The position numbers were made by a program, and so were the translations under genes. From positions 62,001 to 126,000 of the forward strand of contig MU008162.1 of NCBI GenBank assembly GCA_010909165.1: DNA of 64,000 nucleotides, in the 5' to 3' direction. This DNA is from Anthoceros angustus. Taxonomy: Eukaryota; Plantae; Anthocerotophyta. The notes below the pieces were generated by a model. That model made no database searches and was not told the origin of the DNA. It saw only the letters and a program-made list of their open reading frames with translations. Positions 1 to 64,000 of the stretch are shown here, in pieces. Numbering within the stretch: position 1 is the stretch's first letter; each line of letters begins with the position of its first letter.

Positions 1-870
1 CTCATGCCCTCTCATAATCGGGCATGCATGGGTGTAGCTTTGTAGAATCTTGCAGATTTGTGGCGCTTCCAACCGGATTACAACAATTTTGTTGGACATT
101 TGGCTGCAATTGCAGCATATTGTCGGGTGAAGAGGTGCCATGGGATCTTGTGGCGGTTGGTGAAAGATGCCACGACGGTGCCCTAATTGTTATTTTCTAA
201 GCGGCACCTATTCACAACCCTTGAGTTCTCCTTTCTTTAGAAACCCTAAAAATAACAATGAAACGTTATTAGTTAATGTGGAAGGATGTTAGTTAGTGCC
301 CTTCACATCACTATAGCTTTTGCAACTTCACCTCTAGGCACATGGGATCTTGTGGCGGTTGGTGAAAGATGCCACGACGGTGCCCTAATTGTTATTTTCT
401 AGCTGGCACCTATTCACAACCCTTGAGTTATCCTTTCTTCATAACACTAAAAATAACAATGAAACGTTATTAGTTAATGTGGAAGGATGTTAGTTAGTGC
501 CCCTTCACATCACTATAGCTTTTGCAACTTCACCTGTGGGCACATGGCTGTTTCTAGTTTGGTCACATGCATCGCTATTAGTGGCTTCAGTCTTCCAGTG
601 ATATAGATGGGGATGAGGATACGAAGGCAGAATTTCTAAAATCCCTCTCAACTAACTTTCCAGCCTACATTCCCCCAGTTCCCGTGGTTATTTCTAACAT
701 GACTACCCAAGCTGCCGGATCCTATGGTGGGGCCTTTACGGAAAAAGACATATTTGATGGCAAATCAGCGGTATGAGAGTTGGAGGGCTAGAATGAAGGG
801 TTTTCTAGATGCTACACATGTGGAATTTGTAGATGGTTCTATCCTCCACCGCCCAAGAGCTTTCTGGATG
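1..870. repeat. Direct-repeat copy of 1937-2786 (degenerate copia leader and gag start; contains an internal ~200-bp tandem repeat at ~137-540)
   Basis: 1-866 aligns by eye to 1937-2786 with scattered 1-3 nt indels. The motif 'tgtggaaggatgttagttagtgcccttcacatcactatagc' occurs twice in each copy. Confidence 0.85.
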
Positions 871-2611
871 GCCAAAGAGTTCAACGTCGTTTTTGTCCGA
901 TCCTTCATCACATTTATGGTTGTTTTGTTTGAAGCAAGTGCAAATGAAGTGGTTGTTTCACAAATCCAATGAGGAGTTTTATTTTAGTACTCCAAGTAGA
1001 GATGGTGTTGCAAGCATCTATGCCTTAGATGCACTCTCCTCAAAAACCATAGAGAAGCCGGTAGCAAATTGTGTGCTCACCATGAAATACAAAAGGAACA
1101 CCATCAATCAATTGCACTTATTTTGTGATATCTTTGTTAGAAGTAGGGAATTAGTTTAACCTACCAGTGATTACTTTTTAATATTTAGGTTAATCGTGAA
1201 CGGTCATTACAACTGCGTTACATGTATTTAAGATAATTTTGTCATCGATTTTAATTAATTTCATCTTGCTTTGTTGTGCAATTTTGCTTAGAGCTTCCGC
1301 TCATAAATTAATATGGTATGAGAGCACTAGGTGCTCAATGCATGGATGTTGTGGTAGCTTCATGATATTCTACTTGCATTTCAAACCTATAGCATCCTTG
1401 GACCACATGGCGCTAGGGCATTCCTCCGCTGATAATTCAAATGTGACTAGCTACCATTTCTGCGATGAGCGGAGGACGGTGCAGCGTTGATGTGAAATTT
1501 TGGTCCACCAGTGTTGTTGACCATCTTAGAACACAGTGAGCTTGATCAACTCCTACAAAGCGGATGTTCAAGCAACAACTTGAACTAAGGAGCCGTAGGA
1601 GATCGTACCAATGCAAATCACAATCCACGAATTGCTCTTGTTCTTCTCCCGTGAACGTCCTTGCAATCATGGTATAGCAGCCCATGATCGCAAGCTTGAG
1701 AATCAAAGATTGGAATCATCTAGCAATCTCGTCTTTGGACAAGCTGCTCAGCCAGTCGAGGATTTGATGATGAGGGTCTCCAATCGGTAGTAGAAAGAAT
1801 TACCTAGAGCGTCGTGGAAGACTCCAAGAAATTCAAGCTACGATTGATGAATTGACGATTTCCTTTGAGCACTTCACAAGCCTTGGACAACTTGCAGCAA
1901 AATCAGCAAGGGACCCAATCTCAACAATGTCTTGACCTCATGCCCTCTCATAATCAGGCATGCATGGGTGTAGCTTTGTAGAATCTTGATTTGTGGCGCT
2001 TCCAACCGGATTACAACAATTTTGTTGGACATTTGGCAATTGCAGCATATTCTTCTTGGTGTGAAGAGGTGCCATGGGATCTTGTGTTGGTGAAAGATGC
2101 CACAGTGCCCTAATTGTTATTTTCTAAGCGGCACCTATTCACAACCCTTGAGTTCTCCTTTCTTTAGAAACCCTAAAAATAACAATGAAACGTTATTAGT
2201 TAATGTGCAAGGATGTTAGTTAGTGCCCTTCACATCACTATAGCTTTTGCAACTTCACCTCTAGGCACATGGGATCTTGTGGCGGTTGGTGAAAAGATGC
2301 CACGACGGTGCCCTAATTGTTATTTTCTAGGCACCTATTCACAACCCTTGAGTTATCCTTTCTTCATAACACTAAAAATAACAATGAAACGTTATTAGTT
2401 AATGTGGAAGGATGTTAGTTAGTGCCCTTCACATCACTATAGCTTTTGCAACTTCACCTATGGGCACATGGCATTTCTAGTTTGGTCACATGCATCGCTA
2501 TTAGTGGCTTGATCTTCCGATGATATAGATGGGGATGAGGATACAGGCGAATTTCTAAAATCCTCTCAACTAACTTTCCAGCCTACATTCCCCGTTCAGT
2601 TATTTTCTAAC

Positions 2612-3451
2612 ATGACTACCCAAGCTGCCGGATCCTATGGTGGGGCTTTACGGAAAAAGACATATTTGATGGCAAATCAGCGGTATGAGAGTTGGAGGGC
2701 TAGAATGAAGGGTTTTCTAGATGCTACACATGTGCAGGAATTTGTAGATGGTTCTATCCTCCACCGCCCAAGAGCTTTCTGGATGACATCGCCAAGTTTT
2801 ACAAAGGCAATAAGATTGCATTTGCCATCCTACTCTTTGGTATGGATGAAGCCACGGTGGTGAGGTTGAGTTCCTTCATACAGACAAATGTGGACACGGT
2901 TGAAAGAAACTTATCAAGTTCATAACATCCTCACACTAGTTGCTCGAAAGCGAATACTAGGGGCTGAGAATGAAGGGAGGGACAACATTGCAGCTCACAT
3001 AAGCAAGTTTTGCTATCGAAGGCAAGGTTAGCCATGGTGGCAAGCAAGCTCGAAGACATTGATGTTGTTGCTTAGCTCCTCCGTAGTCTTCCACCTTTCT
3101 ATCGTGATTCGTTTCCAATTAGAACTCTTCCTTCAGCATCCTGTTCATTAAATCGAGAAAAACACCAACTCGACCCTTAATGAGCTCATTGGAACCCTAC
3201 TTCAAGAGGAGCATAGTACTCATTCTAGTGGCATCGGAAGGGTGTGCGAGAAGGTTCTCGTTGCATCAAAGGAAAAGCGTTTGGATAGGGAAGAGAAGGG
3301 AAGAAGAAGAAAAATCAAGAAGAAGAAGAAGAAGAAAAATCAAAAGCCACAAAAGAGTTATGAAGGGTGTTTGAAGCAAACTCGACCTTCCCAAGTCGAA
3401 ATAATGTGGAGTCACGCAAAGCAGCGGTCGACCGCAATTGTCAATGTCTAG
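2612..3451 (+). pseudogene. Degenerate Ty1/copia gag remnant
   Basis: Frameshifted peptides 'YESWRARMKGFL..QEFVDGS', 'AIRLHL', 'MWTRLKETYQ', 'LLRSLPP' resemble copia gag (UBN2-type), followed by a Lys/Glu-rich stretch. No pol follows. Confidence 0.6.
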
Positions 3452-3904
3452 CGAATGAAGCGCGTGATAGTCAAGCTTAATATTACCGTGACCATAAATT
3501 ATAGATAGAACAAAGGGTCTCGCGTTAGAACTCACAAGATAGGAAGGTACAAAAAGGGACCGTCACGCTTACGGCCAATCTTGTAAAAACCTTAAAGATC
3601 TCATATTATTTCATATATAAAACTACCAATTTATTTTACTATCCATTGATTTTATTTTTCCAAAATGAACCCACATGATCCAGATTTTTCCTTTTTAGTG
3701 AGACTTGGGTGACCATAAATATAGAGAATGCATACTATATATGTGTGTTGAGAATATAAATAAAGGACATACTATATATGTGTGCTATACTAGGCTATAT
3801 TTATGAATGCAAGTCGATATACATTGACGTTTTAAGCTTGCAAGCGCACAAGTTCCTTTTGATGTCTTAAGACCATGTGCCAAAGCCATAGCAGTTGTAT
3901 TAAG

Positions 3905-4795
3905 CAAACCTTGCATCACTCCACGCTTGTCCATTGGTGGCTTCTTCACGAGTTTCAGGCCATGGTTCTCCATGGGTAGCTTTTTCATTAGTTGCATCCC
4001 ATGGTTGTTCATCATTCCATGGTTGGTCATCCGTGGTTTCTTTATAAGTTGCACTCCATGGTTGTTCATCACTCCATGGTTGGTCATCCGTGGTTTCTTC
4101 ATAAGATGCACTCCATGGTTGTTCATATGTGGCTTCTTCATAAGTCTCACTCCACTCCGCTGCGTCGGATTGGTTATCAATTTCACTCACCAATACATCT
4201 TCCCTATGGTTGCCTTCCATCTTGAATCAAGGTAGACCGTAAACACTAAATAAGATTATGAAAAGAAGGTAAGCATGCGCAGCCTCCTCAAGGTGCTGCT
4301 CTTTGCTTCTCTTGGATACTACAAGAGAGGGAACTTGACGATCTATGCCTTTGTCGCGCCGTGTGCCTCTGAAGACAATGACGCATGGGAAGAAGCTTAT
4401 GTGCAAGGTGATGAAGACAACTTCGCACATGTAACTTATGAAGGTCGATGGCCATCGCATTCCACGTATACGTCTATGCAATCTTATTATGGAAATTTGC
4501 ATGATGCAAAGGTTGAGGCACTAAGGATGGACAAGTGGCTTCAATCTGACAAAGTGGAGTGGAGTGAGACTTATGAAGAAGCCACACACGAACAAGAGTG
4601 GGACACAACTTGTGAAGAAGCCACCCATGAACAACCATGGCGTGAGGCTTGTGAAGAAACCATGAATGAGCAACCATGGAGTGATGAACAACCATGGAGT
4701 GCAACTTATGAAGAAGCTACCCATGGAGAATCATGGCTTGAAACTCGTGAAGAAGCGACCAATGAACAACCGTGGAGTGACGCGCAAGCCTACGA
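3905..4795. repeat. Inverted repeat (arms ~3905-4175 and ~4545-4795), each arm a 39-bp minisatellite encoding EEAT(H/Y)EQPWSATY
   Basis: ORFs 3900..4220(-) and 4275..4844(+) encode nearly the same acidic Trp-containing repeat (EWSETYEEAT..EQPWSDEQPWSATY..ETREEATN..WSDA) in opposite orientations. Confidence 0.85.
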
Positions 4796-5398
4796 AGACA
4801 ACCATAAATATGATGAAGGATCGGACAACAAAAAATCACGTTGAACTCTTTGAAAATCCAAGCAAACGAAATGCAACTGGATAAGGTGTCTCTGTCGCAT
4901 TGTCTTCCTCCGGATGTCAGGAAGATGTTTACTTCAAACCAAGGATAACTAGAATTGTAGTGTAGGATAACTCCGGTTGTACTATCAAAGAGATTATCCA
5001 TCATGTTCGGTTGTCCGATACTTCAATCATATTTACAGTTGTTTTATTAGGAGCAAGTAGATGAGATTGAGGTTAGAGCAAATTCAATCATAGGTGTTTC
5101 AAGCAAAAATCTTTTGATCAAATGTTATTCGAAATGGCGCAAGGTGTATCGTATGTAAATGGTTCGAGAGGAAAATCTACGGTCACGGTGCGATGAAAAC
5201 GAAACGGCGGATTGTATCCAGCGTTTATGTACGACCATCCCAAGAAACTTTCGGTCGGAACCCGGCCGCGTTCAGTACCTCAAGTGTCTTATGCGATTGT
5301 TGGTCTGACGCTGTGAACTCGCGGGACAGGAGTGAACCATGGAAGGAATGATTCATTATGCCGCAACCTGATTGGCCCCACAGGATTACCGTCAGTGC

Positions 5399-5441
5399 AT
5401 GAACCTGGCCGCTGCGGGATTGTGGAAGGCAACGTATATAC
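5399..5441 (+). promoter_or_regulatory. Lhcb core promoter: EIN3/EIL3-type site ATGAACCT (5399-5406) and TATA-like TATATA (~5435-5440)
   Basis: Exact match to the AYGWAYCT consensus ~30 bp upstream of TATATA, which lies ~105 bp before the ATG at 5546. Function untested. Confidence 0.4.
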
Positions 5442-5545
5442 AGACGTCCAAGTGTGCCTTCCTGCAGCAGCTGACTTGTCTCTCCTTACTCACTCCAAGC
5501 TACAGCTCCACTCCAGCAGTGCAACCAGCAGCAGCGGCAGCAGCC

Positions 5546-6965
5546 ATGACGGCCGTTTCAGCCTCCATCAGCAGCTCCACCTTCGCGGGTCAGTCCGTGC
5601 TCAAGGGCGTCAGCGAGCTTTCCAGGAAGGTTAATGGCGGCAATACCGTGGAGTCAAGGATCACCATGAGGAGGACAGCCAGCTCCAAGCCTGACAGCAT
5701 CTGGTAGCCGTGCTTTCGTGCTCCTCTATTTGCTGCAGTTGTGCATTGCAGTGCAGTTATCCTCCTCATTTATTCTAAGAGCTCCTTGACTCCGCGCAAT
5801 GGATTCTCTACTTTGCTGACATTCGTTCTACATTTCTAAGTGCTTGTGTGCCTCCTTGCTATGGATTCCCTCTTTCCTTACACTCTTTCTTGCTAAATGC
5901 CTTTTGCCCGGATGCACTCTGCAATGAATTCTCCTTGTCTGTGTCCGAGACTTTATTCAAGTGCTCGTCTCCTCAATGCACGGCATTTCGTGCCTCTCAG
6001 CGGGAACCTTGGATAGAAGTTTTCTTGGATTCAAGCATCGAGTTATGTTTATTCTTGGATGCATTGATCTTGATTTTATAGCTAACTTGTTCCTGCATGC
6101 TCTCTGCAATGACCTCTTATCTTCTCTCCTTGTCTGCGTCAAACTCTATTCAAGACTAGTGCTCTTCTCCCCATTTGTGCATTTGTCATCCCTCTCATCT
6201 GGAACTTTGGATAGAAGTTTTCTTGGATGCTAGCGTCGAGCTTATGTTTGTTCTGAGATGCTTGGTTTGATGCAGTGTGATCTAAATCAAGAAACACGGA
6301 TTGTGCTGCGTAGGTACGGTCCAGACAGGCCCAAGTACCTGGGCCCGTTCTCCGGCGAGCCCCCGAGCTATCTGAAGGGAGAGTTCCCCGGCGACTACGG
6401 CTGGGACACCGCCGGTCTGTCGGCAGACCCCGAGACCTTCGCCAGGAACAGGGAGCTGGAGGTGATCCACTCCCGCTGGGCACTCTTGGGAACACTGGGA
6501 ATCGTGACTCCTGAGATTCTGGCACTCAACGGGGTGCCGATCCAGGAGCCAGTGTGGTTCAAGGCTGGCGCTGTCATCTTCTCCGAGGAGGGGCTAAACT
6601 ACCTGGGCAACCCGGCTTTGATTCACGCACAGAGCATTCTGGCGGTGCTGGCTGCCCAGGTGATCCTCATCGGCGCAGTGGAGGGTTACCGCATTGCAGG
6701 TGGTCCCTTGGGCGAGGTGACAGACCCTCTGTACCCCGGAGGTGCATTCGATCCTCTGGGCCTGGCCGACGACCCCGATGTCTTCGCCGATCTGAAGGTG
6801 AAGGAGATCAAGAACGGCAGGCTGGCGCAGTTTTCTGCTTTCGGATTCTTTGTCCAGGCCATTGTGACTGGCAAGGGCCCCATCGAGAACCTGCTCGACC
6901 ATCTTGCTGACCCCGCCAACAACAATGCCTGGGCCTACGCTACCAAGTTCGTGCCCGGGAACTAG
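5546..6965 (+). CDS. Lhcb: Major light-harvesting chlorophyll a/b-binding protein of PSII (Lhcb2/LhcbM-like); exons 5546-5703 and 6314-6965; 269 aa
   Basis: Transit peptide ending RITM|RRT; motifs [57 protein letters not shown]. The GT-AG intron splits the Trp codon of SIW-YG, as in Lhcb2. Confidence 0.97.
5915..6275. repeat. Imperfect ~190-bp tandem duplication inside the Lhcb intron
   Basis: 'ctctgcaatga...ggaacYttggatagaagttttcttggat...' occurs at ~5918-6070 and ~6100-6270. Confidence 0.75.
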
Positions 6966-9389
6966 ATAATTCCGTCCACATCCTGTAGGAAGGCTGCTGG
7001 AATGTGCTCAACTGGAAGCAAATCAAGCAGCTCGTGAACCAGGCCAGACAAGGCCTGAGCTTGTAACATGGACTGAGCTTGTAGTTTAACTCAGTCCCTT
7101 CTGTACAGTATGTCTCGACAGTTGAGTAATGTACACAGCCTGTTTGTGATTTGGATGATCAAGCTCACACTTCAAAAGTTGTGTTTTCCGTCGACACAAC
7201 TTTTGAAGCAATGGCTCTCTCATTTTGTCCATCTATTTCTCTGTCCTCAGCTTTGCGTTTCCGTATATACATGCCTCTGGGCGCTTGGAGCCAAGCACAC
7301 AAAGTCGATCTTCTCTTTCCGTGCTTTAATCGCTATGAGAGCATCAACAGCTACACGCCAGGCAAAATTTAGCTCTCTTCTCGACGTTTCCCCGCAAGCC
7401 TTTACCATTTCCCCCTTCTTTTTCTTTTCCCGCTGATGCACCACGAGATACAGAGCTGATGCTTCCCTCACAGAGCTGATGCTTCCCTCATGATTAGCTT
7501 TTTCTTCCTTGTTCTCTCGCCATAATGGGGACCCCATACAATTCCTGCAACAGACGTGACGCCGGACTTGTGACATGGTATGTGGACAGCTTGCAACTCA
7601 AAACTCTCTTACTCACATTCCTGTAATTCCTTGTGATGCTGCCATTCCTCAAGTGGACAGTACTTTTGACTAAGATCTTCATGCTCCGGATGTTTTGAAG
7701 TGGGAGGATCTACTTATGGAGTACTCTCAGAAGGCATTTGCTGTTCTCCACAAAACAGAATTAAGCATTGAGCAAAGAATCCAACAATTTGAAGAGCTCT
7801 ACGCATACCTGCAACGTTCGGAAGCCCTTGCAAGGAGATGAAAAGGAACAGGCCAATCGCAGAAGCAGCATACAAAAGTGTAACGACGGAGCTCTGGCGT
7901 GACGAATTCAAGAAATCAAACCTTCTAAACAATCCATTCCGTGTCTGACGAGGTCAAATATTTGCCCCACTGGAGACCGGGATATGTGCGGCATCTGACG
8001 CCTGCACCTTGATTCAGTCCCGGCATCCATGAAGTGCGGCCTTGTATCCGCACGCAAGTCCGCAGGCACTCCGTTAACGTAGTGTTGAAGGGAAAAATCC
8101 AGCAAGCATCAATCTCAAATGGCATGAACCGACATTGCAGCATAGCTGACTGCCAGGCCCACACATACGTTTAATCCACTCTTGTCTGCATCAACAGCTT
8201 TGTAGCTTAGATCGGCAAGCTTCAGAATTTTCTTCCAGTTGTCGTCGGATGCGTTCGTCGTGGTCTTTAGTCACTTCCAGACAAATAGATCTGTCTGCTA
8301 GCATCTTTGGTGGCAAGCCACTCATTGGATGCCATACCAAGAGTGCAACTGACAGCGACATCACTCGTCAGATATCGCAAGCGTTGCTGAACAGAAAACA
8401 AATGCATTGAGGACCTACTTCGGATTGAAGGCGGCTTTCAGAGCTATTTCGAAAGCTGAAATTCGAACTCCTCAGGATTATCAGGAGCCAGCTTCGGTTT
8501 CTCGTTTTCTGGAGTTGTGATAATTGGAACCTCCCAGGAATAGCTAGGCAAAAACGAATCCACAATCTGCGACAAACCGAATTTGTTGAAATTGAAGGCC
8601 AAGCGCCTTCGCTTTCTCCAGAGACTGAATCTGATGCTTCACTCACTCTCTCACTCAACACTCACCTCTGGATTTTGAATGACGAGGAAGTTGTCCCCGT
8701 CCATATCACCTCCTGCCATTTCATCCACAACAGAGCGTGGGCCCTTGGTTGAGAAGAAAATCCCATACCGACCTTTTCCGATGATGCCCAGCAAGCCTTC
8801 AGGATACACAGCTTGAAAGACATGTGGATCCCCGTTATGAAGGCCTGGGTACCTGTAGACTATCACCCTTTCCAAACAGATGGGGTTCTCCCTGTAGGAG
8901 CAGCGTCAGCATGTTCTAAGCTGAGTGCAATTAACAGAGATGACATGATAACTCACAGCACAATTGCCACTTGGTCTCGCTCAAGCAGTCCCGTGGGATC
9001 TGGGCATCCCTTCAGCATATAGCTGCCTGGAAGTGGGACTTTGCACTTGAGGTAGGACTTCAGCTGTCCTCTCACCAGTTCACGAAGTACTTTCTGTATG
9101 AACGGAGTTTTCACATCCATATCGCAAGATACCATCTTCCATGCATCCATCACATCGGGCCTGGTATCAAGGTTCTCCTGCAGGACTGCCAAGGAATTAC
9201 ACGAGGTCAGAATTCTTCAGGGTCTATGAAGAGTATTCTTTAAAGTAGTAGTCCTTACTCTGCCAAGCAGCCTGCCTAACCTGGGTACACGCAGTGGCTT
9301 TCTTCAACGCGTCTTTGGCCACACTTGTCATGGTCTCGGTGGGGACGCTCCCTTCAGAGAGCAGCAGTACAAGTGTCTGAGACGGCCTC

Positions 9390-9604
9390 TGTTGCGGTCA
9401 CATGGACCGGGCACAGGATGTGTGAGACATATTGGATTGATTAGCAATGAGGAGCAGTGTACATGATGTACGTTCGGGGCTGTGCCCAAACGCTGCCTTT
9501 TTTGTAACCGTTCGGTGATGCCTGTTCAGCTATAACGCTTGAGAATCTGAAAATCTGTTAAAGAACTGAAACGTGCCCTAAGGGCAGATGCTACTACTTT
9601 AACA
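9390..9604 (-). repeat. 3' LTR of copia element
   Basis: tgttgcggtcacatgg...ctactactttaaca, adjacent to the PPT. Confidence 0.92.
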
Positions 9605-9647
9605 CTCCCACTTAGCATCTAGTCCTTAGGCTATATATAAAACTATG

Positions 9648-12600
9648 CTAAGTACTATAGCTGATTTCTGAGACTTTTCTTAGTCCCATATTTCTCATGT
9701 GTTCTTGATGCTTGACGGAGCTGAGTGCCTTCGTAAGCACGTCGGCCGTCATTTGTTCTGTCGGGCAATAAAGAACTATAAACTTGCCTTCATCGACCAC
9801 TTGCCTTATAAAATGGAATTGTACCTCCACGTGCTTTGTTCGTGCATGGAACTTCGGGTTGTAGGTAAGGGCGATAGCACTTTGATTGTCGCAATAAAGT
9901 GGCTTAGGGATCCTTTGTGTTTCACCTAACTCTGAGAGTTGGAGGAGTTGCCAAAGTCCGTCCTTACATGCGTGAGTTAGTGAGCAATATTCAGCCTCTG
10001 TTGAGCTGAGTGCGACAACTTGCTGTCGCTTGCTACTCCAGCTTGTTGCCGTCCCTCCAAGTAAGTATACATAACTACTTGTACTCTTTCTATCATCAAT
10101 ATTGCCGGCCCAGTCGGCATCGCTAAAACCTTCTAGTTGTAGAGGCTCTTCTTGCTTGATATGTGATTGGTAAAGTAACCCTAAGTCCAAGGTTGCCCTT
10201 AGGTATCGAAATACCCTCTTGACTGCTTTCCAACGAGCTTGAGTAGGAGCTGATAAAAATTGAGATAAAGCTCCCACTGTATAGGAGAGATCTGGTCTAG
10301 TGCATACCATAAGATACATAAGACTACCTACGGCTGAAGAGTAAGGAGGAGGAGTAGTATCAGAGGTGTTATCCTGTTGGTCCGGTTCCTTGCTAAGTTT
10401 GAGGTTCATTTCCATAGGCGTAGAGATAGGTTTAGCATCTAACATGTTAAACTTGGTTAAGATCTCTTGAATGTATTTGGATTGATGAATAAGAATACTT
10501 CTAGCATTTCTATCCCTTAGAACCTGAATGCCTAAACAAAAGGAAAGTTCTCTACAAGTGGTCATAGAGAAACGCTTAGCTAGCATAGATCTGGTATTTT
10601 CTAATATTGCCTTAGTGTTAGACATAAGAACTATGTCGTCTACATATACTCCTAAAACAATGAATTCGGTACCTGATCTTTTGATATAGATGTTGCTATC
10701 TGAGTTTAGCCTAGTGAACCCTAGTTCCTTAAGGCTAACATCTAACTTATAATACCATTTCATGGCACTTTGCTTGAGTCCATATAAGGATTTGAGTAAT
10801 AAGCAGGCATTGTATTTTCTCCTATCCTGCACATGTATCCCTTCGGGGATGTCCGTATAAATAGTGTGGTCAAGGTCTCCATACAAGAAAGCCGTCTTGA
10901 TATCAAGTTGCATTAGCTCATAGTCATGGTGAGATGCTAAGGCTAAGAGGATCCTTAGTGAGGTTATTTTGAGTACGGGACTAAAGGTTTCGTCGTAGTC
11001 GAAACCATATTTTTGTGAATATCCCTTAGCTACAAGTCTCGCCTTATACCTTTCTATACTTCCGTCAGCATTTAATTTGATCTTAAATGTCCATTTAGAG
11101 CCTACTAGTTTTCTATCCTTAGGTAGGGAAGTTAAAGTCCAAGTCTTGTTAGCTTCTAGGGATTCTAGTTCTGACCTGATTGCTTGCTTCCAGTGTGCTT
11201 TTTGTGGGCAGGTGATGGCCTCCTGGTAGTTGGCAGGGACGAACTGATCTATAGCTGCATTAAGACAATATGCTATATTGCTCTTAGGATCCTGCCAGTT
11301 AGTAGGAGAGTATCTATTTATCTTACCTGCGTTAGAACGCTGAGAGTGCCTACGTCTAGGCTGGTTGGTGTCAGGTTGATGTTATGGGATGTTCTCATGT
11401 GTGCCCTCATGATACGGATCCGGAGTCTCGTTGACGCCTTGGGTGTTTATTGGTTGGATATCTGGATTATCATGATTAGGAAAATCAAAATATATATTTC
11501 TGCTTGCCTTTGGAGTGCCGGGATAAGGACCATAATTGTTGAGTCGATTATGTGGTCGAAAATCGGTGTTGCTCCCGATCCGGACGATCTGGTGTCGCGG
11601 CTGTGATCCGCGGGGCCACCCGCTGATCCTTGCCGGGATGATCCGGAGCCTCTTTGGGCGTCTGGGCGTGTAGCCGAGGCGGTCCGTGTTCACGCGCGCC
11701 GAATTGTGGGCCGCTCGTGCCACCGCCCGGATTCTGGCGCCGTTACGCGCGGTGAGCTCTCCCCATCTTTGGTGGCCGGGTGCGAACCTCCTTGGTGCGC
11801 TTTGTGGGGCGATGTGATGGAGGCCGCCGAGGGCGTCGTCCTCGTCGCTGACCATGCCGAACTCGCCTACCCCCCCCTTAGCTCAAGGCCCGGGGCCGCG
11901 GCGGAGGAGGTGAGGGGTGAGGTGGGTCGCATCATGAACATGATTGGTTGAGGTGTGTCCCAGTGAAATAGGGGCCGTGCGTGGGTGCGGTGTGGTGGAG
12001 GTGCGGGTTGGGGCTGAGGCGGGCTGGGTTGTGGTTGTGGTGGGATCCGGCCAGGGACGGAGAAATCCACGGAACCATCCTCGTCGTCGCTGTCTACAGG
12101 TTGTGAAGCTCCCAGGTCATGGTCGACATATCCTCAAGAAATGTGACATCGCGAGAATGAGTCACCTTGTGGGTTTGAGGGTGTATAATTTTGTAGCCTT
12201 TGATGCCGTCGGTGAAGCCGAGGAACAGGAACTTCTGGGCCTTATTGTCGAGTTTTGTCCTGAGAGCCTTGGGAATGTGGGCATACACAGGAGCTCCGAA
12301 TATCCGTAATGAGGATAAATCGCTTGTTACTGTCGGGCTTCGTATGGGGTGCCACGAGAGGGACAAGGTTAGTGTTCTCGTTGTCATGTAAACAGGTCGC
12401 ATTCGCCATGAGGATTTAGGTAATCGGGCGTGGATGAGCATGGCTAGTCCAGCTTTGTATAGTTCTGTTCATCCATTCTGCGACCCGTTACGAGAGGTGT
12501 GTGGGGTGGTAATCTGTCTGTTGATGCCGTGTTCCTTGCAGAAGTTGGAAAATTGAGTGGAGCCATATTCACCACCTCCATCGGATCTGAGGCAAAGTAA

Positions 12601-13400
12601 GGTATCGCCTGTTTGTTTTTCTGACCAGGTCTTGTAGTCCTTGAAGCATGAAAATGCTTGGGCCTTGTTCTTGAGTGTGTAAATGACAGTGAAGCGAGTG
12701 AAGCCGTCGATTACCAGCATAAAGTAGGTGTAGCCGAACAATGATCTGGTGAAGGGCCCGCAGAGGTCAGAATGTACCAGCTGAAGGCGCTTGGTTGCTC
12801 GTGTGTTGGATGCCTGAGGAAAAGGTGATCGATGGCTCTTTCCAAGGGAACAGGCTTCACAAGTGCCGAAGTCCTCTACGTGTGAGAGGGTGAAGTCAGA
12901 GCTTGAGTTTTAACATGTCCTTCATTTTCTGATTCATGTGCAGCCGGGCATGCCACAGAACGTCGATTGTGTTGTGCCTCGCGGATAGAGATGAGGGTGG
13001 CTAACCCGAGATGGTATAAGTCGTCATTTTAAGGTCACCGTGGCGATCGTGTCGCCTTGTGGTGTTTCAATGACACAATGGCCGCCCAAAGCGTAGAAAG
13101 GTACCACTTGATCAACCTTCGAATCGAGAAGAGATTTTGGTGAGGCTGTACTAGAAGGACATCCGAAATCTGCGAGGTTGAGTTGGGTTGGACATTGAGG
13201 TCTACCGATCCAAGCCCAAGTATGTGGTGTTTAGAATTGTCACCAAGGCTGACAAAATTCGGCTGTGCTGTAGGTGTTATTTTAGTGAAGTATTCCCTGT
13301 GGGGAGTCATATGTTGGGAGGCTCCGGAGTCAATATACCAGGCATGTTCGCCTTGGGCAGATAAGTAGGAGGCTACAAGAGCTGAGGGTGTGCTAGCAAG
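9648..13400 (-). CDS. Copia pol: protease (WYIDSGASQHMT), integrase (frameshifted), intact RT-RNase H
   Basis: Motifs YKARLVAKGY, QLDIKTAFLYG, LLKSLYGLKQS, YVDD, GFSDADWAG, SSTEAEY, CDNQSA, LRSDGGGEY. RT-RH is open from ~11400 to 9648; the integrase region has indels. Confidence 0.92.
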
Positions 13401-15975
13401 TTGAGGGTCGTGGTCAATGTGAGCGAGGAAAGCCTTAGAGTGCCTCTGCATGGTTAAGGCCAGTTGGCCAGAATGCTGATTTCTGTAATTGTTAGAAGAT
13501 CCTAACCGCTTACGGCATTCTTCATATGTGTGTCCAGGTATTTTACAATACCCGCAAATTGGCTTCCATGATGGGTTGAAATTGCCTCTGCCGCGGCTGG
13601 GGAATGTACCCCGTCCTCTATTTGTGCCGCGTGGTGCCTCGGAAGGAGCCTCTTCCACGACCTCTGTTCCGCCCTCGTCCTGTGAAGAAAGCACTGCTGG
13701 AGGAGGGCTCCCCAGCTTGAGCAAATACTTTCCGACGGCCTTCCTCTGTAAGCATGGCACTTAAAACCTTGTTGGTGAGGGGTTGAATTCCTGCTCATCG
13801 ACCGACCCACGATTCCTAGAATGTGGATAGCAAATTGCGGCTAGGAGCTCCTCAGGGATGTTGAATCCAAGGGCCTGGAATTTCACGGTCCAGCCTCGAA
13901 ACACCATTGCGTGGTGGTCCACATGGTCGCCCTCTGCCATGCGAAGACTGAGGTAGCTCTTGATAGTGTGTATGGTGTGCATGATGTCATGGGCGTCGTA
14001 GATTTCGTGCAGCTGTTGCCATGCCTCGGCTGCTGTGGCTGTCCCCTCCAGCTGCTGCACGGTGCCTTGCTTCATGCTTTGCATGAGAACATTTTTGGCT
14101 TGTTGGTTGTAGTCCTCCCATTCTTCTTTCTCCTTCTGTGTGCCAACTGCAGGGCAAGCTATGGGGGCTGGGGGTGTGCCAACCCCACCAACGTAGCCCC
14201 ATAGCTTTCGCTCTTTAAGGATATTGGTGATCCGAAATTTCCAAGTGGGGAAATTATGTTGCTGGCCGTCAAACTTGTCCTCCTTGGGCGAGATAAGCGA
14301 GGGAGGCTACAAGAGAGGTGTGCTAGCAAGTTGAGGGTCGTGGTCAATGTGAGCGAGGAAAGCCTTAGAGTGCCTCTGCATGGTTAAGACCAGTTGGCCA
14401 GAATGCTGATTTCTGTAATTGTTAGAAGATCCTAACTGCTTACGGCATTCTTCATATGTGTGTCCAGGTATTTTACAATACCCGCAAATTGGCTTCCATG
14501 ATGGGTTGAAATTGCCTCTGGTGGGAATGTACCGTCCTCTATTTGTGCAGCGTGGTGCCTCGGAAGGAGCCTCTTCCACGACCTCTGTTCGCCCTCTCAC
14601 CTGTGAAAGCACTGGAGGAGGGCTCCCGCTGAGCAAATACTTTCCGACGGCCTTCCTCTGTAAGCATGGCACTTAAAACCTTGTTGACTGTGAGGGGTTG
14701 AATTCCCTGTAAGCTCTGTACGACACTGACCCACGATTCCGGTAATGTGGATAGCAAATTGCGGCTAGGAGCTCCTCAGGGATGTTGAATCCAAGGGCCT
14801 GGAATTTCACGGTCCAGCCTCGAAACACCATTGCGTGGTGGTCCACATGGTCGCCCTCTGCCATGCGAAGACTGAGGTAGCTCTTGATAGTGTGTATGGT
14901 GTGCATGATGTCATGGGCGTCGTAGATTTCGTCATTGTTGCCATGCCTCGGCTGGCTGTATCCCCTCAGTGCAGATTTGCCTTGCTTCATGCTTTGCATG
15001 AGAACATTTTTGGCTTGTTGGTTGTAGTCCTCCCATTCTTCTTTCTCCTTCTGGTGTTAATCATATGTTGGGAGGCTCGGTCAATATACGGCATGTTGTG
15101 TAAGCGAGGAGGCTACAAGAGGCAGGTGTGCTAGCAAGTTGAGGGTCGTGGTCAATGTGAGGAAAGCCTTAGAGTGCCTCTGCATGGTTAAGGCGATTGG
15201 CGAATGCTGATTTGTAATTGTTAGAAGATCCCTAATCTTACGGCATTCTTCATATGTGTGTCCGTATTTTACAATACCAAATTCATGATGGGTTGAAATT
15301 GCCTCTGCGGTGGGAATGTACCCGTCCTCTATTTGTGCAGCGTGGTGCCTCGGAAGGAGCCTCTTCCACGACCTCTGTTGCCTCGTCCTGAAGAAAAGCT
15401 TCTTTGGAGGAGGGCTCCCGCTGAGCAAATACTTTCCGACCTTCCTCTGTAAGCATGGCACTTAAAACCTTGTTGGTGAGGGGTTGAATTCCTGTAAGCT
15501 CACTCTGCCCACGATTCCGGTAATGTGGATAGCGTGCGGCTAGGAGCTCCTCGGGGATGTTGAATCCAAGGGCCTGGAATTTCACGGTCCACCTCGAAAC
15601 ACCATTGCGTGGTGGTCACATGGTCGCCCTCTGCACGAGGCGGAGTAGCTCTTGATAGTGTGTATGGTGTGCATGATGTCATGGGCGTCGTAGATTTCGT
15701 CATTGTTGCCATGCACCTCACTGTTGTCCCCTCAATTTCTTTGCGGTGCCTTGCTTCATGCTTTGCATGAGAACATTTTAACTTGTTGGTTGTAGTCCTC
15801 CCATTCTTCTTTCTCCTTACGTGCCTTAGCTGAGGGCAGCTATGGTGGGGTGTGCCAACCCCACCAACGAGCCCCATAGCTTCCTTTAAGGATATTGGTG
15901 ATCCGAAATTTCTGGGAAATTATGTTGCTGTCACAAACTTGTCCTCCTTGGACAGGGAGAGGTGGAGGTTGACAT
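13300..15975 (-). repeat. Copia gag present as three tandem indel-rich copies (~13300-14300, ~14300-15055, ~15055-15975)
   Basis: The peptides EIYDAHDIMHTIHTIK, EEAPSEAPR and the zinc knuckle CGYCKIPGHTYEEC recur three times. Confidence 0.88.
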
Positions 15976-16095
15976 CTTGTGTATGTTTAGTCTCTAAACG
16001 CTAAATACTGTGTTTCTGAGTAGGGTAGATATTTCTATCTGCATGGTGATCAGGACTCTATATGTTCTTTGAGGCAATTTAATGTGTGCGTGTGG

Positions 16096-16532
16096 TTAGT
16101 CCAGCTTTGTTAATTTCTCTATCACGGAATTGTGGAGGTTTGTGATTTCTTCAGCAGGTGGGAGCGTGAAGAAACCGTGCTGGCGACTTAAGGACCCTAA
16201 GGAGGATGTGACCTGTTCCTTGACGGCTGCGTGAGAGATAGGAGCGATTACGTCCAGTGTGGAGCAGATTTCTCTTTTCATGGTTGCTGAAAGAGAAAGG
16301 AAACCTGGATATAGGACAGGTCATATTCTGTGCGGTCAAGGTATCCCCTTAACAGCAATTCTTCCCCTATTAGAAGCAGGATGCCAGAAACTCTAGTCCA
16401 TGCGTAGATTAGTACATCTTCATGAGCCTCTCTTAAGAATCTTTGTTCTCTATGGAATCGTAGAGATTCCAAAATCTGGGCATCCCTATTTGCCCGTTTG
16501 AGTTGGCGTTGCTTTTTCTTAGAACCTGGCAT
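16096..16532 (-). CDS. Extra ORF pair in the copia 5' leader (84 aa + 61 aa, overlapping at ATGA); unknown function
   Basis: Lies between the PBS (16593) and the gag ATG (~15975). Basic N-terminus MPGSKKKQRQLKR. The stop of ORF1 overlaps the start of ORF2 at 16278-16281. Confidence 0.45.
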
Positions 16533-16604
16533 GTTAGAGAGGGTTATTCTTCATGATTCTAGGACACGGCTAGCAGACATGTTGTGGCGCCTGCTCTGAT
16601 ACCA

Positions 16605-16805
16605 TGTTGCGGTCACATGGACCGGGCACAGGATGTGTGAGACATATTGGATTGATTAGCAATGAGGAGCAATGTACATGATGTATGTCGGGTCGCCCAA
16701 ACGCCGCCTTTTTGTAACTGCTCGGTGATGCCTGCTCTATAACGCTTGAGAATCAAAATCATAAAGAATCAAACGCGTGCCTAAGGCGATGCTACTACTT
16801 TAACG
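16605..16805 (-). repeat. 5' LTR of copia element
   Basis: Homologous to 9390-9604 and directly adjacent to the PBS. Confidence 0.92.
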
Positions 16806-17637
16806 ACCTCGCCTCGGCTTCCTACCGCTCACGATGACACGACATCAGCAAAAACTGGCAAGCTTTCATCCATTTCAATTTGGAGCACGTGCTTGAACAC
16901 CAATTACCTCGTTGCACACAGCTCCAGGGAGTTGTAACATGGACTTTCAATCATGGGATCCCGGGACACCTTCTTCATGGACTTTCGAAGCACAAAAGTC
17001 CCAGGGTCAAGCTGCGACTAGACGTTTTCTGCTCAGCGCTGCTGGATTCATACAATCACAGCGTGGCTCAGAAGCAATCTAACGAGCTCAGTTAAAACGA
17101 AGCTGAACCTTCAGGTTTACTTGGCACAGGCCCTTGTAGACATTGCCTTGGTAGAACAGTCGTATCTGCATCAACAACGGGTAGACCTGCAGGAGCAAAG
17201 ATTGTTATAGTTGGTGCAACAGTACAGACGTGCAGCAGGGTGGTGTGAGGATGAGCAAGCACACGGACCTCCTTATCATCTTCCTTCATTTCTAGTTTCC
17301 TGCCCTGGAAAATGCTACAAGGGCATGCCCTACCAATTTCTTCAGCCGCATAGCCAGCGCCATCTCGTAATCCCGACAATCAAGAGCTCGAACGAGCTAA
17401 TCCCCGCCTTACGGTGATGATCCCATCGAATGCATGTCCCTCACCTCGCAAGCGGTGTCCTCTATATCAATTACAGTCACCTTCGACCAGTCCAGTGGAA
17501 CTCGGGTATTTCTAGATGCCACCAGCTGAAATCTGCACAAGAAACCCGATGAGGTACTTCATGTTTGCGACAGGAAGACATCAAGTCTGTTTCCACCTGC
17601 CATCTAGTACCTAGCTATGCGCTTCGACAAGGTTGGC

Positions 17638-18460
17638 TGTCAAGAAATCATCTCTAACTTGGACACACTGTGACTCATGCTCCAAGCTTGTTGAAAGCCC
17701 ACAACATTTCACCCGCACCTGCTCCTGGTGTCGTCTAAGAATCTTTGACACAGAAACATTTCACAGTAAACCATGTTTCACCTATGCCTTCTTGCAAGCA
17801 CTCAAGTGAGGAGCCCTGACATCTCTTGGCATGCCTACGTACTCTGGGCCATGACACACTCTTCCAAAAACATCTACGTGCATAGTTTCGTATAAAGTTA
17901 CTAGAGCAATTACTGGCCATCTCTACGCAATGGCAAATGAAGCTTGACAGCCGTGTTTGATGCTTTCACCGTTAGCACTCCGAGATCGTCTATGCTTCTT
18001 CTCACCAATAGGTACAGGTGTTGGAGGCATGGGAACAATCCGCAAGTCCTGCGGCCCATATCCATACCAATAACTGCAAGCAAAACACTGAAGATGAAAT
18101 CTTTCAATGATACCAACAAGCAGAAAGTAAATGGATTGAATCCTTGGGGTCCATACATACCGTGTTGTGACAATGGCTGCATCTAGCTTCAGACAACTTA
18201 CTGCTGAAGTATTGCTGGCCAGCCCTCTACGAGATGCCTTGTAATAATTTGTAGGAGCCTGTGGCAATGCGTTCATGCCTTCTATGAAATCCTGCACTCT
18301 GGTCCAAGGGATGTAAGCTAGCTGTCGTTGTTTGTCTTGGCCAGGACAAGATGGATGCTTGTATGAGGATCGCTGCTATTCCAAGTCATTGAAAGAAAAT
18401 TTCCCTCCACCAAGCCTTTGAACTGCAAAAGAACAATGCGCTGCAACCTCATCCATCACT
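17638..18460 (-). pseudogene. N-terminal fragment of a MULE/SWIM-type transposase-like gene (At1g60560/At4g13970-like)
   Basis: Reads KFSFNDLE*..AYIPWTRVQDFIEG..YWYGYGPQD..SIKHGCQASF..HVDVFGRVCHGP..APHLS..RDDFLT with in-frame stops. Same motif series as the + strand copy at 19546 onward. Confidence 0.7.
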
Positions 18461-19360
18461 GGAGCACGATCAGTATACGTGCATCCTCCCCAGCCTTAGG
18501 TCTTTCAACTCTTACCGTGTGCCCTGCTTTGAGCAAAGCGCTCTCTCGGCTCTCGTTCTCAACTGAAACGAACGAAGGGCGAGCAGTATCGCCGCGGGAA
18601 TTGCTACGACAATCAAGGCGATGGGAACTTGAATTAGTTTCCCGCCTCCCGGTGTGGCCATGGTTGGCATGGATAAGAGAGAGAGAGGAGTAGGGGAGAG
18701 GAAGGCCATGCTCATGGCATGGCATGTTGGTTCGCTAGGCCGTACCCCGCAGGCGCTAATGGTGTGCTCTTAATGCGAGAACGGAAACCAAAGCACCAAC
18801 TCACCATGGTGAGCATGTCACACCGCAGCGCTCATGCCATCGCTCTCATCCACTCTCCCGTTCGGCATGATGGCATTTCGCGTCGCCGCTATTCCAAGTC
18901 ATTGAAAGAAAATTTCCTCCACCAAGCCTTTGAACTGCAAAGAACAATGCGCGCAACCTCATCCATCAATCGAGCACGATCGTGTCGTGCATCCTCCCAC
19001 TTAGGTCTTTCAACTCTTACCGTGTGCCCGCTTTGAGCAAAGCGCTCTCTCGCTCTCAACCAGAAAAACGAGCGAAGCGACGCGCTGGAATTGCTACGAC
19101 AATCAAGGCGATGGGAACTTGAATTGTTTCCCGCCGCTCCGGTGGCTTCGATGGTTGGCATGGATAAGAGAGAGGAGTAGGGAGAGGAAGGCCATGCTCA
19201 TGGCATGGCATGTTGGTTCGCTAGGCCGTATTTCGCAGCGCTAATGGTGTGCTCTTAATGCGAGAACGGAAACCAAAGCACCAACTCACCATGGTGAGCA
19301 TGTCACCGCTCGCCATCGCTCTCATCCACTCTCCTTGCATGATGGCATTTCGGCGCTGTC
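18370..19360. repeat. ~510-bp tandem duplication (18370-18885 / 18886-19360)
   Basis: 'gctattccaagtcattgaaagaaaattt...' through 'gatggcatttcg' occurs twice; the second copy has many small deletions. Confidence 0.85.
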
Positions 19361-22218
19361 GCTTCACTAACCCTAATGTAATGTATAATATAGCTATACC
19401 ATATGTACTTTATATTGTACCCATATGTCTACATATTCTGAACCCGCCTTTAGTTTGAAGAAGTGCAAACTCAGTGCCCTATCCAGCGCTCGCGAGGCCA
19501 GCTCAGAGCCGTGGCAACAAAGCAGAAGACAATCCCGTAGATTTTATGGATGAATCAATTCCGAGAAGGCCTGTGGGTGCCCCCATCCTGCCTCAACCTT
19601 GCCCTTTTGAAGTGCAGAATCCGGGTCCCGGTCCTTTCTGTAAGGAGACATTGAATTGGAAGGATTGTGAGCATCTTGTCCGGCAGACGGTGACTCGTGT
19701 GAAATGTTGCTACATTCCCTGGACGAGGTACCCAGATTTCATTGCTGGCGAAGAGAAGTCGACATTCTTCCCCACCAAATTGTGGAGGGCCAATGTTTGG
19801 ACCAGATCTGGTGTGAGGCAAAGAGGAATTTCATCTACCAGTCGTCGGCACTACATCAAGTTTGCCTGTGCTTATGGCTACCGAAAGCAAACTCCTCTGG
19901 ATTCTGCAGTTTGTGCGGACATCACTAACAAGCGAAGTTAGGCAAAGGGAGCGCTCCAAGATTGCTGTGGAGAAAGCAAGAAACGTGGTGCCGCTTTTGT
20001 TGTTTGTAACACGAAGAGATGTTTCGAGGTTCTTTGAGACTACATCAAAGGAGCACATTAATTCAACGGGAGAGTATTGTCATGGTTTCCTAGCGAGTGA
20101 TTCAGCTTCAAATTGTACCCTTGCTCCTTACTTGTCCACAGCTAAGAAGGAGTGGGTGAAGTATAAGTTGCTACGTAAGACGACTGCTTTTTAGATCCTA
20201 ATTGACCATGAGTCTGAGTTGTTTTTAAGAATCCATCGTGATGTGCAAGCAATCCTTGAGCGGGATGATTTTTTGCTGCCTAGAGACATAAGGAATTTGC
20301 AGGCAGAGTTGGACTCCAGGGTGTGGCGATTCCATGTAAACGATGAGGTGAGTGTCAAGGTGTGGATGGATGTCCATAGGGAGGAGGTGTTTTTCCTTTC
20401 TTGGGAGAAGAAACGACATGCCAAGGATTTTATGTTAGGCATCCAAAGCAGTTTTCGATTCTGGTCCATATTGCGTTGGGGTCACAAGTCGTTGATATCT
20501 ATGGATGCCATATTTGGCACCAATAAGTGGAAGTTCCGGTATTCACTCTTGGTTTTTACGATCATTTTAACGATCCTGTCGCTTCACTAACCCTAATGTA
20601 ATGTATAATATAGCTATACCATATGTACTCAGTATTGTATGTCTACATATTCTGAACCTGCCTTTAGTTTGAAGAAGTGCAAACTCAGTGCCCTATCCAT
20701 GTCATGAGGCCAGCTCCAGCGGCGTGACAACAAGCGAGAAGACAATCCGTAGATTTTATGGATGAATCAATTCCGAGAAGGCATGGGTGCCCCATCCCTC
20801 AACCTTGCCCTTTTGAAGTGCGTCGGGTCCCGGTCCTTTGTAAGGAGACATTGAATTGGAAGGATTGTGAGCATCTTGTCCGTGACGGTGACTCGTGTGA
20901 AATGTTGCTACATTCCACAGGAGGTACCCAGTTTCATTCTTGGCGAAGAAGTCGACATTCTTCCCCACCAAATTGATGGAGGGCCAATGTTTGGACCGGA
21001 TGCAGTGTGAGGCAGAGGAATTTCATCTACCACTCTCGGCACTACATCAAGTTTGCCTGCTTATGGCTACCGAAAGCAAACTCCTCTGGATTCTGCGGTT
21101 TGTGCGGACATCACTAACAAGCGAAGTTAGGCAAAGGCGCTCCAAGATTGCACTGTGGAGAAAGCAAGCGTGTGGTTTTGTTGTTTGTAACACGAAGAGA
21201 TGTTTCCGAGGTTCTTTGAGCGAGACTACATCAAAGGGAGCACATTAATTCAGCAGAGTATTGTCATGGTTTGCTAGCGAGTGATTCACTTCAAATTGTA
21301 CCCTTGCTCCTTACTTGTCCACGCTAAGAAGGAGTGGGTGAAGTATAAGTTGCTACGTAAGGCAGCGCTTTTAGATCCTAATTGACCATGAGTCCGAGGT
21401 GTTTTTAAGGAATCCATCGTGATGTGCAAGCAATCCTTGAGCGGATGATTTTTTTTGCCTAGAGACATAAGGAATTTGCGAGTTGGACTCAGTGTGGCGA
21501 TTCCATATGTGATGAGGTGAGTGTCAAGCTGTGGATGGATGTCCATAGGGAGGAGGTGTTTTTTCCTTTGCCGGGAGAAGAACAGCATGCCAAGGATTTT
21601 ATGTTAGGCATCCAAACAGATTTTCAGTTACGGTCCATATTGCGTTGGGGTCACAAGTCAGTGATATCTATGGATGCCATATTTGGCACCAATAAGTGGA
21701 AGTTCCAGCTATTCACTCTTTGGTTTTTTACGATCATTTTAACGGTATCCCTGTCGCTTGGGTGATTACCAGCAAGGCTACGTGAGCCAATATTTCACAG
21801 TTGCTGGAATGCTTACAAGCAAGGATGCCTACATAGTAGGCGCAAAACGCTCGTAGACATTGTATGGCGGAAATTAATGGCATCAAGGCTGTGTTTGGAA
21901 GTAACGCATCGGGTTTTCTTGTGTCTATGGCATGTTCGGAGGGCGGTCACTGCAATTGCTAAAAAGGTGAAGGCACCCAACACCAGGCATGCAATTATGA
22001 AATCCTTAGGTGACATCATGCATATGGACATTGATGTCAGGGTAGAGGTAAACCAAGCATGCGTCCAAAGACTTGAACTGTTTTATGCTACCTTCCAGGA
22101 GTCTGCTAGTAGCTTTGTGAAGTATTTTAAAGACCAATGGGGTTCTAACATGCTACAGTGGATTAAAGCAATTAGGACAATTCCACATGCCGGACAAGAC
22201 TGCAACTCGTCCATAGAA

Positions 22219-24595
22219 AACACGATAATTTTTGAAGGGGGTGAATAATCTCGAAGGGGGTTTTCCGCAAATAATCTCTGAAGGGGGTTTTTGATGGGCC
22301 CTAAAACAGCGTTTTGAAGGCATTCGGAAAACACTCCGAAAAAAGGGTGTCACCCAAGAAAGTTACTACTTTCCATCCAAAGAATGTTTGTGTCGAATGG
22401 TGGTCGCAACTCGAACCTAGGGAATGATGCAAAGTAGGAACGGTGAGGAAGGCTGCCTCACGGTGGACGATCAGAACTCGCTTTGGGATGGAAATGTGGT
22501 TTTGTTATGACACCACAAAAGCCACGGGAGGTATTTCCTAACACGAAACATCGACGGACTTACAACATTAACTGGGACCCGGAAAAAGCGAGATTTCAGT
22601 TTCACTCATCCCGAGTTCAATCCATCGTCATCACTTGGTCCGACTTCTCCTCCATTGTCATCACTATCTTGACGACACTTTCACTCGCAGTTGTATGAAG
22701 CCACGCAACTCATGAGCTTATCCCTTATCGCTTTTTGTCCACCGCATACGGATGTTTCCGTCGTTCAACACAAACCCATGTCTGAGGATGGATTTCATTC
22801 ACAAATACCTCCTGTATGTTTTTAGGTAATGGATCTTATTCCCTTTTTCCTCGGCATTGGACGGATGGGTTACCACTCTGGCGGACTATGTGTTCACACA
22901 TATCTCCTTCATACGCATCTATGTGCTCGGTCCGATACTAGTGGATAAGAAAGTGAGGTCGTGGTGCGTTTAGCTTCACGTCAATGACCTCCCAATCCGA
23001 ATGGCACTATGCATGTCCGTATTGCAGCGGCGCGAAAACCCTCTCGGTTCCGTTATGTCCCCATTCATCCGTGCCATTTCCAGCTTGCCTTCCCGCATTT
23101 TGATATGCCCCAAATACATATCACGTGGGAGGTCCCTCAATAATGCCTCATCTAGCAAAGCTTCATCCGCACTTGAAGTGGTCAGTATGATCCACTTCGC
23201 GCGTGAAAACCACTTCCAAGAATGACGTAGCACTAGCCCAATGTTATTCTCCACAATGATAGCAATCTCCTTCCGGTCCAGGCTTCCCACCACTTATACT
23301 CTTCAGGTCACCTATGGATGCAAATCTTTTAACCCTTCACGCAAATGGGCCACACCTTCCATCGGTGATAGGATACTGCCGTTCCTTCTTGTCCCCCTAG
23401 CTTCACCGTATGCACCGTAGGATGGTGCTAAGGAGGCGATCGGCCGGCGCCTCCCCATGCCACTCATGGCGCGGCCGGCGCGCCTCCCCTAACACCACCG
23501 CCCATGGGCGCCGGCCGGCCAGCGCCTCCCCCACACACCTACCCATGGCGCCGGCCGGCCGCCCCCCCCTCATACCACCGCCCATGGGCCGGCGGCCGGG
23601 CCCTCCCCTAACACCGCCCATGGGCGCCGGCCGGCCTCCCCTAGCACACCACATGGCGCCGGCCGGCGCCCCTAGCACACCTGCCCATGGGCGCCGGCCG
23701 GCCAGCGCCTCCCCTCACACCTGCCCTGCCATGGGCGCCGGCCGCCCGCCCTCCTCCTGTCTTCAGAAAATAAATATTTAGCGCCTCAAGTATTCAACCA
23801 TGGATTGTTGGTCTAGTGTTTGGGAAATAAGTGTAGTAATGAATAGGTTTCGTGTTCAAACCTCGTGCCTCCTCAACAGTTCAATTTTGTTGATTTTAAG
23901 GATGCTTGCATGGGCGCATGGGCAACTAACTTTGTTCATTTTAAGGACGTTGGCATTGCCTTAAAGCCCAAGTGGTTGCATTGAGTGCGGAAGGTTGAAG
24001 ACCACGATGGCGACCTTTTGGATGAGGGTCGGACCCTAGATCTTTGTGGCGATCGACACCGTCGGGCAGGCCCAAGAATGATACTATTGAAGGCAGCAAG
24101 CAATGGAGGAGCGACAACCGAGGCGGAGGATATGGACCGCCTCGAATATGGCGGTGGTACTTGACTCGATTTGGCGCAAGGCATGGATGAGTCGCCGGCC
24201 GCACTCTTGAATGGCTATTGTCGATCTTGATGACCACTTCCTCCTTGATTGTTTGTTGCAATGTTCTCACGACCACTTAAATGAGACTCCGCTAATGCAT
24301 TGTTTTCATTGTGTTCCACCACTTGAAAGTAAAAGTTTTCGGTTGTAATAAACATATGAAAATGGCAGCCCTCTATGCATTCTACTAAAGCATAAGCGGG
24401 CCACACCCTCATGCTCCAGTTCTCGGTGTAGACTTGAAAGTGCATCTTTTATCAAAGATATGACCTCAGAAAGGGTGTGTGCATTATCAAAGTAGGGCAC
24501 ATATGCTGTTCTAGGTAAGGTGTTCTTCGTGACAAGGGGGTGTTGTCTCGGCCGAAAGGGGTCAGTATATCCCCCCCTTCAAAAATTATCGTGTT
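22219..24595. mobile_element. Nested ~2.4-kb TIR element; TIR AACACGATAATTTTTGAAGGGGG; TSD AGAA
   Basis: Perfect 23-bp inverted ends at 22219-22241 and 24573-24595. AGAA is duplicated at 22215-22218 and 24596-24599. The uninterrupted site 'tccatagaagca' is preserved at ~25424-25435. Subterminal 'taat...gaaggggg' repeats at the left end. Confidence 0.85.
23435..23757. repeat. GC-rich minisatellite, ~9 units of ~35-42 bp, core CCCATGGGCGCCGGCCGGCC
   Basis: Repeat is directly visible; the core is built from overlapping palindromes. Confidence 0.85.
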
Positions 24596-27500
24596 AGAAG
24601 CATATCACAAACATCTGAAGTACAAATGTTTGCTCTTCAAGAAAACCCTTCGTAATCGGCGATTGGATTGGCTGCTGCATATTTTGTTCGAAGAGGTTAA
24701 CAGGCATTTTTGGTATGTAGCCCAGTGTAAGGCAGTTGGCATGCTTCGAAATTCCAAGCAAGAGGACATTGTGCGGAGTGCTCTCCAAAAAGCAACAGCC
24801 ATATTAGAGAGCCATGTGGTCTTACCAACTCCAGACTCTCCAAATATTGCTTATGTCAACAGTCAGGACAATGGGAAAGCACGTAGATATACCGTGAGTG
24901 GTGCTCGAACCCCTTGGGGTTATTGTACATGTAAGCAAGGGACGCGAGGTTTCATATGCAAACACCAGCTCAAGGTTATGCTGCTCATGGACAAGGTAGT
25001 CCCCACTCAAAAGCTGGTTGTTAGGTATTCCAAGGCTGCAGTTGCTCAAACTGAGTTCCCACACAGTTTTCTGCCCAGTACTGAAGAGGACACTTTCATG
25101 TGGGAGAATGTCCTCCCACATGACGGTGGCTTGAGGACAAGTAGCCAAGGTGAGACTGGTATTCCCGTTCTTGAGCAAGCAACCGTGTGCACAGTAGGTA
25201 GATTGGAGACGTCTCCAAGTTTGGGAGCTTTGTGCCAGCAGTTGACACTCATTTTGGAAAAGTGGCCTTTTCTTGAGCACACGAAGGGCTTATTCCGACA
25301 AATGATCGACAACTAGAGGGCATGGGAGCTGGTGCAGGAGGTAACACCATTCTGGGTTCTAACATGCTACATTGGATTAAAGCAATTAGGACAATTCCAC
25401 ATGCCGGACAAGACTGCAACTCGTCCATAGAAGCATGTCACAAACATCTGAAGTACAGATGTTTGCTCTCCAAGAAAACCCTTCGTAATCGGCGATTGGA
25501 TTGGCTGCTGCATATTTTGTTCGAAGAGGTTAAGCTCGCGAGCCTGGCCTCGCGAGTGCGTGGGATAGGGCATTTTCAGAGTTTGCACTTCTTCAAACTA
25601 AAGACGGGTTCAGAAATACATAGATATATGAGTACAATATAGAGTACAAACGGTATAGCTATATTATACGTTATATTAGGGTTAGTGAAGCGGCGACGGG
25701 CACGCGAAATGCCATCGCGCCGAACAGGAGAGTGGATGAGAACGATGGCATGACCGCTGCGGTGTGACATGCTCACCATGGTGAGTTGGCGCTTTGGTTT
25801 CCGTGCTCGCATTAAGAGCACAGTGACCATTAGCACCTGCGGCCCTACCGGGCGAACTATATTTAGCGCCTCAAGAGTATTCAACCATGGATTGTTGGTC
25901 TAGTGTTTGGGAAATAAGTGTAGTAATGAATAGGTTTCGTGTTCAAACCTCGTGCCTCCTCAACAGTTCAATTTTGTTGATTTTAAGGATGCTTGCATGG
26001 GCGCATGGGCAACTAACTTTGTTCATTTTAAGGACGTTGGCATTGCCTTAAAGCCCAAGTGGTTGCATTGAGTGCGGAAGGTTGAAGACCACGGTGGCGA
26101 CCTTTTGGATGAGGGTCGGCGGACCCTAGATCTTTGTGGCGATCGACACCGTCGGCCCGGGCCCAAGAATGATACTATTGAAGGCAGCAATGGAGAGCGA
26201 CAACCGAGGCGGAGGATATGGACCGCCTCGAATATGGCGGTGGTACTTGACTCGATTTGGCGCAAGGCATGGATGAGTCGCCGCCGCACTCTTGAATGGC
26301 TATTGTCGATCTTGATGACCACTTCCTCCTTGATTGTTTGTTGCAATGTTCTCACGACCATAAATGAGACTCCGCTAGTAAATGCAGATTGTTTTCATTG
26401 TGTTCCACCACTTGAAAGTAAAAGTTTTCGGTTGTAATAAACATATGAAAATGGCAGCCCTCTATGCATTCTACTAAAGCATAAGCGGGCCCACACCCTC
26501 ATGCTCCAGTTCTCGGGTGTAGACTTGAAAGTGCATCTTTTATCAAAGATATGACCTCGGAAAGGGTGTGCATTATCAAAGTAGGGCACATATCTTTGTT
26601 CTAGGTAAGGTGTTCTTCGTGACAAGGGGTGTTGTCTCGGCGAAGTCGATATCCCCCTTCAAAAATTATCGTGTTAGAAGCATATCACAAACATCTGAAG
26701 TACAAATGTTTGCTCTTCAAGAAAACCCTTCGTAATCGGCGATTGGATTGGCTGCATATTTTGTTCAAGAGGTTAACAGCATTTTGGTATGTAGCCCGGT
26801 GTAAAGCGGTTGGCATGCTTGAAATTCCAAGCAAGAGGACATTGTGCGAGTGCTCCAAAAGCAATGACCATATTAGAGAGCCATGTGGTCTTACCAACTC
26901 GGACTCTCCAAATATTGCTTATGTCAACAATGACAATGGGAAAGCACGTAGATATCTGAGTGGTCTTGGAACCCCTTGGGGTTATTGTACATGTAAGCAA
27001 GGGACGCGAGGTTTCATATGCAAACACCACTCAAGGTTATGCGCTCATGGACAAGGTAGTCCCCACTCAAAAGCTGGTTGTTAGGTATTCCAAGGTCGCA
27101 GCTTGCTCAAACCGAGTTCCCACAGTTTTTCCCAAGATCAAGAGGACACTTTCATGTGGGAGAATGTCCTCCCACATGACGGTGGCTTGAGGACAAGTAA
27201 GGTGAGGCGGTATTCCGTTCTTGAGCAAGCAACCGTGTGCACAGTAGGTAGATTGGAGACGTCTCCAAGTTTGGGAGCTTTGTGCCAGCAGTTGACACTC
27301 GTTTTGGAAAAGTGGCCTTTTCTTGAGCAGCACACGAAGGGCTTATTCCAGCAAATGATCAGACAACTAGAGGGCATGGGAGCTGGTGCAGTAGGTAACA
27401 CCATTCTGGGTTCTAACATGCTACATTGGATTAAAGCAATTAGGACAATTCCACATGCCGGACAAGACTGCAACTCGTCCATAGAAGCATGTCACAAACA

Positions 27501-27897
27501 TCTGAAGTACAGATGTTTGCTCTCCAAGAAAACCCTTCGAATCGATTGGATTGGCTGCATATTTTGTTCGAAGAGGTTAAGCTCATGAGCAGCCTCGCGT
27601 GATAGGGCATTTTCGTAGTTTGCACTTCTTCAAACTAAAGACGGGTTCGTAAATACATAGATATATGAGTACAATATAGAGTACAAACGGTATAGCTATA
27701 TTATCGTTATATTAGGGTTAGTGAAGCGGCGACGCGAAATGCCATCGCGCCGAACAGGAGAGTGGATGAGAACGATGGCATGACCGCTGCGGTGTGACAT
27801 GCTCACCATGGTGAGTTGGCGCTTTGGTTTCCGTGCTCGCATTAAGAGCACAGTGACCATTAGCACCTGCGGCCCTACCCTGGCGAACCGATATTTA
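23775..27897. repeat. ~2.07-kb tandem duplication (23775-25866 / 25859-27897)
   Basis: 'tatttagcgcctcaag...' restarts at 25859. The second copy repeats the nested element's right end, the SWIM region and the right TIR, with many indels. Confidence 0.88.
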
Positions 27898-28201
27898 GGC
27901 CTAGCACATATCGTGCCTAATTGAGGGCAATGATACCCGGAATGATATGGGCAATGATAGCGGGAATGATATCCGCTGGCAAAAGAGCGGTATGAAATAG
28001 GAGAGAGGTAGTTGGCTCCATATATTTTCTTACATACTTTGGGAGAGGACTTGATAAATTTATCAAAGTCATCTTTATCTCCCCTTTCCTTTGTAAGAAG
28101 TATCCTAACGTTCTATTGCCATGAAATTTGTAGTCCCTTCGGCATGAAATGGAAGCACGGGCTTCCTTGTAAGAAGTGTGCGATGGAATGAGTTGCTTGC
28201 G

Positions 28202-31200
28202 ATGGCGGCGGCGACGCTGTCTTCCGCGCACAGCGTCTCAAGCGTCTCGTCGCGGCAGCAGCTGTATGTCCAGCCGACGCCGCCACCGCCGCCATTTTTA
28301 TTTCCGGGACGCGTCTCGGTCGTGAAATGGCGGTGTGATGGAGCTCGGGAAGGGCGGGTGGAGCTGAGCAGGAAGGAGGCGCACCACGCCAGGAAGAAGG
28401 AGCAGTGGAAGAAGGCTCGGAAAGTCCGGAAGCGGGAGGAAGTCCGCAAGGCCATCACTGCGCAGCTCCAGAGAATCCACCAGGAGCTGCGCTGGAAGCT
28501 GAGCCCGCAGAAGACGAACGAGCTCAAGGGCCGCATCCGGGCTCTGTTGAAGCAGATCCAGCAGGCCGGGCTGCAGAACAAGTTCCAGGGCCTGGACGCC
28601 ATCGACCTCTCCAGAGTGGGGGAGGGCCAGCCGCGGGTGGTGAAGGACGTCTGGCTGGAGCGCAGGAGCAGTGACACTGGCGACGGGGGTGGCGGCGCCG
28701 GCGGCGGCGCAGCCAGTCACGTGTGGGTGCGTACGGCGGAGGAGGGGGCGTCACGTGACGGTGGTGGGGGTGATGCGGAGGCGGGATGGAGGGGTCACGT
28801 GAGCCTCGCATCGGGGTGCGGCTGGGGAGGGACGGGAGGATGCGGGCGAAAGTGGTGGGCGGGAGCGGGGGCGCAGGCGGGGCCAGGGCGGTGGTGGATT
28901 GGGAGCCCATCGCCCTGAGGGTGGGGAAGCCGGTGGAGGAGGCGGACCAGATGCAGTGGCTGGCGCACAGTTTGAACTCCGCTCCCGCGCGCTTGCGGCG
29001 GGTTCATCTCTCCAGGCTCATGCACAGCGCGAGGTTGAAGCTCACGGACGCCAGGCTCCTGGAGCTGGTGCGGATGTTGGGCGAGTTGGGCAATTGGCGG
29101 CGCGCTATGCTGGCTGTGGACTGGGTTTATACTCGGCAGCATTCTCGGTACTCCAAGAGCAGGTTGGTGGTCCTCCTCTCTGGGCTTTGGTGATGAATTC
29201 GTTTCACGCTCCGATGGATTTCGTCACGCCTGCCAGGTTCGTGCTCACCACGCTGCTGGCCGTGCTCGGGAGGGCGCGGCAGCCCCTGGAAGCGTCCCGA
29301 GTCTTCGCTGTCATGCTCGTGCGTAACCCACAATGCTAGCCTCCGCGGTTTCCCTGTGGGTTGTGGGCTGAGTGTGGGGTCATTGCTTGATTGATAGGAG
29401 TCGCCCTCTGCTTACCCGGACATGGCGGCGTACCATACCATTGCTGTCACGCTCGGGCAGGCTGGGTGTCTGCGGCAGCTGCTGGACCTGGTGGAGAGAC
29501 TCAGCCAGGGTGCTGATGCCAGGATTTTGAGGGCTGCTCATCTGGATGACGATGGCCGGCTTCAGCCTGACGTTGTTGTTTACAATGCGGTGGGTTTTTT
29601 GGAGACTCTTTTGTTTCTTGCAAGTTTTTGTTTTGGTTGTGTGAATTATGTGCACTTGATGTATAGATGGCTAAGACTGCTTCTTCTGTCCTTGCAGCTG
29701 CTGAATGCATGTGCTGTGAGAGGGCAGTGGAAGGGTGCCCAGTGGGTGCTCGACAGAATGAGCAAGGAGGGTGTGAATCCCAATTCTGCTTCCTTTGGCT
29801 TGGCCATTGAGGTATGAGAACGTACGTGTGTGCATGTCCTCCATGGTGCCCCAGTGTGAAGGGAGGATCTGAGACGGGACTGGTTTGCCCCCTTCAGGTG
29901 ACGGTGAAGGGAGGGCAAATAGAGCTGGCTTTGAACTATTACAACAGGATGGAGAGGGGTGGTTTCCACCCCAACTTTCTGACCATCAAAGGTACTTGTC
30001 ACCTTTGCTGTGTCTTTGGTTCCAGCCCTTTTGTGATGTGATGGAGGTCGAGGGTCGAGGACTTACCAGGGCGAACAATGGGCAGCGCTTGTTCAGGCAT
30101 GTGGTCTATCCGGGAATGCAGACCTGGCTGTTGAGCTGGTTGAGGACATGAAGTTTCGAGGGATAGTGGCGGGAGCCAGTGTGTACTACACCCTTGCCTG
30201 CACCCTCTGCAGATGCGGCAGATGGCGGGAAGCTCTGCTTCAGGTACGTGGGATTCATGACGCCTTTGTAACACACAGGGTGGCATACTCGGAGTTGTGG
30301 ACTCTGACTTGTCCTGTTTTTTCTTTTTTGCTCTTGGCCAGATCGAGAACGCAAAGCGTCTGGCTTCGAGGAAAGACGATGTTGTCACCTACACGGGGCT
30401 CATTCGGGCATGCGGGGAAGCGGGGCTTTGGCAGGATGCTGTTGATGTGTTTGATCACATGCGGACAGTGTGCGCCCCCAACATCGGGACCTTCAATGTC
30501 ATGATAGGGGTGTACGGAAGGAACAAGCTCTTTAGTGCAGCTATGGCTCTGTACGAAGGGATACAGAAGGGCGTGTTCGTCCAGTCGAAACTACACAGGA
30601 ACCAGCCAAGGCTCTCTCCTGATGACTTCACCTATGAAGCTGTGCTTGGAGCTTGTGTAAGATCTGCCAAATGGGACGAGTTTGAAAAGATCTACGCAGT
30701 AGCAAGGTTGCATGGCTTTCAGCTGGACAGCCAGAGGCACACTTGGCTTGTGACATCCATCTCAAGAGCAAACAAGGTAATACTTACCACGTGCCACAAG
30801 TCTGTACTCTCTTAGCTTGCTGAACAACTCTCTGAACATCGTCGTGCTCACTGCAGGTGGACCTGGTGAATAGCATCTTCATGCATCTTGAAGAATCCCG
30901 ACAAACTCCATCTCTGCAAATGTATCAGCAACAGATGTCGGCTTGCTACAGAGCCGGCAAATTCCGTCAGGTGCTCCTGCTCTTGAAGCAAATGTCCAGC
31001 CATGTGATTTCCCTGACTCGGCTGGAGTGGAATATAGTTCTTGGGCAGCCGACTGAGCCAATCACGTCTGCCGACATCGAGGATTTCATCCTTCAGCTCG
31101 GCAATGTGAAGGAGCCTGAAGACCAGACCTTGCTGGACAATGTCAGGGCATGTATGCTCGCGATTATCGCTGGACCTGAACCTGGAGAGGCAACTTCACC

Positions 31201-31372
31201 GCTGCAGCTAGGCACGAACGGTAAAGCCTCGTTCCCGGACTTGCTCGTTGAAGAAGGCCACCAGCCCAAATCTGCTCATAAGGAAGGGACCAAAAGTCTT
31301 TGGTGTGATGAACTGAGCTTGTTCGGCCCGAGGATCGTTGTTGATGAGCCTAGCTTCCAACACTCTGCGTAA
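28202..31372 (+). CDS. Chloroplast P-type PPR protein, DG1 (At5g67570)/EMB2279 (At1g30610)-like; multi-exon
   Basis: Motifs LGELGNWRRAMLAVDWV..KSRFVLTTLLAVLGRARQPLEA, YPDMAAYHTIAVTLGQAG, PDVVVYNALLNAC..QWKGA, ASVYYTLACTLCRCGRW, CAPNIGTFNVMI. One frame break at ~28700-28790. Confidence 0.88.
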
Positions 31373-31782
31373 TTAACTTATAAGAATCGGATGGGTATCG
31401 TGTAAGGATCGTAATTTGCTGAATCGGGCAGGAGTCGGGTAGGCGGCGAAAGAAACGTCCTTTTCGACACCGGGCCTCGCAGTGTTTGCCGGCTTGCGTA
31501 GTGTGTCGTGCTCTCAACCTGCCTGTCGGAAGGCTTGTAGCGTAGGCGGAAATATCGAGCTGGTGCAAATGCGCAAGAGGAAGAGGAGGATTCAGCCGGA
31601 TCTGGTTACACTACGGCAGAATCGAACTTGAACCAGCTGCTTTCGATTTTTCTGGACTCAGAGGGTTGCTGGTATGCTCTCCTTGTCATTGTTGACTGCT
31701 GAAGTCTTGGTCGGAGGTGGAGGTCTGAGGACGATGTAAAACCGCAGGACCGCACCTTTTAGAAGGACAAGGAGGGGCAACC

Positions 31783-34700
31783 ATGGAGCCAGATTTATGT
31801 GTAGAGAACGGCAGCATGATACGAGTGGCAGTGCTGGCAGTCGGGGACATGCCAGCAGCCTATCTTCGAGATTATCTTGCTATGGTGGTGCGGCACTCTC
31901 GGGTTGATTTAACCAGTGTCAGCTCCTTCTACACGGAACACCAGAAGAGTCCGTTTGCACAAGAGCCGTGGGATACTGGCAGCCTGTACTTCAAATTCAT
32001 GGTAGGCGGAGCAGCACGCTCGCCGTGGGAGGACTTCCAAGCTCAACGCAAGATTCTCGGAGTGATTGGCTTGTGTCACTGCCCGTTGTCTCCGGACATT
32101 GGTGCAGCTTACGATCAGTTCATGGGAGTCTGTAGATCTTACCCGAGTGCCCTGGCAAAACGGTGCTTTGCCTTCAATCCAAGTGATGCGCAGGTTTTTC
32201 TATGACCTTGGTTGGGAAACTTTTGCACAACTGTGGACACGGGAAAAACCAGAGATTTGAGCGGTTATAAGTTCGACCAGACGGTATTGATGTGTTTCGC
32301 CGGGTATCGCTGCTGCAGGTTGAGCAGGATGATAAGAAGAGGCAGCACCTGATAATGTTCCCTCCCGCCGACCGCCAGATGCTGGAAGTTCACATGCAGA
32401 CACTCATGCAGGATTTTGCGGCGTCGTTGCTGATGGAGTTTGAGAGCTGGGTGCTGCATGCGGAGCCTGTCGGGGCAATACTTACCACACCCCTTGACTC
32501 TCAAGCGTCTTTGAATTCCGAGGAGGTGCGTTGGAATCAGTCTGCACTGTAAGGTCTCTGTAGTAAGGTGCTCAGAAATTCCAGTGTTTGTGGGCCTCCT
32601 CTAGCAGACCTCAGGATTGGTCCTGATCTCGCTGTGCGTGTGCATTGTAATAGACAAGGATGTTCCAGCTTTTAAGTACTGGTGATTTGTTTTGTCCATG
32701 CTACCCATTTCTTTACACTGGACGCACATTTCTCAGGTGAGTAGGGCAAAGAAGCGACGACTTGGGCGTGTTCAGAAGACTATTGGAGACTACTGCCTTC
32801 TTGCAGGCTCGCCTGTTGATGCAAATGCCCACTATTCCACAGCGATAGAGCTTGCTCGATTAACATCGGATGTCTTCTGGCATGCTGGGGCACTGGAAGG
32901 CAGCATCTCTGCTCTTGTGGTGAGTGGTTTATGACTCTGTGAAGCTCATACAGTGTATCATGCATTAACGCCTGTCTAACTTCTTTGATGGTTTGAAGTT
33001 GCGATATCACTTGCAGTTTTGGGATTGCCTCACTTCTCCTGGTGTTTGTCAGTTAGATCGGTCAGGGAATAAAGATGCCTTGCTGGAGGATGAAGTAAAG
33101 CTTCGATATGCTGAGGTTATCCAACTTTATCGAAGGTGAATATATGGCTCCTTAGTTTGTAGAATATCAACTTGCAAGGTCTAATCTTGCACTGTGGATA
33201 CTTTTGCCATATTTGTAGGCTATCCGCTGTTTCTTTTGAGCTGGAGGCAACTCTGAAGCTTGCTCGATTTCTGGCCAGGTACAAATCTTGGAGCTTTTTT
33301 CTAATCTGACACTCTTCATGGCATACAGCATGAGTGTCATGGCAGTTTCCTTTTTTCAATGGACTGGTTGTTTCTGTGCTCTTATCACCATACATCTACC
33401 AACTATGTGGTTTGCAGGAGGGAGCTGGCTAGGGAGGTCGCCGACCTGTTAATGGGAGTGGTTGATGGCTCAAAGAGTCTGATGGATGCAAGTGATCGTT
33501 TGGTTGTAAACGTGGAAGTGGCCCGTATTTATGGATCTGTTGGATATGAGCGCAAGGCTGCCTTCTTTGCCCGGCAAGTTGCCCAGCTCTATCTACAGCA
33601 GGACAGTCGATGGGCTGCAATCAGTGCATTGCAGGTTCTCTTGTTGACGTCCAAACCATTTCGTATCCAGTTGAGATCTGCAAGTGGGAAACCAGAGGTG
33701 AGTCAAAACGGAAGATGTCTGGTAATTCTGCATGTGGGAGGGCTTAGATGCATGGCATCCTTCTGTGTGTGCATGAGGATGTGATCTTGGGTTGTGCCGC
33801 TCAGGATAATCTGCGAACCCCACGGGATAACAAGACATTCAATCAACTTTCAGTGTCTGGACTAGAAGGCCAGTGGAGCACTCTGCAGATGGATGTTCTT
33901 GGTGACATGTTATCTGCTGCTGTTCGAGCAGGTGATCCATTGGCAGCTTGGTCGGCCGCAGCTTGTCTCCTCAGAAACCACTATCCACTGATAACCCCAA
34001 GCGCTCAAAGCAGTCTTGCTACGGCTCTCACAACCTCTGCTGAGCGGCTTCCTGCCGGAACACGTTGCTCTGACCCAGCACTGCCTTTTGTCAGGTTAGA
34101 TCATCTAACTCCTGAAGTATTGCAGATGCTTGGGATTATGGATTATGGAGAACTTGTTTTGAGATACAGAGGTTTTCTGCATTCTACAGCTGTTGCTGAC
34201 AGTGTAGTGAATGTTTTGAATCATTCAGGCTACACTCACACCCCGCTCGTCCATCGCACATGGATATAGTCAAACGGTCATCAGGGCAGAAAACCTGGTG
34301 GGCAGGGTCCCGCCCATCTGGGCCTTTCATCTATTCCCCTTTTGCTGCTAGAGGAGGTGATTCAAGCAAATCGGAAGTGGTCTGGATAGTTGGAGAGCCA
34401 GTCCAAGTTCTTGTGGAGTTGGCAAACCCATGTGCTTTTGAGGTCTTTGTCGACAGTATTTGCCTTTCTGTCGGAACTGGGGAGTTTGAAGCCTTTCCTA
34501 TTTCTGCCAGTCTCCCATCTAACACGACACAAATACTGACACTATCGGGCATTCCCCTTTCCGTTGGTTCTTTGACTGTTAGAGGATGCTTTGTTCACTG
34601 TTTTGGGGTGACAACTGAGCATCTTTTTGAAGATGTAAGCGATCTATTATCTGGAGCGGCAAGAGGTTTGATACTAACTGATCCCTTTAGAAGTGGTGGA

Positions 34701-36498
34701 GGACCAAGGGTGCGTCCCCAACCTAACACTGGAATAATGGTAATGCCTCCTTTGCCACTATTGATTGCTCAAGTGGTTGGAGGAGAGGGGGCTGTCGTCC
34801 TTTATGAAGGGGAGATTCGTGAGCTTCAAATAAGCCTTGGAAATGCTGGTGTTGTTCCTGTACTGGAGGCAAATATGTCCTTGACTGGCAAGTACAAGGA
34901 ACATGTTCTTTCCATAGGACATGATGCACTGGAGGCAGCACTACCCTTGCAACCGGGGGCTACTGTGGTTGTGCCTGTGACCTTGAAAGCTGGCCAACCA
35001 ACTCCAGACACTGACAACTCTCCTGGGAATGCATGGAGGACTGCAAAGGAAAGCACAAGTCCGATGCTGGTCATTCATTATGCAGGTAAGCCTTCTCTTC
35101 TGTTCGTACCACAGTTTCTGGGTGTGCGGTATCATATTAGCTTCTAGATGTTTTACCCCTTCAGACATGTGTTTGATTTTCTGTGTGAATGTTGCTGCTT
35201 CAGGGCCTGCTGTAGTACCTGGAGAGTATGGGGATAGTTCCTCAGAGCTTCCCCCAGGCCGAAGATTGGTTCTTCCATTGCATTTGAATGTGTTGCAAGG
35301 TTTATGTCTGGTGCAGGCGAGGCTGCTGTCCATGGAGGTCCCAGCGCAAATAAGCAGATCCCTTCCAGATCCAGCTTCTACTTCAGTAAGCAAAGATGCC
35401 ACAGAGGGCTTGGTGAAGATGGACCCGTACCGCGGCAGCTGGGGATTGCGACTGTTAGAGTTGGAACTGCTGAATGCCACTGACGTCCTGTTCGAAATAA
35501 CTGTTGGGGTCAGACAGCGACCAGACGATGAAAAGACTGGGGATTGTTCAGGGAGTGAAGTGTTATATCCGAGTACCAGAATAGACAGAGATTACTCTGC
35601 AAGAGTACTGGTCCCCCTCGAGAGATTCAAGTTGCCAGTCTTTGACAAAGCATACTTGGGGAGGACATCATTGCGGAAGGATGGCATGGCTAAGCAAAAT
35701 GAAAACTCGACAAACAATGCAGACAGGCAAACAAAAGCAGAGTTGAATGCGACCATAAATGAGCTGAGCTCACGTATATGTGTGAAATGGTGCTCGGGAA
35801 GAAACAGTTCCGGCGAGCTGCCTATGAAGGATGCTATTCGGGAAGCTCTGCAAGCCTCTGCAATAGAAATCCTGCTTCCAGATCCTTTGACATTTGGATT
35901 TCGTCTTGCTAAATCTGCAAACTCGACAGGGAAAACAAGTGAAACAGTGGTGAGACCTCTGCACAAGAGTGGGTCTAGAAAAGGGGAGATGGTCACGCTG
36001 GAAAGGAGGATGGAAGATTTCATATCGGCTCGTGAGGTGACAAAGTTTGAAATTCTTGTGCGCAACAACACGAAAGAAGCGGTTGCCATGACCCTGAGTG
36101 TCACGTGTCGAGATGTAGCTGGGGCAACTTGCCTCGGCAGTGGCAGTAAATCCACTGTTCTATGGGCCGGTAAGCTAGCGTGTTTTGATCCAACAGAGGT
36201 TCTTTTGCGGCAAGTGCAGTAGATATCTGAGCTTGGCCCATATTTGTATGGCTTGCTTGCAGGTGCTTTAAATGGCATTGACGTAGAGGTGGCTCCTTTG
36301 AGGGAGGTGGTCCATGCCTTTGCCCTCTGCTTCTTGGTACCTGGTGAATATACATTGCTTGGGGCTGCGCTCATACATGACACAGTAGAAGGTATTGGAC
36401 CTGAAGCCAAGTTCACTCAGTCGAACAGTAGCAATGATCCACCTCCTTTGTGCTATAGTGGGCCACCTTTCAAGGTACGGGTTGTGGGGACAAGCTAG
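31783..36498 (+). CDS. TRS120: TRAPP II subunit TRS120/TRAPPC9 (VAN4 homolog); ~10 exons
   Basis: MEPD..E.GSMIRVAVL, SSFYTEHQKSPF, SPWEDFQAQRKILGVIG.CHCP, AKKRRLGRVQKTIGDYCLLAGSP, SFELEATLKLARFL, WIVGEPVQVLVELANPC, FLVPGEYTL. Confidence 0.96.
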
Positions 36499-37672
36499 GA
36501 TGTCCTACCCTTGAGCCAGGAAGGATGATAATTTCCGACTAAGGAAGCCAACGTGGCGTCAAGAGCGCTGCTGGAGCCTGGGAATCTACAGACTGTTGCC
36601 CGCAGATATGACGAGAACAGACATCCTTTTTACGGTAAAAAGCATCACACCTGGGCCATAGGGTCGTGCATGTCTGCCACCAGCAAGTGTGTCTAACAAC
36701 GTCGTACCACATGCAGGAAATTGCCCTCACACCTTTCAAGGTGACACTCCACCGCCTTAAATTTGTTGGGTTCGTTTTGAACCATAACGATGGATTCCAA
36801 AAACCTAGAACAGGGGGAGGTGAGGGCTCGCAACTATTCTTATTGTGTTCCTCGTGCCTATGGTCCTCGATTGAAGTGAAGACCCGGGGACGAAGTGTAA
36901 GGCTATGCTTCAGAGCATCGGGATCCTATACGTAGGGTGGAAGTACGTATCATCGTTTTCAAAAACGTGTTCTATAGTAACTAGCTCACAAAAGTGTGCT
37001 GTGTGTTAGGACTAGCTCCTTCATGGGCTGAATACCGCCTGTGACCCTCCGACCCATCTCTAGACAATGCGAAGTATGTAGGTACATACTTGCTGTGTGG
37101 TTCATGAGTAGTGCTATTAAAATAGCGTATGCCGATTGGCTGGCCTTCACATTTGACACATTCAAGCAGCCCCTTCTACAGATGCGTTCACGTGTCGAGC
37201 CGTAACGCCGTAACGTGGCCGTGAGATGATAAAAGAATTCTTTCCGCGGTAAGTGTTTTGCTATTATTAGCATAGTGACTGCATCACATGTTCGAGTACA
37301 TCTTGCACAAGTGCCAAACGCGTAAAGACGGATGGCGAAAGAAGCACATCTGGCGTAACTGCCCAAGGTTTTGCCACTGTCCGACCCGGCTACCCTAACT
37401 GTGAACTTACACAATCTGATATTACACTCTCTGCTCGACACTGCTTGCCCTGCCGCCGCATCCCACATCTGCCTGAGCCGCGTTCGTCAGGTTGGACTAC
37501 CGATCTTGCTTACACGTAGATCCGCTGCCCTTGCTCACCTTCGTGCGTTCGAGCGTATTTTTGTTTCTGTCTTGTTCTGCCTTGTCGCTGCTGCGGTGGA
37601 GAGGGATCGGGTGCGAGGTTAGCTGTGGATGCATGTCTGATTCGTTGCCGTTGCTGTTGTGCAGCCGCAGCT

Positions 37673-38188
37673 ATGCCGAACCCGCGAGTGTTTTTCGACA
37701 TCACCATCGGTGGCGCTCCCACCGGGAGAATTGTGATGGAGCTGTACGCCGACACCACTCCCAAGACTGCTGAGAACTTCCGCGCCCTGTGCACCGGCGA
37801 GAAGGGGGTCGGAAAGTCCGGCAAGCCGCTCCACTTCAAGAACTCGGGCTTCCACCGCGTCATCCCTGATTTCATGTGCCAGGGCGGAGACTTCACCCGC
37901 GGGAACGGTACCGGCGGGGAGTCCATCTACGGCGAGAAGTTTGCAGACGAGAACTTCAAGAGAAAGCACACCGGCGCTGGCGTCCTCTCCATGGCCAATG
38001 CCGGCCCTAATACCAACGGCTCGCAGTTTTTCTTGTGCACCGTGGCCACCCCGTGGCTCGACGGCAAGCACGTCGTATTTGGCCAGGTCGTGGAAGGCAT
38101 GCAGGTGGTGAAGGCTATCGAGGCCGTCGGCAGCAGCAGCGGCAAGTGCAAGAAGCCTGTTGTGATCGCTGACAGTGGCCAACTGTAG
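37673..38188 (+). CDS. CYP: Cytosolic cyclophilin (peptidyl-prolyl cis-trans isomerase), 171 aa, intronless CDS
   Basis: [64 protein letters not shown]. Confidence 0.98.
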
Positions 38189-38519
38189 AGTGTTTAGCCG
38201 GTGGATCTCTCTGTTACAGTAGGGTGAACCGGTGCGGAGTCTATGCTACTTTTTCCTGAGATGTTTTCTTAGGTGATGCCGTTTGCAGATGCTATTGTCT
38301 GCTTTCTGCAACTTGTCTTTGGATACTTCTTGGCGCTTTCCGCCATTTCGCTGTCTTGTATTTCCGTCCATTTGCAGCGTTTAAATGCGAGTATTTGGAT
38401 GCAACAGTTTGAACTCTTCCGTCTTTGTGCGTCTTACATTACGCTGCCTCCTCTGAGATAACAAGTTGCAATAATGGTGCGTAGTACATTGGAAAAAATC
38501 GACTACAGGCAAAATAAGG

Positions 38520-41236
38520 TTAGGAATCGAAAAGCATGGCCCAGAAGCCTGCTGTGACCGCAAGCAGCAAGAGTACGGTGCCACCGATCGACAACGAGAG
38601 TTGCAGGCGTCTTCGTCTGCTTGGCCGCATGTAAGGTACCAATATCGAAAGTAGAGTTTTTAATATTGCTTGGCCATCTAGATAGAAGACCTGCACGTAC
38701 GGAATGCTCGTCTTGATTAATTTTCTTGTCAGCCAGGACTCAGGCAAATGAAGCAGGTGAGGGAACTTACAGGTATGCTGTTTGCCACAGCAATTCCAGC
38801 TGAGTACTGGAGAACGTAAGTAACCAGCTTCACCAGCATGTAAGGGAGCCACAGAGGGGCCGACACAGTTATGCTGGCTATGGTTGCCACAGTTCGTGGT
38901 CGATAATTGACAATGGCCAACTCTTCTGCCAACATCTCTGGTTCGCCCACGAAGCTTAAGTGGTCCACACAGGGACGTGAAGTATCTGCAGCAAGAGAGG
39001 AGGTGGAGACACCTCTAGAATCAAGGGATTTCACAGGCTTGTCAGTGCAGTGCTTTGATCGCACAAATGTGAGTGTCAGCAAGGTTTCACCGGTGTCGAC
39101 CTCAGGTTGCAGACACTGTTCACCCTGGAGATGCAAGCAGTAAAGCGTGCAGTGAGAATGCTTTGCCAGAGCAACAGAGTAAAACAAAGAAAAACCTGGA
39201 GAGCATGGATACCACCTTGTTGCAGGAACAGTTGTCAGTGACGGAGGAAGCAACTGGAGGACGTCCACACTTGGGATTTCGGATCACGACTTGTTTGTCG
39301 AGGCAAAGTCCATTCATCTCCATCCTCTCATCCAGTGGCACTTCGTTCTGGGCCTCAGTACACCTCACTTCACGGAAGAAATATTGTCCATCTGGGCAGT
39401 TTGACTGGTCAGTTTGATTCCACTGGCCCTCCCATAACAAGGACTTACTGGTGACGTTCAGCTGTGTCAAATGTGTCCTAAGACCCTGCTTTGATAGAGC
39501 CTTCACGGTTCCATGCATTACCTCCCTCCCCTGCTTTTCCTGCATAGTCAGGCTAGTCTTGATATCACTTGTAGGCACACAAAAGCCTCCCATGGGAGGC
39601 AGGTTCTTGTGCATTCGATTCAACTCTAAAAACCAATCATGAGAGTTCAATATTTTCTGTTCGTTTATATGTAAGATCATGTCACCTGGGCTTATATGCC
39701 CTGCAACAGGAGATCCAGATGAAACGGAAAGAACCTGCATGACCGTAAGCAGTCCTTCATGTATTTAGTCCTGAGCATGGTTGAAGAATTTAGAGAAAGA
39801 GAAGGCTAGTCGAAAAGTTGAAGCTTACCACAGCTCCATTGCCATGAGAGTAGGACGGATACAAAAAGAAGGGCAGCAGCAACAACAGTAACCAGCAACC
39901 TGCACAGCACTGAGAAGACATTTATGCACTGGATATGAGGCTGCATTTCCCGCCTTATGGTGCAACATAACAATTGCCACCAACCAAAACATTCATTTGC
40001 ACAAACTTCGGAGCTCAACGTTACAGTGAGTCAGCTAACACAAGCAGCTAGTGATATCCTCAGAATGCCAGTCATCTGGACGGGTTCTCTGCAATGCACG
40101 GATTCATGGATGGTTGACAAGAACAAAAGCGAAGGAGCAAAAACACTGTACCACTGCATTATGCCATATGCCAGCACAGAGGATGCGTAATGTGCGGAAA
40201 CTGGACAGTAGTTGGAGGGTTTCACGCTTAATTACAACTAGCGCCCCTGGGAATAGTACAAAGGCCAGGAATACTTCTAGATGCTCGATAGCAACTCCTT
40301 CACTGCACTCCCTCAACAACACAACTGTAACAACTCCATGCTTCAGGTTGTCAAAACATAAGAGTTCACAAGAGATGCCTTTCTGAGAAAACAACTACAA
40401 AGATGCGCACAGTTGCTCGACAGAATCCTGGCTGTGTGGAGAATTATATCAATGACGATAACAGCAAATTTCTGACTCAGTAGGAATGACAACAAAAAAC
40501 ACCAGCTAATTCAGAAAACAGACCTTGCAGCTGCTATCCCATGGCCAAATTCATGGATTCCAATCGCTACAGCCAACGAAATTGCGAGGTATCCCACATC
40601 AGTAAAAGGCACGTTCACCCCTGGTATCTGTTACAACGTCTAGAGTCAGGTCACGACAATTTGAATGCTGGACAACCAAGGCATCAGGCCTGCACAACGC
40701 ACCACAGCCGCTATCAACGGTCCTGACGCTTCTGCAGTTGCATCTCTGAAGAAAAAAGTGCCTATAAACCTTGTGGCTTCCCAAGCGAGAACCTGGACAG
40801 GAAAACGTCAACACCCATTACCGACCCCCAAAATCCATCGTCCATTCCATCATAAACGTACATCAGGAAAACACCTTACCAAAACTCCAGCCACCATCGC
40901 AAACAAGCCAAAACCCACTCCACAGGTGTACCACAATTGCAAAAATCTGCCTCCAACACACAGCACGACAAAAATTATCATCCCAAGCCTCGTGGCCATG
41001 GATGGATGGCCATCCATGCCCTCAGGAGGACTCCGCATGGAATGAAATGAGCAACGCAACGAAGCGAACCTCGCATGTCTTCGCCCCAGTGTGTACATGA
41101 AGCTATTGAACATCTCGGTTTGCTTCGATAGATACCTGCCGATGCCAATTCCCACACCACCGACATGAATCCCGGCTGCAGCGTGTGTAAACAGCTGGAA
41201 TTCAGGATGGAATTCCCCGGGGCCTGAATCTGTCAC
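38520..41236 (-). CDS. S2P: Site-2 protease (peptidase M50, MBTPS2-like); multi-exon, start codon approximate
   Basis: HEFGH zinc motif (~40540-40555), LRILCAGIWHN, PDZ-like VLSVSSGSP..ISPGD, NSIP|VFYLDG, and N-terminal GRRHARF..WY..GVGF. Confidence 0.9.
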
Positions 41237-41926
41237 TCACATATACGACTCCAAATGGGACCACCATTCCTCGCTTGTCATCCGGCGAGCATGGGGACGC
41301 CGGTGGCCCGAGGCCGACCGCCCCAGGCTCTTGGACCGGCTTGTCATCATGGCTGCCAGTGTGGCCCGCTTACCTCCCGCTGCCCAAAATGCTGCACACG
41401 CCGGGCATCCCTTCCTCGGAGCCCGATCTCATAACGCCCACCAGTCCGTGCGATAACAAAGCTTTTACATCGGATTACAAATGGTTTGAACGGGCACTAG
41501 CTTTTCTTGGCGACCGGGTCACAGCCTGGAGCAGCTCGTAGTAAGGTTGGGAAGAGGTGGTGCGCCGACATCCAGGAATTCTCTCTTCTGTACCTTTGTA
41601 GCTGAGACAACTCCAGTCTCAACTGTCTCGACTGTTCTGGTTCCCACCAAATTGGGGCGTGAAAGCAAGCGAACCCTGATATGCGAAATCAGACCGTGGA
41701 CTCATGAACGCATCCCCCACCAGATCCCTGGAACCCAGTTGGTCGAAATGCCGGCCCACCCAAGCGCTGCATCGGTTGGGCTGTCGGGCCTGGACTAGCG
41801 CAGAATCGGGAACCCCAGCTCCGTGTCTGTGTTGCGCTCTGGATCGAGGATTTTGACTGGCATAATCGCTGCCGTTGAAGCTGTCTGAACACCGCAGGTC
41901 CCGGTGGGAGCTCGAAGGAGTGGGAA

Positions 41927-44150
41927 ATGAGAGAAATCGTGAGCATCCACATCGGGCAGGCAGGAATCCAGGTGGGGAATGCATGCTGGGAGCTCTACTG
42001 TCTGGAGCATGGGATCCAACCGGACGGGAGATTCCCTGAGTGAGTACTGCAACATCATTTTCTTGTTTGCCTTTTGTTGGGGAGAAGGCATGGCATTCTC
42101 ACCAGATGGTCCAGTGTGCAGCGATACGGTAGGAAATGACGACGCGTTCACCACCTTCTTCAGTGAAACGGGGACGGGGAAGCATGTGCCAAGAGCAGTG
42201 TTTGTGGATTTGGAGCCCACTGTGGTGGACGAAGTCCGGTCTGGGACTTACAGGGCGCTGTTCCATCCAGAACAGCTTATATCTGGAAAGGAAGATGCAG
42301 CAAACAACTTTGCCCGGGGGCATTATACTGGTGGGTGGGATGTTGTTGCTGTTGAGGGACTGTAGTTGGTGGATGCTTCTTGTTGCTTGTGGCTGCAGTA
42401 TGGAAGAAGGAGAATCCATGCACACTTTAACTGGAAGTTTTGTTTCGTGATGCATGCCAGAATGGCAGTCTGTTGTCTTCGTAGACTGACGGCGAAAAGC
42501 ACAGCACTTCCTGCATCATCCATATTGTGCTTAAAATTCTAGGGAGCACGGCAAACATGGATGGACGTGCTGCACCATATAGCTCGTTTCCAAGCTATGA
42601 GGTAAGTCATGGGCAGTTGAATCTGTGTGGCATCCTTGTTCCTATCAATATGTTGAATGCACTTTGCTGTAGCATGTGCATGTATCAGAAATACTGCTGC
42701 CCCTGTTTATGTTTTTACCACCACTATTGAGCTTTTGCCGTTTGGGATGCTGTGTACAGTGGGCAAGGACATTGTCGACCTCTGCTTGGACCGAGTAAGG
42801 AAGTTGGCCGAAAACTGTACTGGGCTGCAAGGTTTTCTTGTGTTTAGTGCGGTGGGGGGAGGGACTGGTTCTGGGTTGGGGTCTCTGCTTCTGGAACGGC
42901 TTACAGTAGACTATGGAAAGAAGTCTAAGCTGGGATTTACTATCTATCCCTCTCCTCAGGTACACACATGCACACTAGAACTATCATTCCCTGTTGTCGC
43001 TATCCTGCTGCTGCCCTTCTGTTTGTGATGCTCATAGGGTTGCCCGGATGCCAGGTTTCCAATGCTGTTGTTGAGCCATACAATAGTGTTCTCTCGACTC
43101 ACGCTCTTCTCGAGCACAACGACGTGTCTGTGCTCCTGGACAATGAAGCCATCTATGATATCTGCCGAAGATCGTTGGATATTGAACGCCCAACCTATAC
43201 CAATCTGAACAGACTGATATCCCAGATAATATCGTCACTAACAACGTCCTTGCGTTTTGATGGAGCTCTGAATGTTGACATAACGGAGTTCCAGACTAAC
43301 TTGGTGCCGTATCCTAGAATTCATTTCATGCTTTCCTCTTATGCTCCTGTGATCTCAGCAGAAAAAGCCTTCCATGAGCAGTTCTCTGTGTCGGAGATCA
43401 GCAACTCTGTATTTGAGCCATCCAGCATGATGGTGAAATGTGACCCTCGGAATGGGAAGTACATGGCATGCTGCCTCATGTACAGAGGAGATGTAGTTCC
43501 CAAGGATGTGAATGCTGCTGTGTCCACCATCAAGACGAAGCGGACAGTGCAATTTGTTGACTGGTACGTTGGCTCACTGTCTCCTCCCATCACCCATTCT
43601 GTGACACAATCGGAAAATCTCATCTCCGCTTGTTCAGGTGTCCCACCGGCTTCAAGTGTGGGATAAACTATCAGCCACCCACGGTTGTGCCTGGAGGCGA
43701 TCTCGCCAAGGTGCAGCGTGCCGTATGCATGATCAGTAACAACACTGCTGTTGCCGAAGTGTTTGCCCGAATGGACCACAAGTTTGATCTCATGTGGTCA
43801 AAGCGTGCCTTTGTCCACTGGTATGTCGGTGAAGGTATGGAGGAGGGTGAATTCTCTGAGGCTCGTGAGGATCTAGCGGCGCTGGAGAAGGACTACCTTG
43901 AAGTTGCTCAGGAATCTGTAAGTGGCTCCTTCCATGCAGCCAGATACAAATGGTTGTGCACTTCTTGCCTGTTCCGTTGGTGTGATGCAAATGCCCTAAC
44001 GGTGTAATGCATCAACCTACTCGATCTTTAGGGTTTGGTTTCAGTTCCTTTTCTTGCTGGTGGCGGTCTAATTTGAGTTCTTGTGGCTGTGGTTCTGGGA
44101 GACAGGGCTCTTCTAATTACGAAGGTGCCGCAAGCTCGAAGAAGCCATGA
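41927..44150 (+). CDS. TUA: Divergent alpha-tubulin; exons 41927-42039, 42122-42330, 42760-42959, 43055-43563, 43638-43917, 44106-44150 (last exon inferred)
   Basis: [75 protein letters not shown]. The first four introns sit at class-II plant TUA positions. Confidence 0.95.
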
Positions 44151-45120
44151 CAGCGTGGGGAGCTGGCACGTGCTTGGTTGAGGGGAGAAGACGATTGTTG
44201 CTAGGGTTAGAACTCAGTCATTTGGTGTCTTCTCCTCGCGTGATCGAGGGGAATTCATCCATTAATTTTGATTTAACTACATGCTGGTGCTGACGCTTCG
44301 CTGTATGCATGTGCACGCCGACACTTCGATGTGTGCTGTGACACTTTTGTACGTGAGACAAATCAATTCATTTCGTGTTGTGCCGTGTCGTGCGTTTGTT
44401 GGCGTCTTAGCATCTGGGTATGTTACAGGCGAGGAGAGATTCATAGTTTGTCATGGTTTTCTTGCTGCTGAGAAGTTCTTCGCTCTTCTACTCCTCCTCC
44501 TGTTGTCACCGATGCGCGGAGGAAGTGTTAAAAACCTAGCTGCTTCCATGGACGTGATGGGCGATGCACTGCTCTCACGTTTGACGAGACTCACCTCCTG
44601 AGTTGAAGGTCGGCTGCGGCTGTGGAAACCCGTTCGTGTCATCGAGGGAGTTGGAGAAAAAGCAGGCAACCAAGTCATTGAAGAGGAAGAGCAGCGAGAA
44701 TCGCTGGAAGTACACAGGGGACAGCAGCTTAATCTGTGCCATTCTGGAAGGAAGACGCTCCGATCCTGCTCTCCCCTTCCGCGAGAGGAAAAGGCAGAAC
44801 ACAGAGCGTCCCCCTCCAGCATCTGAAGGGTTACCTGTCTCCTACACCATGATGCAATGCTTCACTTCCACCCCCGTACCTTCCGGAACGGAACCCATGA
44901 GATGGGAGGAACCCTAGCCTTCACCGTACGTCGCAGGACTGATGTCCTGCCATGGCGACCTGCATGCGTTCTTGATGACAACAGAACGATGGAGGTTCAC
45001 GGACAGCGGTACTCACAGAGATGTGGGTGGGGATGAAGGTTGTACTGTTTTCACGGCCACCTGAATCGAAGCCTAACTGCAAAGATCAGTTACAACTACC
45101 GGACGAGGAAGAAAATACAT

Positions 45121-47443
45121 TTAAAGGGATATGTCCCTCCTCCGGGACTTGTAGGGACGCCGCTTTGGTGGGTTTCCCCTCACATACCGCATCTCAAAGT
45201 CGGAATCAACGCAGGCTAGCATCGATGCTAAACTGGCTTTAACACCCTTTGCAACTAACTTTTCATACCTTGGTTTGATGCGCTTCTCCAGGCTGTACCC
45301 AAAATACTGTGGGTGGCACAGGCAAACAAGTTAGAAACGACTGTGTCCTGTAAGATTCACACACAGTGCGATGCAGCCCAGAGCACAGGAGCAGCTCGCA
45401 AGCTTTTACCTGGGGGAAGTCAACAACCTCGTGCACCGACCGGTTCATCACGTGGACAAGGTAGTAAGACTTGGGTTGTAACGAGCCTCCTATACTCTGG
45501 CCCAACATAGATGGGAACAGCACTATCATGCTTGCAATCTCTTGCGTTTCCAGTCCCAACGACGTGAGAAATTCGAACTTGGGTCGAAGGTTTTGCTCGA
45601 TGCTGCAGCATAATATTTGGGCATTCCGAGTTAGGACATGCTCCATATCTCTCTCTCCGCTTAACCCGTTTGAGCGGAAAAATTCCACAACCGGCTTGAG
45701 CTTGTCTTCGACATTCAGAGTGAGCACCTGAAAAGGAAAGTATCGAAAGCCTTGAGAGCCATTCTGAGCAATCTCTGATTTACTACTTCCAGCTCAAGTC
45801 TAGCAGCTAAGAAGTACATCTTCACTACGAAAAGAAGGGGATGCGCAAATACATACCTGGGGAGAAATTGTGATGACCTTTCCCAGCATCTTCTCCTTCA
45901 CCCCCAGTGTCAGAAAGTAATCTACAGTGGGCTGCATTCCATTCAAGGTGTATCCCAAGATCTGAGGACGGCGGAGAATAACCTTGCCCAAATCATCAGG
46001 CTTCACTCCAAGGTGCAGGAGATAGTTTACTACTGGAAGCATTTTTCTTCTGGGATCCAATACCAAGACCTCGGCATACCTTTTAATGAGCTTTGCCACA
46101 CCCTTCTCTCCTAGCATTCCCTGCAAATATACAGAAGTGTTGCGCATCTTTTCTAGGTTGTAATTGAGAATGTTAGGCCGCCGTGCAATGGCTTTCCCAA
46201 GGCCCCCACCCCTGAGTCCTGCCTCAGTCAGAAACTCCAGCTTGGGCTTGAGATTTCTCAACGTGGTACCTGAGAACAGCTCGGGGGCCTTCCTGATAAC
46301 CCTTTCCAGATCCTCCTGGGGCACGGCTGCCTCCATAAGAACGCCCAGAATGTTCTTAATTCTGTCAGCTGGGTGATTGAGCACCTGTGGCCTGCCCAAA
46401 ATGATTGCTGCAATGTCCTCAATACCTAGAGACGCGAAGAAGTCCGTGATCTCTCTCATATTCCTCTCATCGCTTAGTAACAGCGAAGGACACCTGAGGA
46501 ATATTTGCCCAATGTCGGAGAGAGCGAGTTCCAAGTCGGAGAGGTAAGCTACAAGCAGTTTGCAATGATCCGATCGAACTTTCACCCCTGCTGGACACTT
46601 TGTCAGCAAGGTGGCTATGTCAGCTGGTGTTAGCCCCAAAGATTGCAGGGTAGCCAAGAAGTCCAAAAGGCCACTGGCAGTGGCATCATCGGTGACGTGA
46701 TCTAAGCACTTATCACGGGCAAGTTCATCGAGACCAAGACCAGCAAGGTGGGAGGCTATCTCAGCCAGATCTCTGGTGAAGACCCGGACAGTCTCAGAGT
46801 GAGGCTGCAGAGAGGTGAAGATTCCGGGACTAGTGTCGACCGGCACAAGCTCAGCTAGTACCTTGGGCGACACCTTATCTCCGTAGAGCTCCTCCTTAGA
46901 AGCTGCATTCCACAGGGGATTCCCACTGTCGTACTTGCTCTTCCCTGAAGGACTACTGGTACTGCCTAGGCACAAAGCTGATATCCTGGGTTGCTTCCCT
47001 AACATAGAATGCAGCTTCCCGCCCTTCTTCACGAGGTGAACACTCCATTTTCCCCTCGCCAGTTGGGCTCCCCTCCTGAACCTGGACGACGAGGTTGGGA
47101 GGCTGACACCGGAGAGACGCATACATATCCTTGCTGCCATCAGCCTGTGTTCAGTGCTGCTGGTAGCATCTACATGGTAGGAGGAGGTGGAGGCAGTAGC
47201 AGCACCTCCTGCAAACTCCAGGTACTGGGCGTTCATCCTATGGTGGAGGTGTGAAGCCAACCTGGGTGGAGAGCCCACGACGCTGTCCCCACATGAGGCC
47301 CCGGCCGAGGACCCAAATGCGGTGCACTGGGTCAAGCGAATCAGCTTGGACACACGGTTGGACCAGCGGAGCCTCAGAATGCCCACAGGTACGTGGTGAG
47401 AAGAGCAGCCCGGAGGATCCACGGAAACCCAGCTCGACTCCAT
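45121..47443 (-). CDS. mTERF family protein (organelle-targeted); 3 exons
   Basis: Repeats of LKPKLEFL/..RRPQILGY/..PQVLTLNVEDKLKPVV and terminal PQ|YFGYSLEKRIKPR; introns ~45729-45856 and ~45308-45408. Confidence 0.9.
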
Positions 47444-48042
47444 CACCACCTAGCTAGCTAACTCACAACAGCAGCAGCCTGCTGCTTTCTGCATGGTGCT
47501 CATAGATAATGGGCGCAGGAATGGGCAGAATGGGCAGATGCTGCTGCTCCGGCTCCTGCTCCGGCTGCAGCTGCAGCTGCTTCCACCCCTGAACTGTATA
47601 AGTTTGTCATGGTACATATAATCACAGGTGCAGGTGTGAGTGTGGGTGTGTACTCGACCCCACTGCGATCCACCGAACAAACCCTACAAACAGGCCAGCA
47701 TTCGGTTCACCCAATGAGCACACAGAGAGTGTCATGGAAGAAGAAGCAGGCGGCAAGGCAGCAGCTCAAGGCAATGGCAACACAACGAAGGAGAGGTGGT
47801 AGTAGATTGCTCAATCACTCTCTCACTCACTCACCACTGGCCAATACCGAGAGCAGCAACGAGTTGCATTGCCTCAGCCACATTGCGGGATTGCGTGTTT
47901 CGGGGAGGCAGACAGGCAGGTCCCAGAGGCAAATCTGAAGAGCGAGCGGATGAGGAACGAGGGCGGCACAACGAAAAACTGGTCAGTCCTCATGTTAACT
48001 GACGAAATGGTGGGGCACGGATAGGGTTGGATACTCCTTTTC

Positions 48043-48052
48043 GCCACGTGGC
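48043..48052. promoter_or_regulatory. Perfect palindromic G-box GCCACGTGGC upstream of the mTERF gene
   Basis: Exact 10-bp palindrome ~600 bp 5' of the mTERF ATG; function untested. Confidence 0.35.
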
Positions 48053-48961
48053 AGACTACACATGTACTATACGTTTTGTATTCCCCCCCTTTTGGGTTAT
48101 ATTAATTAGGATTACCCACTTCAGCTCCAGGCCCATGAGATTCTGAAATTGGAATCCATCCCTCAAGATTCCTTCCACCCAGCCCAACCTAAGGTGCTCT
48201 CAGGCTAGCTTCTTGGGACTCGTCTCACCGTCTCACGCCGAGAGCAGCCTACCAAAGGTACACGCATTATCCACCACCACCTGTTCACCCAGAATCAATC
48301 CACATTGTCAACAACGTACTGTATGCAAATGAAGACGAGTAAGTCATGGACAATCGGGAGACACAGAAATTGGCAGGCACGCAGGCAGGAAAGGGGCAAG
48401 CTAAACGCAGGCAAAAAAACACTCCAAGTGAAGCACAAGAAAGCTCATGAGCCAACACTGGATGGCAGATGAACGAGGCAGTCACACCTGCTGGACGTTA
48501 TTTTGTCACATTCTTAAGCAATTATGGAACAGCCAGCCAGCCTTCTCCCATCCCACCAAATTGAATGCAGTTAGCGCATCTCATCAAGCATTACCAAAAA
48601 AAACCTAGAAGGCCAGATTTACAAAAAGTTTCCAGGCTCAAGGTTACCCCACTAGGGATCCGAGAAGCCCATCAGGAAGTTTAAGCTTGCCCACATTCTC
48701 CGCGCCAGCCACCCACATTTGCTCAACGTGAGGGACGACTGAAGACACTAAGCGACTGCCAGCTGCCCAAGGATGGGTACTTCTTCCATGAGATTTGGCC
48801 ACTAATCTGGATGCACCCCAATAAGGGTCCGTTTTCTACAAAGAATCAGTCCTGCAACCACCACATCTTGGACAGCCAATGTACATGTCTGCAAGCTGGG
48901 AGTGAAAATGTGAAGCAGGAGGCAGCTCCCTCCCACTAAGCTTATCAACACCGAAGCGGCT

Positions 48962-51661
48962 TCAATCTGAGTCACTATCCTCGCTGCACATGGCCTTCAG
49001 GCCCCTTGGCTTTTGCTGGAATCACAAAAAAAACCGAGTCTCAGTACAAAGGTCTTCGAATCAACCAAGCTCCACAATGCAATTGCAAAGCACACTGCTG
49101 GGACATTCACCTTCTTCACTGACTTCTTTTCCCTAACTTCGTACCGCTCAGGCGTCATGTCACAGAGAAATGACCCCGGGTATATAAACTGAAGACCACA
49201 ATAAGCAAGTGTGCTCAGAACAGAGGAAGGTGGCAATGAGCAAACAAAAGAACTGATAATTCATTTGCGGCAACAATCAAGAGTGCAATTGACAAGTCCA
49301 ACAGTATAGCCAACAGTTCACTTACTTGTAAACCCTTCTCCACAGCCTTTGGCCTCTTCTTGGGCCTTTGGGGAAGCTTACTCCCCTTGATTGCCATGAA
49401 ATCATCCTCTTTCTCCTTCCGAGTCAGAGGTATCACGATCTTGGGCCACTCAAACTGGTCCAGATTCAGCTTCTCCGCTGTCCGTGGCCTGTCCTCTTGA
49501 TTGTCAGCTTCCCTCCGAACAGTGGGTGATGTATGGGCTCGCAAAGGACCCCCACTCGTAGTTGCTAAGCAGGCATCATCCTTGCGAGCTTTGTCAGCCT
49601 CTTCCATTGTGTGCTGACGACTACTTGATGGGCAAGGGTTACTGTCACTTGCAGCAGCACCGTTGCCACCTTCTCCCGATCTAAACATAGTCCACACACA
49701 TTACTTGGGTCAGGCTGCTGGCACAATCAAACCTTAGCAACAGCACCACAAGGGAGGACAGAGTAGTGCAGAACTCACCTCCTCCCAGTGGCAAGGGTGT
49801 TGTTCTCCTGAGCGCTAGGGGTTGGAGGTATCACGACGTTTGTCCTAGATTGAACAGCCGCCTGGGCTTGGCCTTGTGCTGCCCCAACTTGCTTGTCTGC
49901 TCTAACAAGGTGTCTATCCACTCTAATGCTCTTCTTCAAGGGGCCTGCAGAATCCTCGGCACCACTTTGCCTTCCTCGTAACCGTTTCCTCTGTCCCCAC
50001 TGCAACATGAGGTCACCGCCGTCCTGCTTCTGCTGAAGGTCAGCTCTCAAATCCTCTCGAACGTGTTCTACGCTACTCTCACCGCTCTTCTTGTCCCGAT
50101 CTTCTTGCGCCTTAGCCTGATGCGACGTCTGGGCGCCCTTGACCCTGCCGCCAGGCATCTTCACCACCTTCCCATGGAGGAGATTGGAGGGTTTGGCAGC
50201 ATCCTCACGCTCATCCTTCTTGGCAGGCTGCTTCACGGGCGTCTTCTTGCCGGTTGCTTTGACGCCATGCTCCAAGCTGGCCGCAGTATTCCTGCGCAGG
50301 GGCACACAATGCAAGCAAAACGGCAATGAGTACAACAACCTCTTGCCTAGCACTCAACTCCGACGCATCCAACACCAAAAGGCGGCTTCAAATGACACAT
50401 CTCCCACACACTCTTTGCTGCTTTGCTACTCAGGAAACAAGAGGCTAGTACGTACGCCTCAGGGGCAGGCAACAACAAAACTGCAGTCATCGGATCGTTC
50501 GCAAAACCGCCTGACAGCCCCATCACACACAACACAAGGTCCGCAATCAAGCACCGCGCCGGGAGCCGGAGCCGGAGCCAAGCCAAGCCAAGCAAGGCCG
50601 GCGGCCAGGACCCGCTGAAAGCAATGCTTTGCAGACAGGATGCCCTCGGCAGCGAAACTGTTGAAGGTGGGAAGGCAGGCCCAGCACAACCGCAGATTTG
50701 GCAGCCAAAGCGGCAAGGCAGGGCAGGGCAGGCAGGCAGGCAGGGCAGGGGCACCCTGCTCTGCGCCTCGGCTCACTACCAAGTGCGCAAACACACAAAC
50801 ACGACGGACGCCATTCCCTTAAGAAGAACCCAGCCACCAGCGCTACCGCAAACAACACTCGCAGAGATCCAGCCGATCAGAGCAGAGGCAGAGGCAGACA
50901 GAAAGCGGCACCGTGTGCAAGGAATATACAGCAGCACTCAGTCGGCGACTTGTCCCGAGCCGCAACCAGATCAAATGCCGAGGAACGAAACGGAGTCCCT
51001 CCTAGTAGCGATTGAGGTATCCACCTAAAGGCCAGAGAGAGCAGGCAGGCGTAAAAGCACCAAATCCGTTGCGAGCAGCAAAGACCGACCGAGCACTTCA
51101 CACAGCGGGGGCGAGGCCTATCTCATCTCCCACCCCGCCGTCCTGCCGAGGACAGGCGCAAGGCCGCGCAGAATTGTCCCTCAACCACACACAAAAACAC
51201 AAACACACAGCCGCGAATGCGACTGTCGGCTACATGCGGCAGGAGGAGGGGGAGAAGGAATCTGAGGAGGCAGGCGTAGGAGACCGAGAGGGACAGCAGG
51301 ACAGCAGCACCGCCGGAGCGGAATGGAAGCCAGCACTCGGCCCGGAACACACGACACAAAATTGATATCGCCAGCGATCACACAACCAGCAGAAGGCAAG
51401 CAAACGCAGGGAAAAAGAAAAGTGAGCAGAGCCCGAGCCGCTGCCCTGCCCTGCCCTTCCCTTCCCTGCCTCCACCCCGGGGCTCAAGAAACCTGCTGCG
51501 ACAGCAATGAAATCTAGTCCCGGACCAGACCGGCGGCACAGGAGCAACAAGAACACCGGGCCGCGGCCCCAGGCAAGCGCAGGAAACAGCACAATTCTTG
51601 AATCCGCGCAGGCCTCCTGCGGGAGAGCAGCAAGCAAGAAGAAGAGCGCAACAAACCTCAT
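48962..51661 (-). CDS. DUF1639 family protein
   Basis: DLMLQWGQRKRLR, WPKIVIPLTRKEKEDDFMAIKGSKLPQRPKKRPK, FIYPGSFLCDMTPERYEVREKK, terminal KPRGLKAMCSEDSDSD*. Start inferred as ATGAG|gtttgt at 51661 spliced to cag|GAATACT at ~50292. Confidence 0.85.
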
Positions 51662-53799
51662 GGTAGATGCCCGGGCGGCCCGGCAATCTTTCCGTGCAAA
51701 CCGAGTGCGCAGCCAGGCCGCGCTGCATGTGAGGCGGCAATGGCCCGGACACCCCGAGGCAGCGGGCACACAAATCCGACCCCGGCCAAGCGGATTGAGC
51801 AACCTAGTCTCAAGAACCCGGGCTTACAGCCGCCCCGCCTCCGGCTGCCAGGGGCATTCAGCACCAAATCAGCGCCTGCCTGCGCCGGATTGGCAAGGCA
51901 GCAGGCCCTAGCGCACAATCCCTCACAGGCTCTCCTTCCTCCACTCCACTCCACCGCTTCTCCTCCTCCTCTTCCCCTTCCTCTTCCTCTTCCACCTCCG
52001 GACCTCCTCTCCTCCGAATCCGGTCACAGCAGCTTCATTCACCTCACAGCGGGAGCAGCAGCAGCAGCGGCGCAGGAGAGGCTCGGTTGCGGCAGCCAGG
52101 GCAGCATAGCAGGCAAGATCGGCGCACCACCATGCTGCTGCCGGGGACGGAGCTGAGCAGCGTCAGGGGACCGAGCATTTGCAGCGCGCTGCGCAGCGAG
52201 GGAGGGGGAAGCTGCAGGGCTGCAGGGCGAGGCGAGGGCGCGAGGGCAGGCAGCCTCTGAGGCAGGGAAGAGCAGCGCAGGGCAAGGGCAGGACGCTGGC
52301 CAGGGCAGGGCAGGGCAGGGCTGGCTCAAGTGCACACGCGCTCTGTCTGCCTCCTCTCTTCGCCACTTCTCTATCTCTGTCTACCACAACAACACGGCCT
52401 CGGCCTCAGGCCCTCAGGCCCTCAGGCTCAATGCTCTTGCCTTCGCATTCGCTTCTCTCTAACAACCCAGCCTACCCTCTTCCCGTTTATGTTAACCCGG
52501 TCCCATCCCTGACTCCAAAATTTCTCCAAACGTTTTAACCTCATTTCATATTCATTTCTCTGCTCGTCCCGCCACCAGCCCTGGTCAATTTCGGCCTCTT
52601 CTGCACTCGGGGTTCAAACCAATCCTGCCTTCCTCCACAAGACATCCCATCGCACCATTACTCTATGTGTAACTTTTTATTATTAAGGAAAGAGGACATG
52701 CTGAACCCTCCTCTAAAGGACATTAAAGGGAGACCCAAGGATAAGGAGCAACATAGCTAGGGAGATTGAATGGCCTATATATTACTGAACTAATAGAAGA
52801 TGCATCTCCGAGGTCGCTGTTGTCCATAAGATAGCCCCTGCAAGTGCCCTTTGAAGGGCAATGGACACCCACTACCGAAAGAATGATGTGAAGTAGGAGA
52901 GATGTAGCTCCGCTTCGTATCTCCTTGCAAGCTATGCTTTGACACAATACTTGACAAAATTATCAAAGTCTTAAGGCAATGTCCCATAAGTCTCCAAGGC
53001 AATCGGGATGAAGAAGTGGCTTGCCTGCATTCTCCTATACTTAATAACTTTAGAAGCTGCCACTCAAGCTGCCGCCCAACCTAGACAGTTAAGGATAAAC
53101 CATCGTCATTCAGTGACCACACGGCACCAAACCATGAAAACAAGAATCAAAGATCAACATGTTGCTATAAAGACTTTGATAAATTTACCAAGTCTAAATC
53201 GGTTGAACTTGAGAATATTGAGTCTTGGAAAGTGCTTTTGCCACAGCTTATAGAAGTACGAGTGGCATTTGAGCCAGGTTTGCCTGCTCCATTTGTTGCT
53301 TTTAGTCTAGAAAGATCCCCCTATAGTTTAGATGTCAAGGAGTTTGAACAGCTCCACATTAGGTAAGCGCTCAGCAAGCATCTGGGAAAGCCTATTCATC
53401 CATGCCGCTGCTGGCAAACCTGAGGTTGGCTCTCTAGAGTGTTTTAGGGCTTATGTTAGCCTCACATTGATTTGTTCATCTCTACCAAATCACATCCAAC
53501 GACAAGCACAATTTTATCTTATCTGAGCCATGTATCACCTTGGTCAACCTGATTACCCCCTTATTTCAAAATTATCCGCTGATTTTTCGAACTAGTTTAA
53601 TTTTGTAATAGTTCAGTTCTGAATTAGTTTGCTCAGTAGTCGGGCTTGAATTTGCCACATCATTTCCACATAAGTGCCATATCAAAGCCTTGTAAGCCAA
53701 TTGTTCACAAATTAAAGCCCATTCTAGAGTATAATTGACAGATTTCGCCAATTTGTAGTAGCTTAACCTAGGACGTCTCCATACCAAATTAAACTATGG

Positions 53800-55373
53800 A
53801 TATGAACTACATAGGAAAAGCCATTTAGTTCCCTTGAACTGAACCGTCTACCAACTACGCACAACTAAAATGAACCAAACCCGTTCAGCCAAATACCGAA
53901 CAGTTCATTCACATACGGAGAATTCGTACACTTAATTCACGAACCGGTTAGAGAACACTTGATTTAGAATTTGACTATTCTCATCTTAGTTCTTATCCTT
54001 CATGGATTCGAGAACTGGTTAATTTGAATAGTTTATGCACAAACTTGATAATTCGTATACTTGAACTATACTATAGTTCACACCAATCGGGGAATACAAT
54101 AGTGTCTTTAGTTAATTCGAATAGCTCATTCACAAACTGGATAACTCGTACACTTAATTTGTGAAGTGGTTAGCGAACAATTCATTCACAAATTCCATAA
54201 TTCATATACTTGATTGGCGAACAATATACTTGATTCACGAACTTGATTAATTAGTACAATTGATTTGCAAACTGTATACTTGATTCTCCAAACTAGATAA
54301 TTCGTATACTTGATTCGCAAACCGTATGCTTGATTCACGAACTTGGATAATTAGTGCCCTAATTCGCGAACTGTATACTTGATTCACAAACTCGAGAGAG
54401 TTATTACGCGCAAAACATTTTCTCAATACACTTGAACTTGATTCATGAACTCGAATGAGTTCTTACGCGAGACATTTTCTCAATAAACTTGAACTTGTGT
54501 GCATTTAATTCGTGAACTTGAGTGAGTTCTAATTTGCTAGACATTTTCTCTATATACTTGAACTTGTTCTCATGCGTGAGACATTTTCTCAAAAAACTTG
54601 AACTTGATTTGCAAACTATATACTTGATTTACGAACTATATACTTGACTCGAGAATTGGTTATTCTTCACTTTTAATTGCGAGATATATTTGCTATAAAC
54701 TTGAACTTGAACTTGATTCGCAAACAATGTACTTGATTCACCAACTATTTTCACCATAAACTTAAACTTGATTCGAAAACACTATACATGATTTACTAAC
54801 CGCCATATATTTTCTCAATAAACTTAAACTTGATTCGAAAACATTGTACCTCATTTGTGAGCTGGTCAATATTCTTAACTTAGTTTGTATACTTCATTTG
54901 CGGATCTTAACTTAGTTCGTATACTTCATTTGTGGACCTTAACTTAGTTGGTATACCTCATTTGCAGATCTCAACTAGTTCAGATACTTCATTCCTGGAT
55001 CTTGACTTACTTCATATACCTCATTTATTACTACAGATAATTATTTTCTTTTTGTATTCTTCCCGAACTAATTAAATAACATCTAATTCTATGACCCACT
55101 TAAAATGCACTTCATTCATGGATCTTGACTTACTTCATACACTTCATTTATTACTACAGATGATTATTTTCTTTTCCAATTTTTTTCGAACTAATTAAAT
55201 AGCATCTATATTCTATGAACCACTTAAAATGACTGAACACCACCTAAAATGATTCAATGCCACCTAAAATGACCGAACTCGATCACCGAAGTGTTACCAC
55301 ATAAAATGTCCTGTCCGACATAAAATGTCCTGTTGCAACAATAGAAACTCGTTGCAACAATTCTTAACCCTAG
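53800..55373. repeat. AT-rich degenerate minisatellite region (core 'tatacttgattcRcgaac') with ~120-bp direct repeats at ~54985-55230
   Basis: Many 'acttgattc' units, no ORFs, sharp drop in GC. Confidence 0.75.
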
Positions 55374-55406
55374 TCTAAGATTTCTCAAAAGAGCGGAGCT
55401 CGACAG

Positions 55407-55479
55407 TGGAGAAGACGGGCATCGATCCCGTTACCTCCCGTATGCGAAACGGGCGCTCTACCATTTGAGCTACTCCCCC
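55407..55479 (-). tRNA. tRNA-Ala(CGC), intronless
   Basis: Reverse complement GGGGGAGTAGCTCAAATGGTAGAGCGCCCGTTTCGCATACGGGAGGTAACGGGATCGATGCCCGTCTTCTCCA folds as a cloverleaf with G3:U70 and anticodon CGC; a T4 terminator lies downstream at 55387-55390. Confidence 0.95.
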
Positions 55480-56147
55480 AGGCGTGTCAATTGGCGAGGT
55501 CTAAAAGACTATATCACAATGTGTAAATTCTTAGGGCCCCAAAGGCTACTGCGCGTTGCGTTGACCTGGTATGGAGAATGGCACGACGCTCATTTTCAAA
55601 CTTCCCTTAGAAACGGCGAAGTTTCTCGGCTGCCATGATCGAGTCCAGCTGCATTGGAGAAGACCGTGTAATCGATGTCTGATTCTGCCGCCCAATTCCT
55701 GGTTGCATCGGTGATGGGGCAAGGCCTTGTTCACCTGGGGTGGTGAGTCTCCCGATCCAGAGTCCCGGCAGAAATCGTGCTTCAAATGAAGCACAGACAC
55801 TTGTCTTGTGAAAGGCAGGATGGAGGAGCTCAAAGCCGATGAATGAAGGACTTGCCCCAGATGAACTCATTCCCGTGACGATGCCATGTAGCATTGTAGC
55901 GTGACCTAATGGCCTTCGTTGCAAACCAGGGCTCCAGCCCTAATATTTCCGACGAGGAGAATGCGGTGGGCGTTTCAAAAATTTTACCGTTTTATTTCAC
56001 GGTAGCGGGAATGAGGTTAGGTATGATGGGCGGTGGCGTGCCTTCTTGACGCCTTCCTGGCTTGCGTTGCCTGGCCTGCATGCCAGCTTAGAGATGGGGT
56101 AGTTTTGGGGTTGTGGATCAAGGCAGCAGCCGGAGCGGGAGCAAGCA

Positions 56148-59100
56148 ATGGCCAGCCTCGTCCCCAACCATGTGTTTGGCCTGAAGGGGGGCCTGAAGGA
56201 TTCGGTGCAGTTTGTGGACGACACCACGTACGTCTACGTCGCAGGGCACCATGTGGTGCTGGTGAACACGGAGCTGAAGCACCAGAAGGTGATATCGGGC
56301 AGCCCGGACACGGACGGGATCACGGCCATCGCGGTCAGCCCCAGCAAGAGATATGTGGCAGTTGCGGAGAGGTGTCCGCTGTCGCAGGTGGGGGTGCTGA
56401 GCCCGCGGCCCGGGGACCTGGCCCCCCGGGGCTCGGTGAGCGCGGAGCCCAGGGGGTCGCTGATCGATGCCAGAGGCTCTCTTGTAGGGCAAGATGGCAA
56501 GCCCCTGGCCGCCGCCGCGGGGGACGGGAAGCCGGCCGTGCTGGATGTTAAGGGACCCATTATCTCCATCTACGAGGCCTCCACGCTGAAGAAGCGGCGG
56601 GTTCTGTCCGGCAGCGAGGTGTTGCAGGGCACCAGGGAGTATTCTTCCATCTGCTTCAGCGCGGATGGGAAGACCATCGCGGCCCAGGGCGGGCCGCCTG
56701 ATTACCACCTGGTCATCTGGAGCTTGGAGAAGCTCAAGGTTCTGGCCTCCTGTAAGTCCTCCTCAGGAATGGCCAGCATCGACCAGGTGGGTATTCTTAA
56801 TGCTTCCGCGCTGTGAGCAGAGGCTGCATGCTTGGCCTGGAAACCGAATTCTGACACCAACCCATCTGCTCTTTTGTTAGATATTGTACTGCCCCGAGGA
56901 TTCGTCTCACATCACGGTTGTGGGCAAAGAGTTTGCCAAGGCGTTTCGATCCACGGACCTGTCGCTCAGGCAAATAGCTAATGCCTTGGCTAAGCGAGAT
57001 GGGCAAAGGTTTCCCTGCCATGTGTGGTTGTGCGAGCCCAGGGACCCCGAGGATGAAGAGGCCCCAGAGAAAAAAGAGGGCCAACTGTCTGGCTGCCTAT
57101 ATTCGTGCGAAACCGGAGAGCTGCTCTACGTTGAAGGTGGGGAGGTACGTCTACCTTTGATCTGCACTTAAAAAATCCTCAAACAACACAAAAGGCCACA
57201 CTTTCTACAAGCAATCCCAGAAGTCTTCATCCTCATACTTTTAAAAACTTCGGTCCCACACAAGAAAACAGGAAAACACTAGTTGCATAAGGAAAAACTG
57301 AAGTCTAAAGTCTTTAGAGTCCAACCTACAGTGCAGCCCAAGAAACACTAGAAAGGTTGAAAGGTTGAAGTCTTTAGAGAAGGTTGAAGTCTTTAGAGAA
57401 GGTTGAAGTCTTTAGAGAATATTGAACTCTTTAGAGTTGAATTTAGGATGAGAAAGCTTGAATTTCTATAGGTACTTCATACCATCTTGCTCTTTCATAG
57501 TTCATCCTCATTTAAAGTTATAAAAAGTATTTTTGATTAAAAAAACTTAAATTTATTATATTATGATAATCTTATCACATAATTTTATTTTGTACCATTT
57601 ATGGAGAAGATATCATGGTGAGATGCAATGCTCTTATATCCAACTATTCTTGTTCTTCATAGATTGTATGTACAATACCAACGGGTAGCAATAAAGAACC
57701 AGGACCAGTAGTCGAGATCATTATTCTTTATTCGAAAGGTTTCTTATGTGGTGAACAAGGAGGAAATATTTCAATGTGGGAAAGAGTTGAAGAACCTGAG
57801 ATGAAAGAAGGGTTTAGGAAGAACAGGTCATTCAAGGTGGATTCCACCAATGCTAAAATATGTAGCATGGCAATATCGCCTAACGAAGACATGCTCATAT
57901 GTGCACTGGATAATAATCAACTCATCACAATACCCTTTCAAAATGAGTTTTTGTTCAAAGAAAATGAAGTTCCAAAGGACATTCTTATTCAGGTATATGA
58001 AACTGAATATTATTTTGCGATAACTCTCTGAGTTTACTTATGTACTGCAAAATAAATAGGATATGGAGTGAAACCATTTCATTTTTATTTTTATAGCAAG
58101 GATCTTTACTCATAATCCATAATCGAACCATTTCATCTTGCTTGCAGCCGTTCCATTTTCAGACAATAACAGGCATGGATGCTTGTTTGCGAAAACCAAT
58201 AGTTGTAACATGTAGTACAGATAAAAGTATTCGCATATGGAATTATGTTGAAAAACGATGCGAGCTATGCAAGTTCTTTCCTGAAGAAGCTTATTCCATA
58301 TCATTGCATCCAAGTGGTTGGTATTTTATATCTTATAATTTTCAAATATTACTCAATAAAATATACTAATTATGTATAGCCTTTTTCCACTTGATGTGCA
58401 GGTCTTCATATTTTAGTTGGGTTCTTTGACAAGCTAAGGTTAATGAATCTTCTAATCGATGATATAAAAATGGTTCGAGAGCTAAGCATCAAAGCTTGTC
58501 ATGAATCAACTTTTAGCAATGGTGGACAGTATTTTGCAGCAGTAAATAGCAATGCTATCCAAATATTTTCTACATATTCATGTGAGAATATTGGAAACCT
58601 ACGAGGGCATGGTGGCAAGGTACATTACTCGATCCAGTTCCAACCTTTGAAAACTTACCAAATGTTGTGGCAGTTCCAACACATGCTGTGCCTCTGCACC
58701 TCATATACTCACTTTGAAATTATTATTATTATTGAGTCAAAATCATAATATTTTCAGGTTCGTACTATTTGGTGGTCAGCAGATGATTCTACAATGGTGA
58801 CTGCCGGTGTAGATGGAGCAATTTATGAATGGAGAGTGAAGGACTATAAAAGAATAAGAGAAAATGTGATTAAAGGAACTGTATATACAGGAGTAGTCGG
58901 CCTAGTTGACTGTAAGTCATTTTTCGCAGTTGGATCCGATAAAAAGCTGAAGGAAGTTGATGAAAATCAAGTGCTTAAGGTACAACCTTTATTTATTGCA
59001 TCACGAATCTTGCAAAGATGAATATTTGCTCCTTCATGACCTTCGTTACACCCTAACAGGAATACAATAGCAATGTGTTGTTGACCCAAATTGCTCTCCC

Positions 59101-62100
59101 CAATGCAAGTCGGCTACTGTTTGCGGGAACACAACTAGGTGGTGTTCGTGCTTATAGATATCCACTAACAGGCACGTTGGTACGCCATTTACTCTTCCAC
59201 ATGCATTATCATTTCGGCAAATTGAATTAGCTTGAGCTGTAGTTGATACATTTTTATTTCTTTTTGATGCTCGATTTGATTTGTTTCTTACATCACAAAT
59301 GTCTTTTGATGACATCTCATGAAACAAATTTCTGTTTGTGTTCAGGAGAATTCCAAGAAGTACAAGCTAGCACGGGGGCAATAACTAGATTATGTATTTG
59401 TTGCAATGATACTCTTTTATTAACTACTGGAGAAGATGGAGTTTTAACGGTCTTTGACATTAGAGATAAGGAAAGGGCACTAGCCACGAGTATTCTACGA
59501 CGAGAAAAGGATTCTATAAATTGGGCTGATGAAGTATTGGTACCTAAATATGATCTAGAAGAGATCAAAGGGCATGTCCAGGAGCTTGAACAAATGGTAT
59601 ATACCAAGCCTATTTATCATTTATTGGAAACCGAATAGTAACCGAATAGTACATGGGCTAACTTGAGACCTATCAGGTGAAAGAACTTCAAAATCAAAAT
59701 GAGTATCAATTGCGCTTGAAGGACATTACGTCACATGAGCTCATCAAGGACCTCACTGAAAATTTTCAAAAGCAATTGAGTGACGCGAACGAACGTTATG
59801 AGAAATTTGTGTTACAAAAAAATGAAGAGGTTGTGATCCATTTAGTAGTGTGGACAATAGCAAACTTGTTGCAAATTTATCAAAAGTATTTCTATATTGT
59901 AATCTAACTTTGATGTGGTTATAGGGATTGGAAGTGGAGGATAAACAAGTAAAACTCGAGGAGAGACATTTGAAGCATATTGCTGAATTAGAAGATCTAT
60001 TTCAACAAAAAATGCTTATTGAAGTTGAGAGGTACAAGAAACCATCTTTTCTTTTTTCATCTTCTACTATTAATCTAATTAATTTTCTGTAACTAAACTT
60101 GACATGTTTTACAAGTACAAATGATCGTCAGATACGCAGGATTAAGTCTTGAGAAACAACTCCAAAACGAACAATGGCAGGAACAACACTTGGGACTTGT
60201 AGATCAACACGAGAAAGTTCTTCAGGTTTATGTCCAAATGTTGTAAGATACTATTAAAGAACTTTGTTTCTCGTAAATAAATCTCAAGATAATATACGAC
60301 AGGATCTAACAGAGGATTATGAAGCAAAACTACAAGTGGAACAAGTTTTCATCCAAGAACTACAAATAGAATTGGAGCAAATAAAAGCAGATTTTGCAGA
60401 AATAAAACGCCAAACTGAGGAAGATACAGACCTTGAGATTGAAGATTTGAAAGAAAAGTACATAACTCTTTGATGAAGTCCTTCATGTTTGAGGATTTTA
60501 GATTTAAATAAATTCCCATTGTGATGAAATATGCTTCAATAGGTACGAGACCATTATTACTGCGGAAAAGGAAGCACAATTACGATTAAAAGGAGAAAAT
60601 AGCATTATGAAGAAGAAGTTTAATGAGTTTTTGAAGGATATTGAAGAGCAAAAGAATGAGATAAGAGCCTTGTTCGAACAAAAGAAAGAGTTATATCAAG
60701 CAATTGCTGCATTTGAACGAGATATACAGTATGGACGGCAACCATCTTCAATACTCTAATCTATCTTTGTGAATCATTGATTTTACATCTATCCAATGAT
60801 GTCACTTGCCTACAGACAATTGAAGAGAGATATTGTTGAGCGTGACGAAACAATAGGAGAAAAAGAAAAGCGTATATATGAATTAAAGCGGAAAAATCAG
60901 GTCATATACGTGATTAATTTCAGTTTACATCTATGTTTGCAACATGTTGCAATTCCATGCTCATGTGATTGGCAAAATGCTTGCAGGAACTTGAGAAATT
61001 TAAATTTGTTCTAGACAACAAAATCAAAGATCTCAAACAACAAATTGAGCCAAGAGTAATTGAATTACAGAATTGTAAAAATGAAATGCAAAACATGGAG
61101 AAGGAACTAGAAAGGTAAATATTAGTTTTCAAGGCGATAGTTTTTGAATATTTGAAATATTTTTAAATCCTTCATTTAACTGCAGATCACACCACTCTAT
61201 TTCCAAAAAGGAGTTGATCATTACAGATCTAAAATTAAAACTAGATGGGTTGACAAGAGAAGATATTGTACTTCGACGGATTTTGCAAGACAGAAATAAT
61301 TTCATTAAATATTTTGGACATGATGTATATGAACTTGGACAATATATTGCGGTAAGTATTGTGATCTTACAAAATAATAAAGTAAACTAACATTTTATTT
61401 GCGAAAACACTAATCCTTTTGTATTATAGGATCCTGTGGGACTGAAGGGAGCTGTTAAATCTTTATATGCAAAGTATGTCACTGATAAGACCAAAGCAGT
61501 AGAAATAGATGAAGATCTTCTAAGAGAGAACACGAGACAACGAGATTATTTAGAACGGACGGTAATATGTCAAGTTCAATTATTTTTATTGGATGTATTA
61601 TTCATTTACCTAGTTCAAAATTGTACTACATTCAAATTCTCTAAAATATTTTGTGTTTAATATATACAGGTAACTGGTCTTCAAAGAAAAATGAACAAAG
61701 ATGATTTTGTACATCATACAAGTCACTTAAAATTGATGCACGAGAATGTTGTACTTATAAAAGAGTTGAATGAATTAAGACGAGAACTAAGGTCAATGAA
61801 ACTTACTTCTCATAAGGGGTTACCTAATAAAGTGGAAAAACCAGATGTACTAGTGGAGGATTCTCAAGCAGAAGACAACAAGCTACATACAATGGTTGTT
61901 GATAAAATGAATGAAATTGAGATGTTATTAAAACAAATAAAACAGCTACGAAATGAGTTAGATGTAAAGAAAGAACGAATCGAGTATTTGGAGTTTTTAA
62001 TTGCTGAAAGCGAAAGAGTAAACATGAGACCTGGATCTAGAGAAGAGTTACCTCCAATGGACCAACCGGATCTAAGTGATGAGAATAGAAAATCACCTAA

Positions 62101-62332
62101 ATTAGAAGTTGTTCATGAAGAATTAACTGATCCTTTGTCTCACCGATCAGAAACAAGCTCTGAATTGTCTCATCCGGCAGAAACAAGCTCTGAATTGTCT
62201 CATACGGCAGAAACAAGCTTTGAATTATCTCATCAAGCAGAAATGATGGAACCAGAAAGAATGGGACAACAAAGCACTAATGTTAGTACAAATGTGAAAG
62301 AAATGGAGGTTACAGTTGCGACAGAAGAGTGA
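56148..62332 (+). CDS. CFAP57: Cilia/flagella-associated protein 57 (WDR65/FAP57): WD40 N-terminus, coiled-coil C-terminus, ~16 exons
   Basis: [143 protein letters not shown]. Confidence 0.95.
57350..57440. repeat. Short tandem repeat (~19-bp unit, gaaggttgaagtctttaga) in a CFAP57 intron
   Basis: Three near-perfect copies plus a degenerate fourth. Confidence 0.8.
62135..62242 (+). repeat. 30-bp coding repeat ([10 protein letters not shown]) in the CFAP57 C-terminus
   Basis: 'cagaaacaagctctgaattgtctcat' repeated about 3.5 times in frame. Confidence 0.8.
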
Positions 62333-63104
62333 AAGAATCTCGACCTGAGGTGAAAGAAGCCAAACTTGCAGACAAAGGACCAGGCCCTTCCCACGAGGGT
62401 AAATGAAAGATCTAAAAGGACTAATATCTAATAGGTAGCCACAGGTATCTCATGTAATGGACACACAAAAGGTAATTTGAGAAAGAGAAGGTGTTGAATG
62501 CGGTTGTTACAGAATTTAATGTAAGATGAAATACATTAAGTAGTTTCATATAGTTAAATTTGATAAAATTAAAATTAAAATAATATTTCTTGATATATAA
62601 TATATAACAAGAATTTCAAAATTACAGTCAATAATTTCATGATACATGCTTGATATAAAATATCTATAATAATAATATAAAAAATGCGATGAAAGAATAC
62701 TAGATAAAAGATAGGTCCTAAAAATGGGTCATCGAGGATAATGTTGATCTCACAAGTACATAAATGAGCTCAATAATACCATCGCCTCCTAAAAGGAGCG
62801 GAAATGAAGAAAATATCTGCACACATTCAAACGTGCATCCAACATATTTGTATACCTACGTACTGGCCGTGTCCGTAGTTCAGTAAATAGTGCATATTCT
62901 TCATCTGTGATGGGACCCACAAAGTACCTGGTATGACCATTAACAAGCACGCGTCATGCATGTGCCATGTCGTGAAAGCGGATGGTCTGGAAAGGAACTG
63001 GGTTTACCGGCCCCGGTAACCGACACTGCCGTGTGCCCCCTGCTCCTGCATCATGCGCTTTGTAAGCTTGTCGGATTCGTGAATCGTGGAACGTTGAGGC
63101 CGCC

Positions 63105-64000
63105 ATGTGTACCTCTCTGCAGCTGCAGCTGCAGCTCGCATCGTGCAGCGGCTCCTGGCCTCGGCCACGGGAATGTGGATTTGCGCTGCCAGCTGCGGGG
63201 AGCCTGGGGAGGACTCGGACAAGGAGCAGATCGGGCCGGGTGCAGTGCAGCGTGGGGGAAACGGGGATGGCCTGGGTGAGCTTCCCCAAGCTGGAGGGAG
63301 CCGGCCACCGGCTCATGTCCGACATAGCAGGCACCATCGAGACGGAGCTAGGGCCGTTGCTGGAACCAAGCCGCACTCCTGAGGATGTCAAGCATTTCAA
63401 GAACGCGCAGGGGAATGGCGAGGGCTCCGTTACCATCAGGGCCGGGAAGGAAGGGTCTAAGGTCCGTCTTTAAGTCGGGATGGCATGGAGATGAGTTGCC
63501 GGAGTCGGAATTGGCCTGGGGAAGCATCTGACTGAGGCTGGTGTGGTGCGTGCAGATCGATTTCGTGCTCGGATCTTGGCTGAACGTGGAGTTGCCGTTT
63601 GGGACACTCAAGATTGCCACGCTCATTGCTATGCTTGCACCGGGCACGGATGCTCCGCACCTGCTGTTTGAGTTCATCCAGAGCGGGCCGAATGCTCTTG
63701 TTGTTGTGCTCGACCTGCTCCCTCGGAAAGATTTGGTGCTGGAACCTGAGTATCTGAAGCGGATATACGAGGATTCGGAGCTGGAGAATGTGAGGCTGGA
63801 GCTGCACAAGGTTCGGGCTGTGCAGGACTATGTTTCCTCTTCTCTTTACGTGAGAAGCATTATCTCACCAACTGCGCTGCTGCTTAAAATCAATGGAAAT
63901 CTTCCCTCGGGGGAGCCTGTTGAGGGAGGGCTGGAGGAAGTGGTGGCCCGATCTGTCCATCCGAATGCCAAGAAAGTGTTTCTCACCTGGTTGGATGCAT
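63105..64000 (+). CDS. RCCR: Red chlorophyll catabolite reductase (partial, runs off the window); intron 63462-63555
   Basis: Transit-like N-terminus, then P.DVKHFKN..GEGSVTIRAG..SK|IDFVLGSWL, TDAPHLLFEFIQSGP..VVLDLLPRKDLVLEPEYLKRIYE, SSLYVRS (ACD2 family). Confidence 0.93.

Follow-up and report, generated by a model that had tools for sequence, protein, structure and literature searches.

A sulfur-free major LHCII protein of the hornwort Anthoceros angustus: a candidate sulfur-sparing antenna isoform from an old bryophyte clade

By every sequence feature examined, the gene at positions 5546–6965 of the window (the whole 64,000-nucleotide stretch of DNA analysed here) is a member of the major LHCII, and its mature chain of 228 residues contains neither Met nor Cys, a claim of the preliminary description that was confirmed by an exon-wise residue count. 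Judged from its relatives, the gene is part of an old clade common at least to hornworts and liverworts. It probably encodes a functional, conditionally used, sulfur-sparing isoform of the major LHCII, similar to LHCBM9 of Chlamydomonas.

The gene lies on the forward strand and consists of two exons. Exon 1 (5546–5703) encodes the predicted transit peptide (5546–5668) and the N-terminus of the mature chain, which starts with RRT, is basic and carries a phosphorylatable Thr as read from the sequence only; its product resembles the corresponding part of the orthologs from Nothoceros and liverworts. Both Met residues of this exon (Met1 and Met41) precede the cleavage site, which is inferred from the RxTM/RR motif. 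An intron of 610 nt (5704–6313, GT..AG) splits the Trp codon of the WYGPDR motif, and exon 2 (6314–6965) encodes the LHCII core of 216 residues, with 0 Met and 0 Cys, at full length to the TAG stop codon (6963–6965); the splice sites and the frame are intact, as originally described. Calypogeia, Riccia, and both Sphagnum paralogs have an intron at this very position, and spliced Sphagnum contigs join at the hornwort intron point. Within the hornwort intron, the segment 5790–6250 contains a degenerate tandem duplication of ~190 nt (spacing, about 185–198 nt).

Searches and trees were run with exon 2, not with the joined protein. Exon 2 matched solved LHCII chains over residues 1–216 (E values, 4e-124 to 1e-115), and the chlorophyll a/b-binding domain (PF00504) is present on the 93% identical Nothoceros ortholog. 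The trimerisation determinants WYGPDR and Trp222 are both present. Because the gene product shows 80–85% identity to canonical LHCII relatives, membership in Lhcb9 of Physcomitrium, a divergent moss Lhcb distinct from LhcbM1–13, appears unlikely. An AlphaFold model built from the exon-2 alignment had a pLDDT of 39 and was given no weight.

No LHC copy other than the 5546–6965 gene was found within the 64-kb window. At 3900–4844, two inverted array copies (87% identity over 157 nt, with 39/57-nt units) each contain an open frame that has no Pfam match and abounds in Glu, Trp, and Pro. On the minus strand at 8654–9192, two short frames match a plant-type RNA-dependent RNA polymerase (PF05183) and may be exons of an RDR gene or fragments of one; they are adjoined by a Copia-type reverse transcriptase frame (PF07727) at 9648–10913.

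The five conserved sulfur residues of the major LHCII are each replaced in the hornwort protein. In spinach numbering, Met73 is substituted by Leu (codon CTC, 6483–6485), Cys79 by Ile (ATC, 6501–6503), Met135 by Ile (ATC, 6669–6671), Met188 by Gln (CAG, 6828–6830), and Met191 by Ala (GCT, 6837–6839), all on the forward strand and with the codons initially given for them. Canonical land-plant matches have Met or Cys at these positions in 86 of 86 cases and contain 5.9 sulfur residues on average; the chance of all five replacements is ~2e-10 in a naive estimate that takes the sites as independent. The view that each conserved sulfur residue had been replaced therefore stands for the five sites, but not for the WAC site (position 130), which is Cys in just 39 of the 86 canonical proteins. 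Similarly, it is true in general that most replacements need two or three base changes, except that ATG to ATC needs one. The ligands and ion pairs (E65, H68, R70, Q131, E139, R142, E180, N183, R185, Q197, and H212) are all kept, including every chlorophyll ligand named before.

The gene is under strong purifying selection, with dN/dS of 0.06–0.09 in comparison with the sulfur-free genes of Calypogeia, Riccia, and Sphagnum (dS in these comparisons is 1.3–1.6, near saturation), in agreement with the earlier opinion that it is not decaying. The orthologs carry identical residues at the replaced sites, several with identical codons, so that a sequencing error, already doubted in the preliminary description, is excluded; together with the dN/dS values, the shared codons rule out both a sequencing artefact and a pseudogene.

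The nearest protein is that of the hornwort Nothoceros aenigmaticus, known from a transcriptome, which is likewise sulfur-free. Further sulfur-free relatives were found in the liverwort Calypogeia fissa (two records) and three Sphagnum species and, among algae, in Mesotaenium endlicherianum, Coccomyxa species, and Myrmecia; M. endlicherianum has three LHCII paralogs (P0212, P0251, and P0252) with a sulfur-free core. In Riccia fluitans there are two copies, and each contains a single Met. These copies are convergent and near-identical (L002:10001–11068 and 15303–16367), and their Met73, in an otherwise sulfur-free chain, may represent either a reversion or an intermediate. The sulfur-free proteins coexist with sulfur-rich paralogs in Calypogeia (0 versus 8 sulfur residues), Sphagnum (0 versus 5–6), and Coccomyxa (0 versus 5). 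Seven bryophyte-like LHCII proteins have intermediate sulfur contents of 2–4 residues (P0126, P0020, P0055, P0134, P0135, P0140, and P0145), among which P0126 combines the canonical Met73/Cys79 with a Sphagnum sulfur-free backbone and may be chimeric or have arisen by conversion.

In Sphagnum, a sulfur-rich LHCII gene is located ~3 kb upstream of the sulfur-free gene, in tandem (L003:5827–11426), a layout that is repeated in L009, L011, and L012. The dS between the tandem paralogs of L003 is 0.59, below that between the sulfur-free genes across lineages. Gene-conversion tracts between the tandem paralogs were looked for and none was seen, the identity being 75–90% throughout. The intron of the sulfur-free gene in Sphagnum jensenii (L003:10153–10775) has a GC donor (GC–AG), and in its precursor the usual Met at the cleavage site is replaced, leaving the initiator Met and one Cys. 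The Sphagnum orthologs also occur as intron-less full-length contigs in environmental assemblies, which indicates that they are transcribed and spliced. Among the best 120 matches per search, including a search with a sulfur-free profile, every named protein of a vascular plant had at least two sulfur residues, and no sulfur-free copy from Marchantia polymorpha or Physcomitrium was found; these searches suggest an absence of sulfur-free LHCII from vascular plants and from the latter two species. Neither sulfur-pathway neighbours nor shared synteny was detected in the four loci examined.

Trees were calculated with all Met/Cys columns dropped and drawn with midpoint rooting; LHCBM9 was not among the rows. 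With the sulfur columns dropped, the 5546–6965 gene groups with that of Nothoceros (support, 100/93), and the hornwort and liverwort sulfur-free genes form a single clade (98/90), which persists after a further two positions to the left and right of every sulfur site have been dropped; a grouping due solely to the sulfur sites is thereby ruled out. Canonical land-plant LHCII proteins, together with one protein from the zygnematophyte Netrium, form a separate group with a lower support of 90/95. A tree with an independent origin within liverworts was 39.8 log-likelihood units worse and was not formally rejected (AU p = 0.058). Forcing the Sphagnum sulfur-free genes into the hornwort–liverwort clade was not rejected (p = 0.45), nor was a single clade of all sulfur-free proteins, including those of algae, in the set without LHCBM9 (AU p = 0.155), the best trees requiring 4–6 state changes. 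It is well supported by these trees that the sulfur-free paralog predates the hornwort–liverwort split, and the residue-by-residue replacement within this lineage envisaged in the preliminary description is contradicted by the old clade.

A 14-bp palindrome, formed by two overlapping EIL/TEBS-like half-sites, was found at 5393–5406 on the forward strand, 153 nt upstream of the ATG. Inside it, an exact 8-nt TEBS consensus (5399–5406; consensus from bioRxiv 10.1101/2021.03.30.437644) lies just upstream of a TATA-like box at 5435–5440, a consensus match only, which is ~30 nt downstream of the palindrome; both are also on the forward strand. Exact TEBS sites, which have a background of 0.22 per kb, are also present in the Sphagnum sulfur-free promoters, and those of liverworts are one base off. 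In a de novo survey of 12-mers (one mismatch allowed) common to the upstream 700 nt of the sulfur-free genes of the hornwort, Calypogeia, Riccia, and Sphagnum, six were found, and all six map to the single palindrome; shuffled sequences gave 0, none of 150 draws of real random tiles exceeded 2, and none was left when the Sphagnum sulfur-free promoter was swapped for that of its sulfur-rich neighbour. The held-out liverwort-like gene L015 carries the palindrome ~400 nt upstream, at one mismatch, in DNA that is not alignable to the upstream region of Calypogeia; 1 of 140 background tiles reaches this level. Canonical LHCII promoters (n = 35, redundant and mostly from angiosperms) contain the palindrome in no case at one mismatch or fewer and in two cases at two mismatches, and the Coccomyxa promoter is without it. 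The palindrome marks the sulfur-free genes, and its conservation from hornworts to mosses and lack in the adjacent sulfur-rich Sphagnum paralog point to a separate regulation. Within the set, the hornwort site matches least well, with two mismatches to the cross-species palindrome and P = 0.074 when taken alone. A second close match to the palindrome (one mismatch) is located at 58437–58450 of the window.

As to the factor that may bind this site, SLIM1 binds TEBS-type sites in sulfur-deficiency genes (PMC4206189), and a single EIL protein is present in Marchantia and in Anthoceros (PMC9136324). The palindrome differs by one mismatch from the 12-nt SLIM1 DAP-seq motif (P = 0.21 against shuffles) and by seven from the 20-nt UPE-box consensus, and matches to the UPE-box and SURE in the promoter are absent or at chance level. 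Ethylene-responsive EILs act through TEBS sites as well. The palindrome core is also an RY element, a site for B3/ABI3 factors; the conserved flanks extend past this core and match the TEBS ends. Control of the gene through the palindrome by a putative EIL/SLIM1-type factor is conceivable on these grounds, with the odds close to even and slightly against it.

In the proposed scheme, shortage of sulfate would cause an EIL/SLIM1-type transcription factor to bind to the palindrome and turn the gene on. The precursor would be imported, bind chlorophylls through the unchanged ligands, and trimerise, and the sulfur-free chain would replace the sulfur-rich LHCII as the latter turns over, with ~6 sulfur atoms freed per subunit of this thylakoid protein, the most abundant one, for use in cysteine, methionine, glutathione, and Fe–S. 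The sulfur-sparing reading put forward in the preliminary description gains from the sulfur-specific depletion, the coexisting sulfur-rich paralogs, the purifying selection, and the EIL-like palindrome, and loses the part that relied on residue swaps in a single lineage.

The chief alternative is an antenna for stress or photoprotection, in which Met and Cys would have been removed as a protection against oxidation, lumenal changes such as Gln103Val would shift quenching, and the palindrome would answer to ABA, drying, ethylene, or submergence via ABI3 or an ethylene EIL. It is helped by the near-invariant lumenal Gln103, which is Val in the hornwort protein (6573–6575, forward strand) and in the Nothoceros and liverwort orthologs and which, we presume, pairs with Glu94 in quenching models. 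This substitution, together with the further non-sulfur changes Gly93Gln and Gly108Glu, is a hint at altered properties and counts against the sulfur-sparing reading; against the stress antenna, Gln103 is retained in the Sphagnum and algal sulfur-free proteins. The RY-like core of the palindrome also favours the stress antenna, but the conserved flanks exceed that core, and although LHCBM9 has also been proposed to quench PSII supercomplexes, the recombinant protein was not quenched in solution (PMC4344250). The composition of the chain argues for sulfur cost rather than oxidation, since side-chain nitrogen is not reduced (51 versus 49.8), Tyr and His counts are unchanged, and one Trp is missing, its site being occupied by Leu in algal sulfur-rich proteins too. 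Sulfur cost is further favoured because different lineages reach zero sulfur via different residues; helix A attains this state by QFSA/QFAA or by LVAN, with a different solution in Sphagnum than in the hornwort–liverwort clade, so that the shared trait is the absence of sulfur. The cut-off N-terminal part, mostly the transit peptide, is Met/Cys-poor as well (Met + Cys, 0.76 versus 1.59; p = 3e-5), which adds to the same preference, although lineage is a confounder here. Taken together, we regard the stress antenna as rather unlikely.

Two other explanations were weighed. The gene might lack a sulfur switch and be a sulfur-cheap paralog of constitutive, housekeeping or tissue-specific use, an LHCII of old algal type retained for steady life on nutrient-poor ground, as could be argued from Asn111, Leu128, Ala160, and Lys227, which the sulfur-free land proteins share with algae, from the Sphagnum transcripts in several environmental assemblies, and from the ordinary transcriptome in which the Nothoceros copy occurs. 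We consider this improbable: a palindrome kept from hornworts to mosses is missing next door in the sulfur-rich Sphagnum paralog, and the algal precedents are strictly conditional (PMC4724957). A transfer to an early bryophyte from a trebouxiophyte (Coccomyxa-like) alga, or contamination of the assembly with algal DNA, would account for the 83% identity to Coccomyxa viridis, whose helix-A motif is identical, and for the one-residue insertion near the N-terminus that liverwort copies share with algae. A recent transfer from Coccomyxa is disfavoured because the transit peptide is of the land-plant type, as is the single intron, compared with at least six exons in the Coccomyxa gene; with the gene also on the streptophyte side of the branch starred in the tree and its nearest relative a hornwort protein, recent transfer is largely refuted and algal origin by this route is barely credible. 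The sulfur-sparing isoform remains our preferred reading.

We found no report of a sulfur-free antenna in land plants, nor a literature precedent for a sulfur-free or sulfur-sparing land-plant LHCII (subscription journals being thinly covered), nor bryophyte sulfur-starvation data. Swapping of abundant proteins for sulfur-poor versions is known in microbes and green algae, and a land-plant antenna of this type would be new. Even under strong purifying selection, as this gene shows, an LHCII can lose all five conserved sulfur residues. More tentatively still than the control by an EIL/SLIM1-type factor, we propose an ancestral sulfur-sparing programme for abundant chloroplast proteins, based on EIL/SLIM1 and the palindrome, in which the sulfur-free LHCII would be older than the hornwort–liverwort split, perhaps than that between land plants and zygnematophytes, and would have been lost in vascular plants. 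The question is now testable in Anthoceros, Riccia, and Sphagnum under sulfate starvation, and the palindrome gives an entry point to the ancestral role of EIL in bryophytes, some of which have just one such protein.

A sulfur-depleted isoform of an abundant antenna protein for times of sulfur shortage is already represented by the cyanobacterial cpc3 phycocyanin, which has an unrelated fold and must retain its bilin-binding Cys. The hornwort protein agrees with the major LHCII (Lhcb1/Lhcb2 in seed plants, LhcbM in mosses; PF00504) in its ligands, WYGPDR, Trp222, RRT N-terminus, and intron position, and differs from it in having no Met/Cys in place of ~6, a promoter palindrome of its own, and a clade outside the canonical land-plant LHCII. 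LHCII copies have been described as grouping by species, with the exception of Lhcb3 (PMC2323573); unlike this pattern, the sulfur-free copies cluster across lineages, which makes the gene a second cross-lineage LHCII paralog besides Lhcb3. The putative regulatory site resembles the UPE-box of SLIM1 (EIL3) in its two overlapping, opposed TEBS-like half-sites (PMC4206189), and differs in that it is 14 bp long, has its half-sites in tighter overlap, and carries G in position 5. LHCB1 of Parachlorella kessleri (1779_t), which is up-regulated 2050- to 5106-fold without sulfur (PMC4724957), is a trebouxiophyte LHCII, likened here by description; other trebouxiophytes hold sulfur-free LHCII, and the Parachlorella protein, unlike that of the hornwort, is algal. 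A close parallel is LHCBM9 of Chlamydomonas, with 4 sulfur atoms versus 6–7 in its paralogs, induced without sulfur and proposed to be sulfur-sparing (PMC4344250). Both are sulfur-poor major LHCII proteins, with sulfur-rich paralogs beside LHCBM9 and beside the sulfur-free proteins of Calypogeia, Sphagnum, and Coccomyxa, whereas induction is a feature of LHCBM9, and the hornwort gene, from a land plant, encodes a mature chain with no sulfur at all. The mature chain of LHCBM9 keeps two Met residues that were proposed to be possibly essential (PMC4344250), a proposal against which the sulfur-free hornwort chain speaks.
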